From: Escherichia virus ECG4
Direction: 5' to 3' (one strand)
DNA length: 39,253 bases
Sequence record: MN218775.2
In this document: piece after piece, positions 1 through 39,253 of the stretch
Layout of the letters: each line of letters begins with the position of its first letter
Position numbering within the stretch: position 1 is the first letter of the stretch
Notes under the pieces: generated by a model
What the model was told of the DNA's origin: nothing
Database searches by the model: none
What the model saw: the letters and a program-made list of their open reading frames with translations, nothing else
Made by a program: the position numbers and the translations under genes

Positions 1-218
1 TCTCACAGTTCAAGAACCTCAAGTCTCCCCATAGGCCCTCTTTCAGTCCAGACAAAAGGCCCTACCCCAGTCTATCATAAGGCTGGACCGATGGTCAAGA
101 CGTTAGGTCAACGATAGGTTTAGGCTATGGCTGAGGTCAGGACGATAGGTAGGGACTATGGGTCTGCCTCTGAGTCCCTAGGTGTATAAGACATTACGTG
201 ACTACGTACAATCTAACT

Positions 219-301
219 ACCTACAGTCATTGACTCCTGCCTGTTTACCTACAGTCACCGACCATCGGTAAAGCCATTACCTACAGTCAAAGACCTACAG
301 T
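219..301. repeat. Left-end short direct repeats, four copies of ACCTACAGT (219-229, 247-257, 279-289, 293-301)
   Basis: Motif seen four times within 85 bp; related GACCTACRGT copies occur at the right end (39173-39203). Position matches the T7 left-end CCTAAAG-type repeats. Confidence 0.5.
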
Positions 302-404
302 TAACCGACACAAAGCTATAGACTTAAGGTCTAATACATGTTAGTCAAAGACTATATCCTCTTACACTATGGGGCCGACGATAGCTTAATCAATATTATT
401 TAAG

Positions 405-445
405 ATTACCTATTGACTACAGGTCCAGACTATGGCTTAATAGCT
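405..445 (+). promoter_or_regulatory. Host sigma70-type early promoter (T7 A1-like position)
   Basis: TTGACT at 413-418 preceded by an AT-rich UP-like stretch (391-410); weak -10 candidate CTTAAT about 17 bp downstream. Positional analogy to T7 A1. Confidence 0.4.
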
Positions 446-547
446 TCCGTCAACACGACACGGCAACAACCGGATAGTGAAGACGCCGGGTCATCCCGGT
501 TAAGTAGACAACCTGATAAGTCATACGAACAACAGGCAGATGACAGA

Positions 548-590
548 AAGTAGTTGACAAGATGTACCGACTTAAAGTAGTATGTACCAC
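548..590 (+). promoter_or_regulatory. Host sigma70-type early promoter (T7 A2/A3-like)
   Basis: TTGACA at 554-559, 18-bp spacer, TAGTAT at 578-583; closely resembles the T7 A3 region (TTGACAACATGAAG...). Confidence 0.5.
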
Positions 591-703
591 ATCAACACGA
601 AACAACGGTGACGACCAACACTGAAACGGTCTACCCTGAAGTCGACTGATAAAGGGAATGCTCTTTAACAATCTGGATAAACTCTTAATGTGCGCCGATA
701 GCG

Positions 704-759
704 ACTAACTACAGGGTCTTTGAGTCTACATCTGAAGGCCCTGACTGATAGTCACTAAC
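704..759 (+). repeat. Conserved early intergenic element, copy 1 (candidate RNase III processing site / 5' leader)
   Basis: CTAACTACAGG ... CTGACTGATAGTCACTAAC immediately upstream of the RBS of the 776 gene; the same about 50-nt element recurs before the next two early genes. Confidence 0.4.
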
Positions 760-775
760 CGAACAGAAGGACAGT

Positions 776-1021
776 ATGAAGGCAAGCTACACAATCACTA
801 ATCACAATGAAGTATTCGTGAACACTAAAGGTTATGCGTGGATTCAGCTTAAAGAGACGACAGGAGCGCGTCACCGTGTGGTAGTGCGCAAGGTCTCAAG
901 CAAGCCGTTCAGCAACTACAGCGTAGATACTGTTCGTATAGACAACGAGACCTACCTGATAGACTCGCAGATAACCGTGAGTCCTACAGCGAGCGCCTCA
1001 GCTCCTTATTTCGCTAACTGA
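776..1021 (+). CDS. Early protein, 81 aa, unknown function
   Basis: ORF with AAGGA RBS; first gene after the host promoters; preceded by conserved leader element. No recognisable motif. Confidence 0.6.
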   Translation: MKASYTITNHNEVFVNTKGYAWIQLKETTGARHRVVVRKVSSKPFSNYSVDTVRIDNETYLIDSQITVSPTASASAPYFAN

Positions 1022-1024
1022 GAG

Positions 1025-1076
1025 TGATTAACTACCGGTCGTTCGACTCATACCGGCCCGACTGATAGTCACTAAC
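1025..1076 (+). repeat. Conserved early intergenic element, copy 2
   Basis: TGATTAACTACCGGTCGTTCGACT ... CCCGACTGATAGTCACTAAC directly after the stop of the 776 gene. Confidence 0.4.
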
Positions 1077-1094
1077 AACCTAAGAGGATTCATT

Positions 1095-1373
1095 ATGAGA
1101 CTGAACAAAGCTACAGCAGAAGCCTTTCGCAAGGAGCTTGAATCAAGATTATTGTGTGGAGTGGCGGAAGGAGCCGCTCGGTATAAAGAGAATGGTCTAA
1201 CGTTCAAGCGCTTTATGTGGGATTGCTATCACGGAGTGGGCCATAAAAAGGCGCAGGATATAATCACCAGTAACAATGCGGAAGTGCAAGTGGTGGGAGG
1301 ATATATGACTAACGTGAAGGATTCACACATAGAGACCATGCTCAAGAATGCACTTAAAGATGTAGCCTACTAG
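1095..1373 (+). CDS. Early protein, 92 aa, unknown function
   Basis: ORF with AGAGGA RBS, flanked by conserved leader elements. Confidence 0.6.
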   Translation: MRLNKATAEAFRKELESRLLCGVAEGAARYKENGLTFKRFMWDCYHGVGHKKAQDIITSNNAEVQVVGGYMTNVKDSHIETMLKNALKDVAY

Positions 1374-1374
1374 T

Positions 1375-1437
1375 GATTAACTACAGGTCGTTAGACTGCT
1401 ACAGGTCGTTAGACTGGGCCTGACTGATAGTCACTAA
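1375..1437 (+). repeat. Conserved early intergenic element, copy 3 (internal tandem duplication of CTACAGGTCGTTAGACTG)
   Basis: TGATTAACTACAGGTCGTTAGACTG CTACAGGTCGTTAGACTG GGCCTGACTGATAGTCACTAAC upstream of ocr. Confidence 0.4.
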
Positions 1438-1470
1438 CATACACATACACAACTTTGAGAGGATATAACT

Positions 1471-1806
1471 ATGGAACGTAACGCTAACGCATACTATGAG
1501 CTGCTGGCTGCAACCGTTGAGGCATTTATCGAGCGTATTCAGTACGACCACCTGACTCAAGATGACGACTACAGCGATGCGCTGCACGAGGTCGTAGGCG
1601 ATCAGGTCCCGCACTATTACCACGAGATTTTCACGGTGATGGCTGCTGATGGTATAGACCACGAGTTCGAAGACTCTGGGCTGATGCCTGAAACCAAGGA
1701 CGTAACGCGTATCCTCCAAGCTCGCATCTATGAGGCGCTTTATAACGATGTGTCTAATAGCTTGGATGTAGTCTGGTTTGAGGCTGAAGAGGACTGCGAG
1801 CGATGA
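1471..1806 (+). CDS. ocr: Ocr-like anti-restriction protein (T7 gene 0.3 homologue), 111 aa
   Basis: Translation contains [43 protein letters not shown], closely matching T7 Ocr ([43 protein letters not shown]); acidic; GAGAGGA RBS. Confidence 0.9.
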
Positions 1807-1973
1807 TAACTTACGGTTTATGCCAGCACCACGTCACCAACGCCCGACTTATGGTCAAGACCGGGCAGTTAAACCACGATGCGACTATGCGTCACCTGAA
1901 AGCGGTCTACGAGGGCCGCAAGCGTATACACGACAGCTTACACGATGAGGATAACCAACAATGCACCAGATAA
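1803..1973 (+). CDS. Small early protein, 56 aa (below the ORF-track cutoff)
   Basis: ATG overlaps the ocr stop (ATGA coupling); open to the TAA at 1971-1973. Confidence 0.4.
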
Positions 1974-2086
1974 CTTATAGCAGCGAACAAGCGTTCTACG
2001 ATGGGTGCTACGAGCTGATGAAGCGCGATACTTGCTACGTGGCTAATCGTGAAAGCTTGACCATAACGCTGACAGGTGGATACTGA
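1961..2086 (+). CDS. Small early protein, 41 aa
   Basis: ATG at 1961 overlapping the end of the previous small ORF; ends at TGA 2084-2086 directly before the GTG start of the next ORF. Confidence 0.35.
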   Translation: MHQITYSSEQAFYDGCYELMKRDTCYVANRESLTITLTGGY

Positions 2087-2449
2087 GTGATAGACGAGAG
2101 GTCATCGACTGATAGGTGGCCTCAAAGATTACCACTTACATTGATAGGAGTTAACTATGAAAATGCATTACAGGGTATGCTTATCTCCGGTCATCTTTCT
2201 GATAGCTTGGGGACTTCTGGACGCAATCAAGCGAGGGTCATTCTAATGAGCTGGGTACTTCTGGGTATATCGATCTTCGGCTATGGACTTATCGCATACG
2301 TGCTGGTGAGAGACATCAACAAGGCACGTAAAGTCTATAAATTCAACTATGTACGTATGGTCCGCTGGACTGTACGTCAACCTAACGGACGATTCCTGCG
2401 CAATTTAGCGAACGTCTGGGATATAGCAACTCTTGGGAGCAAACTGTAA
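2087..2449 (+). CDS. Early protein, 120 aa, with a predicted transmembrane segment
   Basis: GTG start with AGGTGG about 8 nt upstream; hydrophobic stretch VILMSWVLLGISIFGYGLIAYVLV. An internal ATG at 2246 is an alternative start. Confidence 0.5.
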   Translation: MIDERSSTDRWPQRLPLTLIGVNYENALQGMLISGHLSDSLGTSGRNQARVILMSWVLLGISIFGYGLIAYVLVRDINKARKVYKFNYVRMVRWTVRQPNGRFLRNLANVWDIATLGSKL

Positions 2450-2775
2450 TGAACAAGTCATACGGGATTAATCTGGTACACTCTATGGACGCAGAAATGA
2501 ACATGTTAAGCCTACTGGCTACCGGGTATCATCACGGAACGTCAAGTCACACCGCACGTCAACAGCAGGAGCGGGACCGTGTACTACAGGCGCGACTCCG
2601 GGCAGAGGGCCATAAGTCCGAACTGATGTGTCTGGCGTATGGTGGACGACCAATCACCGACGATGGTAAACTTCTGGTATCAGGCTGGACGGCGATAGAC
2701 CAACGGTCAACCATCAAGCACACGACACAAGGTGACTTCAGTCATCTTCACGCTAACCCACTGATATGCAAGTAA
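2449..2775 (+). CDS. Early protein, 108 aa, unknown function (occupies the position where T7 has the gp0.7 kinase)
   Basis: ATG overlaps the previous stop; no kinase motifs seen. Confidence 0.5.
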   Translation: MNKSYGINLVHSMDAEMNMLSLLATGYHHGTSSHTARQQQERDRVLQARLRAEGHKSELMCLAYGGRPITDDGKLLVSGWTAIDQRSTIKHTTQGDFSHLHANPLICK

Positions 2776-2780
2776 TTATG

Positions 2781-2803
2781 ACTTAACTATCACTATAGGA
2801 CTC
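2781..2803 (+). promoter_or_regulatory. Phage RNAP promoter located upstream of the RNAP gene itself
   Basis: TTAACTATCACTATAGGA at 2783-2800, +1 G at 2798; matches the in-genome consensus. Confidence 0.7.
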
Positions 2804-2872
2804 AAGGTCTAAGACTCCAAGTGAAAGACCAAAGAGACTCTAAGTGAAAGACTAATAACAAGGACTTTAAGT

Positions 2873-5554
2873 ATGAGCGTCATCTCTATTGACAAACATG
2901 ACTTCTCTGATGTGTCGAACGCCATTGAGCCGTTTAACCTGCTGGCTGACCACTACGGACAAGACCTTGCAGTCAAACAGCTTCAGCTTGAGCATGAGGC
3001 ATATACAGAAGGCGAGCGACGTTTCATCAAGAACCTTGAGCGGCAGACTGAGCGCGGGGAACTGGCAGACAATCAGGTCGCCAAGCCTTTGATGCAGACT
3101 CTGGTCCCTAAGATTGCGCAAGCCGTCAGGGAGTGGCACGAAGGCCTAGACGGGAAGCTGTCAACCTCGCGTCCTAGCGTAGCGTTCACCATGTTGAGCA
3201 CTGAAGAGAAGGCCGTTAAGGACCGCTCTATGCGCATCTCCTGTGAGTCCGCTGCGGTTATCATACTGAAGGTCATACTCTCCAAGCTGGTCAAGCCTGA
3301 AGGGATACCGATTACACCGATGGCCTCCGCGATAGGTCGCACGCTTGAGGACGAAATCCGCTTCGGTCGCATCCGTGACAAAGAGAAGGAGCACTTCAAG
3401 AAGGCGATAGCTGATAACCTGAACAAGCGAGCTGGGGCATCCTACAAGAAAGCCTACATGCAAGCGGTCGAGGCGTCCATGCTGGAGCAAGGCCAACTGG
3501 AAGATGCATGGGGTACTTGGAGTCCTACAGAGGCTGTACACGTTGGCATCAAGATGCTCGAGATTGTCATCCAGTCAACACAACTGGTCGAGCTTAAGCG
3601 GTACGGTGCTGGTAATGCAGCGGCTGACGTAGAGATGGTCCACCTGTCAGACTTCTGGGTCAAGAAGATGGCACAACGAGGATTCAGCCTTGCGGGTATC
3701 GCTCCAGTCTACCAGCCTTGCGTCGTTCCACCTAAGCCGTGGACTGGTGTCGTAGGTGGTGGGTACTGGGCCAAAGGTCGCAGACCGTTACCATTGATTC
3801 GCTTAGGGTCTAAGTCTGCGGTAGCACGTTATGAAGACGTATACATGCCTGAAGTCTATGACGCTGTGAACATCATTCAGAATACACCTTGGAAAGTTAA
3901 CAAGAAGGTATTGGACGTGGTGAACATGGTCGAGAAGCTGAACAACACGCCTATTAATGACATCCCTCAGATGGAACCGCTGAAGCCTGAGGACTATGCT
4001 GGTGAAACCGAGGAGGAACTCAAGGCATGGAAGAAGGCTGCTGCTGGTATCTATCGCCGCGAGAAGGCCAGACAGTCACGCAGATTGTCCATGAGTTTCA
4101 TCGTTCACCAGGCCAACAAGTTCTCACAGTTTAAGGCCATCTGGTTCCCGTACAACATGGATTGGCGAGGTCGTGTCTACGCTGTCCCGATGTTCAACCC
4201 TCAGGGTAACGACATGCAGAAGGGGCTCCTGACTCTGGCAGTCGGCAAGCCTATCGGGGCGGATGGTTTCAAATGGCTTAAAGTCCACGGTGCAAACTGT
4301 GCGGGTGTCGATAAAGTCACCTTCGATGAGCGCATCAAGTGGGTGGAAGACAACCACGAAAACATCATGGCTGCTGCTAAGGCACCGATGGATAGTATTG
4401 AGTGGTGGGGCAAGTTAGACTCTCCGTTCTGTTTCCTCGCGTTCTGCTTCGAGTATGCTGGCGTAATGCACCACGGCCTGTCTTACTCCTGCTCGCTGCC
4501 GATAGCGTTCGATGGGTCCTGCTCTGGTATTCAGCACTTCAGTGCGATGCTTCGTGACCACATCGGTGGACATGCAGTAAACCTGACGCCATCCGGCATG
4601 GTACAAGACATCTACCGCATTGTGTCTGACCGCATTGAGGAGGAGCTTAAAGTCCTTCTGATTAACGGTACTGACAACGAGATGGTCACTCACGAGGATA
4701 AGAAAACTGGTGAGATTACCGAACGTATCAAGCTGGGGACACGAGAGCTGGCCCGTCGGTGGCTGACATACGGTATGTCACGCAAGGTCACTAAGCGTTC
4801 AGTCATGACTCTGGCATACGGGTCGAAAGAGTACGGATTCGCAGACCAAGTTTACGAGGACATCGTGATGCCAGCGATTGACTCAGGGTCTGGCGCTATG
4901 TTCACTGAACCAAGCCAAGCGTCTCGCTTCATGGCAAAGATGATTTGGGAAGCTGTGAGTGTGACAGTAGTTGCTGCGGTTGACGCGATGAAGTGGCTTC
5001 AAGGTGCTGCCAAGCTGCTGGCTGCTGAGGTGAAGGACAAGAAGACTGGGGAAATCCTGAAGCCTTGCCTTCCGGTACACTGGGTCACACCTGATGGGTT
5101 CCCGGTCTGGCAGGAATACCGCAAGAAGGATACCACTCGTCTGAACCTGATGTTCTTAGGGTCCTTCAACCTTCAACCTACGGTCAACAAAGGTACGAAG
5201 AAAGAGCTGGACAAGCACAAGCAGGAGTCAGGCATTAGCCTTAACTTCGTCCACTCACAAGATGGTAGCCACCTGCGGAAGACTGTAGTCCACACTCACA
5301 GCAAGTATGGCGTGATGTCATTCGCAGTGATTCACGATAGCTTCGGGACCATCCCTGCTGACGCTGAGTATCTGTTCCGTGGTGTCCGTGAGACGATGGT
5401 CGAGACATACCGCGATAACGATGTGCTGCTTGACTTCTACGAGCAGTTTGAATACCAGCTTCATGAAAGCCAGCGCGACAAGTTGCCTGAGCTTCCGAAG
5501 AAAGGTAAACTGAATATCGAAGACATCTTGTCTTCAGACTTTGCATTCGCTTAA
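2873..5554 (+). CDS. Single-subunit DNA-directed RNA polymerase (T7 gene 1 homologue), 893 aa
   Basis: Length and colinear similarity to T7 RNAP, including the C-terminal HSQDGSHLRKTVV ... DSFGTIPADA ... SDFAFA. Confidence 0.97.
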   Translation: MSVISIDKHDFSDVSNAIEPFNLLADHYGQDLAVKQLQLEHEAYTEGERRFIKNLERQTERGELADNQVAKPLMQTLVPKIAQAVREWHEGLDGKLSTSRPSVAFTMLSTEEKAVKDRSMRISCESAAVIILKVILSKLVKPEGIPITPMASAIGRTLEDEIRFGRIRDKEKEHFKKAIADNLNKRAGASYKKAYMQAVEASMLEQGQLEDAWGTWSPTEAVHVGIKMLEIVIQSTQLVELKRYGAGNAAADVEMVHLSDFWVKKMAQRGFSLAGIAPVYQPCVVPPKPWTGVVGGGYWAKGRRPLPLIRLGSKSAVARYEDVYMPEVYDAVNIIQNTPWKVNKKVLDVVNMVEKLNNTPINDIPQMEPLKPEDYAGETEEELKAWKKAAAGIYRREKARQSRRLSMSFIVHQANKFSQFKAIWFPYNMDWRGRVYAVPMFNPQGNDMQKGLLTLAVGKPIGADGFKWLKVHGANCAGVDKVTFDERIKWVEDNHENIMAAAKAPMDSIEWWGKLDSPFCFLAFCFEYAGVMHHGLSYSCSLPIAFDGSCSGIQHFSAMLRDHIGGHAVNLTPSGMVQDIYRIVSDRIEEELKVLLINGTDNEMVTHEDKKTGEITERIKLGTRELARRWLTYGMSRKVTKRSVMTLAYGSKEYGFADQVYEDIVMPAIDSGSGAMFTEPSQASRFMAKMIWEAVSVTVVAAVDAMKWLQGAAKLLAAEVKDKKTGEILKPCLPVHWVTPDGFPVWQEYRKKDTTRLNLMFLGSFNLQPTVNKGTKKELDKHKQESGISLNFVHSQDGSHLRKTVVHTHSKYGVMSFAVIHDSFGTIPADAEYLFRGVRETMVETYRDNDVLLDFYEQFEYQLHESQRDKLPELPKKGKLNIEDILSSDFAFA

Positions 5555-5620
5555 CAGGAGAGAGTTCTGAAATTTGCACACAAGCATGCTGGAGTTAAGG
5601 GCGGGACTCAAATCGTGACC

Positions 5621-5782
5621 ATGACAGAACACAACGGCAATGGTCTGGTGAAGACCACGGTCATTCCTACCGAAATGTCAAAGCAGCTTAACGTCCCATT
5701 CAAGACCCTCGTCTATCTTGTGGAATCCAGCCACGAGAAATACCTGAAAGACGCAGTGACCAAGCTGGAGCAGACCAAATGA
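5621..5782 (+). CDS. Hypothetical 53-aa protein inside the atypical segment after the RNAP gene
   Basis: ATG ORF MTEHNGNGLVKTTVIPTEMSKQLNVPFKTLVYLVESSHEKYLKDAVTKLEQTK; weak RBS; T7 has no gene here. Confidence 0.3.
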   Translation: MTEHNGNGLVKTTVIPTEMSKQLNVPFKTLVYLVESSHEKYLKDAVTKLEQTK

Positions 5783-6023
5783 CAGACCTACAGTTACTGG
5801 CCTTGTGGCTGGGAGCACTCGCAGTATTCACTTTAATCCAAAGCAGAAGAGGTTAACCCATACGTTCAACCTTATACTGCAAGCCCGTATCGCAGATCTC
5901 GCAGCAACCATCGAGGGTCAGGACCAAAATCTTGAGCTGGCTAACCGGGAGCCCGCACGGCTAGGGGCCAAGATTTAGAAGGCTGAAGAGAAGCGTGAAG
6001 TCGAGCCGTTCGAGGTTAAGCGG

Positions 6024-6416
6024 ATGGTCGGCCTGAAGTTCAAGGCTCTGTTCAATAGCCTCTACCAGCCGACTGAGTTCAAGACCGGGCCTGGAGCATG
6101 CGGTAAGATTGTGACGCACTTCACCACGAGTCGAGACGAGCGGACCCTGACCATCCACCAGCACCACACGGATGGCTCTCAGAAGGACTACATGCTGAGA
6201 CTGAGCGACATCGACGGTCGCATCCAGTATGACTACGAGCAAGTTAAAGTCTATGGACAGGAGGCCGAACGTGAGCGAGCGATTCAGGCATTCACGCAGG
6301 TAAGACCGCGCATCATCTTACCCCTTTGCCTCCCATTGCCGTTAACCGTTAAAATTCCGTGTCGACGTACGTACGTACGTACGTACGTACGTACGTTGCA
6401 TGCATGCATGCACTAA
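6024..6416 (+). CDS. Hypothetical 130-aa ORF that runs into the tetranucleotide repeat tract
   Basis: ATG with GAGG 8 nt upstream. The last about 15 codons are translated from the (ACGT)n/(TGCA)n tract and the stop is the TAA of the downstream promoter, so the 3' end is not credible as native coding. Confidence 0.25.
   Translation: MVGLKFKALFNSLYQPTEFKTGPGACGKIVTHFTTSRDERTLTIHQHHTDGSQKDYMLRLSDIDGRIQYDYEQVKVYGQEAERERAIQAFTQVRPRIILPLCLPLPLTVKIPCRRTYVRTYVRTLHACMH
6357..6412. repeat. Perfect tetranucleotide tandem tract: SalI-like GTCGAC, then (ACGT)x8 (6365-6396), then (TGCA)x4 (6397-6412)
   Basis: Read directly from the sequence. Contains ATG in all three frames (6400, 6404, 6408) and three GCATGC sites; abuts the phi1.1-like promoter. 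Confidence 0.95.
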
Positions 6417-6434
6417 ACTATCACTATAGGATTA
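6412..6434 (+). promoter_or_regulatory. Phage RNAP promoter (phi1.1-like)
   Basis: TAAACTATCACTATAGGA at 6414-6431, +1 G at 6429. Confidence 0.75.
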
Positions 6435-6476
6435 GACTCAAGGTCATGACTCAAAGTCGTGGCCTTCATGATTAAC
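6433..6476 (+). promoter_or_regulatory. Conserved hairpin element TAGACTCAAGGTCAT ... GTGGCCTTCATGATTAAC (candidate RNase III site, R1.1-like)
   Basis: One of three near-identical elements (also 13237-13278 and 36245-36287); AAGGTC can pair with GGCCTT. Confidence 0.45.
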
Positions 6477-6514
6477 CTTTATTACTCATTTTCAATTATT
6501 GGAGCTTTACCCCT

Positions 6515-6688
6515 ATGTATCAGAACACTATCAACTTCGAGCGAATCCGTGAACGTCAGCAGACTGAAGATTATATTCCGAAGGGACGCAAGCTGAACAA
6601 GACCAAGCGTGGTGGAGGTGTCAAGGGTGCTTTCCGTAACGCTGAAGGCAAAGACTCTCTATGGTCAACCAAGAGAAATACTTCGTAG
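6515..6688 (+). CDS. gp1.1-like small basic protein, 57 aa
   Basis: Contains KGRKLNKTKR as in T7 gp1.1; GGAG RBS; position after the phi1.1 promoter. Confidence 0.6.
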   Translation: MYQNTINFERIRERQQTEDYIPKGRKLNKTKRGGGVKGAFRNAEGKDSLWSTKRNTS

Positions 6689-6701
6689 GAGTGTAAACCA
6701 A

Positions 6702-6968
6702 ATGGGCCGACTTTATAGTGGCAACCTCAACGCTTTCAAAGCAGCGTGTAACAGGCTTTATCAGTTAGACTTCGCTGTTATATCTCAGGAGTTTCAAGAC
6801 CATACGTCACGCCAAGAGTGCATGAAACTCAGGGTGGAGGACCGAGCTGGTAACATCTTCGCGCTTGAGACCTTCGCACACTACGATGAAGACGTGCTGT
6901 ATAATACTGCAACAGACTACCTCAACGGTCTCGCTGACCAACTCGACACATGGAGTATAACACAATGA
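6702..6968 (+). CDS. gp1.2-like protein (dGTPase inhibitor homologue), 88 aa
   Basis: MGRLYSGNLNAFKAACNRLYQLDFAVI ... matches the T7 gp1.2 N-terminus (MGRLYSGNLAAFKAATNKLFQLDLAVI). I used the internal ATG at 6702 rather than the GTG at 6609. Confidence 0.75.
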   Translation: MGRLYSGNLNAFKAACNRLYQLDFAVISQEFQDHTSRQECMKLRVEDRAGNIFALETFAHYDEDVLYNTATDYLNGLADQLDTWSITQ

Positions 6969-8017
6969 CAACTATCAAAACCAACCCGCATCGCGCTGTA
7001 GATTACTCTGAGTCAGGCGTTAAGAAAGCGCTTGAAGCTGCTGGGTCGCTGGAAGCCGAAGTGAAGTATGACGGTGTGCGGTTGAATATTCCGGTGACGT
7101 ATGAGGGTGAGACTTACTGGTTAAGCCGTGAGTCAAAAGCGCTTCCGGCCTTAGACTGTTTCAACAGTGGGTCAGGACATGCGTGCCGTGCGGCCGACTG
7201 GCGATGGTTCCTGAAGCAAGCAGGACATGAAGTCTTCGGTCTGATGATTGACGGAGAGGTGATGGTCAAGGGTGTAGACTTCAACACATCCTCAGGTCTT
7301 ATCCGCACCCTGTGGCTGACCCCAAGCAACTACAAGTGCACTGAAGGCTATCCAGGACGTAGCAACAAGGTCCCATTCCAGATAGCCCGGTTCCTACTCA
7401 AAGTGGTCGTCTACGGGGTCATCGACCTTAACATCATCAACGACCCGAAAGCCGAAGGTCCTATCCATAGCGTCACACGCCTGAAGGCCGAAGCTATCGT
7501 CCCTCTCCTCCAGAAATACTTCCCGGAAATAGACTGGGTTCTGTCTGAGTCATACATAGTGTTTGAACTTGAAGCGCTTACCTGCTTGTATGAGGAGAAG
7601 AGTTTAGAGGGCCATGAGGGTCTGGTGGTTAAAGACCCACTGGGACGCTGGAAGCGTGGCAAGAAGTCAGGTATGTTCAAGATGAAACCCGAAGAGGGCA
7701 TTGACGGTACGTTGTACGGCCTTATATGGGGAACAGAAGGTCTAGCCAACGAAGGTATGGTCATCGGCTTTGACGTTATGCTTGAGAACGGGATGGAAGT
7801 GGATCGGAAGCCTTCCACTCATGGTTCTGCTCCTCACTCAGGCCGCACGCATTTAAACTGGCGTAAGGGGTTATGCTCAAGCACTATTTATGGAAACCCG
7901 TTTGCGGGTAATCAGGTGGAAGTCCTCTTCATGGAGCGGTTCCCTGATGGCTCCCTTCGTCACCCCAGCTTCAAGTGCTGGCGTGGAACCGAAGACAACC
8001 CAACGGTGAAGTCATGA
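6950..8017 (+). CDS. ATP-dependent DNA ligase (T7 gene 1.3 homologue), 355 aa
   Basis: Adenylation motif KYDGVR (AEVKYDGVRLNI); length and position as for T7 ligase. Confidence 0.92.
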   Translation: MEYNTMTTIKTNPHRAVDYSESGVKKALEAAGSLEAEVKYDGVRLNIPVTYEGETYWLSRESKALPALDCFNSGSGHACRAADWRWFLKQAGHEVFGLMIDGEVMVKGVDFNTSSGLIRTLWLTPSNYKCTEGYPGRSNKVPFQIARFLLKVVVYGVIDLNIINDPKAEGPIHSVTRLKAEAIVPLLQKYFPEIDWVLSESYIVFELEALTCLYEEKSLEGHEGLVVKDPLGRWKRGKKSGMFKMKPEEGIDGTLYGLIWGTEGLANEGMVIGFDVMLENGMEVDRKPSTHGSAPHSGRTHLNWRKGLCSSTIYGNPFAGNQVEVLFMERFPDGSLRHPSFKCWRGTEDNPTVKS

Positions 8018-8193
8018 GTACACAACTTTATATCAACATAGCAAGTGGTCAACTCTACGCTGTGGTAAATGGCGAGCTGTGGTATCGTAAACTCAAGAAG
8101 TGGGCCAAGTCCTACTACGATGAAGAGACAATATCAACCATGAGTCATCGCTACCGTAAGGCTGCTAAGGTGAACAACTTTAAGATGCGTTAA
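8014..8193 (+). CDS. Small protein, 59 aa, translationally coupled to ligase
   Basis: ATG 8014 overlaps the ligase stop (ATGA). The track ORF 7975-8193 is the same frame with an upstream start that has no RBS. Confidence 0.5.
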   Translation: MSTQLYINIASGQLYAVVNGELWYRKLKKWAKSYYDEETISTMSHRYRKAAKVNNFKMR

Positions 8194-8199
8194 TGTCAA

Positions 8200-8230
8200 C
8201 CCAGTGGTCTTCGGACTGCTGGGTTTCTTT
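8200..8230 (+). terminator. Intrinsic terminator (T7 TE-like) at the end of the early region
   Basis: 10-bp stem CCCAGTGGTC / GACTGCTGGG (two G-U pairs), TTCG tetraloop, then TTTCTTT. Confidence 0.7.
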
Positions 8231-8252
8231 GCGTCTGGGCCACCAGCCTGAC

Positions 8253-8275
8253 CCTAAGCTATCACTATAGGACAA
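8253..8275 (+). promoter_or_regulatory. Phage RNAP promoter (phi1.5-like)
   Basis: TAAGCTATCACTATAGGA at 8255-8272, +1 G at 8270. Confidence 0.7.
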
Positions 8276-8300
8276 CCTAACCGACCTAAGGAGGAACCTT

Positions 8301-8375
8301 ATGTTTAAGAACTTAATGTTCAATCGTTTTATTACAAGATTCCACCTGTCTCACAACCCGTTCTGCTTGCATTAA
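8301..8375 (+). CDS. Possible 24-aa peptide ORF
   Basis: ATG with strong AAGGAGG RBS 6 nt upstream, directly after the promoter; very short, so weak. Confidence 0.25.
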   Translation: MFKNLMFNRFITRFHLSHNPFCLH

Positions 8376-8554
8376 GCGCAGCAACGAGTAGACTACTTCG
8401 GGAAGGCCGTTAAGCTGTCACCTACAGTTTCTTCGCTAATTACTCGCGAGTCAAAGCTGAAGGCTCGCACGAAAGGCCAACTTTACGTACCTGTGGTCTT
8501 TACAAAGTGGCCTCGCGTTCGTCTGTTCGTTGAGGTCGTGAAGGAGATGTTCTG

Positions 8555-8893
8555 ATGGGATTTTGTTATAGCACATACTGTGAAGCATGTAATGGTGACG
8601 ACCGCTTCCCGCACGTTGGTAAACTTGTAGGTAACAAACTACAAGAAATTATCGACGCTGTCCGCAAGCCGTCCCACTATCAGGTCTTTGATGGTGTGGA
8701 ATCCATTGAGATTATCGCCCGGTCCATGACTGTCAGCGAGTTCCGTGGTTTCTGCATGGGTAACGTCCTGAAGTATCGACTCCGAGCTGGTAAGAAGTCC
8801 GAGCTGGCTACTATGGAGAAGGACCTAAACAAAGCGGCCTTCTATCAGGAGCTGTTCGACCTGCATAAAGGTAAGTGCTATGCTGCCGAGTGA
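8555..8893 (+). CDS. Hypothetical protein, 112 aa (Cys-rich N-terminus; possibly DUF3310-like)
   Basis: ORF with GGAG RBS; CxxC pair near the N-terminus (YCEACNGDD); family assignment is a guess from memory. Confidence 0.6.
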   Translation: MGFCYSTYCEACNGDDRFPHVGKLVGNKLQEIIDAVRKPSHYQVFDGVESIEIIARSMTVSEFRGFCMGNVLKYRLRAGKKSELATMEKDLNKAAFYQELFDLHKGKCYAAE

Positions 8894-8971
8894 GTGGTGC
8901 TGGAGAGAGTGACTCTCAACCCGGACTATGCATTACCTATCCATATACCATATATGGAAGGAGCGAGGTTT

Positions 8972-9130
8972 ATGATCTTTGAGGAGAAGAAATACATCGT
9001 GGAGCTTGAGGGTCGCGTCCAGTCCTTCGAGGTTCCTGTGTACGCAAAGTCTCTTGAAGAGGCTACCATGAAGTCCCAAGAGTATGAGGACGCTGGGTTT
9101 GTGGTCGGACGGATTCGTCCTGAGACCTAA
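8972..9130 (+). CDS. gp2-like inhibitor of host RNA polymerase, 52 aa
   Basis: [33 protein letters not shown] matches T7 gp2 ([34 protein letters not shown]). I chose ATG 8972, which has an AGGAG RBS, over the upstream GTG 8894. Confidence 0.7.
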
Positions 9131-9148
9131 ACTATCACTGTAGGACAG
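9126..9148 (+). promoter_or_regulatory. Phage RNAP promoter (phi2.5-like), variant with G at -3
   Basis: TAAACTATCACTGTAGGA at 9128-9145. Confidence 0.6.
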
Positions 9149-9187
9149 ACGTCAAGTTCGTAACTTTAAATTAGGAGATTTACACCA

Positions 9188-9886
9188 ATGGCTAAAGAGC
9201 AACTGAAGACTTTCACCACTCCGGTAGCTGGTATCGTTGAGCCTTACGCATGGCTGAACAGAGCAGACACCAAGTTTAACGAGCGTGGTGAGCATAAGGT
9301 TAACCTGACATTCAACCTGAGCGACCCGAAGGTCCGTAAGATGATTGATGTCTTACAGAAGATTCACGACGATGCGTATGCGAAAGCACTTGCAGACCAC
9401 GAGAAGAACCCACCTCAGGTTCAGCGTGGCAAGAAGCCTATTGAACCACGAGAAGGCGACATGCCGTGGATTGAGAATGGTGACGGTACTGTTACCCTGA
9501 AGTTAAAATGCTTTGCGTCTTACCTTAAAGATGGCAAGTCCGAGCCTATCGTATTACGGTTCTACGACACCGATGCTAAACGCATCCGTGACGTCCCGAA
9601 TATTGGCGCTGGGTCTAAGCTGAAGGTCAAGTTTAAAGTCCTGCCGTTCAAGTGGAACGCTGCGACGGGTGCAAGCGTTAAGCTCCAGCTTGAGTCCTGC
9701 CTTCTGGTAGAACTGAAGGAGTGGAAAGGTGATGGTAATGGTGGCGATGGTGGCTGGGGCGATGATGAAGACCTCGGTACTGGCTACAAAGCGTCAACCG
9801 ATGGTGACTTCGGGTCTGATGACTTCGGTGACGATGGTTCCGAAGGTGGGGATGACTCCAACTCTGGTGGCGATTACAACTTCTAA
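9188..9886 (+). CDS. Single-stranded DNA-binding protein (T7 gene 2.5 homologue), 232 aa
   Basis: Position and length; Gly/Asp-rich acidic C-terminal tail ending in F, as in T7 gp2.5. Confidence 0.85.
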   Translation: MAKEQLKTFTTPVAGIVEPYAWLNRADTKFNERGEHKVNLTFNLSDPKVRKMIDVLQKIHDDAYAKALADHEKNPPQVQRGKKPIEPREGDMPWIENGDGTVTLKLKCFASYLKDGKSEPIVLRFYDTDAKRIRDVPNIGAGSKLKVKFKVLPFKWNAATGASVKLQLESCLLVELKEWKGDGNGGDGGWGDDEDLGTGYKASTDGDFGSDDFGDDGSEGGDDSNSGGDYNF

Positions 9887-10338
9887 TGGCCCAATGGTCT
9901 GCAAAACGGGGGCACTCTGTGGGTGCCTACCGCTCTGGACTTGAAGCCAAGAACCAGCAGTGGCTGGAACAGAACGGCGTCAAAGCGGAGTACGAAAGCC
10001 ATTATATCAACTATGTGATTCCGGCTTCCGACCACAAGTACACACCAGACTTTATCCTTCCTAACGGTATCATCGTAGAGACCAAAGGTATCTTCGATAG
10101 TGATGACCGTAAGAAGCACCTTCTGGTACGAGAACAGCACCCAGAGTTAGACATCCGGTTCGTGTTCTCAAGTTCCCGCTCCAAGTTATACAAAGGGTCT
10201 CCGACCACGTATGGCGCATGGTGCGAAAAGAACGGCTATAAGTATGCCGATAAGTTCATCCCGGTTGAGTGGCTTCGAGAGGCGACTGTACGTCTGCCCT
10301 CAGGTATACTCATCCCCAAGAAGAAAGGAGTTAAGTGA
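9886..10338 (+). CDS. Endonuclease I, Holliday-junction resolvase (T7 gene 3 homologue), 150 aa
   Basis: Position after SSB; length 150 aa against 149 aa in T7. Confidence 0.85.
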   Translation: MAQWSAKRGHSVGAYRSGLEAKNQQWLEQNGVKAEYESHYINYVIPASDHKYTPDFILPNGIIVETKGIFDSDDRKKHLLVREQHPELDIRFVFSSSRSKLYKGSPTTYGAWCEKNGYKYADKFIPVEWLREATVRLPSGILIPKKKGVK

Positions 10339-10562
10339 TGACTCAAGAAGTTAAGGTCGTTCGTCAGCGTCTGACCATTGATAAGATCCCGGTAGGCTAT
10401 GCGTTTATCATCCACGGTAAGCCTGGTGAAGTGTACGTGAAGATTAGTAACTCTCACGTCTTCAACCATAAGTTGCTACAGATGCATACCACGGATGCTA
10501 ACCGTTTCCAACGTCATCTGAACCTAGTAGCCGTAGAGCTGGTGGTGTACGATGGTGAGTAA
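10338..10562 (+). CDS. Hypothetical protein, 74 aa, inserted between genes 3 and 3.5
   Basis: ATG overlaps the gene 3 stop; AAGGAG RBS. T7 has no gene at this junction. Confidence 0.5.
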   Translation: MTQEVKVVRQRLTIDKIPVGYAFIIHGKPGEVYVKISNSHVFNHKLLQMHTTDANRFQRHLNLVAVELVVYDGE

Positions 10563-11010
10563 GGTTCAGTTCAACCCACGGTCCCGGACTGACGCTATCT
10601 TCGTTCACTGTTCGGCTACCAAGCCAGATATGGACATCGGGGTAGAGACCATCCGTATGTGGCACAAGCAGCAAGGCTGGCTGGACGTAGGCTACCACTT
10701 TATCATCAAGCGAGATGGCACTGTGGAAGAGGGTCGCCCGGTCAATGTCGTAGGGTCACACGTTAAGGACTGGAACTCAAAGTCCGTAGGCGTCTGCCTT
10801 GTAGGTGGAATTGACGCTAAGGGCAAGTTTAAAGCTAACTTCACTCCGGCCCAGATGCACTCCCTGCGCAACAAGCTGGCTGACCTGAAGGCCCTGTATC
10901 CTCAGGCAGAAATAAAAGCACACCATGACGTAGCACCTAAGGCGTGTCCAAGTTTCGACTTGCAACGCTGGCTGACTACCAACGAACTGGTCACTTCCGA
11001 CCGAGGTTAA
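10552..11010 (+). CDS. N-acetylmuramoyl-L-alanine amidase / T7-type lysozyme (gene 3.5 homologue), 152 aa
   Basis: DAIFVHCSATKP ... GWLDVGYHFIIKRDGTVEEGR ... GVCLVGGID ... HHDVAPKACPSFDLQRW ... NELVTSDRG, near-identical motifs to T7 lysozyme. Confidence 0.95.
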   Translation: MVSKVQFNPRSRTDAIFVHCSATKPDMDIGVETIRMWHKQQGWLDVGYHFIIKRDGTVEEGRPVNVVGSHVKDWNSKSVGVCLVGGIDAKGKFKANFTPAQMHSLRNKLADLKALYPQAEIKAHHDVAPKACPSFDLQRWLTTNELVTSDRG

Positions 11011-11034
11011 TAAACTCTAAAGGAGAATAACTCA

Positions 11035-11247
11035 ATGATTAAACTTATCGAATTTCTCGGTCGTCTGGTGGTGCGTGGTTATCGTCGTGCTGCGGTTATG
11101 GAACGAAAGGTAGCAGAGAAGACTGCTGACGGTGCGGCTGATGCTGCTGCTCTGGCTGACAAGCTGACCATCGCGTCACTGGAAGCTGGCATGAAGGCAC
11201 GTCAGGCTGACACCAAAGCTGACCAGTTGTCTAAGTTCTTCAACTGA
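11035..11247 (+). CDS. Hypothetical protein, 70 aa (hydrophobic N-terminus, Ala/Lys-rich tail)
   Basis: ORF with AAGGAG RBS. Confidence 0.55.
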   Translation: MIKLIEFLGRLVVRGYRRAAVMERKVAEKTADGAADAAALADKLTIASLEAGMKARQADTKADQLSKFFN

Positions 11248-11253
11248 CTGAAG

Positions 11254-11278
11254 GCTAAACTATCACCTTAGGGATGGG
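11254..11278 (+). promoter_or_regulatory. Degenerate phage-promoter-like sequence (CT in place of TA at -4/-3)
   Basis: TAAACTATCACCTTAGGG at 11256-11273; the upstream 12 nt are consensus but the initiation region is altered. Confidence 0.35.
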
Positions 11279-11326
11279 ACCATGAGTCCTTTCCCTTTGT
11301 TCGCATTTGTGATTAAGGAGTGACCA

Positions 11327-11344
11327 ATGGCTTTTTTTTTTTAA
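11327..11344 (+). other. Apparent authentic gene 4 start codon followed by an in-frame TAA inside a T11 homopolymer
   Basis: AAGGAG RBS, then ATG GCT TTT TTT TTT TAA. The codons after the stop translate to [28 protein letters not shown], matching the T7 gp4A zinc-binding N-terminus. Confidence 0.6.
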
Positions 11345-13105
<1,761 letters not shown>

Positions 13106-13234
13106 ATGTACAAATGGTGGAGTGATGAAGCAACCTGCCTGTCCAACATTCTGGGAGACCAAAGGTTCGACTCTAAGGCATGGAAGAGAGCTAACCGGAA
13201 GTTTATGTATCACTTCTTGCGTACAGACTTCTAG
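13106..13234 (+). CDS. Possible small protein, 42 aa
   Basis: ATG immediately after the gene 4 stop (TAAATG); no clear RBS. Confidence 0.3.
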   Translation: MYKWWSDEATCLSNILGDQRFDSKAWKRANRKFMYHFLRTDF

Positions 13235-13236
13235 GT

Positions 13237-13278
13237 CTAGACTCAAGGTCATTCACATCGAGTGGCCTTTATGATTAG
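13237..13278 (+). promoter_or_regulatory. Conserved hairpin element (candidate RNase III site, R4.7-like) upstream of the DNA polymerase gene
   Basis: TAGACTCAAGGTCATTCACATCGAGTGGCCTTTATGATTAGAC; second copy of the element. Confidence 0.45.
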
Positions 13279-13298
13279 ACTAAATCGGAGGATTAACC

Positions 13299-15470
13299 AT
13301 GTTTGACCTTAAGAGTATCTGGGGTTCTGACATAGAGACCAACGGTCTCCTTGATACAGTATCCCAGTTTCACTGTGGGGTCCTGATTAACGCCGAGTCG
13401 AATGAGACCCTTAAGTATGGGGTAGCTCCGATGGTCGGTATCGTCGGTGGCTTCAAAGAGTATGTACAGAAGGTGGAAGAGATTGCCGCATCACCTGATG
13501 GTATGCTGGTATTCCACAACGGTATCAACTATGACGTCCCGGCTATTGACAAGCTGAAGCGTCTGTACTTTGGGAAACGCTTTAACTTCCCGAAACACAA
13601 GATGATTGATACCTTGGTGCTGGGACGCTTGATGTATCCAAACATTAAGTTCTCAGACATGGGCGCAGTGAAAGCTGGTCGTCTGCCACCTAAGATGATG
13701 GGACGCCAGTCTCTTGAGGCTTGGGGCTATCGTCTCGGTGAGATGAAAGGTGAGTACAAACACGATTACGTTGCCAAGTGCAAGGCTGAAGGTATCGAAT
13801 ATAAGGCTGGGGACGAATGGTTGTTCCCATCTCAGGAGATGCTAGACTATAACGTTCAAGACGTTGTGGTCACACTGGCGTTGTTCAAGAAGTTCCTGAC
13901 TGACAAGTATTACTTCCAGTCTGAACAGTTCGCTTTCGACCAGATTTATGCGTTGCGTCTGGAACATGATGCTGCGTGGACCTGTGCGAAGATGGAACGT
14001 AACGGCTATCCGATGAACACCGAGATGGTCGAAGGCTTATATCGTGAACTCACCGTCAAACGTGCAGAGTTGTTGGACAAGCTGCGTTCGACTTTCGGTA
14101 GCTGGTATGCACCAAAGGGAGGCAAGGAGTTCTTCAAGCACCCACGGACAGGCAAGGACCTTCCGAAGTATCCGCGAGTCGTGTATCCTAAGGTCGGGTC
14201 AGTATTCAAGAAGCCGAAGAACAAAGCTCAACGATTAGGTCTGGAGCCTTGCGAGTTCGACTCACGAGACACGATGGAAGGAGCACCGTTCACACCTATC
14301 ACTTACGTTGAGTTTAATCCGGGAAGCGGAGACCACTTAGCGAAAGTCCTGATGGAGCGTGGCTGGGAGCCTGTGGACTTCACTGACACCGGGAAACCTG
14401 TAGTCGATGACGAGACGTTAGAACACGTTAAGTTACCAGACGAAGAGGCTCAGGCTTGCGTAGAGCTGGTCCGTGAGTATCTGGTAGTCCAGAAGCGCAT
14501 CGGTCAGGCTGCTGAAGGTAAGAACGCATGGTTGAAACTTGTAGGTCCAGACGGACGTATGCACGGTTCAATCAACCCATGCGGGGCAGTAACCGGACGT
14601 GCTACTCATAGTTCACCAAACATGGCTCAGGTCCCTGCTAACGGTGCTCCGTATGGTGAGATTTGCCGTGGTGCTTTCGGTGCAGCTTGGAACAAGACGG
14701 ATGGTAAGCCAGACCCTTGGATTCAAGTGGGCGTGGATGCCTCAGGTCTTGAGCTTCGTTGTCTGGGGAACCGAGCGGCCCCGTTTGATGGTGGAGCCTA
14801 TGCGAAGACTGTGGTAGAAGGGGACATCCACTGGGCCAACGCAGTAAACGCTGGGTTAGCACCTAACGTCCCACGCGATAAGTCGAACCACGACCATGAG
14901 GCTTTCCGTAACAACGCTAAGACGTTCATCTATGCGTTCCTGTATGGTGCAGGGGCCGCTAAGATTGGACTGATAGTCGGTGGCGGTAAGAAGGAAGGTT
15001 CAGCTCTCATGAAGAAATTCATTGAGGGTACACCAGCTATCAAGGATCTGCGAGAGGCTGTGAAGAATACGTTAATCTCAGACTCTAAGTGGGTGGATGG
15101 AGAGAACATCGTCAAGTGGAAACGCCGTTGGTTGCGTGGACTTGATGGTCGCCGTATCCACATCCGGTCGCCGCACTCAGCACTTAACGCCTTACTTCAG
15201 GGTGATGGTGCGGTGGTCTGTAAACACTGGCTTGGCGAGATGGAACCTAAGCTTTACGAGGCATTTTACCTGCATGGCTGGGATGGTGACTTTGCGTTTA
15301 TGGCTTTTGTCCATGATGAAGTTCAAGTTGCCGGCCGGACTATGGAAATAGCTGAGGACATCGTTAAGGTGGCGCAATCCACAATGCGAGAGGTTGGAGA
15401 GTTCTACAAGTTCAAGTGTGTACTTGACACCGAGGGAAAGATAGGATTTACGTGGCGGGAGTGTCACTAA
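13299..15470 (+). CDS. DNA polymerase (T7 gene 5 homologue), 723 aa
   Basis: Family A polymerase order: N-terminal 3'-5' exonuclease (SDIETNGLL), then palm/fingers; length close to T7 gp5. Confidence 0.95.
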   Translation: MFDLKSIWGSDIETNGLLDTVSQFHCGVLINAESNETLKYGVAPMVGIVGGFKEYVQKVEEIAASPDGMLVFHNGINYDVPAIDKLKRLYFGKRFNFPKHKMIDTLVLGRLMYPNIKFSDMGAVKAGRLPPKMMGRQSLEAWGYRLGEMKGEYKHDYVAKCKAEGIEYKAGDEWLFPSQEMLDYNVQDVVVTLALFKKFLTDKYYFQSEQFAFDQIYALRLEHDAAWTCAKMERNGYPMNTEMVEGLYRELTVKRAELLDKLRSTFGSWYAPKGGKEFFKHPRTGKDLPKYPRVVYPKVGSVFKKPKNKAQRLGLEPCEFDSRDTMEGAPFTPITYVEFNPGSGDHLAKVLMERGWEPVDFTDTGKPVVDDETLEHVKLPDEEAQACVELVREYLVVQKRIGQAAEGKNAWLKLVGPDGRMHGSINPCGAVTGRATHSSPNMAQVPANGAPYGEICRGAFGAAWNKTDGKPDPWIQVGVDASGLELRCLGNRAAPFDGGAYAKTVVEGDIHWANAVNAGLAPNVPRDKSNHDHEAFRNNAKTFIYAFLYGAGAAKIGLIVGGGKKEGSALMKKFIEGTPAIKDLREAVKNTLISDSKWVDGENIVKWKRRWLRGLDGRRIHIRSPHSALNALLQGDGAVVCKHWLGEMEPKLYEAFYLHGWDGDFAFMAFVHDEVQVAGRTMEIAEDIVKVAQSTMREVGEFYKFKCVLDTEGKIGFTWRECH

Positions 15471-15488
15471 TGGCTATGACCAAACGGT

Positions 15489-15746
15489 ATGCGAGTTTCG
15501 TTCTCGCTGGGTGCTGTGTTTCCAACTGAAAACGTGGAGAACTTCAAGAAGACTCTCTGCGAGCTGAGCCGTAAGGTCCTCAACGGAGAGAAGACCACTG
15601 GTTTTGAGCATAAGATGGTAGAGGTTGGTGTAACTGAAGGTCTTGAAGCTGTAGTCGAACTGGTCATCAAGAAAGTTATCGTCGAGCAGCTGAAAGAAGA
15701 CCTGAGCGATTACGATAGCCAGCCGAGCTTTGGCAACTTCCGGTGA
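15489..15746 (+). CDS. gp5.5-like protein, 85 aa, with an apparent frame break at its 5' end
   Basis: ORF starts MRVSFSL...; a 19-codon ORF (15470-15529, MAMTKRY...) overlapping the gene 5 stop is one nucleotide out of frame with it. Confidence 0.5.
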   Translation: MRVSFSLGAVFPTENVENFKKTLCELSRKVLNGEKTTGFEHKMVEVGVTEGLEAVVELVIKKVIVEQLKEDLSDYDSQPSFGNFR

Positions 15747-15756
15747 GGTTCAAGCA

Positions 15757-15966
15757 ATGAGTGAATACTTACGGGTCCTAGCGGCCCTTAAGTCCTGCCC
15801 GAAGACCTTCCAGTCCAACTATGTGCGCAACAACGCTGCACTTGTGGCTGAGGCTGCGAGTCGTGGACATCTAAGCTGCCTGTCTATGGACGGGCGTAAC
15901 AACGGTGCGTGGGAGATTACCGCTGCTGGCACCAAGTTCCTGAATCAACACGGAGGCTGTCTATGA
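15757..15966 (+). CDS. gp5.7-like protein, 69 aa
   Basis: LKSCPKTFQSNYVRNNAALVAEAASRGHLSCL ... GAWEITAAGTKFL matches T7 gp5.7; internal ATG with GGTGAGG RBS chosen. Confidence 0.75.
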   Translation: MSEYLRVLAALKSCPKTFQSNYVRNNAALVAEAASRGHLSCLSMDGRNNGAWEITAAGTKFLNQHGGCL

Positions 15967-16181
15967 ACCAAGACGTATCAGGACGAGAACTTAAGGTAGG
16001 ACAGAAGGTTGCTTTCTGTCTGGCTGGAAAATCATACGCAATGTGTATAGGCGAAGTCGTCCGGGTAATGCCTAAGACGGTAGCCATCAAGCATAAGACA
16101 TTTATTCGCTGGAAAGGAGCTGCCGAGGAAGTCGAGACGGTACGTGCATTCTCTTCAGTGTGTATCGTTGAGGAGGCGTAA
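15963..16181 (+). CDS. Small protein, 72 aa, between the gp5.7 and exonuclease genes
   Basis: ATG overlaps the gp5.7 stop (ATGA); GGAGG RBS. Confidence 0.5.
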   Translation: MNQDVSGRELKVGQKVAFCLAGKSYAMCIGEVVRVMPKTVAIKHKTFIRWKGAAEEVETVRAFSSVCIVEEA

Positions 16182-17047
16182 TGTCTGATAAGAAGATAGC
16201 TCTGGTTCTGGATGGTGACTATCTGGTCTTCTCTTCTATGGCTGCTGCCGAGGACGAGACAGACTGGGGTGATGACATCTGGACCCTTATCTGCGACCAC
16301 GCCAAGGCTCGTCGTATCCTTGAGAACACCATCGCTGAAATCGTTAAGAAGCGCAAGGCGTGGAAAGACGCTAAGATTGTGATGTGCTTCACCGACGATT
16401 GCAACTGGCGTAAGGACGTTCTGCCAACCTATAAGGCCAACCGTAAAGGTTCCCGCAAGCCTGTAGGTTACAAGAAGTTCGTAGCCGAAGTGATGGCTGA
16501 CCAACGGTTCAACAGCTTCCTGCGTCCTACGCTTGAAGGTGATGACTGTATGGGTATCATCGGGACCCGACCTCAGATTGTTGGCTGTGATCATGCGGTT
16601 CTGGTGTCCTGTGACAAGGACTTCAAGACCATCCCGAACTGTGAGTTCTTCTGGTTAACCACTGGTGAAATCCTGAGTCATACGACTGCCGAGGCAGACT
16701 ACTGGCACATGGAGCAAACCATCAAGGGTGACACTACAGATGGCTACGGCGGTATTCCGGGGATGGGTGGGGACACCACTCGTGCGTTCCTTGACGAGCC
16801 GTACTACTTCGTGCAGGAGAGCCGTGAGCTTAAGACTGGCAAGAACAAAGGCCAGATTAAGACCGAATGGAAGAAGTATCCTAAGCGTGAAGACATGACG
16901 CTGTGGGACTGCATGGTTACACTGGCTGCTAAGGCTGGTATGACCGAGGAGGAACTTCTGGTCCAAGCTCAGGTCGCTCGTATTTGTCGAGCCTCCGACT
17001 ATGACCCTAAGTCCAAGGAGGTCATCCTGTGGACACCATCCATGTAA
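16181..17047 (+). CDS. 5'-3' exonuclease (T7 gene 6 homologue), 288 aa
   Basis: Position and length; acidic N-terminal catalytic region (LVLDGDYLVFSSMAAAEDETDWGDD). Confidence 0.88.
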   Translation: MSDKKIALVLDGDYLVFSSMAAAEDETDWGDDIWTLICDHAKARRILENTIAEIVKKRKAWKDAKIVMCFTDDCNWRKDVLPTYKANRKGSRKPVGYKKFVAEVMADQRFNSFLRPTLEGDDCMGIIGTRPQIVGCDHAVLVSCDKDFKTIPNCEFFWLTTGEILSHTTAEADYWHMEQTIKGDTTDGYGGIPGMGGDTTRAFLDEPYYFVQESRELKTGKNKGQIKTEWKKYPKREDMTLWDCMVTLAAKAGMTEEELLVQAQVARICRASDYDPKSKEVILWTPSM

Positions 17048-17173
17048 TTTACTGGGTCGGACTTCTGGCCCTTTACTGCATGTACAAGTGGTTCGGGTCG
17101 AACAACCGCCCTAAACACTGAGTCTAACCGATAGTCATATCCTATCAATCCAACAGTCATCCATAGGTGAAAC

Positions 17174-17196
17174 ACTAAACTATCACTATAGGGACT
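17174..17196 (+). promoter_or_regulatory. Phage RNAP promoter (phi6.5-like)
   Basis: TAAACTATCACTATAGGGA at 17176-17194, +1 G at 17191. Confidence 0.75.
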
Positions 17197-17257
17197 TTAG
17201 GACCTAAGATATGACTATAAGATAGACTTTAGTCTTAACTTAAAGAGGAGATTCAAG

Positions 17258-17530
17258 ATGGCTATTAATGCTATTGAAAACGTTGTTAAGCAGTTACAGG
17301 AAGAAAGACTCGATGTCCCGAACATCTCCCAGTCTGCTATCCAGTTCCTGCACGTATTGTTCAACGCAAGCTACGCTGAGAAGATGGGAGCTATTAGTCT
17401 CCTCAAGCAGCAGGGCTACAGCGATGCGTTCATTGCCGGATTCATCAAGGGTCTCCAGTATTGCTCTGACACTCTCGACTCTGCGATTGCTATGCGTCGT
17501 GAGCTGAAAGATACCGTTCAGTTCGATTAA
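17258..17530 (+). CDS. gp6.5-like protein, 90 aa
   Basis: AGAGGAG RBS; position after the phi6.5 promoter. Confidence 0.65.
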   Translation: MAINAIENVVKQLQEERLDVPNISQSAIQFLHVLFNASYAEKMGAISLLKQQGYSDAFIAGFIKGLQYCSDTLDSAIAMRRELKDTVQFD

Positions 17531-17544
17531 CTGTAGGAGGGACT

Positions 17545-17769
17545 ATGTGTTTCAGTCCAAAGATTAGCACTCCGAAGCCTTCGGTCCAAGCACCTGAACC
17601 AGCACCCCTGAGTGAGGAAGTTGCGTCAGTTGACATCGGGGCTGAATCGGATGTGGACACCAACGAGACCAAAGGTATCAAAGACCTGAAGGTCAAGAAG
17701 GAGTCTGCAACTAAAGATAAATCGTCAGTAAGTCGCGCTATGCGAGCCTCTGGCGTCAACATGGGGTAA
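17545..17769 (+). CDS. gp6.7-like virion protein, 74 aa
   Basis: N-terminus MCFSPKI and internal EPAPL as in T7 gp6.7. Confidence 0.75.
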   Translation: MCFSPKISTPKPSVQAPEPAPLSEEVASVDIGAESDVDTNETKGIKDLKVKKESATKDKSSVSRAMRASGVNMG

Positions 17770-17773
17770 GACA

Positions 17774-18178
17774 ATGCTACCATATCTCAACTCACGCGAA
17801 GGTCGCCACATGTGCGCTTGTCGCCTCTGGGAAGACGGGCAGTCTAACTTCAAGTCATTCGAGGACTTCAAGGCTCATACTTACCGTATTGCTGACGAGT
17901 TCGACGGTGAAGAGTACACAATCTACGATGTCTCAGGTCAACCAGTAGCGTATCTCTACATGCTGGCTACCACATCTTGGCACCGACCGACTCCCGGTCT
18001 TGACCTTTCAATCGTCGCTATTCGTCGTGACTCGCAGTCCTCCCGCAAGGTTCTTGAGACTGTCAGGTACATCATAGACGAAGAGTGCAAGCGTTGGGGT
18101 CTTGGCTGGTATTCTCGTGTCAAGCATGTTTCCGGGTCGGTAGACATCGTAACAACCAAGGAGATTAACCGTGGGTAA
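17774..18178 (+). CDS. gp7-like protein, 134 aa
   Basis: Position and length (T7 gp7 is 133 aa). Confidence 0.6.
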   Translation: MLPYLNSREGRHMCACRLWEDGQSNFKSFEDFKAHTYRIADEFDGEEYTIYDVSGQPVAYLYMLATTSWHRPTPGLDLSIVAIRRDSQSSRKVLETVRYIIDEECKRWGLGWYSRVKHVSGSVDIVTTKEINRG

Positions 18179-18419
18179 ATCAATCAGTAAGGCCTTCAGT
18201 AAAGTAGTAAAAGGTGCTTTGGGGACCGTTGGTCTTGGTAACGATGTTTCACCTAAGGTTGTTGAGGCTCAGACCCCAGCAGCGCCAGTGGAAGTACCGA
18301 ACGACAAAGTGGAAGATGTGGATACCGAAGCGACTGCATCTGACGAGAAGAAAGTGAAGCGTTCCGGTAAGCGGAGCCTTCAGGTCTCTCGCACCTCTGG
18401 TGGCGGTATTTCTATATAA
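18171..18419 (+). CDS. gp7.3-like tail/adsorption protein, 82 aa
   Basis: MGK start, Lys/Val-rich N-terminus and C-terminal SGGGISI as in T7 gp7.3 (...SGGGINI). Confidence 0.75.
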   Translation: MGKSISKAFSKVVKGALGTVGLGNDVSPKVVEAQTPAAPVEVPNDKVEDVDTEATASDEKKVKRSGKRSLQVSRTSGGGISI

Positions 18420-18430
18420 GGAGGTGACGA

Positions 18431-19999
18431 ATGGCTGAACGTGAAGGGTTCGCTGCTGAAGGCGCTAAGTCAGTTTATGATAGATTGAAGAACGGACGAC
18501 AGCCTTACGAGACCCGCGCACAGAACTGTGCTGCTGTCACTATCCCGTCACTGTTTCCTAAGGAATCAGACAACTCGTCTACTGAATATACCACTCCGTG
18601 GCAAGCTGTAGGTGCTCGCTGTCTGAACAACTTGGCTGCAAAGCTGATGTTGGCGTTATTCCCTCAGTCACCGTGGATGCGACTGACAGTCTCCGAATAT
18701 GAGGCAAAGACCTTGAGTCAGGACTCAGAGGCCGCTGCTCGTGTTGACGAAGGGCTGGCTATGGTCGAGCGGGTGTTGATGGCCTACATGGAGACTAACA
18801 GTTTCCGTGTCCCATTGTTCGAAGCTCTGAAGCAGCTTATAGTCTCCGGTAACTGTCTGCTCTACATTCCGCCTCCTGAACAGGGAACCTACAGTCCTAT
18901 GCGAATGTACCGCTTAGTGTCATACGTTGTTCAACGTGATGCGTTCGGTAACATCTTGCAGATTGTGACTCTCGACAAGGTAGCGTTTAGTGCTCTACCG
19001 GAGGACGTGAAGTCTCAACTCAACGCAGATGACTATGAGCCTGACACCGAGCTGGAAGTGTATACGCACATCTACCGTCAGGACGACGAGTATCTACGCT
19101 ACGAGGAAGTGGAAGGCATTGAGGTAGCAGGGACCGATGGTTCTTACCCACTGACTGCCTGTCCATACATCCCGGTACGAATGGTTCGACTGGATGGTGA
19201 AGACTACGGTCGTTCTTACTGCGAGGAGTATCTGGGAGACCTCAACTCGCTGGAGACGATTACAGAAGCTATCACCAAAATGGCTAAGGTAGCCTCCAAG
19301 GTGGTGGGCCTCGTTAACCCGAACGGTATCACACAACCTCGTCGTCTGAACAAGGCGGCTACAGGTGAGTTCGTGGCTGGTCGCGTTGAGGACATCAACT
19401 TCCTGCAACTGACGAAAGGTCAGGACTTTACGATTGCTAAATCGGTAGCTGACGCTATCGAGCAACGTTTAGGCTGGGCCTTCCTTCTTAATAGTGCCGT
19501 TCAGCGTAATGCCGAGCGAGTCACTGCTGAAGAGATTCGTTATGTTGCTGGCGAACTGGAGGCGACCTTAGGTGGCGTGTACTCAGTACAGTCACAAGAG
19601 CTTCAGTTACCTATCGTCCGTGTGCTGATGAACCAGCTTCAGTCTGCTGGCATGATTCCTGACCTTCCGAAAGAAGCAGTAGAGCCTACTGTCTCCACAG
19701 GTCTTGAAGCGTTAGGTCGTGGTCAGGACTTGGAGAAGCTGACTCAGGCGGTTAACATGATGACTGGTCTTCAGCCACTATCTCAGGACCCGGACATCAA
19801 CTTGCCGACCCTTAAGCTACGACTCCTGAACGCTCTGGGTATCGACACCGCTGGCCTACTCCTGACGCAAGACGAGAAGATTCAGCGCATGGCTGAGCAG
19901 TCGTCTCAACCGGCAGTTGTCAATGGTGCGGCCGCTGCTGGTGCTAACATGGGCGCTGCTGTAGGTCAGGGAGCTGGTGAGGACATGGCTCAAGCCTAA
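18431..19999 (+). CDS. Portal (head-tail connector) protein (T7 gene 8 homologue), 522 aa
   Basis: Position before scaffold and capsid; length close to T7 gp8. Confidence 0.92.
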   Translation: MAEREGFAAEGAKSVYDRLKNGRQPYETRAQNCAAVTIPSLFPKESDNSSTEYTTPWQAVGARCLNNLAAKLMLALFPQSPWMRLTVSEYEAKTLSQDSEAAARVDEGLAMVERVLMAYMETNSFRVPLFEALKQLIVSGNCLLYIPPPEQGTYSPMRMYRLVSYVVQRDAFGNILQIVTLDKVAFSALPEDVKSQLNADDYEPDTELEVYTHIYRQDDEYLRYEEVEGIEVAGTDGSYPLTACPYIPVRMVRLDGEDYGRSYCEEYLGDLNSLETITEAITKMAKVASKVVGLVNPNGITQPRRLNKAATGEFVAGRVEDINFLQLTKGQDFTIAKSVADAIEQRLGWAFLLNSAVQRNAERVTAEEIRYVAGELEATLGGVYSVQSQELQLPIVRVLMNQLQSAGMIPDLPKEAVEPTVSTGLEALGRGQDLEKLTQAVNMMTGLQPLSQDPDINLPTLKLRLLNALGIDTAGLLLTQDEKIQRMAEQSSQPAVVNGAAAAGANMGAAVGQGAGEDMAQA

Positions 20000-20017
20000 A
20001 CTATCACTATAGGAACA
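19995..20017 (+). promoter_or_regulatory. Phage RNAP promoter (phi9-like)
   Basis: TAAACTATCACTATAGGA at 19997-20014, +1 G at 20012. Confidence 0.75.
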
Positions 20018-20114
20018 CCTAAAGTAACACCGTTTAAGCCAACTCTAGGGGAGTTTTAAACTAGACTTTGTAGGCAGGTGTTGGCCTATTAACGACTTAA
20101 AGGAGAATGACTCA

Positions 20115-21005
20115 ATGTCTCAATCAGTTTATGCCGAGTTCGGCGTTAGCTCTAATGCAATCACTGGTTCCGTTGAGGACCTGAACGAACACCAGAAGTC
20201 TATGCTTGAACAGGACGTATCGGTTCGTGATGGCGACGATGCTATTACCTTCAAGCAACTGGAAGCTGAAACCGAAGAGGCTACCGAAGAAGACGATAAC
20301 GTCGACGAGACTGAAGGTGTTTTTTACGAAGACCACGAGTCCGATGACGAAGAGTCTGAGACCGATGGTGAGCAGCCTGAGTTCATCGAACTGGGTGATG
20401 CACCAAAAGAGCTGACCGAAAGTGTCACCGCTCTGGATGAAAACGAAGCTGCATTCGACGACCTGGTGTCTTCTGCTGTAGAAGCTGGCAAGGTCACTGC
20501 TGATGAAATTACCGCTATCAAGGCTGAATACGCCAAGGACGGTAAGCTGTCTGACGCATCCTACGCTAAGTTGCAGGAAGCAGGTTACACCAAGCGTTTC
20601 GTAGATTCGTTTGTCCGTGGTCAGGAAGCTCTTGCTGAACAGTATGCTGCTGGTGTGGTTCGCTACGCTGGTGGTGCTGAACAGTTTAATCGCATCCTGT
20701 CACACCTTGAGTCCAACGACCCGTCAACTCGTGAAGCACTTGAAGCTGCTATCGTTCGTAAGGACATTGCGACTACCAAAGCTCTGCTGAATCTGGCTGG
20801 CAAGACTCTGGGTAAAGCTGTAGGTGTTAAACCTCAGCGAACCATCACCACTCAGGCTAAACCTGTGGTCGCACCTAAGGCTCCTCAGACAGAAGCATTC
20901 AGCTCCAAGGCTGACATGATTAAGGCTATGAGTGACCCGCGATACCTGCGTGACGCTAAGTACACGATGGAAGTTCGCGCTAAGGTAGCTGCCTCAAGCC
21001 TGTAG
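20115..21005 (+). CDS. Scaffolding protein (T7 gene 9 homologue), 296 aa
   Basis: Highly acidic, Glu/Asp/Ala-rich; position between portal and capsid. Confidence 0.88.
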   Translation: MSQSVYAEFGVSSNAITGSVEDLNEHQKSMLEQDVSVRDGDDAITFKQLEAETEEATEEDDNVDETEGVFYEDHESDDEESETDGEQPEFIELGDAPKELTESVTALDENEAAFDDLVSSAVEAGKVTADEITAIKAEYAKDGKLSDASYAKLQEAGYTKRFVDSFVRGQEALAEQYAAGVVRYAGGAEQFNRILSHLESNDPSTREALEAAIVRKDIATTKALLNLAGKTLGKAVGVKPQRTITTQAKPVVAPKAPQTEAFSSKADMIKAMSDPRYLRDAKYTMEVRAKVAASSL

Positions 21006-21006
21006 G

Positions 21007-21029
21007 ACTAAACTATCACTATAGGGAGA
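21007..21029 (+). promoter_or_regulatory. Phage RNAP promoter (phi10-like), full consensus including GGGAGA
   Basis: TAAACTATCACTATAGGGAGA at 21009-21029, +1 G at 21024. Confidence 0.8.
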
Positions 21030-21132
21030 CCAAGAGACAGACTCAAGGTTTCCCCTATTACTTCAGTCCATACGGATTGGGCATACAGTAAGTAATAAAC
21101 TTTATCTTTCAATTGAATAGGAGAATTATCAT

Positions 21133-22182
21133 ATGGCAAACGTTCCGGGTCAGAAAATTGGTACAGACCAAGGTAAAGGCAAATCCAGTTCCGACGCTCT
21201 GGCGTTGTTCCTGAAGGTATTTGCTGGTGAAGTCCTGACCGCATTCACTCGCCGCTCTGTAACTGCTGACAAGCATATTGTCCGTACCATTCAGAACGGT
21301 AAGTCTGCTCAGTTCCCGGTCATGGGTCGCACCTCTGGTGTGTATCTGGCTCCGGGTGAGCGACTGTCCGATAAGCGTAAAGGTATCAAACATACCGAGA
21401 AAGTGATTACCATTGATGGTCTGCTGACTGCCGATGTGATGATTTTCGACATTGAAGACGCGATGAACCACTATGACGTGGCTGGCGAATATTCCAATCA
21501 GTTAGGTGAAGCTCTGGCTATCGCTGCTGATGGTGCTGTTCTGGCTGAAATGGCTATCCTGTGTAACCTACCGGCTGCATCCAACGAGAATATTGCTGGT
21601 CTTGGCACTGCGTCCGTACTTGAAGTAGGCAAGAAAGCTGACCTCAACACCCCGGCTAAACTGGGTGAAGCAATCATTGGGCAACTTACCATTGCTCGTG
21701 CGAAGCTGACCTCCAACTACGTTCCTGCTGGCGACCGTTACTTCTACACCACGCCTGACAACTACTCTGCAATCCTCGCTGCTCTGATGCCGAATGCTGC
21801 TAACTATGCTGCGCTGATTGACCCGGAGACTGGTAACATCCGTAACGTAATGGGCTTTGTTGTTGTTGAAGTTCCACACCTGACTCAGGGCGGTGCTGGT
21901 GAAACTCGTGGTGCTGATGGCATCACTATTGCGACTGGTCAGAAGCACGCATTCCCAGCTACCGCTACTGGTGATGTTAAAGTTGCTCTGGACAACGTTG
22001 TGGGCCTGTTCTCTCACCGTTCTGCTGTGGGTACTGTTAAGCTGCGTGACTTGGCGCTGGAACGTGACCGTGACGTCGATGCTCAGGGCGACCTGATTGT
22101 TGGTAAATACGCTATGGGTCACGGTGGTCTGCGTCCTGAAGCGGCTGGCGCACTGGTTTTCACAGCAGCTTCAGCGGGTTAA
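21133..22182 (+). CDS. Major capsid protein (T7 gene 10A homologue), 349 aa
   Basis: Position, length and strong leader after the phi10-like promoter. Confidence 0.95.
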   Translation: MANVPGQKIGTDQGKGKSSSDALALFLKVFAGEVLTAFTRRSVTADKHIVRTIQNGKSAQFPVMGRTSGVYLAPGERLSDKRKGIKHTEKVITIDGLLTADVMIFDIEDAMNHYDVAGEYSNQLGEALAIAADGAVLAEMAILCNLPAASNENIAGLGTASVLEVGKKADLNTPAKLGEAIIGQLTIARAKLTSNYVPAGDRYFYTTPDNYSAILAALMPNAANYAALIDPETGNIRNVMGFVVVEVPHLTQGGAGETRGADGITIATGQKHAFPATATGDVKVALDNVVGLFSHRSAVGTVKLRDLALERDRDVDAQGDLIVGKYAMGHGGLRPEAAGALVFTAASAG

Positions 22183-22445
22183 TGACCTTCAGGGCTCTCT
22201 CTACTGAGGGTCCTACCTTGGAAACCTGGAGTCCTTCAGTGGGTGTCAGTATTAAGGTTGACTTCCCTGAGCTGGCAGATGTGACCGACTGGTCTCTGCT
22301 GGATGTAACCATGCCGGATGGTGTGAGCTACTCTCGTAGAACCAATAGTCTCTACTTCAAGGCCACCGATGCTGTGACAGGTCTTGTAACTGTTGGATAT
22401 GACGGGTCTACCGTTAGGTCATTCAACGTTTCGTTCACAAACTAA
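22155..22445 (+). CDS. Minor capsid form (10B-like) C-terminal extension, reached by a -1 ribosomal frameshift
   Basis: Heptamer G GTT TTC at 22155-22161, nine codons before the 10A stop; the -1 frame is open to 22445 and would add about 95 aa. Same arrangement as T7 10A/10B. Confidence 0.6.
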   Translation, partial: GFHSSFSGLMTFRALSTEGPTLETWSPSVGVSIKVDFPELADVTDWSLLDVTMPDGVSYSRRTNSLYFKATDAVTGLVTVGYDGSTVRSFNVSFTN

Positions 22446-22451
22446 TTGAAA

Positions 22452-22488
22452 CCCCTTGGGTGCCTTCGGGTGCTTGAGGGTTTTTTTT
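22452..22488 (+). terminator. Tphi-like intrinsic terminator after the capsid gene
   Basis: 12-bp stem CCCTTGGGTGCC / GGTGCTTGAGGG with G-U pairs, TTCG loop, T8 run; resembles T7 Tphi. Confidence 0.8.
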
Positions 22489-22503
22489 GCTTAAGGAGGG
22501 CCT

Positions 22504-23070
22504 ATGGCTCAATACATTCCACTGAACGCTAACGATGACTTAGATGCCATCAACGATATGTTAGCTGCTATAGGTGAACCAGCAGTCCTACAGCTTGACG
22601 AGGGTAACGCTGACGTCTCTAACGCACAACGTATCCTGCATCGTGTCAATCGTCAGGTCCAAGCTAAAGGCTGGAACTTTAACATCAACGAAGCTGCTGT
22701 CCTGACACCTGATGTCCAAGACAATAGGATTCGATTCCTTCCGTCTTACCTTCGTGTAATGACCGCTGGGGCCACCAGCTACTACAGCAACATGGGTGGA
22801 TACCTGTACGACCTGTCCACTCAGTCAACCACTTTCACCGACCCTATAACGGTAGAGCTTGTTGAGATGAAACCGTTCTCTGAGATGCCTGTGGTATTCA
22901 GGGACTACATCGTTACCAAGGCCAGCCGTGAGTTCAACGCTAAGTTCTTCGGTAGCCCAGAGTCTGAACTGTACCTTCGTGAGCAGGAAGCAGAGCTCTA
23001 TCAGCAGGTCATGGAATACGAGATGGACACTGGTCGATACAACATGATGTCCGACATCGGGAGGGACTAA
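22504..23070 (+). CDS. Tail tubular protein A (T7 gene 11 homologue), 188 aa
   Basis: Position and length. Confidence 0.88.
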   Translation: MAQYIPLNANDDLDAINDMLAAIGEPAVLQLDEGNADVSNAQRILHRVNRQVQAKGWNFNINEAAVLTPDVQDNRIRFLPSYLRVMTAGATSYYSNMGGYLYDLSTQSTTFTDPITVELVEMKPFSEMPVVFRDYIVTKASREFNAKFFGSPESELYLREQEAELYQQVMEYEMDTGRYNMMSDIGRD

Positions 23071-23297
23071 TGGCTAGTCACAACCTGAAGATTCACCGCC
23101 AGCACTTTGGTCCGGTACAACTAGGTTTAAAGACAGCAGAGCTGAGACTTAACGACAGGGACTTTAAGGTTGGCGATTGGCTTATCCTGAATGAGTGGGA
23201 CAACGGGTATACTGGGCAACAGGTAGCACGTAAGGTTGTCCATGTGGCTGACGTTGGTGACATCGCTGAAGGATACGTCCTAATCAGTATGATTTAA
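23070..23297 (+). CDS. Accessory protein, 75 aa, possibly ASCH/DUF3850-like, inserted between the tail genes
   Basis: ATG overlaps the gene 11 stop. KIHRQHFGPVQLGLKTAELRLNDRDFKVGDWLILNEWD resembles the DUF3850 pattern as I recall it (unverified). Confidence 0.55.
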   Translation: MASHNLKIHRQHFGPVQLGLKTAELRLNDRDFKVGDWLILNEWDNGYTGQQVARKVVHVADVGDIAEGYVLISMI

Positions 23298-23306
23298 GGA
23301 GGGCCT

Positions 23307-25664
23307 ATGCCACTTATCACACAAAGCATCAAAAATCTTAAAGGTGGAATTAGCCAGCAGCCTGACATACTGAGGTTCTCAGACCAAGGCGAGGCGCAGG
23401 TTAACTGCTGGTCATCAGAGAGTGATGGCCTCCAGAAGCGTCCACCTACAGTCTTCAAGCGACGTCTTAACATCGACGTTGGGAGCAACCCTAAGTTCCA
23501 CCTGATTAATCGTGACGAGCAGGAGCAGTACTATATAGTGTTCAATGGGTCCAACATTCAGGTAGTTGACTTGAGCGGTAATCAATACTCAGTGTCCGGT
23601 GCGGTAGACTACGTTAAGTCCTCCAACCCACGAGATGACATCCGTGTCGTTACCGTGGCAGACTATACGTTCGTCGTTAACCGTAAGGTTGTCGTCAAAG
23701 GTGGAAGCGAGAAGTCACACTCTGGTTATAACCGTAAAGCACGAGCTTTAATTAACCTGCGTGGTGGGCAGTATGGTCGAACCCTTAAAGTGGGAATCAA
23801 CGGTGGCGTTAAGGTCTCGCATAAGCTACCAGCAGGTAATGATGCCGAGAATGACCCACCTAAGGTGGACGCTCAAGCCATTGGGGCAGCTCTGAGAGAC
23901 CTTCTTGTTGCTGCTTACCCTACCTTCACGTTCGACCTTGGGTCTGGCTTCCTGTTAATCACTGCCCCTTCAGGGACTGACATTAACTCAGTGGAGACGG
24001 AGGATGGTTACGCTAACCAGCTAATCAGCCCAGTACTCGACACAGTGCAGACAATCTCTAAGTTACCTCTTGCAGCTCCAAATGGGTACATCATTAAGAT
24101 TCAAGGTGAGACCAACAGTAGCGCCGATGAATACTACGTGATGTATGACTCCAATACTAAGACGTGGAAGGAGACAGTTGAGCCGGGAGTTGTCACTGGG
24201 TTCGACAACACCACAATGCCACATGCTCTGGTAAGACAGTCTGACGGCTCCTTTGAGTTCAAGACTCTGGATTGGTCCAAGCGTGGTGCTGGTAACGATG
24301 ACACAAACCCTATGCCTAGCTTCGTGGATGCTGCGATTAATGATGTGTTCTTCTACAGGAACAGGCTAGGGTTCTTGTCTGGTGAGAACGTAATCATGAG
24401 CCGTTCAGCCAGCTACTTTGCGTTCTTCCCTAAGAGTGTGGCGACACTGAGTGATGCTGATCCTATTGATGTAGCTGTAAGTCACCCTCGAATCTCAATC
24501 CTTAAGTATGCCGTTCCGTTTAGCGAGCAGCTACTACTTTGGTCGGATGAGGTTCAGTTCGTGATGACAAGCTCTGGGGTCCTTACCTCGAAGTCTATCC
24601 AGCTTGATGTAGGCTCAGAGTTTGCCCTAGGTGACAATGCCAGACCGTTCACTGTAGGACGCTCAGTCTTCTTCTCAGCTCCTCGTGGGTCATTCACCAG
24701 TATTAAGCGATACTTCGCTGTAGCTGATGTATCTGATGTGAAGGATGCAGATGATACAACTGGTCACGTACTGTCCTACATCCCTAACGGGGTGTTTGAT
24801 ATTCAAGGTACAGGTACTGAGAACTACATCTGCGTCAACTCTACAGGTGCATACAACCGAATCTACATCTACAAGTTCTTGTTTAAGGACGGAGTACAGC
24901 TTCAAGCCTCTTGGTCACACTGGGAGTTCCCTAAAGATGATAAGATTCTGGCGTCTGCTTCTATTGGCTCTACCATGTTCATCGTTCGTCAGCACCAAGG
25001 AGGGGTAGACATTGAGCACCTTAAGTTCATCAAGGAGGCAACTGACTTTCCCTCAGAGCCATATAGACTACACATTGACTCCAAGGTGTCTATGGTAATT
25101 CCAATTGGCTCATATAATGCTGACACCTATAAGACTACGGTTGACATTGGTGCTTCTTATGGTGGCAACGCTCCGTCTCCCGGTCGGTACTATCTGATTG
25201 ACAGTCAGGGTGCTTATGTGGACCTTGGGGACTTGTCCAGTATCTCTACTGTGATTACCCTCAACGGCGATTGGTCAGGACGTACAGTGTTCATCGGACG
25301 GCCCTATCTGATGTCCTACAAGTTCTCACGGTTCCTGATTAAGATTGAAGATGATAGTGGCACTCAGTCTGAAGACACTGGTCGTCTACAGCTTCGTCGG
25401 GCTTGGGTCAACTACAAGGACACTGGCGCTCTGAGACTAATTGTCAGAAACGGTGAGCGGGAGTTCGTGAATACCTTCAACGGGTACACACTTGGTCAGC
25501 AAACCATAGGGACTACAAACATTGGTGACGGGCAGTATCGCTTCGCTATGAATGGTAACGCATTGACCACGAGTCTAACCTTAGAGTCCGACTATCCTAC
25601 CCCAGTGTCAATCGTTGGTTGTGGCTGGGAGGCGTCATACGCTAAGAAAGCTCGTTCCGTTTAA
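23307..25664 (+). CDS. Tail tubular protein B (T7 gene 12 homologue), 785 aa
   Basis: Position and length. Confidence 0.9.
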   Translation: MPLITQSIKNLKGGISQQPDILRFSDQGEAQVNCWSSESDGLQKRPPTVFKRRLNIDVGSNPKFHLINRDEQEQYYIVFNGSNIQVVDLSGNQYSVSGAVDYVKSSNPRDDIRVVTVADYTFVVNRKVVVKGGSEKSHSGYNRKARALINLRGGQYGRTLKVGINGGVKVSHKLPAGNDAENDPPKVDAQAIGAALRDLLVAAYPTFTFDLGSGFLLITAPSGTDINSVETEDGYANQLISPVLDTVQTISKLPLAAPNGYIIKIQGETNSSADEYYVMYDSNTKTWKETVEPGVVTGFDNTTMPHALVRQSDGSFEFKTLDWSKRGAGNDDTNPMPSFVDAAINDVFFYRNRLGFLSGENVIMSRSASYFAFFPKSVATLSDADPIDVAVSHPRISILKYAVPFSEQLLLWSDEVQFVMTSSGVLTSKSIQLDVGSEFALGDNARPFTVGRSVFFSAPRGSFTSIKRYFAVADVSDVKDADDTTGHVLSYIPNGVFDIQGTGTENYICVNSTGAYNRIYIYKFLFKDGVQLQASWSHWEFPKDDKILASASIGSTMFIVRQHQGGVDIEHLKFIKEATDFPSEPYRLHIDSKVSMVIPIGSYNADTYKTTVDIGASYGGNAPSPGRYYLIDSQGAYVDLGDLSSISTVITLNGDWSGRTVFIGRPYLMSYKFSRFLIKIEDDSGTQSEDTGRLQLRRAWVNYKDTGALRLIVRNGEREFVNTFNGYTLGQQTIGTTNIGDGQYRFAMNGNALTTSLTLESDYPTPVSIVGCGWEASYAKKARSV

Positions 25665-25688
25665 CTTATTGAATGGCCTATAGATTTA

Positions 25689-25711
25689 CCTTAACTATCA
25701 CTATAGGGACT
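25689..25711 (+). promoter_or_regulatory. Phage RNAP promoter (phi13-like)
   Basis: TTAACTATCACTATAGGGA at 25691-25709, +1 G at 25706. Confidence 0.75.
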
Positions 25712-25740
25712 ATAGGCCATTAAGGTTATAAGGAGACTTT

Positions 25741-26211
25741 ATGTATATTCGTAAAGCTACGGAACCGGATGTCCACTACTTTCTGTGGCATCTTTCAGCA
25801 GATGATGTTAATGAGTGCAAAGCAAACTACGGGTCAACCGTTGGTCTCTCTGAAAGACTGCTTAAGCACCTATCTCCGTCATCTGTGGTTTTAACGAACG
25901 GTGTAGGCGAAGTGTTTGCCTATGGTGGAAACCAAGGGGATAACGTATGGTTCTTGACTTCAGGTCTGGTCAACAAGCTGAGACCTAAAGAGAAGCGAGA
26001 GTTCATAAAGCGTATCTCTGAGTACAGGGACTTAATGTTAGACCAATACGGGACCATCTGGAACTACGTGTGGTCAGGCAATAAGTCTCACATTAAATTC
26101 TTGAAGTTGCTTGGGGCTAAGTTCCATGATGATTGGACTATCAGCCCGGTAACTGGTGAGCGTTTTCAATTATTCACTATCTCTAAGGAGGACGTATGTG
26201 TGAACCCGTAA
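25741..26211 (+). CDS. Internal virion protein A (T7 gene 13 homologue), 156 aa
   Basis: Position after the phi13-like promoter; similar length. Confidence 0.6.
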   Translation: MYIRKATEPDVHYFLWHLSADDVNECKANYGSTVGLSERLLKHLSPSSVVLTNGVGEVFAYGGNQGDNVWFLTSGLVNKLRPKEKREFIKRISEYRDLMLDQYGTIWNYVWSGNKSHIKFLKLLGAKFHDDWTISPVTGERFQLFTISKEDVCVNP

Positions 26212-26783
26212 GTATCGGCATGGGTATCATGGCTGTAGCCGGGGCCACTATGTCCGCTCCCAGTCAGGCCAAGGCCGAAGGCGCAGCAATTGACTCTCAG
26301 AACCGACAGGCTCAGGAAATGGTTAAGCAGATGAACTACTCTGACGCCAACCTGAGGATGCAGGAGCGAGACCTGAAGGAACAGCAGATGGCTGAACTGA
26401 CAGAGACCACGCTAAACGGTATCCGTAATCAGGGTATGGTCCGAGCTGCGGTGGCTGAGTCCGGTCTGGAAGGTAACTCTATGGACAGGATTGAACGTCA
26501 GGTCGAAGGAGATACAGTCAAGGAGCGAGCAGGGATTACCGAAAGTTACAACCGCGACTATGCGGCTATCTTCGGGAACCGTATCGCCAACATTGAGAAC
26601 ACCAAGTCTGCTATCCGTGGTCAAGGTAAGATCATCAAGACCAGTCCGCTGGCCCATGCACTTAATGTTGCAAGCGCCGGGATGCAGGGGTACGCTGCTG
26701 GTAAGTCAATCTCTGGAGCATCAAGCTCTGGTGGTGCTGCACCGATTAGTGCTGCTAAAGGCACACCTACAGGTCATAGCTAA
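26196..26783 (+). CDS. Internal virion protein B (T7 gene 14 homologue), 195 aa
   Basis: Position and length. Confidence 0.8.
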   Translation: MCEPVSIGMGIMAVAGATMSAPSQAKAEGAAIDSQNRQAQEMVKQMNYSDANLRMQERDLKEQQMAELTETTLNGIRNQGMVRAAVAESGLEGNSMDRIERQVEGDTVKERAGITESYNRDYAAIFGNRIANIENTKSAIRGQGKIIKTSPLAHALNVASAGMQGYAAGKSISGASSSGGAAPISAAKGTPTGHS

Positions 26784-26794
26784 GAGGAGGACTA

Positions 26795-29077
26795 ATGGCT
26801 AGTAATATTGAATCAGCTCTGGCTAATCGGACTATTGGTCGTGGCAGAGCGCCTGGTAAAACTATCGCCGTCAACTATCAAGCAGCCAGCGTTCAGGCTC
26901 CAACTGGTGACTCCGGTCTGGCTCGTGCGTTAACTAACTTCGTTGAGTCTGGGACAGGATTGTACAAGCAGTTCAAGGACGAGGAGAAGACCAGAGCTGA
27001 CGAGCGGTCTAACGAGATTATCCGTAAGCTGACTCCTCAGCAAAGACGTGAGGCTATCCAGAACGGCACATTGCTGTATCAGGATGACCCTTACGCTATG
27101 GAAGCACTTCGAGTCAAGACTGGTCGTAATGCTGCCTTTGCTGTAGACGACGAGATTAACGTTAAGATTCAGAACGGTGAGTTCCGTACACGTCAGGACA
27201 TGGAAGAGTATCGCCACCAGCGACTTCAGGACGCCGCTAAGTCCTATGCTGAAGAGGCAGGTATTAACCCTACAGACGAGTTCTTCCAGCGTGGGTTCAA
27301 CGATAACATCACAGACCGCAACATCGCTATCTACGGGTCATTCAATAAGTATTTCAGCAAGCAGTCTGAAGAGACAGCAATGTTGAACACTCGTATTGAG
27401 ATGAACTCGTTCCTTAACGATGGGGACCTGATGCGTTCGCCTGAGTCTGGAAAGACCTTCATGGCCTACCTTCGGGATGGACTAACGACTGCCGCTATCC
27501 CTTCGGACCAGCGAGCACGAGAGGTAATTACCCAGACGGTACGTGACGCAATCCAGAAGTCTGGAGGCTCAAACTTCCTACAGCAAGTGCGAGGAGAGCG
27601 AATCACCCTTAATGGTGTGGACGCTACAGTCGAAGAGATTGTAGGACCTGATGTCTTCAACGCTGCTATTGTTGAGGCACAAGGAACTGAGTACAAGCTG
27701 GTGGCTAAGTATCAGGAAGACTTAGCGTTAGGCGTTCAGTCTGCGATTCTTCAGGATGACCCAACCATTGGTCTTTCCCAGATTCAGAAACTCAAGGAGC
27801 AGAACAACCTGCTTCAGCCGGGTGAAGAACTAACGCCTCAGCGTCAGATGCTTATTAATGCCGAAGCCAGCTTACTGGAAGCGGTCAAGCGTAAGTCTGC
27901 TGAACAGGCAAAGGAGAACACTAAGTTAATCCAGACCCAGAACAAGCAACTGGTCATCGACCAAGTTTATCAGCGACGTCTGGCTGGGGACAACGTGTCC
28001 ACCAACTATGAGGACCTTCCGGTCTCTGAAGCTACAGGAGAGTTCAAGCGTTCAGACATGAACAACTATGCGTCTGCCAAGCTACATCAGATTGACCAGA
28101 TGGACATCCCTGAGGCTGCTAAAGACGCACAGAAGGTGGCATTGTTAAGGGCTGACACTAACAATGGTCCGTTCCGTAATGCCTTCCAGACGCTGACTCA
28201 GGACGCTGCTGGTGAGTGGCAAGCTGCGGTCATCCGTGGGCAGTACGACCCAGACAAGATGCAACGCTTCGAATCTCTTCGTCGTGCCTACACTCAGGAC
28301 CCTTCAAGTTTTGCTGCTCTGTATCCTGACCAAGCTCAGTTGTTCTCTACGTTCGACCAGATGGACAAGATGGGTCTGGACCCTCAGACGATGATTGAAG
28401 CTGATAAGCAAGCTGCAAGTCAAAGCCGTGAGATGCGCATGGAGTCAGACAAGGCGTGGCAGGAGTTGAAGAATGACTCCCGGAATAACGACCTTTCGCG
28501 TCTTCCTACGTCTCTGGACGCAAGTGCTCGTAAGGTCTGGGACTCATGGTACTATCGTACAGGTAACGCTGACGCTGCAACGCAGCAGACTCAACGCTGG
28601 CTGAATGAGAACACCGTAACGTTCCAGTCTGAAGGTTCTGACGGTAAGTCCTTCGGCATGGTGTCCAAGCACCAGCTTATGGTCGGGGATAACCCAGAGT
28701 CGTGGCAGGTTGGTCGAGACATTATCGACACCGCTCGTAAGCAGCTCATTAAGGCCAACCCTTGGGTAGTGAACTCTCAGTTGTCCGTTGTTGAACAGAA
28801 CGGCTCTATCTTCCTCCAAGACGCTACAGGTACTATTCGTATTCGGTACGATAAAGAACTTGTAGGTAAACTCTACCGCGAACAACAGCAGAAGGCACAA
28901 GATGCCGCATACGCTCAGGCAGAACGTGACGCTAACAAGCGAGCGCGTATAGTCGGTACTAAAGCTGCTGGTGACAAACGTCGAGCTGACCGAGAGGCCA
29001 ACATCGAGAAGCGCGGTGGGATGTATAATGACGTCTCACTGGAGGGTATCGCAAACGTACTAATTGGTAAGGAGTAA
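26795..29077 (+). CDS. Internal core protein C (T7 gene 15 homologue), 760 aa
   Basis: Position and length. Confidence 0.85.
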   Translation: MASNIESALANRTIGRGRAPGKTIAVNYQAASVQAPTGDSGLARALTNFVESGTGLYKQFKDEEKTRADERSNEIIRKLTPQQRREAIQNGTLLYQDDPYAMEALRVKTGRNAAFAVDDEINVKIQNGEFRTRQDMEEYRHQRLQDAAKSYAEEAGINPTDEFFQRGFNDNITDRNIAIYGSFNKYFSKQSEETAMLNTRIEMNSFLNDGDLMRSPESGKTFMAYLRDGLTTAAIPSDQRAREVITQTVRDAIQKSGGSNFLQQVRGERITLNGVDATVEEIVGPDVFNAAIVEAQGTEYKLVAKYQEDLALGVQSAILQDDPTIGLSQIQKLKEQNNLLQPGEELTPQRQMLINAEASLLEAVKRKSAEQAKENTKLIQTQNKQLVIDQVYQRRLAGDNVSTNYEDLPVSEATGEFKRSDMNNYASAKLHQIDQMDIPEAAKDAQKVALLRADTNNGPFRNAFQTLTQDAAGEWQAAVIRGQYDPDKMQRFESLRRAYTQDPSSFAALYPDQAQLFSTFDQMDKMGLDPQTMIEADKQAASQSREMRMESDKAWQELKNDSRNNDLSRLPTSLDASARKVWDSWYYRTGNADAATQQTQRWLNENTVTFQSEGSDGKSFGMVSKHQLMVGDNPESWQVGRDIIDTARKQLIKANPWVVNSQLSVVEQNGSIFLQDATGTIRIRYDKELVGKLYREQQQKAQDAAYAQAERDANKRARIVGTKAAGDKRRADREANIEKRGGMYNDVSLEGIANVLIGKE

Positions 29078-32000
29078 CATAATGGCGACTCGTGGTATTC
29101 GCAATAACAATCCGGGTAACATCCGGGTAAGTAAGGACCAATGGGAAGGAATGACTGGAGATGATGGCGCATTCGTCACCTTCGATAGTCCAGAGTCTGG
29201 CGTCCGAGCTTTAGGTAAAAACCTGCTGTCCTACGGTCGCCAAGGCTATGACTCCATCGAGAAGATTATCAACCGATGGGCACCTCCTAACGAGAACGAC
29301 ACTAAGGCTTATATCGACTCAGTGGTGGCTGCAACTGGTATTCCAGCTACCCAGAGTCTCGACCTATCGAACCCGGACACCCTGTCTGCTCTGGCGCAAG
29401 CTATCAGCTTCCATGAGACAGGCTCCCGGTACAATCCTGAAGTCTATCAGAAGGGAGTCGAAAGAGCACTTAACGGCATTAGCCCAAAGACTCCACCAGT
29501 AAGCGCTAACGTATTTGACGCACTCACGGAAGGACTCAAGGCTAAACCTAAAGTAGCTCTGGGCGAGAACCTTCCGAACGCTGCTGGTCTGAACATTGAG
29601 GGTCAAGCATCTGAAGCTCCCAACGAATCGTTCGGTGAGATGTTCTATAAGTCTACTGGCGAGACCATGCAGGAACGAGAGGACCGCTCTACGTGGTTCG
29701 GTTTCGGTGAGGCTACAAAAGCTGAAGTGAAGAACTCTATGATCGGCGTGGCTATCCGCGCTGGTCAGACCGAGGACTCACTGGATGTCATTGGTGATGT
29801 TTTCAACCCGACACGCTGGAACAACCATAAGTGGTCTCGTGAGGAGCTGGACCAGATTCGTAACGCTGGGGTCCTACCTCAGTATTACGGGGTCATTACT
29901 GGTGGCTCCCCTCAGAACCTGACCGAGCTTATTAACTTGGCGCTTGAGAACCAGAAGTTGGACCAAGAGAAGGCCAAGGCAGGGATTGGTGCTCAGTTAG
30001 CTGCTGGTGTGATTGGTGCTGGTGTAGACCCGCTGACCTACGTTCCTATAGCTGGACAGGTTGGTAAAGGTGGTAAGCTGGTCAACAAGATGTTCACCGT
30101 GGCTGCTCAATCTGGAGCACTGTCTGGTGTGTCAGAGATGGCCCGTACCTCAGTGGCTGGTGGTGACGCTCATGTGGCTGAAGCTATCCTTGGTGGTGCT
30201 CTCTTCGGTGGAGGGATGACTGCTATCGCTGATGGTTTAGGCAGAGCCTTAGGTCGCAACACTAATGAGTTTGCTGGCCCAGCTACACGTCTGGAAGCTC
30301 GTGAGACCGCTCGTAACGTTGATGGTCAGGACCTGTCTCGTCTCCCTATTCAGGAAGGTGAGCAGACCTTTAGTCATCAAGGCGTTAAGTTCGCTGACGT
30401 TCCGAATGAGCCGGGTAGTGTACGACTTGAAGATGGATCAATCCTGATTGGTGAGAACCCTCTTAACCCTAAGACACGTCAAGTCTTTGACGAAGTGATT
30501 GAGCCTGAACGTGCCGCTGCTGGTGTGAACCTTGGTGGGCTAACTGAGATTGGCCTGAAGCTGCTTCGGTCCGAGAACCCTGAGATTCGTGGAGTCGCTG
30601 CCGACTTAGTGCGTTCACCGACTGGTATGCAGTCTGGGGCCTCAGGTAAAATCGGGACCACTGCGTCAGACGTATTCGAGAGACTTCGTGCTGTGGACCA
30701 TCGGTTCTACAACGACATCGACGATGCTGTTACTGAGGCACTCAAGGACCCTTACTTCCAGACAGCATTCTGGCGAGACTCTGGCGCATTCCGTCAAGAC
30801 ATCTATCAGCGTGTGTCTATGGCTATCGAAGATGGTAGCGGAAACCTGAAGGCTGAACTGACTACGGGAGAACTGAAAGTCTATGACCTGCTGAAGAACC
30901 AGTTCGACGCCAAGCGTGAGATGATGGAGAACCCAGCTATGTTTGGTCGCCAAGACGCTCAGTCTATCTTCCCGGGTAGCCGCTTCAAGGGGACCTACGT
31001 CCCTCATGTGTATAGCAAACAGATGAAGGAGCTGTACATCAAGGAGCTTGGGAGTCCAGAGGCGTTGCAGGAGGCCATCAAGAAGTCATGGTTGACCAGC
31101 TATGCGTCTCGACCTGAAGTCAAGAAACGCGTGGACGAGGCACTCTTAGAGGCTGACCCTACGTTGACTCCAGAAGGACTTGCTGCTGCGGTCGATAAGT
31201 ACGCCAACGATAAGGCTTACGGTATCTCTCACACCGAGCAGTTCGAACGTTCATCCGTAATGGAAGAGAACATCAACGGTCTGGTTGGTCTGGAGAACAA
31301 CAGCTTCCTTGAGGCTCGTAACCTGTTCGATAGTGATATGTCAATCGTCCTGCCTAACGGTCAGACCTTCAGTGTCAACAACCTGCGTGAGTGGGACATG
31401 GACAAGATTGTCCCGGCCTACAACCGTCGAGTTAATGGCGATATTGCTATCATGGCTGGTACAGGCAAAACCACGAAGGACATGAAGGACTTGGTTGAGA
31501 CCATGATGAACAAGGCTGGGGATGACGGTAAGTTGAAAGGTGAGGTATCTACCTTACGTGACACCTTGAAGATTCTCACTGGTCGTGCTCGACGTGATGG
31601 GGCTGATGATGCAGCCTTCGCTACAGTGATGCGTACAATGACAGACCTATCGTTCTTCGCTAAGAATGCCTACATGGGTGTTCAGAACTTAACGGAGATT
31701 GGTGGTATGCTGGCTCGTGGTAACGTTCGTGCAATGCTTCATGGAGTCCCGATGTTCCGTGACCTAGCCTTCCGTAACAAGAAGGTCGGAGCCTCAGAGA
31801 TTAAGGACCTGCACAATGTTATCTTCGGTAAGGAACTTGATGACTCAATCCGTCCATCTAAACAGGATGTCATTGACCGTCTGCGCTCCTATAGCGACTT
31901 AGGCCGCTGGGCAGCTACAGCTCTGGGGACTGCCAAGTATTACACTGGTGAACTTGCAGTACGCTCTCCGTTCACTAAAGTCCTCAACGGTACGACAAAC

Positions 32001-32969
32001 TACCTGTTAGATGCTGGACGTCAGGGATTCCTGTCCGACATCGTGGAACATAGTCTGACTGGCAGTAAGCGTCGGTTCGATGACCGCTGGCTTAAGACCG
32101 CTGGTATCTCCGACGAGCAGTGGAAGGGCATTAAGTCCCTAATCAGTGAGTCAGTGACTCGAGGTCCAGACGGGAAGTATACCATCAAGGATAAGAAGGC
32201 GTTCAGTCAGGACCCAAGGGCTATGGACCTGTGGCGTATGGGTGACACCATCGCTGACGAAACGTTACTCCGGCCCCACAAGCTGTCAAACATGGACGCC
32301 AAGGCTTATGGTCCTCTCGCTAAGACTGTCCTTCAGTTTAAGAACTTCGTCATCAAGTCCATCAATGGACGTACCATGCGAACCTTCTATAACGCCACGA
32401 AGAACAACCGAGCGATGGACGCTGCTCTGTCCACTGTGATCTCTATGGGTCTTGCTGGTATCTACTACATGGCTCAGGCGCATGTCAAGGCTTACGCTAT
32501 GCAGGATGGTCGAGACCGTGACTACCTCAAGCAAGCTCTGGACCCGACGATGATTGGATATGCAGCTCTATCACGTAGTTCACACCTTGGTGGACCACTT
32601 GGGGTAGCTAACATTCTGGGCGGAATCGCTGGGTATGAGGACACTAAGATGCTCCGTTCGTCTATCCTACCTCGTTCGCCTACAGAGAAGCCTGAACGTG
32701 CCATCGCGTATGGTGCGGCTACAAGTGACCCTGTTATGAATGTTGTTGGTAACTTCTTGGAGCAGGTTCCAGCTTTCGGATATGCTGCTAACGTTGGCGC
32801 TTCGGCTTACAACTTGGCTGGCTACCTCAAGGCTGATACTCGCGTCAACGAGCGTGACTACATGACCGGGATGTATAATACGTTCCGTGAACTGGTTCCG
32901 AACGACCCAATTACCCAGAAGCTGTTGCTTGGAACGTTTGAGGAGCAAGGCATCCACATCAAGGACTAA
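29064..32969 (+). CDS. Internal core protein D (T7 gene 16 homologue), 1301 aa, with a non-T7 N-terminal module
   Basis: Long colinear similarity to T7 gp16 over the C-terminal 1100 aa (NSFLEARNLFDSD, DIAIMAGTGKTTK, HAALSRSS). The N-terminal 120 aa (NNPGNIR ...) differs from the T7 transglycosylase region. Confidence 0.9.
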   Translation: MVRSNIMATRGIRNNNPGNIRVSKDQWEGMTGDDGAFVTFDSPESGVRALGKNLLSYGRQGYDSIEKIINRWAPPNENDTKAYIDSVVAATGIPATQSLDLSNPDTLSALAQAISFHETGSRYNPEVYQKGVERALNGISPKTPPVSANVFDALTEGLKAKPKVALGENLPNAAGLNIEGQASEAPNESFGEMFYKSTGETMQEREDRSTWFGFGEATKAEVKNSMIGVAIRAGQTEDSLDVIGDVFNPTRWNNHKWSREELDQIRNAGVLPQYYGVITGGSPQNLTELINLALENQKLDQEKAKAGIGAQLAAGVIGAGVDPLTYVPIAGQVGKGGKLVNKMFTVAAQSGALSGVSEMARTSVAGGDAHVAEAILGGALFGGGMTAIADGLGRALGRNTNEFAGPATRLEARETARNVDGQDLSRLPIQEGEQTFSHQGVKFADVPNEPGSVRLEDGSILIGENPLNPKTRQVFDEVIEPERAAAGVNLGGLTEIGLKLLRSENPEIRGVAADLVRSPTGMQSGASGKIGTTASDVFERLRAVDHRFYNDIDDAVTEALKDPYFQTAFWRDSGAFRQDIYQRVSMAIEDGSGNLKAELTTGELKVYDLLKNQFDAKREMMENPAMFGRQDAQSIFPGSRFKGTYVPHVYSKQMKELYIKELGSPEALQEAIKKSWLTSYASRPEVKKRVDEALLEADPTLTPEGLAAAVDKYANDKAYGISHTEQFERSSVMEENINGLVGLENNSFLEARNLFDSDMSIVLPNGQTFSVNNLREWDMDKIVPAYNRRVNGDIAIMAGTGKTTKDMKDLVETMMNKAGDDGKLKGEVSTLRDTLKILTGRARRDGADDAAFATVMRTMTDLSFFAKNAYMGVQNLTEIGGMLARGNVRAMLHGVPMFRDLAFRNKKVGASEIKDLHNVIFGKELDDSIRPSKQDVIDRLRSYSDLGRWAATALGTAKYYTGELAVRSPFTKVLNGTTNYLLDAGRQGFLSDIVEHSLTGSKRRFDDRWLKTAGISDEQWKGIKSLISESVTRGPDGKYTIKDKKAFSQDPRAMDLWRMGDTIADETLLRPHKLSNMDAKAYGPLAKTVLQFKNFVIKSINGRTMRTFYNATKNNRAMDAALSTVISMGLAGIYYMAQAHVKAYAMQDGRDRDYLKQALDPTMIGYAALSRSSHLGGPLGVANILGGIAGYEDTKMLRSSILPRSPTEKPERAIAYGAATSDPVMNVVGNFLEQVPAFGYAANVGASAYNLAGYLKADTRVNERDYMTGMYNTFRELVPNDPITQKLLLGTFEEQGIHIKD

Positions 32970-32987
32970 ACTATCACTATAGGAAAC
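32965..32987 (+). promoter_or_regulatory. Phage RNAP promoter (phi17-like)
   Basis: TAAACTATCACTATAGGA at 32967-32984, +1 G at 32982. Confidence 0.75.
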
Positions 32988-33033
32988 GGGAGGCGCTACC
33001 ATAGGTCTCCGTTTAAATCACAAAGGAGGCATA

Positions 33034-35667
33034 ATGTCCACGATTACACAATTCCCTTCAGGAAACACTCGTTACAGGATTGAGTTCGACTACCTAGCCA
33101 GAACGTTTGTTGTTGTTACGCTGGTGAATAGCTCTAACCCTGCCCTGAACCGTGTACTGGAAGTTGGTCGAGATTACCGATTCCTTAATCCAACGATGAT
33201 TGAGATGTTGGTTGACCAATCAGGTTTCGACATCGTTCGTATTCACCGTCAGACTGGAACTGACTTAGTGGTAGACTTCAGGAATGGCTCAGTGTTGACA
33301 GCTAGTGACCTGACCAATGCAGAGCTTCAGGCTATCCATATTGCAGAAGAAGGTCGAGACCAAACTGTTGACTTAGCGAAGGAATATGCCGATGCTGCTG
33401 GTAACTCTGCTGGCAACGCTAAGGATAGCGAGGACGAAGCACGACGAATCGCTGAGAGTATCAAGGCATCTGGTCTTCTTGGCTATATTACCCGTCGCTC
33501 CTTCGAGAAAGGCTTCAACGTTACAATATGGAACGAGGTACTGCTATGGGAAGAGGATGGTGATTATTACCGATGGGATGGTGGACTGCCAAAAAACGTA
33601 CCTGTTGGTTCAACTCCTGAAACGTCTGGCGGCGTTGGTTTGGGTGCGTGGGTTAGTGTTGGTGATGCGTCATTGCGCGCCGATATTGCAAACCTTTACC
33701 AACCGGAACAAATTTATTCGGCACAAAAACGGGAAACACTGTCTACAGTCCTGAGCAGCCGTTGGGCTAATTCGGGAGCAGATAAAAAGAAATTCGTTTT
33801 GACCTGCCATTACTATTCCCAGATTACGATGCTATTCTGGCGGCACACCCTGACTGGACGTTTATTTATCCGGGGTCATTCTGTATCGGGGATGATGGCA
33901 AAATCTATATTACATATGGCCCAAGTAACAACGCAGCTACGGAACGTTTCGTTGTACTTTACTCAGGTGAAGGTGAATACTTACGTATCTCCAGACTATT
34001 ATTGGAGGCACCGGGGTAAATGGTTCTGCGGTATCCGAGGGATTATCGTAACCAATTACTATGGTTCACTTAAGTTATTCCTTGATCCTACGATGGTAAC
34101 TTACCTGAGTTTGATATCTCAGCAGTGCCCTACGGCACCACGATTAGCTATACAGCGTTACACCAAGTGGGTCTGGGCATTAACCGTCAACGTAATGTTA
34201 TTGCGTACTTCAACCCGCATTTGCATTAACTGGTTTCACGGAATTTTCTCCGTATCATGCTGGATACATCACGTCAACTACTACTCATTACGGGTCACTT
34301 CAAACTATGCGACAAGCAATCTGTTTAGCTCCCGGTGTTTTGATCATGGCATTTGGTGGTGTTTACATTACAGGAACAACTGTACAAGCGCCTACTATTT
34401 ATCAGGGTACAAGCATTTAGCACTGATGGGCACAAAATGGTACAGGCAGTACTACCCCTACTCATTTTATTACTGTTTTGATGCTACAGGGTTAATGACC
34501 TCTCGTATAGAGAATCAGGGTGTCTGCTATTCAAATGGTCAAGTATTTACTTTCTGGATTTATATCAATACAACTGCCTCAAATGCGTATACTATCGGTA
34601 TCCTGATTACTCAAGAATATTCGAACTCCCCGGATTTGATTTTTCTGGGGCGGTTACGGTATCCCCGGTTACGATACTGTTCGAATGGCTTCTGGGTTTA
34701 CCCTCGTATTCTCTTACAGATCTGGATGGAGTTGCCTACCCAATTGGGATACAGCTTCATATCAGCAACCTCAATAACCTCAGCTTCTATAGATCAGACT
34801 GGGCCACTACCCGTAAGACTCTGCGCGTTACTTATCACACTTCCGGTTATACCGTATTTACTGGGGCTATCGGTTTACAGACTTATCGCTTATCCCTCAA
34901 TAATACTGACTCTGGTGCATTATCCCAAGGTCGAATTGCAGCTAGGGCTTTCGGTAATAAAACTTTATCCGAATCAGAACAGATTCTTGTCCTCGATCAA
35001 CAAAGTTCCGCATCTGCACATTCTCTTATCTTACGTGGTGGATCGTCGGTATTTAAGAGTGCTACGTCTATTATATCTATACGCCATCGAATACTGCCAC
35101 CTACGGTTTCGGGCGACGGATTACTACCAAAACATACATCTCTACGTCCATACACAGATAACGCTTACAATTTACGCGGCCCAGCATTACGTGTGGCTCA
35201 AGTCTTCGCAGCGATTGGTACTATTAATACGTCCGACTCCCGTGAAAAACTTACCCGTTTCAAATCTCGGATCATATCCTTCATGCCTGGGCGACGTGCA
35301 GATAATCACGTACAAGTGGTTATCTTCTATTGCGGGTACAGGTGCAGATTCTGCTCGTTGGCATTTCGGGTATTTGCCCAGCAAGTTCGTGATGCCTTCG
35401 TATAGCATGGTTTCATGGTACTACCTTCGGTCTGCTTTGCTATGTCGAGTGGGAAGATCAGTATCAACCTCAGTTCGTTCATCAGGTTATCACTGTTATT
35501 ATTCATGGTGTAGATACCGAAGTTACCCGTCAAGTGGAAACCGGTATTACCATACTTACTACAGCTGCCGGTCATCGCTGGGGCATTCGTCCAGATCAGT
35601 GTTTCTGGTTGAGGCCGCTTATCAGCGACGTCGCTGCGACAGGATTGAAACACGACTGACTGACTGA
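33034..35667 (+). CDS. Tail fiber/tailspike ORF, 877 aa: T7 gp17-like N-terminal adaptor domain, then an anomalous central region
   Basis: N-terminal about 230 aa matches T7 gp17 ([36 protein letters not shown]). From about 33750 to 35600 the open frame encodes a Tyr/Cys/Trp/His-rich, Asp/Glu/Lys-poor sequence. The ORF ends in the three-frame stop TGACTGACTGA. Confidence 0.5.
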
Positions 35668-35690
35668 CGTACGTACGTACGTACGTACGT
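35654..35690. repeat. Perfect tetranucleotide tandem tract: (GACT)x3 then (ACGT)x6, with TGA in all three frames
   Basis: Read directly: GACTGACTGACTGACGTACGTACGTACGTACGTACGT; TGA at 35657, 35661, 35665. Confidence 0.95.
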
Positions 35691-35785
35691 GCTTGAAGGT
35701 TGTGGAGGTAGAGGCTAACTACACGCTGACCAACGTATGGTAACAGCTTTGGGTCACGGACGACCCGCTTTAAACTGGAGGTTTT

Positions 35786-35980
35786 ATGATTGAGTTAGAC
35801 TTCAAGAATGAGGTCCTTAAAGCCTCTCCTATAGTCGGGACCGCTGCGGCTGATGGTGCCAGTCGGTTCTTCTTTGGACTTACACTGAACGAATGGTTCT
35901 ACGTTGCAGCTATCGCGTACACCGTTGTCCAGATTGGTGTGCTAGTCTACAAAACGATTAAAGGAGGTGGTAAAACATGA
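35786..35980 (+). CDS. Holin (T7 gene 17.5 homologue), 64 aa
   Basis: FFFGLTLNEWFYVAAIAYTVVQIG near-identical to T7 gp17.5 (LFFGLSLNEWFYVAAIAYTVVQIG). Confidence 0.85.
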   Translation: MIELDFKNEVLKASPIVGTAAADGASRFFFGLTLNEWFYVAAIAYTVVQIGVLVYKTIKGGGKT

Positions 35981-36240
35981 CGCAGATGGACTTAGAGAAG
36001 TTCCTCTTGATGCTTGATACTGAGCGTGCTCGACTTATGCTGCAAGACTTGCGGGATGACACTAAGCGTTCACCTCAGCTCTACAACGCCATTGAGAAGC
36101 TGCTTGCTCGTCACAACTTTGTGTTAAGCAAGGTGTCTGTTGACGAGAAGACGCTCGCTGATATGGAGGCCCTGAACGCAGAGTACGATAAGGTGCTCTC
36201 CGCTACGGAAGATAATGACACCGGGTATGGTGTTCAATAA
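35977..36240 (+). CDS. Terminase small subunit (T7 gene 18 homologue), 87 aa
   Basis: Position and length (T7 gp18 is 89 aa); ATG overlaps the holin stop. Confidence 0.8.
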   Translation: MTQMDLEKFLLMLDTERARLMLQDLRDDTKRSPQLYNAIEKLLARHNFVLSKVSVDEKTLADMEALNAEYDKVLSATEDNDTGYGVQ

Positions 36241-36244
36241 GCGT

Positions 36245-36287
36245 TAGACTCAAGGTCATTACTGTATGTAGTGGCCTTTATGGTTAA
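36245..36287 (+). promoter_or_regulatory. Conserved hairpin element (candidate RNase III site, R18.5-like)
   Basis: TTAGACTCAAGGTCATTACTGTATGTAGTGGCCTTTATGGTTAAC; third copy of the element. Confidence 0.45.
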
Positions 36288-36341
36288 CACTAACTAGTGG
36301 AGGAGACTCTACGTGCAATCTGATAAACCGGGAGGGCAACT

Positions 36342-36791
36342 ATGCTCGAATTTTTAAAGAGAGCTGCTCCGTGGTTACTTGCAGCAGTGATGTTTGCTGG
36401 TGGCTACCACACCGCTAACAATAAGTGGGAGGCTAAGGTCAATGAAGAATACACCTCGAATCTTAAGGCATCGGAAGATACAAGGCTTGCTGTCCAAGCT
36501 GAAGTCAACAAAGTGTCCAAACGGTTTCAGGACGAAATGTCCTCGCTGGAAGGCAGCACTGATAGGATTATTGCTGATCTTCAGTCTGACAATAAGCGGT
36601 TGCGCATCCGAGTCAAGCCAACGAGTGGAACCACGCAAAGTGACGGTCGATGCGTCATTGATGGTTACGCCGAGCTTGACGAAAGAGATGCTAAACGTCT
36701 TATCACCATCGGAGTGAAAGGAGACAAGTGGATTAAGGCCCTTCAGGACACTGTGAGAGCCTTGCAGCAAGATAAGGAGGTGACGCATTGA
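36342..36791 (+). CDS. i-spanin, Rz-like (T7 gene 18.5 homologue), 149 aa
   Basis: [22 protein letters not shown]-terminal TM and [22 protein letters not shown] matching T7 gp18.5. Confidence 0.85.
36394..36717 (+). CDS. o-spanin, Rz1-like lipoprotein (T7 gene 18.7 homologue) embedded in the +1 frame of the i-spanin gene; start uncertain
   Basis: [24 protein letters not shown] (lipobox ISGC) ... [20 protein letters not shown] matches T7 gp18.7. Confidence 0.7.
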   Translation: MLVATTPLTISGRLRSMKNTPRILRHRKIQGLLSKLKSTKCPNGFRTKCPRWKAALIGLLLIFSLTISGCASESSQRVEPRKVTVDASLMVTPSLTKEMLNVLSPSE

Positions 36792-38551
36792 GTAAAGATT
36801 TAGTGGCGCGTCAGGCGCTAATGACTGCCCGTATGAAGGCAGACTTCGTGTTCTTCCTGTTCGTCCTGTGGAAAGCTCTGTCACTACCAGTCCCGACTCG
36901 CTGTCAGATTGACATGGCGAAGAAACTATCGGCTGGGGACAACAGGCGTTTCATCCTACAGGCGTTCCGTGGTATCGGGAAGTCATTCATTACGTGCGCA
37001 TTCGTGGTATGGAAACTGTGGAACAACCCAGACTTGAAGTTCATGATTGTGTCGGCCTCAAAGGAACGAGCCGATGCTAACTCCATATTCATCAAGCGAA
37101 TCATCGACCTCATGCCTCAGCTTCAGGAACTCAAACCTAAGCAGGGACAGCGAGATGCGGTTATTAGCTTCGACGTTGGACCAGCCAAGCCAGACCACTC
37201 ACCTTCGGTTAAGTCCGTTGGTATCACTGGTCAGTTGACTGGTAGTCGTGCTGACATCCTGATTGCCGATGACGTGGAGGTTCCGAACAACTCAGCGACT
37301 CAGGCTGCCCGAGACCGTCTGTCAGAGCTTGTAAAAGAGTTTGACGCTATCCTGAAGCCGGGAGGCACAATCATCTATCTGGGTACTCCTCAGAACGAGA
37401 TGACCCTGTATCGTGAGCTGGAAGGGCGTGGGTATACCACTACTATCTGGCCTGCTCGTTACCCGCGCGATAAGAAGGACTGGCAGTCTTACGGCGACCG
37501 TCTGGCTCCGATGCTTCAGGCAGAGCTGGAAGAGGACCCTGAGTCATTCTACTGGCGTCCGACCGATGAAGTACGATTCGATGATACGGACCTGAAGGAA
37601 CGTGAGCTGTCCTACGGTAAAGCTGGCTTCGCTCTACAGTTCATGCTTAACCCTAACCTGAGTGATGCCGATAAGTACCCTCTGAAGCTCCGTGACCTTA
37701 TCGTAGCAGACTTGGACCCAGCGTCCAGCCCAATGGTCTACCAATGGCTTCCTAACCCTCAGAACAAGCGTGAGGACGTTCCTAACGTTGGACTCATTGG
37801 TGACTCATACCACACGTATCAGACTGTAGGTTCTGCCTTCAGTTCGTACACCCAGAAGATTCTGGTCATTGACCCTAGTGGTCGTGGTAAGGATGAAACT
37901 GGTTATGCGGTACTGTACCAGCTAAACGGCTACATCTTCGCTATGGAAGTTGGCGGTATGCGAGGTGGCTATGAAGACTCTACGCTGGAAGCCTTGGCTA
38001 AGATTGGTCGTAAGTGGAAGGTCAACGAATACGTCATTGAGGGTAACTTTGGTGATGGTATGTACCTTGAGCTATTCAAGCCTGTAGCTTCCCGTATTCA
38101 TCCTGCTGCTGTAACTGAAGTGAAGAGTAAGGGCCAGAAGGAGCTCCGAATCTGTGACGTTCTGGAGCCTATCATGGGGTCTCACCGACTTATCGTCAAC
38201 GCTGCTGCTATCGTACAAGATTACCAGTTGGCCTCTGATAAGGATGGTGTTCGTAACCCTATCTACTCTCTCTTCTACCAGATGACACGTATCTCTCGTG
38301 AACGTGGAGCATTGGCACACGATGACCGACTTGATGCGCTGGCTATCGGTGTACAGTTCTTCGTTGAGTCTATGGCGAAGGATGCCAACAAAGGCGAACG
38401 TGAAGTCACTGAGGAGTGGCTGGAAGAACAGATGGAGAACCCACGGAAAGGCTTCGAGTCAATCCACACTGAGTTCTGGGACAATGGGGTCAGGGTAACT
38501 CACGATACTGACGACGAGCTGGGACTAGGGTCCTACGTTACGTTCCACTAG
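36788..38551 (+). CDS. Terminase large subunit (T7 gene 19 homologue), 587 aa
   Basis: Position and length (T7 gp19 is 586 aa); ATG overlaps the i-spanin stop. Confidence 0.95.
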
Positions 38552-38560
38552 CTGAATGAA

Positions 38561-38609
38561 TAACTATAGGCGAAAACTGAATTAATAAGCAGTTAGTAAC
38601 CTATAGTTA
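38561..38609. repeat. Perfect 10-bp inverted repeat TAACTATAGG / CCTATAGTTA with 29-nt spacer, containing the promoter core ACTATAGG
   Basis: Read directly from the sequence, 10 nt after the terminase stop. Confidence 0.8.
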
Positions 38610-38645
38610 CTACCAGCCTAACCTACTGTTTTATAAGGAGTTTGG

Positions 38646-38668
38646 ACTTAACTATCACTATAGGGAAG
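38646..38668 (+). promoter_or_regulatory. Phage RNAP promoter (phiOR-like) near the right end
   Basis: TTAACTATCACTATAGGGA at 38648-38666, +1 G at 38663. Confidence 0.75.
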
Positions 38669-38848
38669 ACCCCCGGTTACTTATAGTATTACTGTAGTGA
38701 ATATACATATGTAGACTTTATGCAAGACCTTAGGAGGCAGACTCCGAGTTCTTACCTAAGGCTTGCACCGATGGAAGGAGGGTGATATTAATCATAATCC
38801 CTCCTATACAGATAGTTAAAGACCATAGATACAGGAGGTATGTAGCAT

Positions 38849-39007
38849 ATGGCAAAGACCAAAGCTGTACTTAAAGCTCTGGCGACCAATCGAGCTACAT
38901 ACAGGTTTCTTGCTGCTGTTCTACTTGCTGCTGGCGTTACTGCTGGAAGTCAGTGGGTCGGGTGGGTCGAGACTCTCGTATGTTCTCTGGTCTCTCAGTG
39001 TAATTAA
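38849..39007 (+). CDS. gp19.5-like small protein, 52 aa (below the ORF-track cutoff)
   Basis: AGGAGG RBS; NRATYRFLAAVLLAAG resembles T7 gp19.5 (RVTYRFLVVLCAALG) as I recall it. Confidence 0.6.
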   Translation: MAKTKAVLKALATNRATYRFLAAVLLAAGVTAGSQWVGWVETLVCSLVSQCN

Positions 39008-39042
39008 CGCAATCATAGTAACGATTCATGAGTGGAAGACCT

Positions 39043-39081
39043 AAGGTCAGTACGTGGATAAAGACTCACTCTACTGACCTT
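39043..39081 (+). other. Perfect 10-bp inverted repeat AAGGTCAGTA / TACTGACCTT (19-nt loop) near the right end
   Basis: Read directly; no downstream T-run, so probably not an intrinsic terminator. Confidence 0.6.
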
Positions 39082-39172
39082 AGCTACTGTAGTCAAGGAC
39101 TTTAGGTAACACCATTTAGAAGCTCACTTAGGGTCATCCTACTTATTGGTCTACTAGTTGTCATCCTAGTGT

Positions 39173-39203
39173 CTTTGACCTACGGTCCTTGACCTACAGT
39201 AGC
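39173..39203. repeat. Right-end GACCTACRGT direct repeats
   Basis: TTGACCTACGGTCCTTGACCTACAGTAG; same motif family as the left-end repeats. Confidence 0.5.
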
Positions 39204-39253
39204 TGCCACCTACGTTGTCACGATGAGTTTTGGACCAAAAGTTTGAGACCACA

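Follow-up and report, generated by a model that had tools for sequence, protein, structure and literature searches.

The closest described counterparts of the elements analysed here are the RNase III signals of phage T7, which number ten mapped sites along the T7 genome, R0.3 and R0.5 among them, and are known from Dunn and Studier (1983) and the Nicholson laboratory. Three of the T7 cuts are said to have been placed by Dunn and Studier in 1983 after nt 890, 1468 and 5887, and these coordinates gain support because, in the T7 sequence, all three fall on the same U/G of UAU/GAU (the slash marking the cut). The early region of T7 is transcribed by the host RNA polymerase as a precursor of ~7,000 nt, which RNase III cuts co-transcriptionally at five sites to release mono- and dicistronic mRNAs, the R1.1 RNA being cut at a single bond (PMC4858673). 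Phage accessory regions, another relevant system, hold counter-defence genes (Silas et al., bioRxiv 10.1101/2023.04.06.535777).

The DNA analysed here, a stretch of 39,253 nt from Escherichia virus ECG4 (record MN218775.2, hereafter the window), is that of a K1F-like T7-family phage (Kayfunavirus, Studiervirinae). Its positions 600-1500 are 98.2% identical over their full length to Escherichia virus LS3 (Kayfunavirus) and match 222 phage records, most of which are K1F-like coliphages and Salmonella phages. According to the annotations of LS3, Peacock and K1F, the locus occupies the extreme left of the early region, 3' of the host-type promoters and 5' of gene 1 (Table 1). The best match to an early sigma-70-like promoter lies at a position that corresponds to the A-promoter cluster of T7. 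It is followed, within the early leader, by a perfect fit to the BoxA consensus GYTCTTTAANA (PMC5725501), which represents a putative Nus-factor site; of 60 loci, 46 contain the exact 12-mer on the + strand, T7 (813-824) among them. The ocr product belongs to its family by a wide score (106.9 bits on the profile, for a cut-off of 25) and is strongly acidic (pI 4.1, charge -21). Among the ORFs of the window, no gene 0.7 kinase is found between ocr and the RNA polymerase gene.

Table 1. Positions of the promoter, leader, hairpin and gene features in the window, with the basis of each assignment
Feature	Position	Strand	Basis
Best sigma-70-like early promoter match (TTGACA, 18 nt, TAGTAT)	554..583	+	consensus scan, 10/12 matches; consensus match only
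rrn-type BoxA motif GCTCTTTAACAA, early leader	660..671	+	single exact match in window
RNase III-type hairpin 1, positional homologue of T7 R0.3	697..760	+	covariance model 62.3 bits, seed sequence
Gene A, 81 aa, K1F gp0.2 family, phrog_10124	776..1021	+	
RNase III-type hairpin 2	1020..1077	+	covariance model 62.5 bits; pair table; junction alignment
Gene B, 92 aa, phrog_9817	1095..1373	+	
RNase III-type hairpin 3	1369..1439	+	covariance model 52.5 bits, outside seed
ocr (gene 0.3), DNA-mimic anti-restriction protein, 111 aa	1471..1806	+	Pfam PF08684 E = 8e-31; phrog_2568 E = 3e-51
RNase III-type hairpin 4, closing the ocr-containing message	2083..2140	+	covariance model 61.9 bits, seed sequence; fold
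Predicted RNase III cuts	746/747, 1063/1064, 1425/1426, 2126/2127	+	transfer via alignment A3 to T7
Gene 1, RNA polymerase	2873-5554		
Further RNase III-type hairpin	6426..6481	+	covariance model 27.8 bits, E = 6e-5, outside seed
Further RNase III-type hairpin	13230..13285	+	covariance model 41.8 bits, outside seed
Further RNase III-type hairpin	36237..36295	+	covariance model 47.9 bits, outside seed

The locus is built around an element of 58-71 nt, three copies of which separate gene A, gene B and ocr. The 19-mer of its 3' arm, CTGACTGATAGTCACTAAC, occurs three times at one mismatch or fewer, at 741, 1058 and 1420 and always on the + strand, compared with 0.01 expected in shuffles, and both arms were recovered by the repeat search (D1, D4, D7, D20). 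A preliminary description of this DNA had reported three copies, each located between a stop codon and the next ribosome-binding site. The three repeats are confirmed by these counts, but their placement has to be corrected: copy 1 comes after the host-type promoters and the BoxA motif, with no credible gene's stop codon before it, and A and B end, with TGA (1019-1021) and TAG (1371-1373) respectively, against or within the 5' arm of the hairpin that follows. Nor do the three copies represent the whole family, which extends to a fourth member beyond ocr and to three more further along the window. The first of these distal hairpins, at 6426-6481, overlaps the 3' end of a phage promoter-like sequence (6412-6431, repeat D14).

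The element consists of two stems, a lower one of ~8 bp and an upper one of ~9 bp, separated by an asymmetric internal loop. The minimum free energy folds of copies 1-4 share one bracket pattern with T7 R0.3, and the T7 R0.5 and R1 regions fold similarly; the z-scores obtained by folding single copies are modest (-1.8 to -2.5). Hairpin 2 displays one C-C mismatch in the consensus register. Hairpin 3 carries in its upper stem a tandem duplication of 18 nt (1381-1398 and 1399-1416), which among the junctions aligned is restricted to the window and LS3; the hairpin still folds into a lower stem, an internal loop and an upper stem. Alignment A3, which includes T7 R0.3 and R0.5, contains 15 invariant columns, and T7 R0.5 (GAGTGATAGACTCAAGGTCG...GGCCTTTATGATTATCAC) aligns directly with copy 2 of the window (GAGTGATTAACTACCGGTCG...GGCCCGACTGATAGTCAC). 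Copy 1 can be recognized as the positional homologue of R0.3 because the flank on its 5' side, CTCTTTAACAATCTGG, is common to the window and T7.

Pairing is conserved well beyond the window. RNAalifold predicts 18 pairs from nine sequences, nine of them with compensatory changes. A covariance model built from this nine-sequence alignment, with which the window was searched without filters, detects seven sites in the 39 kb, all at E <= 6e-5 and on the + strand. When applied to 48 related loci, the same model detects 66 sites, all on the strand of ocr and including T7 R1.1, which lay outside the seed; matches in the early region occupy intergenic positions. In the sequences of these 66 sites, pairing holds in 96.4% of cells and both sides change in 13 of the 18 pairs, G-U pairs included; the counts lean towards structure, since the model guided the fitting of alignment A4 and the aligned sequences are related. 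The covariation score of 0.533 falls to 0.04-0.08 when pairing partners are slid by 1-3 columns, and none of 500 shuffles reaches it. Judged by sequence and predicted structure, the identification of the repeats as T7-group RNase III processing hairpins homologous to R0.3 and R0.5 is strongly supported: the elements display every feature of such signals that sequence and structure allow to be checked. Their earlier listing as candidate RNase III sites is upheld by a sequence, position and structure in common with the T7 sites and by pairing that covaries across many phages.

By reference to the biology of T7, the host RNA polymerase would start at the left-end promoters and read through the BoxA motif. 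RNase III would then cut the nascent polycistronic RNA on the 3' side of each internal loop, as expected from homology with the T7 sites. The predicted products are a 317-nt message for A, a 362-nt message for B and a 701-nt message for ocr plus two small ORFs, each of which would start ~30-45 nt 5' of its start codon and end in the protective upper stem-loop of the next hairpin. The C-C mismatch of hairpin 2 or the 18-nt insertion of hairpin 3 could weaken cutting.

A and B each form a one-gene cassette between two hairpins. Hairpins and ORF families were mapped in all loci, and the arrangements ahead of ocr are diverse (R denotes a hairpin): the slot is empty, R-ocr, in T7 and in L006, L009-L012, L016 and L017, among others; R-A-R-ocr is found in K1F and L013, R-A-R-B-R-ocr in the window, LS3 and Peacock, R-B-R-A-R-ocr in L008 and R-B-R-ocr in L041. 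Other occupants are an ORF of 58-59 aa (R-ORF-R-ocr in L007, L014, L021, L022 and L034), an ORF of 43 aa (likewise in L018 and L031) and, in L043, a SAM lyase (Pfam S-AdoMet_lyase, E = 1e-44) that lies between two hairpins, with two small ORFs separating the second hairpin from ocr. Five arrangements (none, A, B, A-B and B-A) occur in Kayfunavirus. Hafnia phage yong1 possesses B without A just ahead of ocr; in Apdecimavirus AP10 and Teetrevirus phiCFP-1, B comes after ocr and gene 0.4 and has a hairpin on either side, and a Klebsiella Przondovirus has A between two hairpins. As stated in the preliminary description, T7 has nothing in this slot, given that its R0.3 hairpin is directly followed by gene 0.3.

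In the junction alignment, homology extends from the end of the upstream ORF to ~7 nt past CACTAAC, and the leader and ribosome-binding site travel with the downstream gene. The common block is the hairpin, a unit of ~57 nt containing exact stretches of 13-19 nt. Since these hairpins are the only sequence present in all junction types, they would act as portable homology blocks for cassette recombination, and the breakpoints suggest that recombination within them may insert, delete and permute cassettes. The persistence of a cassette implies selection, because the direct repeats on its flanks should readily delete it. No description of RNase III sites as cassette borders was found in the literature searched, which covers the older T7 work little and whose silence is not proof. 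No priority is claimed; what the analysis adds is an explicit combinatorial picture, with one gene per hairpin-bounded cassette and the SAM lyase as one of the occupants.

The two ORFs of 81 and 92 aa announced ahead of an Ocr homologue are present, each preceded by a Shine-Dalgarno sequence, and the next ORF is ocr. The description of their products as unknown stands in that their PHROG families have no known function, the annotations of LS3 and Peacock list both as hypothetical proteins, and neither has a significant Pfam, NCBIfam or PADLOC match; it does not stand for A as a protein, already known as K1F gp0.2 (CAJ29341), an orthologue that is 90% identical and occupies the same position. 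K1F lacks B, which the window has. Weak Pfam matches to YNR034W-A-like and PspC (E = 0.06 and 0.25) were dismissed as falling below the curated cut-off. Neither protein has a significant match in the PDB by sequence profile or fold, BFVD returned nothing outside their own families, and the comparison with known anti-defence families revealed no sequence or fold homology to any characterised protein. Confident homology to structural or housekeeping proteins, which the preliminary description had named as counting against its proposal, was likewise sought in profile, sequence and fold searches and was not found. K1F gp0.2, the PHROG identifiers and the A and B peptides have no mention in the literature searched, and the two peptides are not found in the supplementary files of the Silas et al. 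screen or its follow-up.

A tblastn search of 50,697 phage records identifies A in 118 of them, encompassing Kayfunavirus, Przondovirus, the phiKT-like phage PGT2, the early region of N4-like Gamaleyavirus and a 151-kb Phapecoctavirus in which the protein is 72% identical, a distribution that spans Autographiviridae, Schitoviridae and Stephanstirmvirinae. The neighbours of A in the N4-like phages and Phapecoctavirus are unrelated hypothetical genes. The spread of A appears independent of the hairpins, because the covariance model finds none in the non-T7 phages that carry it. A has a predicted all-beta structure of low confidence (pLDDT 57) and is mildly basic (pI 9.4). B was identified by the same search in 61 records, from Kayfunavirus, Apdecimavirus, Teetrevirus, Przondovirus, PGT2 and Yersinia and Serratia phages; T7 is absent among the matches listed for either protein. 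The B model is confident (pLDDT 85), with five helices and a beta-hairpin, and the protein shows the conserved motifs Y-K-x-x-G-L-T-F-x-R-F-x-W-D and D-S-H-I-E-T-M-L as well as a mildly basic pI of 8.95. A profile search for B in 1.84 billion representatives gave 19 matches, 15 of which are small orphan proteins; the other four, proteins of 481-2129 aa each matched in 5-7 short stretches, are probably spurious. Two distant relatives of B are found in phage contigs that offer an uninformative context. A metagenomic relative of B, apparently P0098, has a weak S-AdoMet lyase match, and its C terminus resembles the end of the SAM lyase of L043. It was read as a chimera of a B N terminus and a SAM lyase C terminus, and B itself was not retained as a SAM lyase.

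A and B are the first phage genes transcribed at this locus, and their presence is patchy within one genus. Both have the attributes of accessory-hotspot genes, namely variable presence, conserved flanks, horizontal transfer and counter-defence neighbours. In Kayfunavirus, Apdecimavirus, Teetrevirus, Przondovirus and Ermolevavirus (Autographiviridae), they adjoin Ocr or SAM lyase, in orders that include A-B-Ocr here, Ocr-0.4-B in AP10 and phiCFP-1, B-SAM lyase in Klebsiella phage Mera and B-SAM lyase-A in PGT2. An anti-defence role, as put forward in the preliminary description, is a plausible hypothesis because of the first-transcribed slot, the variable presence and this adjacency in five genera; adjacency to gene 0.3 is in itself weak evidence, because the T7-like early region is short. 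Context places an anti-defence function of A and B at slightly less than an even chance. The most speculative step of the proposed scheme is that the two proteins, being expressed first and travelling with Ocr or SAM lyase, might neutralise a host barrier at the very start of infection. More tentative is the wider proposal that A and B are two new very early anti-defence families and that the hairpins double as portable recombination joints for combinatorial arrays. If this were true, A and B might counter a nuclease or sensor acting on the entering DNA, or a system that senses Ocr itself. The arrays would then consist of one-gene cassettes (Ocr, SAM lyase, A, B, and the 58-aa and 43-aa ORFs), each endowed with its own stable and translatable message.

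Several other explanations deserve consideration. Host takeover is exemplified in T7 by gp0.4, gp0.7, gp1.2 and gp2, and A and B, which like such T7 genes are small and lie in the early class I region, could be small early inhibitors of a host housekeeping function such as transcription, division or nucleotide metabolism. Their mildly basic character, unlike that of the acidic DNA mimic Ocr, points the same way, and with the gene 0.7 kinase missing from its interval, host shut-off may fall to other early proteins. Nevertheless, patchy presence (none, A, B, A-B, B-A) fits strain-specific barriers better than a universal target, and the repeated adjacency to Ocr or SAM lyase and the lack of T7 among the tblastn matches listed also argue against this assignment, which is doubtful as a whole. 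The wide horizontal spread of A, which reaches Phapecoctavirus (72% identity), N4-like and phiKT-like phages, and the permuted order of the cassettes could instead reflect selfish or phage-versus-phage genes, active in superinfection exclusion or competition and spread by easy recombination between flanking hairpins. Such genes are an improbable explanation, since direct repeats should delete a useless cassette fast, yet A and B persist under purifying selection.

The extent of that selection also bears on whether the two ORFs are functional at all. One could imagine that neither is and that the leader is simply long, given the low-confidence structure prediction of A, the atypical N terminus of A in the window (ASY in place of a near-invariant HLS) and its dN/dS near 1 against its closest relatives. 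Compared with more diverged relatives, however, dN/dS is 0.07-0.34 for A, and it is 0.11-0.34 for B; intact versions of both ORFs, with conserved motifs and ribosome-binding sites, are found in dozens of phages that belong to several genera. These sequence comparisons show A and B to be genuine genes that evolve under purifying selection, and a merely long leader is extremely improbable. Scarcely more credible is a role of the repeats as DNA (in recombination or protein binding) or as terminators or attenuators rather than as RNase III substrates. The repeats do mark the breakpoints of cassette variation, so that a DNA-level role in recombination would coexist with the RNA role. They also have no matching Rfam family: a search of 8 kb at a permissive E-value returned nothing for the hairpins and only chance microRNA-like matches on a tetranucleotide repeat, and Rfam seems to have no model for these sites. 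Against such a role, all seven strong sites of the window and all 66 sites of the related loci lie on the transcribed strand, compensatory changes that include G-U pairs keep the RNA pairing, and sequence and architecture match T7 R0.3 and R0.5, the model recovering R1.1, which is a cleaved site (PMC4858673). The terminator reading was rejected in view of the lack of a U-tract after the hairpins and of a terminator scan of positions 1-3000 that found nothing.

The best overall explanation of the locus combines RNase III hairpins, exchangeable one-gene cassettes and an early role of A and B, with a probability of roughly 0.78. The RNA elements are nothing new in kind and point to the conservation of T7-style early mRNA processing among K1F-like phages. 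Because the exchangeable slot includes a known anti-restriction enzyme, the A, B, 58-aa and 43-aa cassettes make cheap and well-founded targets for an anti-defence screen. The hairpin-bounded unit could also provide a natural insertion module for the engineering of T7-like therapeutic phages, K1F-type phages being in use against E. coli K1.

Comparison with known systems highlights what is conserved and what is particular to this locus. Like T7 R0.3, R0.5 and R1.1, the hairpins lie after the early promoters or between early cistrons, on the same strand and with the same architecture, and they share with the T7 signals the sequence blocks AGUGAU.A.CU.AAGGUC ... GGCCU...GAU..UCACU. The likeness extends to the stop codon of T7 gene 0.4, which, ahead of R0.5, also abuts or enters the hairpin 5' arm, and the spread of the seven sites along the window is similar to that of the ten T7 sites. 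On the other hand, the 3' side of the internal loop reads GACU/GA in the window and UUAU/GA in T7, three tightly spaced copies precede ocr in the window where T7 has one, and the upper-stem duplication of copy 3 distinguishes it from the T7 sites. In T7, moreover, RNase III is stimulated by the gene 0.7 kinase (PMC4858673), which the window phage lacks. The leader is also reminiscent of that of E. coli rrn operons, with their tandem promoters, BoxA and RNase III stem: promoter-like sites and a perfect BoxA are found in the phage leader, and an RNase III-type hairpin begins 26 nt after this BoxA. The phage differs in having no rRNA and a local hairpin instead of the long-range stem of rrn.

The cassettes of A and B, for their part, resemble the gene 0.3 cassettes that encode Ocr or the T3-type SAM lyase in their first-transcribed position, in having one gene per RNase III-bounded message and in being interchangeable between related phages. 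The SAM lyase of L043 occupies a hairpin-flanked slot 5' of ocr, and in PGT2 a SAM lyase is itself flanked by B and A. Unlike Ocr and SAM lyase, to which they have no similarity in sequence or fold, A and B are basic and not acidic. As in published accessory regions, small, variable and horizontally exchanged genes are found between conserved flanks and are co-located with ocr, but here the cassette borders differ from those described in being defined RNA-processing hairpins.

The slot ahead of ocr, the anti-restriction gene, also accommodates one-gene cassettes flanked by hairpins in phages other than the window, and two of these encode proteins of 58–59 and 43 residues, respectively (see table below). 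PHROG and Pfam searches with the 43-aa ORF returned no match. Both are additional function-unknown candidates of the same kind as A and B, the 81- and 92-aa genes of the window.

The SAM lyase genes of L043, PGT2 and Klebsiella phage Mera are labelled ‘SAM-dependent methyltransferase' in public-record annotation and PHROGs but match Pfam S-AdoMet_lyase. L043 carries both the SAM lyase and a 173-aa Ocr, and the gene order in PGT2 is B, SAM lyase, A. P0098, a 104-aa metagenomic relative of B, belongs to the B family over its N-terminal 66 residues, and its C-terminal tail (…CYSIIDGQYWEVV) is similar to the C terminus of the L043 SAM lyase; the protein is an apparent chimera created by deletion or recombination between adjacent B and SAM lyase genes.

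Coordinates of sequence features in the window and in related phages
Feature	Location	Strand	Description
BoxA, rrn-type, GCTCTTTAACAA	window 660-671	+	perfect fit to consensus
Substitution patch	window 760-790		~30 nt
18-nt tandem duplication, CTACAGGTCGTTAGACTG twice	window 1381-1416		inside upper stem of hairpin 3
20-nt repeat ACT(T/A)AACTATCACTATAGGA	window 2781-2800; 6412-6431		phage RNA polymerase promoter-like
Low-complexity palindromic tract	window 6359-6410		GTCGAC, (ACGT)8, then ~4 TGCA units
58–59-aa cassette gene	L007 2748-2924; L021 604-783		phrog_20418
43-aa cassette gene	L018 292-423; L031 2799-2930		hairpin-flanked slot ahead of ocr
SAM lyase-bearing stretches	L043 870-1325; L054 (PGT2) 2374-3427; L058 (Mera) 813-1574

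The window and its relative LS3 share two local alterations. The first, a patch of clustered substitutions, spans the gene A leader, its RBS and codons 3–5, where ASY replaces a near-invariant HLS in both proteins; it looks like a short replacement patch and accounts for a gene A dN/dS near 1 against close relatives. The second is the duplication in hairpin 3, the RNase III-type hairpin preceding ocr, found only in these two phages among the aligned junctions. The covariance model gives this hairpin 68.8 bits in Peacock but lower scores in the window (52.5) and LS3 (40.1). The duplication may be a scar of slippage or misaligned recombination, and it may weaken processing ahead of ocr.

The 20-nt repeat looks like a phage RNA polymerase promoter, with one of its two copies a short way ahead of gene 1, the phage RNA polymerase gene itself. 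The other copy is preceded directly by the palindromic tract and accompanied by an RNase III-type hairpin (6426-6481). A 251-nt query containing the tract matches LS2 and LS3 over its full length, and Peacock and other Kayfunaviruses partially (≤57%).

The interval from ocr to the RNA polymerase gene (window 1806-2873) holds no gene 0.7 protein kinase; the ORFs there are all small (41–108 aa) and fall in function-unknown PHROG families. The T7 kinase phosphorylates RNase III and stimulates it (PMC4858673); the window phage, which lacks this kinase, would therefore depend on the host enzyme in its unstimulated state. Upstream, BoxA (consensus GYTCTTTAANA; PMC5725501) precedes the first RNase III-type hairpin by 26 nt. 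Of 60 loci, 46 carry the exact 12-mer on the + strand, T7 (813-824) among them, and some distant ocr-carrying phages (L020, L037, L050) have two to three BoxA copies ahead of ocr. In combining tandem predicted promoters, BoxA and a putative RNase III-type stem, the window leader resembles that of rrn operons.

Follow-up and report, generated by a model that had tools for sequence, protein, structure and literature searches.

The RNA polymerase of Escherichia virus ECG4 and the eleven promoters of its genome very probably represent a K1F-type phage RNAP/promoter pair driving the middle and late genes. Both the repeated motif and the divergent specificity loop are real, yet the pair has already been described, experimentally tested and turned into a synthetic-biology part.

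Genome context

The window, i.e., the whole analysed stretch of 39,253 nucleotides (MN218775.2), is an almost complete Kayfunavirus genome (K1F-like, T7-like coliphage). It is syntenic with Escherichia phage K1F (Kayfunavirus K1F, NC_007456) from gene 0.3 to gene 19.5, the K1F proteins mapping onto it colinearly, while the two phages have different tailspike sequences after residue 220 and differ in some of their small accessory ORFs. The genomes of Escherichia virus LS3 / LS2 (MN518893, MN518894) begin at the same coordinate as ECG4, with 99.2% nucleotide identity across the first 25 kb (value for LS3). No terminal direct repeat was found between the first 400 and the last 600 bases, so that the record contains a single copy of it, and scans of the early region for sigma-70 promoters did not rise above the level of shuffled sequences. 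Similarly to T7, a Tphi-like terminator is present behind the capsid gene (Table 1).

Table 1. Location of the polymerase gene, its recognition elements, the promoters and the terminator in the ECG4 window
Feature	Position	+1	Strand	Evidence and remarks
Gene 1, single-subunit DNA-dependent RNA polymerase, 893 aa	2873..5554		+	Pfam, structure match, T7 alignment
AT-rich recognition loop equivalent (T7 93-101), DGKLSTSRPSV, aa 93-103	3149..3181		+	RNAP alignment; putative role
Specificity beta-hairpin TTRLNLMFLGSFNLQPTV, aa 754-771 (T7 744-761)	5132..5185		+	RNAP alignment
Stretch quoted in the initial annotation, FNLQPTVNKGTKKELDKHKQ, aa 765-784 (T7 755-774)	5165..5224		+	Translation, RNAP alignment
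Promoter, 75 nt upstream of RNAP gene	2781..2801	2798	+	PWM 34.2 bits; orthologue K1F 2478
Promoter, phi1.1-like, between gene 1.05 homologue and genes 1.1/1.2/ligase	6412..6432	6429	+	Motif, K1F orthologue
Promoter, phi1.6-like, variant G at -12	8253..8273	8270	+	Same variant at K1F 7187; Ro45lw equivalent annotated phi1.6
Promoter, phi2.5-like, variant G at -3	9126..9146	9143	+	Same variant at K1F 8503; Ro45lw equivalent annotated phi2.5
Promoter, upstream of primase/helicase gene, variants C at -4, T at -3	11254..11274	11271	+	Weakest, 28.2 bits; same variants at K1F 10870
Promoter, phi6.5-like	17174..17194	17191	+	Motif, PWM, K1F orthologue
Promoter, phi9-like (scaffold gene)	19995..20015	20012	+	Motif, PWM, K1F orthologue
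Promoter, phi10-like (major capsid gene), starts GGGAGA as T7	21007..21027	21024	+	PWM, K1F orthologue
Promoter, phi13-like	25689..25709	25706	+	Motif, PWM, K1F orthologue
Promoter, phi17-like (tailspike gene)	32965..32985	32982	+	Motif, PWM, K1F orthologue
Promoter, phiOR-like, near right end	38646..38666	38663	+	Motif, PWM, K1F orthologue
Tphi-like intrinsic terminator	22453..22490		+	12-bp stem then T8; after capsid gene region

RNA polymerase

The gene 1 product is a T7-like single-subunit RNA polymerase. It matched the Pfam catalytic domain RNA_pol (PF00940, 1.4e-103) and the N-terminal domain RPOL_N (PF14700, 1e-16), both beyond the curated cut-offs; its residues 1-893 aligned full-length to residues 1-883 of 1CEZ, 1QLN and other T7 RNAP structures (1273 bits), and the protein alignment gave 64% identity to T7 RNAP. 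The alignment took in the polymerases of T7, T3, K11, K1F, ECG4 and SP6, and the catalytic and substrate-selection residues D537, K631, Y639, H784 and D812 (T7 numbering) occupied invariant columns across all six. The T7 and ECG4 polymerases belong to one fold family and share their catalytic residues, and their promoters are built on the same plan.

The identity to the K1F polymerase was 98%. The 17 amino acid differences include L92 (P in K1F), adjoining the N-terminal recognition loop, and L790 (likewise P in K1F), located 9 residues past the specificity loop. The LS3 polymerase gene was 99.8% identical to that of ECG4, with 6 nucleotide and 3 amino acid differences (M107K, R629Q and L790P, ECG4 residue first). 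The P-to-L change at aa 790 (T7 P780; CTT instead of CCT, nt 5241) is private to the ECG4 polymerase, this proline being otherwise invariant from T7 to SP6.

Promoter set

The search with the 17-mer TAAACTATCACTATAGG confirmed the eleven repeated promoter-like sites proposed in the initial annotation: at up to two mismatches it gave 11 plus-strand matches against a chance expectation of 0.07, a number attained in none of 100 shuffles. The statement that all eleven share the 17-mer was correct for five exact copies, while the other six carry one mismatch (five sites) or two (one site). The C at -16 is also invariant, making the conserved element one base longer (CTWAACTATCACTATAGG), and the consensus (A/C)CTWAACTATCACTATAGG(G/A)A covers 21-23 bp with the G marked +1 as the predicted start. 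The native consensus promoter of ECG4 reads ACTAAACTATCACTATAGGGA, with both C-16 and T-15 invariant in the native promoters. With a position weight matrix (PWM) built from the 11 sites themselves, these sites scored 28-37 bits, the next best 14.1 bits and shuffled sequences up to 15.2 bits; no weaker additional promoters were found above the shuffle range in the PWM scan of the window. A minus-strand near-match at 38803-38819 (13.5 bits, 3 mismatches) departs from the motif at both invariant positions -6/-5 and was rejected as a chance occurrence.

All eleven sites are on the coding strand, closely upstream of genes 1, 1.1, 1.6, 2.5, 4, 6.5, 9, 10, 13 and 17, plus one at the right end, and their placement before gene blocks resembles that of the T7 promoters. 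The ORF upstream of the 6412 promoter matched Pfam Phage_T3_1_05, and the gene context agreed with the LS3 annotation. T7 has 17 promoters; ECG4 has 11, one of them directly upstream of gene 1. A promoter upstream of its own RNAP gene was also observed in Shigella phage SFP21B.

The block -12 to -8 reads ACTAT in 10 of the 11 sites and GCTAT in the remaining one, whose K1F orthologue has the same variant; the reading ACTAT against CGACT in T7, taking the first G of GG as +1, was right. The initiation region -7 to +2 (CACTATAGG) is exact in eight sites, and deviations within it are confined to -4/-3 in two sites (9128 and 11256), so that the claimed identity to T7 from -7 to +1 is valid for the consensus, but not for these two. 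Deviations from the consensus occurred only in promoters of the early/DNA-metabolism region, as in T7 class II promoters. The T7 promoters have the same -7 to +1 consensus and the same +1 G, in contrast to the upstream positions, where CGAC at -12 to -9 and TAATA at -17 to -13 stand against ACTA and (A/C)CTWA in ECG4. The K1F genome also has 11 promoters, one-to-one orthologous with those of ECG4 and with the same consensus, and the K1F variant sites AGCTAT, CACTGTAGG and CACCTTAGG are also present at the ECG4 orthologues.

The purified polymerase of Kayfunavirus Ro45lw transcribes from ACTTAACTATCACTATAGGGA with the mapped +1 being G (Takatsuki et al., 2025, PMC12272871). This phage belongs to the same genus, and its polymerase is 93.5% identical to that of ECG4 (58 amino acid differences). 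The Ro45lw minimal promoter is found verbatim at 38646-38666 of ECG4 and, except for -17, also at 25689-25709, where the sequence from -16 to +6 (CTTAACTATCACTATAGGGACT) is identical to the promoter used with the purified enzyme. The probability that the repeats are dispersed elements of another kind, e.g., recombination or packaging signals, is practically negligible: nothing specific speaks for it, while the core from -7 to +2 is identical to T7-family promoters, every copy lies on the coding strand ahead of gene blocks, and an identical sequence drives in vitro transcription by the closely similar Ro45lw polymerase.

Specificity hairpin

The hairpin of ECG4 is identical to that of K1F (T7 744-761, N748/N756/Q758), and a 44-aa region around the loop was unchanged in 136 phage records. 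The initial annotation had placed the loop at 5160-5230, which includes only the C-terminal half of the hairpin, while bases 5132-5164 encode the N-terminal strand, in which the counterparts of T7 R746 and N748 lie. Both sequences quoted there were correct: bases 5165-5224 of ECG4 do translate into the quoted stretch, and FRLQPTINTNKDSEIDAHKQ corresponds to T7 residues 755-774. The quoted ECG4 stretch includes N766 (T7 R756) and Q768 (T7 Q758); its remaining changes, at T7 763-771, fall outside the grafted hairpin.

The base-contacting residues of T7 RNAP are R746, N748, R756 and Q758 (PMC11880802). One of these four is altered in ECG4, where N766 takes the place of T7 R756, while R746, N748 and Q758 are conserved as R756, N758 and Q768, respectively. 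The further hairpin changes are Q744T, Q754S and I761V (T7 numbering), making four differing positions together with R756N. The proposal that the changes sit at the T7 contacts to -11 to -8 was therefore sustained for R756N, but not for N748 (-10/-11 in T7) and Q758 (-8), both unchanged, nor for the changes clustered at T7 763-771, since the known contact positions lie elsewhere. N748 is unchanged despite the difference at -11/-10 from T7 (GA to CT); with N748 kept while these bases change, a one-residue-one-base code is insufficient for the whole ACTAT block.

The features of the T7 specificity class are absent from ECG4, which has N at the R756 position and ACTAT instead of CGACT at -12 to -8, and so are those of the T3 class, since N748 is retained and ACTAT is present instead of ACCCT. 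Both T3-class features are present in SFP21B, also a Kayfunavirus, whose polymerase carries D748/R756/Q758 and whose promoters read ACCCT at -12 to -8.

It is very unlikely that the specificity is set mainly by the cluster at T7 762-771 and not by the hairpin residues 748/756/758. This cluster, changed from NTNKDSEIDA in T7 to NKGTKKELDK in ECG4, is indeed where T7 and K1F diverge most within the loop region, and SFP21B with its different promoter also differs there (KSGSK). However, when the 744-761 segment alone was grafted from K1F into T7 RNAP, with T7 762-771 kept, this sufficed for activity on the ACTAT promoter (Temme et al., 2012, PMC3458549). Furthermore, Ro45lw differs from ECG4 in the loop region by T765S in the cluster and M750L in the hairpin (T7 numbering), yet has the same promoter, and the switch to ACCCT in SFP21B coincides with the known T3-type D748 plus R756.

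Comparison with characterized pairs

The cognate block -12 to -8 of T7 RNAP carrying the K1F hairpin (754S, 756N, 761V) is ACTAT (PMC11880802, Table 2; PMC3458549), and the same hairpin residues and block as in ECG4 are found in the engineered T7(K1F) polymerase with PK1F (Temme et al., 2012, PMC3458549; for the K1FR sigma fragment, see Segall-Shapiro et al., 2014, PMC4299498). The K1F loop with the ACTAT block separates from the T7, T3 and N4-type promoters (PMC3458549), which supports the functional part of the original idea, namely that the specificity of the pair differs from that of T7. A later comparison found the K1F orthogonality to be modest (score, 8) and described the non-cognate activity as "relatively high" (PMC11880802). 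Most published measurements of K1F orthogonality were made not on the native pair but on the T7 chimera, combined with a hybrid promoter that joins ACTAT to the upstream half of the T7 promoter. In T7(K1F), the enzyme outside the hairpin and the promoter upstream of the block are both T7 sequence, so that neither the N-terminal loop nor the C-16/T-15 of the native pair is present. The native K1F RNAP with the PK1F promoter has been used in Halomonas and E. coli, and this pair is orthogonal to both the MmP1 and the VP4 system (PMC12218169).

The novelty of the pair was not upheld, since characterized phage polymerases with this promoter consensus exist in K1F, T7(K1F) and Ro45lw. It is true that the ACTAT block and the loop differ from those of T7, T3, K11 and SP6, and that no published cross-tests of K1F against SP6 or K11 promoters were found in the literature search. 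Nevertheless, an uncharacterized pair adding a new orthogonal specificity beside T7, T3, SP6 and K11 is extremely unlikely: the loop is identical to that of K1F and the promoters are K1F orthologues, the combination of K1F loop and ACTAT promoter was published as an orthogonal part as early as 2012, the native K1F and Ro45lw polymerases have been characterized, and the same repeat has already been reported as a promoter in another Kayfunavirus (PMC13298934).

Probable mechanism of promoter recognition

As a K1F-type pair, the gene 1 polymerase would transcribe the middle and late genes from the eleven promoters, starting at the +1 G. Transcription from the ACTAT promoter, the start at G and the separation from T7, T3 and N4-type promoters would be expected in ECG4 by analogy with the K1F and Ro45lw literature, the start at G specifically from the 5'-end sequencing in Ro45lw. 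The part from -7 to +2, which serves melting and initiation, is shared by T7-family promoters, while the specificity beta-hairpin would recognize the ACTAT block through the major groove. In the putative residue-to-base assignments, the change of R756 to N is the hairpin change at a known base contact and matches the replacement of the C:G pair at -9 by A:T.

The longer N-terminal loop would be the second module, probably adding discrimination and likely reading the invariant C-16/T-15. It is two residues longer than that of T7 and strongly unlike those of T7, T3 and K11. Its probable role in recognition is suggested by covariation with the -16 base within the genus: in SFP21B, a T3/T7-like N-terminal loop occurs alongside T/A in place of C at -16. 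A more far-reaching proposal is rather doubtful, i.e., that an as yet undissected N-terminal module, non-homologous to that of T7, reads C-16/T-15 and makes the native pair more orthogonal than the chimera and, separately, that P790L is no sequencing error and alters the behaviour of the polymerase.

Implications

Confident annotation of the polymerase, its 11 promoters and the Tphi-like terminator is now possible in ECG4, with little import beyond that; synthetic biology already has the K1F specificity as a standard orthogonal part. As a correction to the initial annotation, the loop change that matters is R756N within the 744-761 hairpin, and not the 763-771 cluster. Minor by-products are the invariant C-16/T-15, the private change of ECG4 at an otherwise invariant proline and the co-switching in SFP21B, where the two recognition modules have changed in concert with the two promoter halves inside one genus.

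Genome identity

Over its first 25 kb, the genome has 99.2% identity with Escherichia virus LS3 and the same start coordinate, and the proteins of Escherichia phage K1F (NC_007456) are colinear on it from gene 0.3 to gene 19.5. On the basis of this identity and colinearity, the window is a near-complete K1F-like genome with a single terminal-repeat copy. While the records of K1F and of the Kayfunavirus Ro45lw contain direct terminal repeats (190 bp in Ro45lw), the window and LS3 have one copy only, and no exact words of 12 or more bases were common to both ends of the window (1-400 against 38654-39253).

Gene 17 (33034-35667, +) encodes an 877-aa tailspike with Phage_T7_tail and Tail_spike_N domains, in which only the first ~220 aa are common with the K1F endosialidase. 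Because the receptor-binding part differs, the host capsule or O-antigen specificity of the phage is not K1. An ORF of 75 aa with a DUF3850/ASCH domain (23070-23297, +), annotated as 'RNA-binding protein' in LS3, is located between tail genes 11 and 12, in contrast to K1F, where it is absent and the two genes abut. Another ORF (6024-6416, +; 130 aa) has the T3 gene 1.05 domain (PF25755) and ends at the phi1.1-like promoter; no K1F match was found in this interval.

Phage promoters and transcription layout

Searching the whole window with the 17-mer TAAACTATCACTATAGG at up to two mismatches resulted in 11 plus-strand matches, of which five are perfect, five carry a single mismatch and one carries two, against a mean of 0.07 by chance in dinucleotide-preserving shuffles. 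A position weight matrix spanning -17 to +4, trained on these sites, gave them 28.2–36.7 bits, with the next best site in the window at 14.1 and shuffled genomes reaching up to 15.2 bits. Given this gap and the shuffle counts, the motif is real and present in exactly eleven copies. The initial annotation was thus right about the recurrence, but overstated that all eleven share the 17-mer, which, moreover, leaves out an invariant C at -16. With +1 assigned to the first of the two terminal G residues, the start mapped experimentally for a near-identical promoter, the consensus reads (A/C)-17 C-16 T-15 W-14 A A C T A T C A C T A T A G+1 G, with C-16, T-15, -11 to -5 and -2 to +2 being invariant.

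Phage-type promoters and terminator of the window (each promoter is assigned to the gene immediately downstream)
Feature	Coordinates	+1	Strand	Remark
Before gene 1	2781-2801	2798	+	75 nt 5' of RNAP start 2873
Before genes 1.1/1.2/ligase		6429	+	
Before gene 1.6		8270	+	variant AGCTATC
Before gene 2.5		9143	+	variant CACTGTAGG
Before gene 4		11271	+	variant CACCTTAGG
Before gene 6.5		17191	+	
Before gene 9		20012	+	
Before gene 10		21024	+	
Before gene 13		25706	+	
Before gene 17		32982	+	
Right end	38646-38666	38663	+	
Tphi-like hairpin then T8	22453-22490			after capsid gene region

All non-consensus sites were confined to the early and DNA-metabolism region, while the structural-gene promoters either matched the consensus or deviated only at the W position. 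T7 promoters are divided into class II and class III, and the distribution of variant and consensus sites mirrors this split. In contrast to T7, whose record has only the E. coli C promoter and no phage promoter directly upstream of the RNA polymerase (RNAP) gene, the window has a phage promoter at this place, which implies positive autoregulation of the RNAP. A phage-type promoter directly 5' of the RNAP gene is also present in K1F (2478) and in Shigella phage SFP21B (OQ031073).

Two weaker sequences scored within the chance range. The degenerate CCTAAGATATGACTATAAGAT at 17203-17223 (+; 14.1 bits), 29 nt 3' of the phi6.5-like promoter and kept in K1F at 17206, could be a decayed tandem promoter copy or merely conserved leader sequence. 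The near-match TTAACTATCTGTATAGG at 38803-38819 (-; 13.5 bits), with three mismatches, some at the invariant -6/-5, is convergent with the phiOR-like promoter ~140 bp away and had no K1F counterpart at the same stringency.

RNA polymerase and its specificity hairpin

The interval 5160-5230 is itself no promoter; it sits within the RNAP gene (2873-5554) and encodes ...GSFNLQPTVNKGTKKELDKHKQES... The protein has RNA_pol and RPOL_N domains, aligns over its whole length with known T7 RNAP structures and retains D537, K631, Y639, H784 and D812 in an alignment of the T7, T3, K11, K1F, window and SP6 enzymes, where in the loop region the T7 residue number is that of the window minus 10. The gene was 99.8% identical to those of LS3 and LS2 (MN518893, MN518894) and 95–98% identical to those of many Kayfunavirus isolates.

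The base-specific contacts in T7 RNAP, as quoted in PMC11880802 from Cheetham et al. (1999), are made by R746, N748, R756 and Q758. Their window equivalents are R756, N758, N766 and Q768, so that only T7 R756 is replaced. Across the hairpin Q744-I761, the segment exchanged by Temme et al., the changes are Q744T, Q754S, R756N and I761V. The 20-residue stretch considered initially corresponds to T7 755-774, including R756N and Q758, and its other changes past I761, the last grafted residue, are T763K, N764G, K765T, D766K, S767K, I769L and A771K. The proposal that the substitutions coincide with the T7 residues contacting -11 to -8 therefore holds for R756N with -9 C:G to A:T, which would fit the usual Arg-G and Asn-A preferences, but not for the other residues and base pairs. 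N748 is kept even though -11/-10 are GA in T7 and CT here, which means that the way it reads the bases must be context-dependent.

Only 17 of 893 residues differ from the K1F RNAP, none of them within the specificity loop, and the 44 residues around the loop were 100% identical in 136 phage records. Outside the loop, aa 92 (3146-3148), directly before the N-terminal recognition loop, is Leu as in LS3, and Pro in K1F and Ro45lw. A CCT to CTT change at nt 5241 (codon 5240-5242) replaces Pro with Leu at aa 790 (T7 P780), nine residues C-terminal to the specificity loop and four N-terminal to H784. This position is Pro in LS3, K1F, Ro45lw, SFP21B, T7, T3, K11 and SP6; Leu was found in 0 of the 136 records whose loop region is identical in all other respects, and no phage record matched a 58-aa query containing it. 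Leu790 may be a genuine variant or result from a sequencing error.

Natural variation within Kayfunavirus

Ro45lw has M750L and T765S (T7 numbering) and uses the same promoter. SFP21B, classified in the same genus, has an RNAP (17781-20447) 87% identical to that of the window, with the T3-type combination D748/R756/Q758, and twelve promoters reading WTTAAACCCTCACTATAGG, with the T3-like ACCCT at -12 to -8 instead of ACTAT. Its N-terminal recognition loop is shorter and T7/T3-like (…TQGSTRGKPQVAF versus …GLDGKLSTSRPSVAF in the window), and -16 is T or A in contrast to the invariant C. Thus, the two recognition modules and the two halves of the promoter covary within the genus, where both modules have switched, possibly by recombination. 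This covariation supports hairpin positions 748/756 as the putative determinants of -12 to -8, and, as the N-terminal loop and the -16 base change together, suggests that this loop in K1F-type RNAPs would read C-16/T-15.

Relation to characterised K1F-type systems

All eleven promoters have orthologous sites in K1F, which share the idiosyncratic variants before genes 1.6, 2.5 and 4. Phage RNAPs have been grouped by hairpin, with one promoter binding-region consensus per subfamily, and the K1F hairpin grafted into T7 RNAP gave 17-fold induction on its cognate promoter and was orthogonal to T7, T3 and N4-type pairs (Temme et al., 2012, PMC3458549). The K1F-hairpin T7 variant (632S, 754S, 756N, 761V; cognate block ACTAT) exactly matches the window in residues and block, albeit the orthogonality of the variant set was rated only 8, with 'relatively high' non-cognate activity (PMC11880802 Table 2). 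A K1F-loop sigma fragment was improved by M750R (Segall-Shapiro et al., 2014, PMC4299498). In Halomonas and E. coli, native K1F RNAP paired with PK1F has been used both to drive expression and for targeted mutagenesis, and showed little crosstalk with the MmP1 and VP4 systems (PMC12218169). The Ro45lw RNAP, 93.5% identical to the window enzyme, has been purified, and its minimal promoter ACTTAACTATCACTATAGGGA, with +1 mapped to G (Takatsuki et al., 2025, PMC12272871), occurs verbatim as the right-end promoter. Furthermore, CTWAACTATCACTATAGG has been described as the repeated promoter sequence in a further Kayfunavirus (PMC13298934; 2026 genome note). The literature search found no published cross-tests of the K1F-type pair against SP6 or K11 promoters.

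With the K1F hairpin graft, native K1F and Ro45lw, phage RNAPs with the same promoter consensus have already been characterised, which is what the initial annotation had named as refuting its proposal, while the functional interpretation of a distinct promoter/RNAP specificity was broadly right. Judged by sequence, the pair falls into the well-known K1F specificity class, and the promoter/RNAP pair of the window is therefore already known.

Follow-up and report, generated by a model that had tools for sequence, protein, structure and literature searches.

The DNA analysed here (the window, 39,253 bases in length) is the complete genome of Escherichia virus ECG4, a K1F-type member of the T7 group (genus Kayfunavirus). 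The region of interest (positions 5555–6412) begins immediately downstream of gene 1 and comprises, in this order, a conserved early gene (ORF A), a hydrophobic mini-ORF (ORF B), a T3 gene 1.05 homologue that an amber codon divides in two and a 93-bp insert which adjoins the phi1.1 promoter (Table 1). The closest record in the phage collection is that of LS3 (MN518893.2), whose full-length alignment to ECG4 shows 99.19% identity, 312 mismatches and 6 gap columns; sewage water from India is given as the source in the records of both LS3 and LS2 (MN518894.2), and a literature search for papers describing LS3, LS2 or ECG4 found none.

Table 1. Features of the gene 1–phi1.1 region of ECG4 and related sites elsewhere in the genome
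Feature	Coordinates	Strand	Basis
Gene 1, T7-type RNA polymerase, 893 aa; upstream boundary of the segment	2873..5554	+	ORF list; annotated as RNA polymerase in LS3, Peacock and EcoDS1
ORF A, conserved 71-aa early gene, phrog_8082	5567..5782	+	profile match; MKFAHK start of the relatives
ORF B, 25-aa hydrophobic mini-ORF MTDLQLLALWLGALAVFTLIQSRRG, overlapping the ORF A stop (ATGA)	5779..5856	+	kept in relatives
Gene 1.05 homologue, N-terminal long-helix part, ending at the amber TAG 5976–5978	5862..5978	+	Peacock; same-allele relatives
Gene 1.05 homologue, C-terminal beta-rich domain, from the family-invariant Met (VKRMVG)	6024..6319	+	PF25755; phrog_8103
Insert: 45 unmatched bases (6320–6364), (ACGT)8 (6365–6396), (TGCA)4 (6397–6412)	6320..6412		alignment; TRF
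Junction sequences expected if the block is absent from the physical phage: ...CATCATCTT / CTAAACTATC; ...GCGCATCATCTT joined to CTAAACTATCAC			
phi1.1 phage promoter, conserved core from −16, +1 G at 6429; gene 1.05 TAA at 6414–6416	6413..6435	+	promoter scan
Third short filler-like insert CTGACTGA, a few bases 5′ of the promoter at 11255 (placement approximate)	11244..11251		indel scan vs Peacock; alignment
Second filler, (GACT)3 then (ACGT)6, in place of the GATAA that contains the natural tailspike stop	35654..35690		alignment with ZCEC02, LI10P1 and Peacock; TRF

The early-gene block downstream of gene 1

Positions 5555–6319 are the standard K1F-type (Kayfunavirus) early-gene block between gene 1 and the phi1.1 promoter, made up of ORF A (71 aa), the 25-aa hydrophobic mini-ORF and the T3 gene 1.05 homologue, a stretch of known and already catalogued genes. 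A sensitive DNA search matched the segment in 220 phage records, in 21 of which at least 80% of its length was covered, and the first 765 bp are found with 74–94% identity in phages of Escherichia, Klebsiella, Enterobacter, Citrobacter, Salmonella and other hosts from several countries. The gene order following the RNA polymerase gene is identical in all 15 relatives compared, namely Peacock, EcoDS1, five other annotated records and eight IMG/VR contigs.

The initial annotation, for which the yardstick was T7 with its ~185 bp of promoters and origin at the gene 1/gene 1.1 place, had taken the entire segment for foreign payload or artificial DNA. The shortness of the T7 region and the somewhat high GC3 of gene 1.05 (0.72 compared to 0.62) are indeed what a foreign or synthetic segment of 860 bp lodged in a T7-like backbone could display. 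However, the first 765 bp are widely shared, the ORFs are conserved, two of them belong to curated families and EcoDS1 and BA14 have gene 1.05 at the corresponding position, so that the probability of this reading is next to nil. T7 is in fact the wrong reference, since gene 1.05 is present here in T3, in BA14 and in phages of the K1F type. For positions 5555–6319, which make up 89% of the segment, the presence of the same DNA with conserved ORFs in related wild phages (the 220 records) contradicts the claim, which retains its validity for positions 6320–6412 insofar as these appear artificial, as filler of the record and not as payload.

The base composition of the segment gives a similar picture. 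The GC content (200-bp windows) varies between 0.45 and 0.575, with a mean of 0.53 for 5555–6319 compared to 0.50 for the genome; no AT-rich stretch was detected in the segment with these windows, as the initial annotation had maintained in reporting the lack of origin-like sequence. The GC-rich, C-ending codons to which it had also drawn attention are real, the GC3 of the gene 1.05 part exceeding that of the RNA polymerase gene, but they are not alien to this phage.

A scan with CTAAACTATCACTATAGGA, which has 11 matches in the whole ECG4 genome vs 0.01 expected by chance, detected no promoter within 5555–6412, the nearest match starting at 6413, which bears out the earlier statement that the segment has no phage promoter. 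No terminator-like site was found inside the segment either, and an Rfam scan of positions 5400–6700 yielded only sub-threshold chance matches driven by the palindrome. Since the segment has neither a promoter nor a terminator of its own, the block would be transcribed by read-through from upstream, starting from the early promoters of the host polymerase and from the phage promoter at 2782.

ORF A matches phrog_8082 over its full length (E 3e-40, residues 1–66 of the 66-position profile); its product begins with MKFAHK in all 15 relatives, the family length ranging from 66 to 71 aa. The start codon, which is ATG in the 15 relatives as well as in LS3 and LS2, is CTG in ECG4, although the A at 5567 is invariant in the four other aligned sequences (4/4); furthermore, in ECG4 the GTA at 5621–5623 is changed to ATG. 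It is because of the CTG at the genuine start and of this new ATG that only a 53-aa ORF (5621–5782) had been perceived here: this ORF exists, nested within a 55-aa GTG ORF, but it is the tail of ORF A.

The 25-codon hydrophobic ORF overlapping the ORF A stop is likewise present as described. ORF B is intact in 14 of the 15 relatives, with conservative substitutions that can be summarized as MTDL[QK][LW]LALWL[GA][AF]LAV[FY][TI]LIQ[RS]RRG, and its DNA is nearly invariant even when compared to EcoDS1; its annotation is absent from all 10 annotated records inspected. Judged from this conservation, ORF B, which separates ORF A from gene 1.05, probably encodes a real small membrane protein; conserved yet unannotated, it constitutes a small positive lead.

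The gene 1.05 homologue and its amber codon

The 130-aa ORF extending from 6024 to 6416 matches the Pfam family PF25755 (Phage_T3_1_05) with 74.7 bits over residues 2–71 (cut-off 27, E 5.7e-21), in agreement with the precomputed PF25755 assignment of the same protein, and also matches phrog_8103. Homologues of gene 1.05 number 224 in a collection of 5.8 billion proteins and, among the 120 listed, most are unsplit and 149–160 aa long.

In ECG4 the frame ...NREPARLGAKI–stop–KAEEKREVEPFEVKRMVGLKF... is interrupted at codon 39 by the TAG at 5976–5978, and the earlier suggestion that the two parts belong to a single protein is vindicated by the relatives, which have Gln at this position. Indeed, the seven relatives having the same N-terminal allele (MFNRKLKARIA...) carry CAG or CAA at this codon within an uninterrupted ORF of ~152 aa, and both EcoDS1 gp1.05 and the Pfam family Phage_T3_1_05 cross the position of the TAG in one stop-free frame, a finding at odds with the notion of a foreign segment. 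The TAG is confined to Peacock, LS3, ECG4 and, by alignment, LS2. Since the same-allele relatives have Gln and most of the listed homologues are unsplit, the TAG is a derived C-to-T nonsense change (CAG to TAG) in one small clade and not a recoding signal.

Programmed recoding or read-through of the TAG, giving rise to two forms of gp1.05, would be compatible with a frame that is open and conserved on both sides of the stop and with the occurrence of the same TAG in Peacock, an independent record from the USA; moreover, a CAG-to-TAG change is decoded as Gln in a supE (glnV44) host, so that in such a host the Gln would be restored. Nevertheless, the stop is not conserved in the family, Gln being found in 7/7 same-allele relatives, and the upstream piece of ECG4 and LS3, lacking an ATG and bearing nine replacements, resembles decay or sequence error, so that a programmed event is highly improbable.

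A structure model of a full-length relative (mean pLDDT 85) predicts a helix (residues 2–45), a six-strand beta domain (50–130) and a C-terminal helix, the position of the TAG falling within the N-terminal helix; a structure and fold comparison yielded no solved structure or fold relative pointing to a function of gp1.05. A single ORF of ~150–160 aa with a long N-terminal helix, typical of the full-length Kayfunavirus gp1.05, is not found in ECG4. The N-terminal piece starts with ACG (5862–5864) as opposed to the ATG of Peacock and the other relatives and, in both ECG4 and LS3, it differs from that of Peacock by nine replacements over 38 residues, one of which introduces a proline in the helix. 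In the downstream piece, the DFEYRL motif, in which 34/34 aligned homologues agree on F, Y, R and L and at least 90% of them on D and E, reads DYMLRL in ECG4 and LS3 (YML at 6189–6197); LS2 keeps F, Y, R and L at the DNA level. The Met at 6024 is invariant in the family and preceded 8 nt upstream by GAGG, and for this reason the beta domain may plausibly still be made from this residue. Gene 1.05 is likely dispensable, since T7 does without it.

The initial annotation had also seen a resemblance to a eukaryotic 5′ splice site near the end of this gene. The string CAGGTAAGA is indeed present at 6297–6305 and is followed by a stretch that is 73% pyrimidine, but the former represents Gln-Val-Arg codons that Peacock, EcoDS1 and the homologues keep in the same frame, a situation different from that of a spliceosomal intron, and the pyrimidine tract belongs to the 93-bp filler.

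The 93-bp insert and the editing of the records

The alignment of the gene 1/gene 1.1 junction with that of the relatives, while showing that 5555–6319 is shared, leaves a sharply bounded oddity of exactly 93 bp between ...GCGCATCATCTT and CTAAACTATCACTATAGG. ECG4, LS3 and LS2 have this block in identical form and at the same place, whereas no other sequence among 50,697 phage records, those of Peacock and EcoDS1 included, contains it. It consists of 31 stop-free codons, in frame, so that the gene 1.05 ORF continues to its natural TAA inside the promoter; these are the last 31 codons of the 130-aa ORF, whose degeneration into repeat-derived codons had been correctly recognized. The 130-aa protein is common to ECG4 (WEU75002.1) and LS3 (WGG26684.1), and its 31-aa tail was found in no other protein of the 5.8-billion-protein collection. 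As to the promoter, positions −16 to +3 (6413–6431) have 0 mismatches to the phage's own consensus; the insert sits between −17 and −16, altering only the non-conserved −17 and, as the eleven promoters vary at this position, the conserved core begins exactly where the insert ends. The same promoter is annotated in EcoDS1 and BA14 as overlapping the end of gene 1.05.

Searches for the origin of the block gave chance-level matches only (E ≥ 1) in 72,556 plasmids and no match in 5,426 E. coli genomes or in IMG/VR, the JGI metagenomes and 185,579 GTDB genomes; within the ECG4 genome there is no second copy. A vector or host origin was rejected on account of these empty searches and, in the absence of similarity to vectors or plasmids, nothing points to a cloned payload. 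The string (ACGT)6 occurs twice in the ECG4 genome (TRF) and has 0 matches in 2.9 million IMG/VR viral contigs; since no such array exists in Peacock either, a natural tetranucleotide microsatellite of phages was likewise discarded. The block contains 20 six-base palindromes vs 0.6 expected, including sites for SalI, HpaI, SphI, SnaBI and BsiWI, and folds into strong hairpins (z = −4.1).

The peculiarity of the ECG4 record is not restricted to this site. The second filler (Table 1) lies at the end of the tailspike gene, and CTGACTGACTGA contains TGA in all three frames; strings of ACGT and of three-frame stops are thus both located at the ends of genes. The tailspike ORF itself (877 aa, WEU75031.1) differs from that of its close relative LI10P1 by 23 indel events, mostly single-base deletions, and remains open for 877 codons in spite of these frame-shifting changes. 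At 46 of the 96 differing codons the LI10P1 triplet, read in the ECG4 frame, is a stop, and these 46 stops are replaced in ECG4 according to a rule: TAA by TAT, TAG by TAC and TGA by TCA. LS3 shares with ECG4 both the second filler and the tailspike frameshifts, but many of the same stops are replaced there by AAA, AAG and AGA, which shows that a single frameshifted template was “repaired” twice; the tailspike of LS2 is different from that of ECG4. Such a pattern of stop replacement is not one that evolution would produce, and the overwriting of 46 stops, carried out differently in ECG4 and LS3, shows that the records of ECG4, LS3 and LS2 were edited in silico.

Additional alterations are found elsewhere. 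Eight fragments of ORF A, arranged in order, have overwritten gene 1.05 in LS2. ECG4, LS3, LS2 and Peacock also disagree, in an arbitrary manner, in the gene 1.1 leader (6480–6514) and in the opening codons of the primase gene (GCTTTTTTTTTTTAAG, ~11335). A genome-wide loss of stop triplets was considered and refuted by the comparison of ECG4 with Peacock, in which 298 are lost vs 279 gained. Given that there is no general loss, the editing is local, affecting the tailspike, the gene 1.1 leader and some start codons, its extent inside 5555–6319 being uncertain.

Against this background, the 93-bp block would be a placeholder consisting of 45 arbitrary bases followed by (ACGT)8(TGCA)4 in three records that share a template, and placeholder text is the most economical reading. 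The block is thus most likely non-biological filler and probably an artefact of the record, which would be lacking in the physical phage. Taken as a whole, the interpretation that 5555–6319 contains ordinary phage genes and 6320–6412 placeholder text in an edited record is, in our opinion, very probably correct.

Two alternatives concern the block itself. The first is that the 93 bp are physically present beside phi1.1, be it an engineered tag, a cloning scar or a palindromic insertion of natural origin. Its identity in three records, its being in frame, stop-free and exactly adjacent to the promoter core with the natural TAA spared (properties that a deliberate or selected real insertion would equally display) and its wealth of restriction-type palindromes and hairpins all lend themselves to this view. 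However, ECG4 and LS3 share one template and, the records being edited, the agreement of the three of them does not amount to independent evidence; the LS records give sewage water as source; similarity to plasmids or vectors is lacking and (ACGT)6 is not found in the viral contigs; like filler occurs at the ends of two further genes, in place of the natural stop or ahead of it; and the repetition of identical restriction sites would be senseless in a polylinker. Physical presence is accordingly unlikely. Were it nonetheless real, gp1.05 would gain 31 residues and a perfect (ACGT)8 palindrome of 32 bp would be created at the phi1.1 promoter, the region that in T7 constitutes the primary replication origin. 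That phage particles carry the block, whether as a barcode put on purpose into the genome of phages that were deposited as sewage isolates or as a natural cruciform-forming insertion, is also decidedly unlikely.

The second alternative attributes the repeats to an instrument or assembler artefact, such as flow-order noise in reads at contig ends joined at promoter repeats. On the 454 or early Ion Torrent platforms nucleotides are flowed in TACG cycles, which when repeated give (ACGT)n, and the TCAG key reads CTGA on the opposite strand; by analogy, the (ACGT)n array could reflect that flow order, and all three filler sites are at or beside points where ECG4 departs from its relatives. On the other hand, (TGCA)4 and the 45 unmatched bases follow no flow order, the same 93 bp occur at the same position in three assemblies, and the rewriting of the stops obeys codon-aware rules that no assembler applies, so that an origin of this type is very unlikely. 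Placeholder text in an edited record remains the preferred reading.

The biological weight of the locus is low, as it harbours known and widespread early genes and an amber split that represents a minor, lineage-specific mutation. The main message concerns data quality, in that the ECG4, LS3 and LS2 records hold placeholder strings, overwritten stop codons and scrambled genes, and that proteins derived from them, such as the 130-aa “gp1.05” with its TYVRTYVRT tail and the 877-aa tailspike labelled as transglycosylase, are already present in protein databases. Caution is advised when these three records are used in comparative genomics, in model training and in safety checks for phage therapy.

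Relation to T7 and to the other members of the group

The ECG4 segment occupies the same genomic position as the T7 gene 1/1.1 intergenic region, which contains phi1.1A, phi1.1B and the primary origin, and in both phages a phage promoter is located immediately 5′ of gene 1.1, as is well established for T7. Whereas T7 has no coding sequence at this place, that of ECG4 is taken up by three genes with a single promoter, and an AT-rich stretch is missing; the arrangement of the T7 primary origin, i.e., two phage promoters followed by AT-rich DNA, is not that of the ECG4 segment.

The comparison with the phages that possess gene 1.05 is closer. EcoDS1 gp1.05 (156 aa) has the same domain as the ECG4 homologue and the same location between gene 1 and phi1.1; the order gene 1/gene 1.05/phi1.1 is common to EcoDS1, BA14, Peacock and 12 other relatives, and in EcoDS1 and BA14, as in ECG4, the stop codon of gene 1.05 lies inside the promoter. 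Compared to the known gp1.05, the ECG4 copy is distinguished by its amber split, by the lack of an ATG in its N-terminal piece, by DYMLRL and by 31 extra residues encoded by the filler.

Peacock (MK903279) is one of the closest known counterparts of the ECG4 locus. It has neither the 93-bp insert nor any ACGT or GACT filler anywhere, and its ORF A and its N-terminal gene 1.05 piece have both retained ATG, where ECG4 has CTG and ACG, respectively. Its genes 012–014 form the same three-gene block with 93.5% identity, including the same TAG and a 99-aa C-terminal ORF which ends with ...RPRIIF and a stop inside the promoter.

Start of ORF A and the overlapping mini-ORF

The conserved 71-aa early gene that follows the RNA polymerase gene (ORF A, phrog_8082) begins with CTG in ECG4, in the place of the ATG found in LS3 (MN518893.2) and in all relatives, and an in-frame ATG is present 18 codons downstream, where LS3 and all relatives have GTA. 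Taken together, the two substitutions shift the apparent start of the gene, and this pairing looks like the product of editing or error rather than of divergence.

ORF A is followed, with an ATGA overlap, by a hydrophobic mini-ORF of 25 aa which is kept in 14 of 15 relatives with almost invariant DNA. The 10 annotated records examined all leave it unmarked; its product may be a small membrane protein encoded in the early region.

Coordinates of the features discussed
Feature	Record	Position
18-bp tandem duplication	ECG4	1381-1416
Displaced start codons	ECG4	2248-2300; 15446-15516
ORF A start codon	ECG4	5567
Downstream in-frame ATG	ECG4	5621-5623
25-aa mini-ORF	ECG4	5779-5856
ORF A, fragment source	LS2	5552-5775
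Overwritten gene 1.05	LS2	5843-6151
gp1.05 motif	ECG4	6189-6197
Gene 1.1 leader and ribosome-binding region	ECG4	6480-6514
8-bp insert	ECG4	11244-11251
Promoter	ECG4	11255
Primase/helicase opening codons	ECG4	11335-11342
Tailspike ORF	ECG4	33034-35667
Tailspike indel region	ECG4	33600-35667
Filler at tailspike stop	ECG4	35654-35690

Gene 1.05 and the gene 1.1 leader

In LS2 (MN518894.2), ORF A is also the source of eight ordered fragments of 10-45 nt that overwrite gene 1.05, the homologue of the T3 gene of this name (PF25755), alternating with surviving gene 1.05 sequence in a stretch without annotated CDS. This arrangement looks like the outcome of a mis-aligned consensus merge.

In ECG4 gp1.05 reads D-Y-M-L-R-L instead of D-F-E-Y-R-L, a motif whose F, Y, R and L are invariant across 34 homologues and which LS2 retains at the DNA level; 7 of the 12 bases at this spot are unlike those of the relative Peacock (MK903279). 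In the gene 1.1 leader ECG4 and LS3 differ at 12 positions, most of which are T in ECG4, and LS2 and Peacock are different again; the stop triplets of the Peacock leader are lost in all three edited records (ECG4, LS3 and LS2).

Other peculiarities of ECG4 and LS3

Upstream of the gene 0.3 homologue ECG4 and LS3, unlike LS2 and Peacock, carry a perfect tandem duplication of CTACAGGTCGTTAGACTG. Beside small indels, start codons are displaced by 1-2 bases between ECG4 and LS3 (e.g., CTAATGAGC vs CTAATATGC and CACTAATGGCTATGACC vs CACTAAATGCTATCACC, respectively), which suggests manual adjustment of the reading frames. An insert, CTGACTGA, lies a few bases upstream of the promoter at 11255. The opening codons of the primase/helicase gene read ATGGCTTTTTTTTTTTAAG in ECG4; the bases differ in each of LS3, LS2 and Peacock.

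Rewriting of the tailspike gene

At the end of the ECG4 tailspike gene, GATAA, the site of its natural stop, is replaced by the placeholder-like string (GACT)3(ACGT)6, and the ORF now terminates at a TGA within this filler; LS3 carries the same string, which is found in none of ZCEC02, LI10P1 and Peacock, the relatives compared at this stop. Upstream, 23 indel events separate the gene from its close relatives, and at 46 codons the stops induced by frame shifts have been replaced following a rule (TAA to TAT, TAG to TAC and TGA to TCA), LS3 often having AAA, AAG or AGA at the same stops. The ECG4 product is annotated as “peptidoglycan lytic exotransglycosylase”; at the DNA level the gene matches endo-N-acetylneuraminidase tailspikes.

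Follow-up and report, generated by a model that had tools for sequence, protein, structure and literature searches.

A perfect tetranucleotide tract beside a phi1.1-type promoter in the Escherichia virus ECG4 record is probably filler in the deposited text

Results

The sequence record of Escherichia virus ECG4 (MN218775.2), the whole of which (39,253 nucleotides) formed the window analysed here, carries at 6357-6412 a tetranucleotide tract that is very probably scripted or typed filler, written at an assembly or editing join, having no biological function and residing in the text of the record rather than in the DNA of the phage. This reading follows from the restriction of the tract to three records, the triviality of its units (ACGT, TGCA and, in a companion tract, GACT), the overwriting of the natural motif GATAAA at the companion site and the text editing found around both tracts.

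Composition of the tract and the adjacent promoter

The tract in ECG4 runs from gtGTCGAC through (ACGT)8 and (TGCA)4 into CTAAACTATCACTATAGG. Analysis with TRF delimited two perfect arrays, neither of them assigned to a strand: (ACGT)8 at 6365-6396, a self-complementary array of 32 nt (period 4, 8.0 copies, 100% match), and (TGCA)4 at 6397-6412, which is ACGT spelled backwards (period 4, 4.0 copies, 100% match). A site scan located a SalI site (GTCGAC) at 6361-6366 and, within (TGCA)4, three overlapping SphI sites (GCATGC) starting at 6398, 6402 and 6406, together with ATG triplets at 6400, 6404 and 6408 that cover all three frames, on both strands. The first-pass annotation had described an (ACGT)8(TGCA)4 array with a SalI site, three SphI sites and ATG in every frame, and these elements are present as it described them. 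Palindromic six-base sites in the tract were SalI, SphI (three), BsiWI (seven), SnaBI (six) and NsiI (two).

The longest perfect period-4 run in the genome was 32 nt, compared to a maximum of 15 in 200 shuffles; when both tracts were removed, the longest such run elsewhere in ECG4 was 11 nt. The (ACGT)8 array folds as a perfect hairpin, and the hairpins of the tract were predicted at -22.2 kcal/mol (z = -4.7). The best matches of the tract in Rfam lay below the gathering threshold (23.5 vs 100 bits and 19.2 vs 70 bits), and the tract is a member of no known Rfam RNA family. The occurrence of ATG, or of TGA in the companion tract, in all frames was considered as a design feature and rejected, because any period-4 repeat that contains such a triplet places it in every frame; it is an arithmetic by-product of the period and no evidence of design.

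Immediately downstream lies a phage RNA-polymerase promoter at the phi1.1-type position (6412-6434, plus strand; ACTAAACTATCACTATAGGATTA), which is kept in relatives. The promoter consensus, (A/C)CTAAACTATCACTATAGG, occurs 11 times in ECG4 (0.27 copies expected by chance), and ACTAAACTATCACTATAGG, the consensus of the 11 copies from -17 to +2, is conserved in Peacock and ST1749, where it occupies the same position. In these two phages the promoter is identical from 6413 on, and the EcoDS1 and phiSG-JL2 records annotate a promoter beside gene 1.05. Judged by this conservation, the promoter at 6412 appears to be a genuine, natural member of the T7-group promoter set of the phage. The statement that the array ends where the promoter begins was borne out to the base, the last base of the array (A6412) being promoter position -17.

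A 93-nt block foreign to relatives

Comparison with Peacock showed that the two genomes are identical through 6319 and again from 6413, and that in Peacock the base corresponding to 6319 is joined directly to that corresponding to 6413. The foreign block is therefore the 93 nt at 6320-6412, which comprises 45 nt of orphan, non-repetitive sequence (6320-6364, plus strand; ACCCCTTTGCCTCCCATTGCCGTTAACCGTTAAAATTCCGTGTCG), missing from Peacock, followed by the 48 nt of arrays. The first-pass annotation had taken the 48-nt array as the unit; the array is real, but the unit foreign to relatives is larger. The block, including the copy number of the arrays, is identical base for base in ECG4 and in version 2 of the Escherichia virus LS3 and LS2 records.

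The block consists of exactly 31 codons and lies in frame in the gene 1.05 homologue (6024-6416, plus strand; deposited as WEU75002.1 and WGG26684.1), whose product is thereby extended from 99 to 130 aa, the stop still being a TAA inside the promoter region and the C-terminus in ECG4 being encoded by the arrays. The alignment with relatives indicates that this lengthening is artificial. The block also gives rise to a spurious ORF of 38 aa (6359-6475, plus strand) that uses a GTG start 6 nt upstream of the array and reads through both arrays and the promoter; it has been annotated in LS2 as protein LS2_11 (WFG77595.1).

Searches for a source of the block were negative. Alignments of the 45-mer to the phage itself and to two relatives, as forward, reverse complement, plain reverse and complement sequence, scored no better than shuffles. 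A 49-nt stretch containing the core of the 45-mer gave chance-level matches only in 72,556 plasmids and in E. coli genomes, and a plasmid, vector or E. coli origin of the block was rejected. Comparison of the block with adapters, the Samba flow order, the pUC multiple cloning site and common primers yielded nothing above shuffles.

Distribution of the block

Among 50,697 phage records, the 45-mer was found in LS2 and LS3 only. The gene 1.05 product has homologues in 93 phage records by tblastn, and the alignment extended past residue 93 in the two LS records only, leaving 91 other phages that bear the homologue without the block. Exact-match pattern scans were made in IMG/VR, GTDB genomes and JGI metagenomes. 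Neither a 33-38-nt core of the 45-mer nor the ACGT-to-TGCA junction pattern had an exact match in these three collections, and (ACGT)6 alone had none in the 2.9 million contigs of IMG/VR. A search of the INPHARED phage collection (August 2025) did not list ECG4 itself among its matches.

These results show that the block is restricted to three sister records, ECG4, LS3 and LS2. They agree with the earlier remark that such an array is unexpected in a lytic phage, in that this is not natural phage sequence and is confined to those records. Presence in independent related genomes, which would have rescued a natural origin, was looked for; only the three sister records turned up, and none of four large collections contained the sequence.

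The companion tract at 35654-35690

A second tract, (GACT)3.75(ACGT)6, occupies 35654-35690 on the plus strand, and each of its three frames contains a TGA. As had been proposed, this tract and the one at 6357 are alike in kind. In phages with the same tailspike type (ST1749, ZCEC02 and U8) the corresponding sequence reads CGACTG-GATAAA-CTTGAAGG, and the ORF extends about 11 codons further. ECG4 and LS3 have ACTGACTGACGTACGT...ACGTG written over this GATAAA, with the result that the tailspike stops early and about 11 C-terminal residues are lost. This comparison shows the overwriting of natural sequence at the companion site. Homology to Peacock restarts at 35691, the first base after the companion array. 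Both tracts therefore lie exactly at breaks in the similarity to relatives. The junction pattern of the companion tract had no exact match in IMG/VR.

A smaller feature was seen at 11242-11249, where ECG4 alone has an 8-nt insertion (AACTGACT) and LS3 has CTGACC. The insertion lies directly upstream of another phage promoter (11259) and introduces an early TGA where the small ORF upstream of it ends. It may be a miniature filler of the GACT type.

Signs of in-silico editing in the three records

ECG4 is a T7-like Kayfunavirus and is collinear with LS3 (MN518893.2), with 322 scattered differences. That it might simply be version 1 of LS3 was considered and rejected, since exact look-ups of its proteins (WEU75031.1 and WEU75002.1) led to ECG4 as a separate record. 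The records of LS3 and LS2 (MN518894.2) give sewage in India as the origin and share their source metadata. LS2 has most of the ECG4/LS3 backbone, the main difference being the tailspike module carried on a near-identical structural and late region. The three records presumably come from one submitter.

The tailspike ORF of ECG4 (33034-35667, plus strand; 877 aa) is repeatedly frameshifted relative to natural tailspikes, has no internal stop and encodes an implausible Tyr/Ser-rich sequence after about residue 215. In a tblastn search with the ST1749 tailspike protein, LS3 version 2 was matched in pieces that switch frame, and the identity with ECG4 was no more than about 43%. The frame in use contains 0 internal stops, compared to 32-45 in the other two frames. 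ST1749 has 44 stop triplets in that frame, and 40 of the 44 follow a fixed rule in ECG4 (TAA to TAT, TAG to TAC, TGA to TCA); at many of these former stops LS3 version 2 has AAA, AAG or AGA, or TTA, TTG or TGT. The rewriting of stops by rule is thus what keeps the frameshifted tailspike ORF open, and, because ECG4 and LS3 differ precisely at the rewritten stops, they cannot both be sequenced DNA. A 42-aa LS3 protein (UniProt A0A7D5KUP4) ends exactly at one rewritten-stop site and probably derives from an earlier version of the LS3 record. Beyond about residue 215, most of the deposited 877-aa tailspike (WEU75031.1; in LS3, WGG26706.1) is fictitious.

In LS2, positions 33579-35681 consist of 701 consecutive most-preferred E. 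coli codons, a run that passes through a stop codon. The run encodes residues 235-899 of the Peacock tailspike with 100% protein identity at about 75% DNA identity and, past the stop, continues into a 36-aa peptide resembling the C-terminus of the LS3-type tailspike. A further 74 top E. coli codons stand in a row at the 3' end of the ligase gene (LS2 7775-7996). Their codon usage indicates that these segments are back-translated and not sequenced. ECG4 itself contains no run of 12 or more top codons, which means that the arrays are not tied to back-translation editing in ECG4.

Alignment of the three records revealed 75 columns in which no two of them agree; T predominates there in ECG4, A in LS3 and G or C in LS2, a pattern that suggests ambiguous bases filled with a letter specific to each record. 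Taken together, the rewritten stops, back-translated segments and record-specific letters show that the ECG4, LS3 and LS2 records were edited in silico.

Several local irregularities were also recorded. Clusters of the three-way-different columns include ECG4 6480-6514, 11335-11342, 15254-15266 and 33997-34002, and the fill at 11335-11342 produces TTT TTT TTT TAA within the primase/helicase gene. Many of the differences between ECG4 and LS3 fall at edited stop or start codons; the codon at 5567, for example, is CTG in ECG4 and ATG in LS3, LS2, Peacock and ST1749. ECG4 1381-1416 is a perfect 18-nt tandem duplication (CTACAGGTCGTTAGACTG, two copies), shared with LS3 and present as a single copy in Peacock and LS2. 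In the 3' region of the ligase gene, ECG4 has a 12-nt insertion (7804-7815) and a diverged stretch relative to Peacock, ST1749 and LS2; the protein reads …MEVDRKPSTHGSAPHSGRTH… in ECG4 and …VVNACGLTEEQKDEFTASV… in relatives, and then rejoins them, so that this region is probably another frameshifted and repaired segment. LS2 5843-5887 is a second 45-nt copy, 100% identical to ECG4 5569-5613 (the beginning of the small gene that follows the RNA polymerase gene), and lies about 270 nt downstream of the original.

Comparison with known kinds of sequence

The tract resembles a polylinker in being a dense cluster of palindromic six-base sites, but a few enzymes recur there in overlapping sites, with no ordered unique set and no vector flank. 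The first-pass annotation had likened the tract to a polylinker or marker, a likeness that would imply physically engineered DNA and that did not hold up when the sites were tested for uniqueness: SalI cuts at two other places (641 and 20301), as does SphI (5584 and 6096), and similarity to vectors or adapters was lacking. BsiWI was the only enzyme confined to the arrays, where it occurs 12 times. With synthetic watermarks and barcodes the tracts share a non-natural composition, a position at gene edges and at a promoter and, in the companion, an all-frame stop motif; unlike these, the tract is essentially without information content, belongs to no published construct and is surrounded by text-edited record. 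Its perfect period of 4 and its overlap with a reading frame recall phase-variable simple sequence repeats. Unlike such repeats, the tract shows no copy-number polymorphism, is not found in relatives but in three sister records only, and occupies the 3' end of its ORF, so that expression would not be switched by a change of length.

Runs of N mark assembly gaps, and linkers with stops in six frames serve to concatenate contigs into pseudomolecules. The tract shares with such placeholders and linkers its artificial nature, its location at homology breaks and its stop (or start) triplets in every frame. It differs from them in being undeclared, in consisting of ordinary A, C, G and T that pass validators, and in being annotated as protein-coding. 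By analogy, the tract would behave like an undeclared gap linker. As would be expected of filler, it is missing from independent related genomes, and other computational edits were found in the same and sister records.

Discussion

The sequence of events that would best account for these findings starts from error-prone assemblies of ECG4, LS3 and LS2. These would later have been repaired by computer, stops being overwritten, ambiguous positions being filled with arbitrary letters and protein back-translations being inserted. Two joins would have received a placeholder composed of simple rearrangements of the four letters: just upstream of the phi1.1-type promoter, ACGT forwards eight times and then backwards four times; where the tailspike module ends on its 3' side, GACT and then ACGT. 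Gene callers would then have read through the filler, adding 31 codons to gene 1.05 and creating the spurious 38-aa ORF. In this scheme the arrays probably mark contig or edit joins and presumably arose by the same kind of editing as the rest of the records, and the tract itself is likely to be physically absent from the phage. If the filler exists only in the text, the second site in the phage DNA would read ...CGACTGGATAAACTTGAAGG....

Some features sit less easily with filler. The 45-nt non-repetitive half of the block does not obviously look like something typed, and the 31-codon length together with the consensus A left at -17 could fit a deliberate physical design. The arrays are also the same in ECG4, LS3 and LS2, in contrast to the small arbitrary fills, and ECG4 itself contains no back-translated segment.

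These features bear on the alternative that the tract is a physical insert, a barcode, marker or landing pad with SalI, SphI and BsiWI sites that was placed in the laboratory at a module boundary and matched by an all-frame stop cassette after the tailspike. Both tracts indeed lie at functional boundaries (the end of gene 1.05 at promoter position -17, and the 3' end of the tailspike), the 93-nt block keeps the frame and leaves the promoter consensus intact, BsiWI sites are confined to the arrays, and the relation of LS3 and ECG4 to LS2, which differs mainly by the tailspike module, resembles a tailspike swap. However, the LS3 and LS2 records state sewage isolates, SalI and SphI also cut elsewhere in the genome, and no vector or adapter similarity was detected. 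A swapped-in tailspike would moreover be, as written, a frameshifted and stop-edited ORF instead of a working gene, and two versions of one sequence that differ exactly at edited stops are possible only in silico. A literature search on LS2, LS3, ECG4 and their accessions found no describing paper, one unrelated paper citing LS2 as a comparator only; that no paper describes such a construct also speaks against an insert, which we regard as very unlikely. A broader version, in which the arrays are physically present and ECG4, LS3 and LS2 are, or descend from, engineered T7-like phages with synthetic junction cassettes that were deposited as sewage isolates, is more improbable still. Its cassettes would be an all-frame ATG/SphI pad upstream of the promoter and an all-frame stop pad after the swapped tailspike and, if it were true, an undocumented engineered lineage would be present in public databases or in the environment.

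An origin in the instrument or the assembler, as untrimmed flow-order noise or a scaffolder spacer at contig ends without deliberate editing, is unlikely, and it is likewise non-biological, differing from filler in the deposited text only in who or what wrote the tract. It is favoured by the many indel-type frameshifts of the underlying assembly, which are typical of flow-based or nanopore data, and by the location of both tracts where homology to relatives breaks. A flow-based sequencer that cycles through TACG and uses TCAG as its key would give, on reverse complementation, ...ACGT...GACT. The companion tract, when reverse-complemented, is (TACG)n followed by (TCAG)3, which we take to resemble a flow order plus a library key. 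Against such an origin, (TGCA)4 is the plain reversal of ACGT, which no sequencing chemistry is known to make; three records, each deposited separately, share the same arrays without a single impurity; a key appears once in each read and not three times; and comparison with adapters of the Ion and 454 platforms and with the Samba flow order gave no similarity. A natural feature, namely a tetranucleotide microsatellite or palindromic hairpin acting as a phase-variable tract, a terminator-like element or a recombination hotspot, is barely credible. The perfect hairpins (-22.2 kcal/mol, z = -4.7) would suit it, and (AGTC)n, the complement of (GACT)n, forms known phase-variation tracts in some bacteria. 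But the sequence occurs in no independent relative and in no collection scanned, its length does not vary among ECG4, LS3 and LS2, it lacks the T-run of a terminator, its Rfam matches are far below threshold, and at the companion site conserved coding sequence was overwritten. The distribution effectively refutes a natural feature.

Filler in the deposited text thus stands as the preferred reading, and the tract is almost certainly a problem of database quality and not biology or a real feature of the phage. If it is filler, its only effects are on annotation, namely the lengthened gene 1.05 product and the spurious 38-aa ORF. On this account no fewer than three phage records deposited publicly as 'complete genome' (ECG4, LS3 and LS2) hold invented sequence in the form of filler arrays, rewritten stops and a back-translated tailspike, and proteins derived from invented sequence (WEU75002.1, WGG26684.1, WFG77595.1, WEU75031.1 and WGG26706.1) are now in NCBI and UniRef. 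Such records can mislead studies of taxonomy, host range and receptor-binding proteins as well as models that learn from phage genomes. Screening for the stop-triplet rule and for runs of top codons is cheap and could flag records edited in a similar way elsewhere.

Follow-up and report, generated by a model that had tools for sequence, protein, structure and literature searches.

A conserved and probably attenuated phi3.8-like promoter upstream of gene 4 in a K1F-type phage genome

The site upstream of gene 4 and its altered melting region

Just upstream of the primase/helicase gene of Escherichia virus ECG4, a phage promoter-like sequence carries a consensus binding element followed by an altered initiation region. 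This raises the question of whether it is a deliberately weak promoter for the replication genes, the decayed remnant of a promoter, or an element acting mainly in some other way. The window analysed here is the whole 39,253-bp stretch of MN218775.2, a T7-like phage of the genus Kayfunavirus (K1F-like), whose genes follow a T7-like order from left to right. The 2-kb stretch around the site shares 99.4% identity with Escherichia virus LS3 (MN518893.2, referred to below as LS3 v2) and about 94% with many further Kayfunavirus genomes.

All the genes concerned lie on the + strand. The RNA polymerase gene is found at 2873-5554, and the homologue of gene 3.5 (lysozyme/amidase; 10552-11010), at whose place an endolysin or amidase is annotated in LS3, Peacock, SH3 and K1F, serves as the upstream landmark of the module. 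It is followed by a small ORF in the gene 3.7 position (11035-11247), which in relatives ends with a TAA stop codon at -15 to -13 of the promoter and in the window is cut early by a 2-nt insertion at 11242-11243. This ORF is named gp3.7 in the record of Cronobacter phage Dev2; as a sequence comparison with T3 gp3.7 revealed no similarity, the window ORF is to be regarded as a gp3.7 equivalent by position only. Downstream of the site come a ribosome-binding site (TAAGGAG, 11314-11320), the start codon of gene 4 (ATG, 11327-11329, the same ATG as annotated in LS3, Peacock and SH3) and the DNA polymerase gene (13299-15470).

When the window was searched for the promoter core, 11 sites were found, all on the + strand, vs 0.92 expected from shuffles. 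The ten promoters other than the one considered here have their +1 at 2798, 6429, 8270, 9143, 17191, 20012, 21024, 25706, 32982 and 38663, and yield the consensus (A/C)CT(A/T)AACTATCACTATAGG(G/A)A. The site itself (11254-11278, GCTAAACTATCACCTTAGGGATGGG) reads GCTAAACTATCAC-CTTA-GGGATG from 11254 to 11276. Its polymerase-binding half (-17 to -5, 11254-11266, GCTAAACTATCAC) agrees with the genome's own consensus at 12 of 12 positions from -16 to -5 (11255-11266, CTAAACTATCAC), and at -17 it has a G where the other promoters have A or C. Its melting region (-4 to -1, 11267-11270) is CTTA vs TATA in the consensus: the base at -4 (11267) is C, a position occupied by T in 10/10 of the other promoters, and the base at -3 (11268) is T, where nine of the ten have A, while -2 and -1 agree with TATA. 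The predicted start, followed by the initially transcribed sequence GGGATG (11271-11276), is the G at 11271, at the fixed spacing from the binding element, on the + strand, in the intergenic stretch between the 11035-11247 ORF and gene 4, and 56 nt upstream of the gene 4 ATG. The opening GGGA is of the late type, the four other early/middle promoters of the window starting with GGAC or GGAT.

A match due to chance was considered and rejected. The 12-mer, with at most one mismatch allowed, has 11 matches in the window, which coincide with the 11 promoter sites and lie on the + strand throughout, vs 0.13 expected from shuffles; a total of 11 was reached in 0/100 shuffles. With a weight matrix built from the ten other promoters, the site itself being left out, the site scores 20.6 bits, compared with 32.9-37.3 bits for the ten others and 15.1 bits for the best background match. 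The binding half (-17 to -5) accounts for 18.8 bits (20.2-23.5 in the ten others) and the initiation half (-4 to +6) for 1.7 bits (9.8-14.2 in the ten others), so that the score deficit lies entirely within the initiation half. The same contrast is seen with the phi10-like promoter at 21024: it shares with the site the -16 to -5 element, the GGGA start and a hairpin beginning at +1, but it has, like similar consensus sites, TATA at -4 to -1 and an initiation half of 12-14 bits. The original prediction is thus confirmed in its description of a promoter-like sequence before gene 4 whose initiation region is altered. No other phage promoter was found in the window between 11271 and 17191, and a scan of the region for sigma-70 promoters returned none. 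A promoter at 11271 would explain how transcription reaches genes 4-6.

Conservation among K1F-type relatives and the quality of this copy

The site, its CCTT included, is identical in LS3 v2, Peacock, SH3 and K1F. To look more widely, 80 loci were gathered by gene 4 homology, without use of the promoter motif. All K1F-type relatives among these loci have the site, in some cases further upstream owing to an insertion; four close relatives have another promoter type at the same place, and none of the loci has a degenerate version of the site. In 24 distinct K1F-type 100-mers, the positions -16 to -4 and -1 to +5 are invariant, which is in part imposed by the search pattern, -3 and -2 each differ in one sequence, and -17 and the upstream coding sequence vary freely. 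With -4 to -1 left free, the pattern matches 19 IMG/VR contigs, all within the loci gathered by gene 4 homology, and all of them have CTTA except one, which has CTAA.

GenBank gives the same picture. A 50-mer with CCTT is found at 100% identity in 53 phage records, vs no GenBank phage record at 99% identity or more for the same 50-mer with TATA. The shift in identity band between the two 50-mers agrees with this in about 180 GenBank Kayfunavirus records with a single exception, a count obtained from BLAST identity bands and not from a sequence-by-sequence reading. The exception, Klebsiella phage SEA1f, has CACCATAGGG, i.e., CATA, still with C at -4, and Ro45lw has CACCTAAGGG, i.e., CTAA. Across these records, C at -4 is universal in the K1F lineage and the non-TATA form is fixed in it.

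Cronobacter phage GW1, a Kayfunavirus with 91% identity in gene 4, has a promoter consensus of another kind, TTAAACCCTCACTATAGG. Its sequence in the homologous position is CTTAAACACTCACTAAAGGGATG, i.e., the GW1-type binding bases, non-consensus at -10 and -2. The binding bases have thus followed the specificity of the polymerase, which would be expected only of a place where polymerase binding is important. Judged from this comparison, selection acts separately on the promoter half. The proposal that the site might be a decayed one is not borne out, given the invariance of -16 to -4 and -1 to +5 in the 24 K1F-type sequences, the fixation of the non-TATA form across the about 180 records and the change of the site together with promoter specificity in the GW1-type sister lineage.

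The site has gone unmarked in the records of these K1F-type relatives. The K1F records (NC_007456, DQ111067) contain CDS features only and no promoter annotation, no promoter is annotated in the LS3, Peacock and SH3 records, and the Ro45lw record annotates seven phage promoters, the gene 4-proximal site not being among them. The present analysis would add to K1F-type genomes a predicted promoter and a processing site for which the K1F, LS3, Peacock, SH3 and Ro45lw records carry no mark.

A sequencing error at the site was considered and rejected, as the window and LS3 v2 do not differ within 11254-11305 and the relatives are identical. Elsewhere, 322 differences in 128 clusters separate the window from LS3 v2, many of them being changes to T, or swaps between A and T or between C and G (examples are found at 2248-2449, 5567, 8301-8555, 11242-11243, 13025-13027, 13070-13234 and 15471-15764). 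Relative to LS3 v2, eight annotated ORFs have lost their start or end stop, contain an internal stop or are frameshifted; the stop codon of gene 4 is TAC instead of TAA, so that the ORF runs on to 13105. Gene 4 of the window starts with ATGGCTTTTTTTTTTTAAGAAGAG, with an in-frame TAA at 11342-11344, vs ATGGCTTTGATTTCGGAAGAAGAG and an intact ORF in LS3 v2. The run of 11 T with the in-frame TAA at 11332-11344 is specific to this copy, the counterparts being TTTGATTTCGGAA, with an open frame, in LS3 v2 and ATGTCATACGATGACCAAGAC in the other relatives. Since so many differences from LS3 v2 leave eight ORFs broken, the anomaly that had been remarked upon at the gene 4 start, although it is indeed present in this copy, is most likely a sequence error. 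The promoter is not affected by it, as the window and LS3 v2 have the promoter in identical form. A further observation concerns the tail-fibre gene (33990-35580), where complement-type differences from LS3 v2 (A for T, C for G and the reverse, e.g., TCTCTC vs AGAGAG) are dense and result in 56 amino-acid changes with the frame unbroken, a pattern suggestive of faulty base calling or assembly in one version or the other.

Relationship to the phi3.8 promoter and the R3.8 stem-loop of T7 and T3

The position of the site, between gene 3.5 with the 3.7-position ORF and gene 4, is that of a known module. In T7 and T3, gene 3.5 lies directly upstream of the promoter phi3.8, as the gene 3.5 homologue lies upstream of the site in the window. 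T7 phi3.8 (+1 at 11180), which follows the lysozyme gene 3.5, reads TAATTGAACTCACTAAAGGGAGACCACAGCGGTTTCCCTTTGTTCGCA, and its window counterpart reads CTAAACTATCACCTTAGGGATGGGACCATGAGTCCTTTCCCTTTGTTCGCA. Both consist of a promoter, then a hairpin from +1, then an identical tail, TTTGTTCGCA (11296-11305 in the window), located between the lysozyme and primase/helicase genes. Both are also non-consensus promoters with a hairpin and a regular start (GGGAGA, the consensus, in T7 and GGGA in the window), although the deviations differ: T7 phi3.8 is off consensus at four positions, -13, -12, -11 and -2, and the window site at -4 and -3 (and at -17 in this genome). Two further differences are that the HNH gene 3.8 stands between promoter and gene 4 in T7, whereas gene 4 comes directly next in the window, and that the binding specificity of the window site is of the K1F type (AACTATCAC), unlike that of T7.

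The T3 record (AJ318471) gives the order gene 3.5, gene 3.7, promoter phi3.8 (10603-10625), RNase III site R3.8 and gene 4A, the R3.8 stem-loop (10616-10642) spanning -4 to +23. The phiYeO3-12 record (AJ251805) shows the same gene order and the same stem-loop, with R3.8 marked as putative. As in the window, both phages have a small ORF in the 3.7 position whose end abuts or overlaps the promoter, and a stem-loop that overlaps -4 to -1. In the T7 transcriptome, the phi3.8 start lies just upstream of the R3.8 cleavage site, and transcript abundance falls downstream of R3.8 late in infection (PMC6938266).

In the window, the RNA starting at +1 is predicted to fold into the hairpin GGGAUGGGAC-CAUGA-GUCCUUUCCC (11271-11295, -13.9 kcal/mol), the hairpin start at +1 being followed by TTTGTTCGC. 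Its stability stands out from that of shuffles by a z of only -2.16, and a search of 10900-11500 against Rfam matched no family. Comparison between phages is more telling. The module was found in 26 distinct variants from T7 and from T3-, K11/KP32-, BA14/Kvp1-, GW1- and K1F-type phages; each was folded singly from its predicted +1 and the pairs were compared from the outside in, a cross-genus MAFFT alignment having been left out as structurally inconsistent, stem and loop lengths being different. In 26/26 variants, a hairpin of 19-26 nt is predicted whose first paired base is +1, with energies from -9 to -17 kcal/mol. In the stem, compensatory changes are seen at pairs 5-8 (e.g., UG/GU/GC, GU/AU/GC and GC/AU/CG), and G7-C becomes A7-U within Kayfunavirus. 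The tail that follows is the same or nearly so in T7 and in K1F-, GW1- and BA14/Kvp1-type phages, and differs in T3-type (TTTGTTCTCG) and K11-type (TGTTGTCGC) phages. Besides this site, the phi10-like promoter at 21024 is the only promoter of the window with a hairpin anchored at +1, a feature also found at phi3.8 and phi10 in T7.

In RNA that reads through from upstream, -1 to -4 are predicted to pair with the four bases after the hairpin, giving an extended stem from -4 to +29 (11267-11299) equivalent to the T3 RNase III site R3.8. In the K1F type, this extension consists of an A(-1)-U pair, a UU/UU internal loop and a C(-4)-G pair. In T7, T3-type and GW1-type RNAs, AAA pairs with UUU and a U.G pair is added, the UAAA of T3 pairing fully with UUUG whereas the CUUA of the K1F type leaves the internal loop closed by C-G. 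In K11-type RNA, ACA pairs with UGU, the off-consensus C at -2 having a G of the tail as its partner. In the fold predicted for T7, the non-consensus -13 to -9 (UGAAC) pairs with GUUCG in the conserved tail, which suggests that the deviations of phi3.8 from consensus also serve the R3.8 stem. Two other ideas were abandoned. The -4C/-3T change brings no clear net gain to the read-through stem, C(-4)-G replacing U.G while U(-3).U replaces A-U; and a pairing of AUCAC (-9 to -5) with a downstream GUGAU is not conserved in Peacock or in another group of the gathered sequences (L014-type).

A promoter that falls short of its consensus is common to the lineages compared. The K11-type site is off at -2 relative to the K11 consensus. 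The T3 site is off at -10 relative to the consensus known from the literature, the GW1 site at -10 and -2 of its own consensus, and the K1F type at -4 and -3. On sequence grounds, none of the lineages examined (T7, T3, K11, GW1 and K1F types) has a full consensus promoter at this position, and the deviations differ between them.

By its position and sequence, the site is the K1F-type orthologue of the T7/T3 class II promoter phi3.8 together with the R3.8 stem-loop, and it is most likely a conserved, attenuated middle-gene promoter. The original prediction had rightly seen a promoter-like sequence with an altered initiation region; it had missed the orthology to phi3.8 as well as the conserved hairpin anchored at +1 (R3.8) and the fact that -4 to -1 fall within an annotated stem. 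According to the folds, -4 to -1 would be constrained both as promoter DNA and as RNA of a processing stem, and this dual constraint may be the reason why the promoter never reaches consensus. As these positions lie in the RNA stem, their conservation could reflect the RNA function and not a tuning of promoter strength. The site would in any case illustrate neatly, on a small scale, how one regulatory element can be constrained at two levels, as promoter DNA and as stem-loop RNA.

Some relatives have additional sequence between this module and gene 4. In Klebsiella phage SEA1f (218-296 of locus L110) and in one other relative (1324-1402 of locus L006), a tRNA-Thr gene (anticodon CGT) lies between the phi3.8-type hairpin and tail and the ribosome-binding site of gene 4; K11-type phages have at the same place a tRNA-like stretch that ARAGORN does not call. 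In four other loci (L018, L023, L025 and L038), about 130-340 bp of inserted sequence stand between the phi3.8-type module and gene 4. At least one such insertion encodes an HNH-like ORF, which recalls gene 3.8 of T7 in the same location.

Expected strength, alternative explanations and other promoter-like sites

The effect of the altered melting region can be judged by analogy from a barcoded T7 promoter library, in which linear PCR products served as templates for in vitro transcription (Komura et al., 2018; PMC5937735, supplementary file S2). The wild-type T7 promoter has a value of 169 +/- 19 there and the -4C/-3T variant TAATACGACTCACCTTAGG a value of 3.63, i.e., 2.1%. A -4C variant with a near-neutral -13T gives 10.9 (about 6% of wild type), a -3T variant with -13T gives 29.3 (about 17%), and a -2A variant is like wild type (PMC5937735). 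The variant TAATACGACTCACCTTAGG carries the same -4 T to C and -3 A to T changes as the site in an otherwise identical -8 to +2 context, the T7 and window consensus promoters being identical from -8 to +2, but it has the T7 binding region and was read with T7 polymerase on a synthetic linear template, whereas the site is of the K1F type. The RNA polymerase of the window is 64% identical to that of T7 and its intercalating hairpin is not conserved, T7 V237 aligning with A, so that the 2% figure, which comes from a single barcode, could under- or overstate the penalty here. The transfer from T7 nevertheless appears reasonable. Nearest-neighbour energies make the -5 to +2 duplex 1.4 kcal/mol more stable than the consensus in CTTA, CTAA and CATA alike.

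By this analogy, the two lineage-fixed base changes probably make the site weak. The phage RNA polymerase would bind the fully consensus -16 to -5, and the C:G pair at -4 together with the T at -3 would impair the opening of -4 to -1; we infer, from one measurement with another enzyme, a site that binds polymerase normally and opens or initiates poorly. With opening impaired in this way, initiation at G 11271 by the phage's own polymerase, itself expected from the analogy with T7, would be infrequent, on the order of a few percent of that at a consensus promoter. The transcripts produced would open with a stable 5' hairpin (+1 to +25) and continue into gene 4 (primase/helicase), gene 5 and gene 6. 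In the read-through RNAs started at upstream promoters, which would be the more abundant ones, the +1 hairpin sequence and -4 to -1 would together form the longer stem that corresponds to the T7/T3 processing site R3.8, and RNase III would be expected to cut the predicted stem here as well. Since -4 to -1 are also part of the read-through stem, they would serve two functions. The deliberately weak promoter for replication genes envisaged in the original prediction is therefore plausible as far as the analogy with T7 carries, and the site is an unannotated orthologue of a known promoter/processing module, with a lineage-fixed change in the melting region that is probably attenuating. General understanding is left unchanged by a site that is real and conserved, but ordinary. 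Of practical use could be CACCTTAGGG, a natural candidate for a low-strength variant in orthogonal expression pairs of K1F-type polymerase and promoter. A more elaborate version, to which we assign a small probability, is that of a conditional promoter, tightly bound and opening only under, e.g., high negative supercoiling early in infection or before gp3.5 accumulates, which would make it a timer for replication-gene transcripts; if so, the defects of this promoter in every subfamily lineage examined would reflect convergent selection for a switch.

The strongest competitor of the attenuated promoter, although an unlikely one in our judgement, is an element that is essentially an RNA-processing or stability signal, an R3.8-type RNase III hairpin whose promoter half is silent and whose conservation reflects RNA or other constraints. 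It would fit the annotation of the R3.8 stem from promoter -4 on in T3 and phiYeO3-12, the extension of the helix into -1 to -4 in T7, T3-, GW1- and K11-type RNAs with the pairing of the K11-type C at -2 to the tail G, the about 2% activity left by -4C/-3T in T7 (PMC5937735) and the omission of this site from the seven promoters listed for Ro45lw. It does not account for -12 to -5, which lie outside the hairpin and are noncoding, yet are invariant in K1F-type genomes and in the GW1 lineage give way to binding bases of the GW1 type, as selection for polymerase binding predicts; nor was a conserved partner for -16 to -5 seen in the K1F-type read-through folds, and the homologous site is annotated as a promoter in T7 and T3.

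Still less credit is due to the idea that the hairpin and TTTGTT form a partial terminator or pause for upstream transcription, lowering the expression of genes 4-6, with the promoter-like sequence being incidental. A simple scan does flag GGGACCATGAGTCCT + TTCCCTTTGT as terminator-like, but two such sites in the window vs 0.6 +/- 1.0 in shuffles are not significant, and the tail UUUGUUCG is interrupted, without a clean U-run. The T7 class II pause motif is ATCTGTT, which CTTTGTT in the window matches at 5/7 positions and CTCTGTT in K1F at 6/7. The drop of T7 transcripts downstream of R3.8 late in infection could speak for termination, but the study that describes it argues against this, the drop being absent early in infection (PMC6938266), and the conserved binding element would be left unexplained. 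A decayed remnant, a chance match or a TA to CT sequencing error in this copy has next to no probability left. The many apparent errors of the window relative to LS3 v2 would make an error conceivable, but none of the differences falls within 11254-11305, LS3 v2, K1F, Peacock, SH3 and the IMG/VR relatives all have the identical site, and 0.13 12-mers are expected by chance, so that the conservation data, as sequence comparisons, refute this explanation.

Finally, other promoter-like sequences were noticed. A weaker one, CCTAAGATATGACTATAAGATAG (15.1 bits), lies at 17203-17225; its would-be +1 at 17220 follows that of the phi6.5-like promoter (17191) by 29 nt, and the sequence is conserved in K1F as well as LS3 and still recognisable in Ro45lw and GW1. 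On the - strand near the right end, CTTTAACTATCTGTATAGGAGGG (12.9 bits), running from 38821 leftward, is the only reverse-strand match above 6 bits. Ro45lw (at 12453 of locus L090) and GW1 (at 23828 of locus L089) have an extra promoter, CACTGTAGGATAG, upstream of gene 5, which is absent from the window.

Follow-up and report, generated by a model that had tools for sequence, protein, structure and literature searches.

Introduction

The closest described relatives of the gene treated here are found in the phages LI10P1 (OZ035801), vB_EcoP-U8 (MT862763, protein QOI58473.1; hereafter U8) and vB_Eco_ZCEC02 (PV833354, protein XXO11344.1; hereafter ZCEC02). Each has an intact open reading frame (ORF) of 2,856 nucleotides that encodes 951 amino acids, and in these Kayfunavirus relatives the gene is annotated as endo-N-acetylneuraminidase. 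These proteins begin with an N-terminal adaptor of the T7 gp17 type, followed by a Tail_spike_N domain and then by a central body for receptor binding or depolymerase activity; at the C-terminus lies a Peptidase_S74 domain that serves as an intramolecular chaperone. When scanned against Pfam, the intact U8 protein shows Phage_T7_tail (PF03906), Tail_spike_N (PF18668) and a C-terminal Peptidase_S74 (PF13884), and no other domain. The sequence relatives of the U8 protein in the PDB are tailspikes, including the C-terminal chaperone fragment of K1F endosialidase (3gw6). Similarity to this fragment is confined to residues 760-945, the chaperone region, and it may be just the chaperone domain that earned the relatives their endo-N-acetylneuraminidase label.

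Assemblies that are prone to homopolymer errors (Ion Torrent, 454, nanopore) normally give broken ORFs with stops.

Here we analyze the corresponding gene of Escherichia virus ECG4 (record MN218775.2). We call the whole stretch of 39,253 nucleotides the window. The annotated ORF carries the product label "peptidoglycan lytic exotransglycosylase," which is wrong; the same name is given to the upstream gp16 gene too (annotation of LS3 version 2, see below). We find that a normal tailspike gene, riddled in this copy with indels, underlies the central 1.9 kb, and that every stop codon of the annotated frame has been replaced there. Very probably, the region represents an ordinary Kayfunavirus tailspike gene whose database copy was corrupted by insertions and deletions plus in silico stop replacement, and it holds no real feature. 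Coordinates are collected in Table 1.

Table 1. Features of the tailspike locus of ECG4, in positions of the window
Feature	Position	Strand	Remarks
Annotated ORF	33034..35667	+	877 codons; GenBank WEU75031.1, Escherichia virus ECG4
N-terminal part, intact	33034..33692	+	annotated frame is the true frame; PF03906 and PF18668
5-nt insertion CCTTT	33693..33697	+	relative to all three intact relatives; first frameshift
Frame-hopping gene body	33698..35610	+	16 one-base and 3 two-base deletions
47 replaced stop codons	33715..35574	+	first at 33715, last at 35572; the relative's bases read TAA, TAG or TGA
Codon 308	33955..33957	+	TAC in ECG4 and LS3 v2; TAG in relatives
60-nt deletion junction	34173..34174	+	relative to LI10P1, U8 and ZCEC02
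Second forward frame (codon starts divisible by 3)	34482..35402	+	stop-free for 307 codons
121-nt deletion junction	34711..34712	+	relative to the relatives; length not a multiple of 3
Inverted patch, ~62 nt	35072..35134	-	reverse complement of LI10P1 gene positions ~2234-2296
Minus-strand ORF	35327..35653	-	108 codons; antisense frame open in the intact relative too
C-terminal end	35611..35658	+	final 16 codons in the true frame; 16/16 identical to LI10P1

Results

The ORF leaves its coding frame after the N-terminal domains

A DNA search of phage records finds the gene at 91-94% identity in LI10P1, U8, ZCEC02 and two Salmonella phage records. For each relative, the match is about 200 bases longer than the window gene and is split in three pieces. 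The N-terminal part of the ORF is ordinary: 209 of its 219 residues are identical to LI10P1, and a Pfam scan places both Phage_T7_tail (E = 1.6e-15) and Tail_spike_N (E = 2e-18) within residues 10-211. At the other end the ORF returns to the true frame, and it terminates early (…TD*) compared with the ending …DKLEGCGGRG*.

What lies between these ends? The initial annotation, made from the letters of this DNA, had described the center of the ORF as open and yet not its own coding frame, and this is what the alignments show. Downstream of 33693 the ORF is mostly outside its own coding frame; just 22% of the aligned bases are read in the true one. When the blocks are translated in the true frame, 763 of 839 residues (91%) are identical to LI10P1, and the identity of the window gene to LI10P1 is approximately 94-97% per block. 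A tblastn alignment of the U8 protein on the window uses more than one frame. A codon-usage frame tracker, trained on the intact genes of the window only, gives the frame hops in the same order as that predicted by the alignment. The frame-stitched translation of the window gene also recovers Peptidase_S74 at 26.8 bits (Pfam cut-off 22; U8, 47.8 bits). The domain is absent from the annotated frame, and the annotated product has the first two domains of the U8 protein alone. The annotated product is nonsense beyond residue 220 or so.

The rest of the window behaves differently. With tblastn, all of the 43 other ZCEC02 proteins that match the window align in one frame, at identities of mostly 88-100% (60-69% for a few naturally divergent genes). 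The damage is therefore restricted to the tailspike gene.

The annotated translation has no relatives of its own. A search of 5.8 billion proteins with the central annotated-frame translation returned its own cluster plus patchy matches to real tailspikes at 27-35%, with no independent homologue, and so none that is colinear with it in the annotated frame.

The amino acid composition is equally distinctive. We compared the central 620 residues of the ORF with 5,914 residues from intact genes of the same window. Tyr (9.8% versus 3.5%), Cys (2.9% versus 0.5%), Trp (3.1% versus 1.3%) and His (3.5% versus 1.5%) are in excess, while Asp (1.8% versus 6.5%), Glu (0.8% versus 6.4%) and Lys (2.7% versus 6.1%) are depleted, as the initial annotation had remarked from the translation. 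Former stops now account for 26 Tyr and 17 Ser codons; part of the excess of Tyr, Ser and Cys is thus caused directly by the stop edits, and the remaining oddity of the composition is ordinary off-frame translation.

Insertions, deletions and an inversion rotate the frame

Indels were called by global nucleotide alignment of the window gene to U8 and LI10P1. The five-base insertion that first shifts the frame is followed by small deletions at 33730, 33784, 33984, 34039, 34083, 34215, 34405, 34455, 34480, 34638, 34663, 34694, 34786, 34806, 35245, 35289, 35368, 35414 and 35611. Seventeen of these 19 sit in runs of G, C or A in the sequence of the relative. Examples, from relative to window, are GGGG to GGG, CCCCC to CCCC, AAAAAA to AAAAA and TTGGA to TTGA. 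Because of the insertion and the small deletions, together with the two larger deletions and the inversion (Table 1), the true frame rotates approximately 20 times along the gene. The inverted patch by itself creates an in-frame TAG TAG, which reads TAC TAC in the window and TTG TTG in LS3 version 2.

These apparent errors are limited to 1.9 kb of a 39-kb genome, which is odd for a uniform sequencing error process. The restriction suggests a locally different source of data, such as low coverage, a patch covered by long reads only, or reference-guided assembly elsewhere.

Stop codons of the annotated frame have been replaced

If the bases of LI10P1 are projected on the window coordinates, the annotated frame has 47 stops; with any of the three intact relatives the number is 43-47, and in the window it is zero. 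In the other two frames of the window, most of the would-be stops are kept (45 of 56 and 30 of 44). Off-frame stops occur in the intact genes of the window at 0.067 per codon, so that about 43 would be expected in the 640 off-frame codons of the ORF. The probability of finding none is approximately 6e-20, and hence the openness of the ORF is not a matter of chance. The 877-codon ORF is stop-free throughout only by virtue of the substitution of stops.

The window codons at the 47 sites are TAT, TAC, TCA, TGC, TGT, TGG and CAA. Each is a sense codon that lies one substitution away from a stop (TAA to TAT or TAC; TAG to TAC; TGA to TCA, TGC or TGT).

We then considered the substitutions that are private to the window, scored where all three intact relatives agree (n = 60). 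Fifty-three of them kill a stop: 43 in the annotated frame, nine in the frame with codon starts divisible by 3, and one in the third frame. The other seven remove no stop. Their spectrum (G>C, 33; A>T, 15; A>C, 8) consists nearly entirely of purine-to-pyrimidine transversions. Natural divergence can be ruled out as their source: among the natural differences between LI10P1 and U8, 7 of 80 toggle a stop of the annotated frame, compared with 43 of the 60 private substitutions, almost all of which are transversions.

The base choices had first been noticed through the second forward frame, where codons ending in TA or TG were said to be followed always by a pyrimidine. This is correct for NTA codons (26 of 26 are followed by T or C), but not for NTG, which is followed by G in six of 11 cases, by C in four and by T in one. 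The underlying point stands, in that the base choices bar stops in the annotated frame: NTG in the second frame never precedes A.

Sister records share the indels and differ in the replacement codons

ECG4 and Escherichia virus LS3 (MN518893.2; here LS3 v2), a Kayfunavirus from sewage water according to its record, are colinear and 99.2% identical. The coding sequence LS3_45 of LS3 v2 (WGG26706.1) closely resembles the ECG4 gene, with an ORF of equal length, identical indels, the same mislabelled product, and 96.5% nucleotide identity across the gene free of gaps. In fact the window and LS3 v2 align over 5,667 bases without a gap, and every indel is common to both.

The two genes differ at about 90 points, almost all of them at would-be stop codons. 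In LS3 v2 it is mostly the first base that has been changed (TAA to AAA, TGA to AGA), whereas in ECG4 it is the third or second (TAA to TAT, TGA to TCA). Over the 47 sites, the two records agree at 17 and differ at 30, where LS3 v2 has AAA, AAG, AGA, TTA, TTG or TGT. LS3 v2 is the sole relative with the ORF, and what separates the two is non-synonymous swaps at would-be stops rather than synonymous variation.

At one of the 47 sites the former stop has left a direct trace. Besides WGG26706.1, the ORF product shares its 90% cluster with a 42 amino acid "uncharacterized protein" of LS3 (UniRef A0A7D5KUP4), which corresponds to codons 266-307 of the ORF and terminates right before codon 308. Because this small protein is missing from the annotation of version 2, we take it to derive from version 1 of the LS3 record, in which the stop at codon 308 would still have been present.

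A further sister record, LS2 version 1, has a 693 amino acid "tail fibre" with the N-terminal region three times over and the same off-frame stretch; one of its indels is in common with ECG4 and LS3 v2. Given the common indels and the similar names, the ECG4, LS3 and LS2 records are best read as coming from one data source. A literature search found no paper on phages ECG4 and LS3 (MN518893) or on MN518894.

Other reading frames across the gene

The second forward frame is indeed stop-free over the 307 codons reported in the initial annotation, and its first ATG, GTG or TTG is at 35193, which leaves 237 codons with none. For roughly half its length (34712-34785, 34806-35073 and 35128-35244) it is the frame in which the tailspike is truly encoded. 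On both sides the frame is prolonged by the loss of stops through nine substitutions private to the window (34385-34612; 35339 and 35345). The edits that fall outside the true-frame parts are absent from LS3 v2 and from the relatives. The two records differ here also: stop removals outside the annotated frame lie in the divisible-by-3 frame in ECG4 and in the other off-frame, at 34792-35158, in LS3 v2. In both records these removals are best read as remnants of an earlier editing pass that was carried out in another frame.

Protein-like stretches had also been seen in the third forward frame (34196-34420 and 35405-35597). They coincide with blocks in which this frame is the true one (34215-34404 and 35414-35610). 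On the minus strand, an open frame does exist at the position proposed, but it is an ordinary antisense frame; the same frame is open in the intact relative, and we dropped it as a separate gene.

Discussion

Our findings lead to the following account. The 5-nt insertion, the 19 small deletions, the two larger deletions and the short inversion are present in the assembly from which the record was made, and the true frame rotates about 20 times as a result. Every stop that arose in the frame of the start codon has become a sense codon by a single purine-to-pyrimidine change. The outcome is a stop-free ORF of 877 codons with a nonsense middle, rich in Tyr, Ser and Cys from TAT, TAC, TCA and TGC, and poor in Asp, Glu and Lys. 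As to who or what edited the stops, and why, we infer that stops were exchanged in silico, either by the submitter or with a script for ORF repair; the aim was probably to annotate a CDS free of internal stops. LS3 version 2, with the same indels and other replacement codons, would have been edited independently. A protein with the annotated central sequence is not expected in the phage.

Are the indels themselves physically real? In such a case the gene would be a decayed or pseudogenised receptor-binding module, and the stop replacements alone would be editorial. The presence of the same indels in ECG4 and LS3 v2, one of them also in LS2 version 1, is what such a history would leave behind, as is a genome otherwise free of such errors. 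However, the three records are best read as stemming from one data source, and loss of the receptor-binding body is not an option for a podovirus that forms plaques and has just one tailspike gene. Moreover, all 19 small indels are deletions and 17 of them are homopolymer contractions, a signature of read or consensus error, and the 62-nt inversion and the triplicated N-terminus of LS2 version 1 point to misassembly. We consider real indels very unlikely. More doubtful still is the specific form in which ECG4 and LS3 are viable podoviruses with a destroyed receptor-binding module, only the stop replacements being editorial, and infection is achieved by the N-terminal adaptor together with another factor or by rescue through homopolymer slippage. 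The deletions-only pattern, the homopolymer contexts, the local inversion and the triplicated N-terminus of LS2 version 1 lead us to attribute the indels, the larger deletions and the inversion to errors of assembly or consensus.

The initial annotation had suggested a designed or synthetic insert that preserves the ORF. This comes closest in spirit, but it is the database sequence, rather than an insert of DNA, that was designed. The stop-avoiding base choices do appear designed, and a physically engineered insert in the phage would account for them; what they decorate, however, is a natural tailspike gene with indels, matching LI10P1 block by block at the level given above. The replacement codons differ between two records whose indels are the same, the 42 amino acid LS3 protein still terminates at one of the edited sites, and the LS3 record, which gives no hint of engineering, lists sewage water as the source. 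An engineered insert is thus highly improbable. The suggestion of a recoded or frame-scrambled receptor-binding module fares no better, the gene being an ordinary tailspike with about 20 assembly indels and stops substituted in silico.

A genuine overprinted, dual-coding or recoded gene, read through multiple ribosomal frameshifts, through transcriptional slippage at homopolymers or as two overlapping products, could draw on the two open forward frames over 34482-35402 and on the location of the frame changes at homopolymers, but it is hardly credible in view of the approximately 20 successive shifts it would need, a second frame that has no start for 237 codons, is true for about half its length and is held open elsewhere by edits, the encoding of the same protein in one frame by the intact relatives, non-natural transversions that keep stops out of the annotated frame yet are not the same in the two near-identical records, and an annotated-frame product with no independent homologue among the 5.8 billion proteins.

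The corrupted-copy reading has no bearing on phage biology, as there is no dual coding, no recoding and no synthetic module to be explained; its value is as a flag of database quality. The nucleotide sequences of two public phage records (ECG4 and LS3 v2) have apparently been altered in a way that hides frameshift-induced stops, and NCBI and UniRef now list the resulting "protein" of 877 amino acids with an incorrect name. Protein databases, training sets for receptor-binding proteins and host range, and scans for unusual coding are all contaminated by entries of this type. The combination found here can be reused as a filter: off-frame composition, a purine-to-pyrimidine change at each would-be stop, and differing replacements in near-identical records.

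How, then, does the locus compare with known systems? Among T7 gp17-type tail fibers and tailspikes it takes a regular place, with PF03906 at the start of the protein and a gene position syntenic with U8, ZCEC02 and LS3. To the tailspikes with a C-terminal intramolecular chaperone (Peptidase_S74, PF13884) the underlying gene belongs as well, but the annotated product, which lacks the domain, does not. The gene lies at the same genome position as the tailspikes of LI10P1, U8 and ZCEC02, between gp16 and the holin. Its N-terminal 219 residues are 95% identical to theirs and the remainder 91% with blocks in the true frame, and PF03906, PF18668 and PF13884 are all present once the window gene is frame-stitched. 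What sets it apart from them is its load of about 20 indels, along with the two larger deletions, the inversion and the stops substituted at 47 sites. In overprinted genes, both frames have a start and stay open in independent relatives, a pattern that this locus does not follow. Programmed frameshifting or slippage joins two frames at one or a few defined slippery sites conserved among relatives, as opposed to the roughly 20 frame changes seen here, none of which occurs in the relatives. The nearest likeness is to the pseudo-ORFs caused by homopolymer errors (Ion Torrent, 454, nanopore consensus), which share the deletions-only pattern in runs of G, C or A and the rotating frame. The difference is that in the window the stops were removed afterwards, and the error is disguised as a long ORF.

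Differences between ECG4 and LS3 v2

Outside the tailspike gene, comparison of the two records shows that ECG4 is separated from its sister LS3 v2 by 218 substitutions, which are tightly clustered (see table). Runs of T in ECG4 frequently stand opposite G or other bases in LS3 v2 (CTTTTTTTTTTTAAG versus CTTTGATTTCGGAAG is one instance), and one cluster is an additional codon, TTT in ECG4 and GGG in LS3 v2, that is missing from ZCEC02. There are 56 cases outside the tailspike gene in which ECG4 and LS3 v2 both disagree with ZCEC02. From the sequences, the clustered differences look like further non-natural editing of one underlying base sequence.

Features discussed, in window positions unless a locus or protein is named
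Feature	Position	Detail
Substitution clusters, ECG4 versus LS3 v2	6480-6514, 8299-8300, 11335-11342, 15253-15266, 18247-18249 (additional codon), 18871-18874, 22170-22171
Tailspike ORF	33034-35667
gp16 gene	29064-32969	upstream of tailspike ORF
Reversed segment	35072-35134	approximately 62 nt
DNA ligase	6965-8011
Small ORF	8301-8549
gp13-like scaffold/core protein	25741-26196
Tailspike gene, intact relatives' loci	L002:1501-4356, L003:1501-4356	annotated "endo-N-acetylneuraminidase"
LS2 v1 "tail fiber protein" (P0006)		693 amino acids; UniRef A0A7D5G6L8; sister record MN518894

Assembly of the Tailspike Gene

In the LS2 v1 "tail fiber protein," the N-terminal segment occurs three times, and an off-frame stretch of the ECG4 tailspike ORF is found there as well. 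Taken together, these two features of the sequence indicate misassembly common to LS2 and the sister records. Within the ECG4 tailspike gene, one segment is reverse-complemented relative to LI10P1, U8, and ZCEC02; this orientation reflects misassembly or else a genuine micro-inversion.

Product Names and Comparison with Relatives

In both ECG4 and LS3 v2 the tailspike ORF is labeled "peptidoglycan lytic exotransglycosylase," the identical product name borne by the gp16 gene. The tailspike label is an annotation error, and it has been carried onward into UniRef. The label given to the tailspike gene of the intact relatives may have the C-terminal Peptidase_S74 chaperone domain as its sole basis. 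Pfam reports no endosialidase catalytic domain in this tailspike, which is also present in phages recorded on Salmonella Typhi; its real substrate is therefore uncertain.

The DNA ligase, the small ORF, and the gp13-like gene are just 60-69% identical to ZCEC02, while their neighbors are 95-100% identical, a pattern that probably reflects ordinary mosaicism, although divergence between ECG4 and LS3 v2 peaks in the ligase region too (40 differences within 7000-8000).

Follow-up and report, generated by a model that had tools for sequence, protein, structure and literature searches.

A run of tetranucleotide repeats at positions 35654–35690 of the Escherichia virus ECG4 record (MN218775.2), close to the end of gene 17, is probably non-biological filler that was written into the database entry by computer and would never have been part of a phage genome. 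Comparison with related phages and with other public records demonstrates that the tract is confined to a small set of sister records and that it sits in an ORF which was edited. We infer that the editing that opened this ORF also gave rise to the tract, as well as the reason why it was made. The tract is not a biological feature and holds no new element or mechanism. All positions given below are those of the window, that is, the whole stretch of 39,253 nt that was analyzed.

Sequence and layout of the tract

On the plus strand, positions 35654–35667 read GACTGACTGACTGA, which is (GACT)3GA, and are followed by (ACGT)6 at 35667–35690, the A at 35667 being common to the two runs. Both arrays are 100% perfect according to Tandem Repeats Finder. 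The GACT run contains one TGA for each frame of the plus strand, at 35657–35659, 35661–35663 and 35665–35667 (frames 1, 2 and 0 relative to the ORF), and the last of these serves as the annotated stop for the gene-17 CDS (ORF 33034–35667); the stops of this three-frame string lie on one strand only. The (ACGT)6 run is a perfect 24-nt palindrome, free of stop codons in all six frames, and acts as spacer or filler. With up to three mismatches allowed, the window has a single copy of the complete 37-mer, whereas 100 dinucleotide-preserving shuffles have none. The preliminary description had reported a TGA for each of the three frames in a span of 11 nt, with six perfect ACGT units behind it, and direct reading of 35654–35690 confirms this.

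The native gene 17/holin junction

The nearest independent phages with the same type of tail spike are ZCEC02 (PV833354) and ST1749 (PQ390404). At the junction between gene 17 and the holin gene (17.5), relatives read GACTG-GATAA-(A/G)CTTGAAGG; in ZCEC02 and ST1749 the sequence is GACTG-GATAA-ACTTGAAGG, with flanks identical to those in the window, and their junction (…ATTGAAACACGACTG-GATAA-ACTTGAAGGTTGTGGAGGTAGAGGCTAA…) encodes the end of the endosialidase, …IETRLDKLEGCGGRG*. Where these phages have GATAA, the window has ACTGACTG plus six ACGT units. According to the alignments to ZCEC02 and ST1749, these 32 non-native bases (35659–35690, plus strand) substitute for GATAA with a net gain of 27 nt and leave the native flanks intact; without the tract, the native junction sequence is …GACTGGATAAACTTGAAGG…. 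Both flanks are also present in the junctions of the K1-type Kayfunaviruses LI10P1 and vB_EcoP-U8, and the downstream flank that the window has in common with all four of these phages consists of CTTGAAGGTTGTGGAGGTAGAGGCTAA, a conserved intergenic region and the holin gene. Whereas the K1-type Kayfunaviruses have GATAA, however, the GACT/ACGT repeats in the window shorten the reading frame, which ends in …RLTD* instead of the …RL-DKLEGCGGRG* of the relatives. At 35692–35785 on the plus strand, now downstream of the artificial stop, gene 17 still has its native 3′ terminus (…LEGCGGRG*, stop GGCTAA), followed by the conserved intergenic sequence, and both are intact.

The limits of the replacement are sharp. 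All natural BLAST matches to gene 17 of the window stop at 35658, and the alignment to phage Peacock restarts at 35691 and continues gap-free to the end of the genome, while in six independent phage records one BLAST piece with 95–100% identity extends across the native junction. Not even (ACGT)3 occurs in any of 12 independent gene 17/holin junctions of Kayfunaviruses, namely those of ZCEC02, ST1749 and ten further independent contigs from metagenomes, read-archive assemblies and GenBank, in which the downstream intergenic region is kept. A 25-mer across the junction of the window was not found in IMG/VR, in a genome set with a single representative for each of 185,579 prokaryote species, or in JGI metagenomes; a 29-mer of the native junction likewise has no exact match in IMG/VR, a scan which is therefore uninformative and whose place was taken by the BLAST comparison with phage records. 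There are no occurrences of (ACGT)6 in 2.9 million viral contigs. Because no independent relative has the tract and the 32-nt replacement stands between native flanks, these comparisons demonstrate that it is not native phage sequence. The preliminary description had called the tract unlike any intergenic sequence of the T7 family and had proposed the comparison with related phages at the gene 17/17.5 junction, and on this point it was right. It had, however, regarded 35654–35690 as non-native throughout, which holds for 35659–35690 and fails for the initial GACTG (35654–35658), as these five bases are native and common to the relatives.

Gene 17 as a broken endosialidase gene

The ORF that ends in the tract (33034–35667, plus strand) encodes a protein of 877 aa, which is residue-for-residue identical to WEU75031.1 of NCBI. 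This protein is named 'peptidoglycan lytic exotransglycosylase' and is present in both NCBI and UniRef. It matches the native tail spike at aa 1 to about 220 and in short islands at which the original frame is regained by chance; the rest of the ORF is an out-of-frame endosialidase gene whose stops have been substituted away. With the 951-aa endo-N-acetylneuraminidase of ZCEC02 as reference, gene 17 of the window has about 20 single-base deletions, nearly all of them in G, A or C homopolymers. These deletions cause the frameshifts, and their position in homopolymers suggests errors of flow-based or nanopore data in the underlying assembly. Two larger deletions of 60 nt (at 34174) and 121 nt (at 34712) set the gene apart from all natural relatives of the endosialidase type, and a 60-nt segment at 35074–35133 is inverted: it is the reverse complement of a segment of ZCEC02 gene 17 (93% identity) with collinear flanks, and could result from either mis-assembly or editing. 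The protein no longer has the Peptidase_S74 chaperone domain, and gene 17 as written could not yield a functional protein. By the time it reaches the tract the ORF has returned to the native frame, and since the native stop follows 24 nt downstream, a new stop was not needed at this place. The motive for placing a stop string here is not obvious, which counts against the filler explanation.

Stop codons substituted out of the ORF

Between 33997 and 35653, the annotated frame is free of stops over 552 codons, against 11–55 stops in each of the other five frames. The closest public record, version 2 of LS3, differs from ECG4 in 60 codons of the gene-17 ORF, and for such pairs of near-identical records it can be asked whether the differing codons each sit one substitution from a stop, a test which is referred to here as stop-bracketing. 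In 33 of the 34 codons that differ by two bases, a stop is indeed one substitution away from both versions (for example TCA / TGA / AGA, TAT / TAA / AAA and TAC / TAG / AAG), compared to a background of 7.4%. Among the 26 single-base differences, 20 abolish a stop in another frame, ECG4 in one and LS3 v2 in the other. In the alignment to ZCEC02, 29 of the 60 differing codons correspond directly to TAA, TAG or TGA, and a further 14–18 stop removals are identical in ECG4 and LS3 v2, with ZCEC02 having a stop triplet at 29 + 18 aligned sites. One removal common to both records lies at 33955, where the window has TAC and ZCEC02 has TAG. A 42-aa ORF of LS3 v1, which is still in UniRef, ended exactly at this site, and putting the inferred stops back, to obtain a reconstructed unedited sequence, recreates this ORF. 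For nine further candidate v1 ORFs reconstructed in the same way, an exact sequence look-up found none on record.

The differences between the two purported isolates are thus concentrated on stop codons, as would be the case for a record edited in silico, and stops that are now missing are kept both in the earlier version of LS3 and in the relative ZCEC02. The stop-bracketing differences, the ZCEC02 stop triplets and the LS3 v1 stop together show that the long ORF is artificial: it is the product of roughly 50 stops that were substituted away, in two different ways in the two records. Substitutions such as TAA→TAT, TAG→TAC and TGA→TCA result in a nonsense protein rich in Tyr, Ser and Leu.

The sister records LS3 and LS2

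ECG4 is an unclassified, K1F-like Kayfunavirus. LS3 (MN518893.2), from sewage in India, is 99.2% identical to it, with 322 differing positions, and contains the identical tract. LS2 (MN518894.2), a record of the same series, has the repeat tract of the early region described below and lacks the one in gene 17. Over many kb, ECG4, LS3 v2 and LS2 v2 are 100% identical to each other, while the nearest independent phage, Peacock, is 93–96% identical. ECG4 and LS3 v2 differ at clustered sites, with 91 transitions against 221 transversions (ratio 0.41 genome-wide). Clusters of 2–4-nt substitutions (e.g., TTT/CAA/GGT) on an otherwise identical backbone were also observed among the three records, at window positions 6480–6514, 7096–7807, 8299–8504 and 15241–15516. 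Moreover, four start codons of LS3 v2 are ATG where ECG4 has GAG, CTG, TTG or TGG (window positions 2248, 5567, 13070 and 15471).

LS2 v2 shares the submitter series, the backbone and the early-region filler with ECG4 and likewise contains computer-made DNA, but its broken gene was swapped wholesale, whereas ECG4 and LS3 were patched stop by stop. In positions 33546–35711 of LS2 v2, which cover gene 17, and in positions 7730–8038, every amino acid is encoded by a single codon throughout (GCG, CTG, AGC, GTG, ATT and so forth), and its 899-aa tail spike is 96% identical to that of Peacock as protein but only 79% identical as DNA. Based on the single codon per residue and this discrepancy between protein and DNA identity, gene 17 of LS2 v2 is back-translated protein, and the single codon per residue marks the stretch at 7730–8038 as back-translated too. 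Back-translated DNA, as judged by the E. coli best-codon table, was not found in the window; LS2 v2 is the only one of the records to have it.

As the three records have one backbone and differ mainly by edits, the comparison demonstrates that ECG4, LS3 and LS2 are not independent isolates. This has a bearing on the tract, because its presence in independent isolates would contradict a non-native origin. The tract does occur in LS3, but LS3 shares its backbone with ECG4 and is not independent of it, so that this occurrence does not refute the non-native reading. The proteins that extend across the tracts are encoded by no assembly in Logan or ENA. A literature search yielded no mention of ECG4, LS3 or MN518893 in the main text of publications.

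The companion insertion in the early region

A second array of the same kind had been noted at 6357–6412, and its presence is confirmed: (ACGT)8 occupies 6365–6396 and (TGCA)4 occupies 6397–6412 (Tandem Repeats Finder). These repeats form the end of a 93-nt insertion at 6320–6412 (plus strand) that begins with 45 nt of unique sequence. The insertion is precise relative to phage Peacock, in which it is absent and of which no native base is lost, and it is identical in ECG4, LS3 v2 and LS2 v2. It lies in frame within the ORF 6024–6416, which is annotated across it. The non-repetitive 45 nt have no other match in 50,697 phage records or 72,556 plasmids. The insertion adjoins the upstream edge of a sequence resembling a T7-type promoter (CTAAACTATCACTATAGG).

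Origin of the tract

The starting point of the proposed course of events would be an assembly of poor quality from a K1F-like phage, in which the endosialidase gene (gene 17) was frameshifted and full of stops. Single-base substitutions would have taken out these stops and thereby created one long CDS, and filler might have been typed, scripted or generated during such a 'repair' of the assembly. Near the end of the gene, a string with TGA in every frame and a stop-free ACGT spacer would have been swapped for five native bases, and this string would provide the annotated stop of the CDS. The GACT run gives a stop whatever the frame, which would be handy when the frame had become uncertain after many shifts, and the ACGT run would represent stop-free padding. 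The 93-nt insertion at 6320–6412 would be the same kind of filler. As options, the preliminary description had named deliberate construction and a cloning scar as well as an assembly artefact and machine-generated sequence. The stop-substituted ORF, the alternative edits in the sister records and the back-translated gene narrow these options to editing of the record on a computer. A physical cloning scar or engineered cassette is not upheld.

An artefact of sequencing or assembly is the main alternative, though an unlikely one. (TACG)n sequence is a known type of junk in old assemblies from flow sequencing, and flow-order junk reads of this type (TACG…), or a cyclic fill of gaps or Ns, could have entered the original contig and have been carried through the later versions. 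Nearly every single-base error in gene 17 is an under-called homopolymer, as is typical of flow-based or nanopore data, and both tracts lie exactly at break points of the Peacock alignment, as would linkers at contig joins. In addition, public assemblies hold short contigs that consist wholly of (ACGT)n (L026, L042, L047, L058, L086 and L094), and these, together with L063, have the same perfect ACGT periodicity as the tract. Flow-order junk, however, takes the form of free-standing contigs of hundreds of bases, whereas here runs of 24–32 nt stand between native flanks and beside GACT or TGCA repeats. While (ACGT)n fits a flow order and the homopolymer profile is compatible with it, this does not hold for the neighbouring (GACT)3 and (TGCA)4, and no single flow order yields three adjoining 4-nt permutations (GACT, ACGT and TGCA). 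It also argues against an artefact that 6320–6412 is an exact insertion of 93 nt that includes 45 nt of unique sequence and is accompanied by no native loss, that both length changes (27 and 93 nt) are multiples of three, and that editing by hand or script is unquestionable elsewhere in the records. Filling of Ns in register with the coordinates was considered as well; the (ACGT)n runs of the two tracts start at 1 and 3 mod 4 and thus have no common phase, which is weak evidence either way.

Some observations on (ACGT)n in other public assemblies can be added. The six pure-repeat contigs, L063 and also L075 range from 210 to 1404 nt, are almost all (ACGT)n and come from unrelated bacterial drafts; free-standing contigs of this kind are presumably junk of the sequencing platform. 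In 596 Gb of prokaryote assemblies, (ACGT)6 occurs in 82 stretches, many of them in a single MAG or in short pure-(ACGT)n contigs, and these look like technical junk. Many embedded (ACGT)n runs were seen in one Metamycoplasmataceae MAG and in Moorena producens 3L.

It is very improbable that the tract is physically present in phage DNA, be it as an engineered stop or barcode or as a natural 24-nt ACGT palindrome at the boundary of the tail-spike module. If it were, the last 10 residues of the C-terminal region of the endosialidase would be cut off, and the frameshifts around it would go back to simple sequencing errors that were masked afterwards. Three-frame ('universal') stop cassettes are used in cloning vectors and knock-out constructs, and they resemble the tract in having a stop for every one of the three frames in a span of about 11 nt. 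The tracts moreover contain sites for SalI (GTCGAC), SphI (GCATGC), SnaBI (TACGTA) and BsiWI (CGTACG). It is nevertheless highly unlikely that the tract stems from a cloning scar, or from a cassette serving as universal stop or barcode, where gene 17 ends in a laboratory phage. The record describes an isolate from sewage, and a BLAST search with both tracts and their flanks against 72,556 plasmids gave no match, the flanks being native phage sequence. As the low-complexity filter of BLAST limits this search with regard to the repeat, exact-pattern scans were added. Compared with the cassettes as they are generally known, the tract has stops on one strand only, and a part of it (GACTG) is native. 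Furthermore, the gene that would be terminated is itself frameshifted about 20 times and is open only by way of substitutions that differ between two records, so the sequence as written cannot correspond to a viable engineered phage. A natural microsatellite or palindromic element, such as a hairpin terminator behind gene 17, is scarcely credible: (ACGT)6 is self-complementary and the region is predicted to fold at −23.6 kcal/mol (z = −3.2), but this hairpin is a trivial consequence of the repeat, it is followed by GCTTGAAGG and not by a T-run, neither a terminator scan nor Rfam calls anything at the tract, which rules out a terminator or structured RNA, and the tract is absent from every independent relative despite conserved flanks, as (ACGT)6 is from the 2.9 million viral contigs.

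Consequences for public records

Filler introduced on a computer, which we consider the best explanation of the tract, gives the finding its value as a database-integrity flag on three records and the chimeric proteins that they have given rise to. Edited content is present in at least three public entries labelled 'complete genome' (ECG4, LS3 v2 and LS2 v2), and across the records it includes filler strings, a mostly out-of-frame protein of 877 aa and back-translated DNA. Such records can mislead taxonomy, where species are demarcated by nucleotide identity, as well as predictors of receptor-binding proteins and host range, the building of protein families and models trained on phage genomes. 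Stop-bracketing provides a simple and general screen for this type of editing.

The intergenic region upstream of the holin gene

The stretch preceding the holin gene at 35740–35785 (ACAxCTTTGGGTCACGGACGACCCGCTTTAAACTGGAGG) is near-invariant over 14 Kayfunavirus loci in which the tail-spike genes located upstream of it are unrelated. It contains a short hairpin (GGGTC…GACCC).
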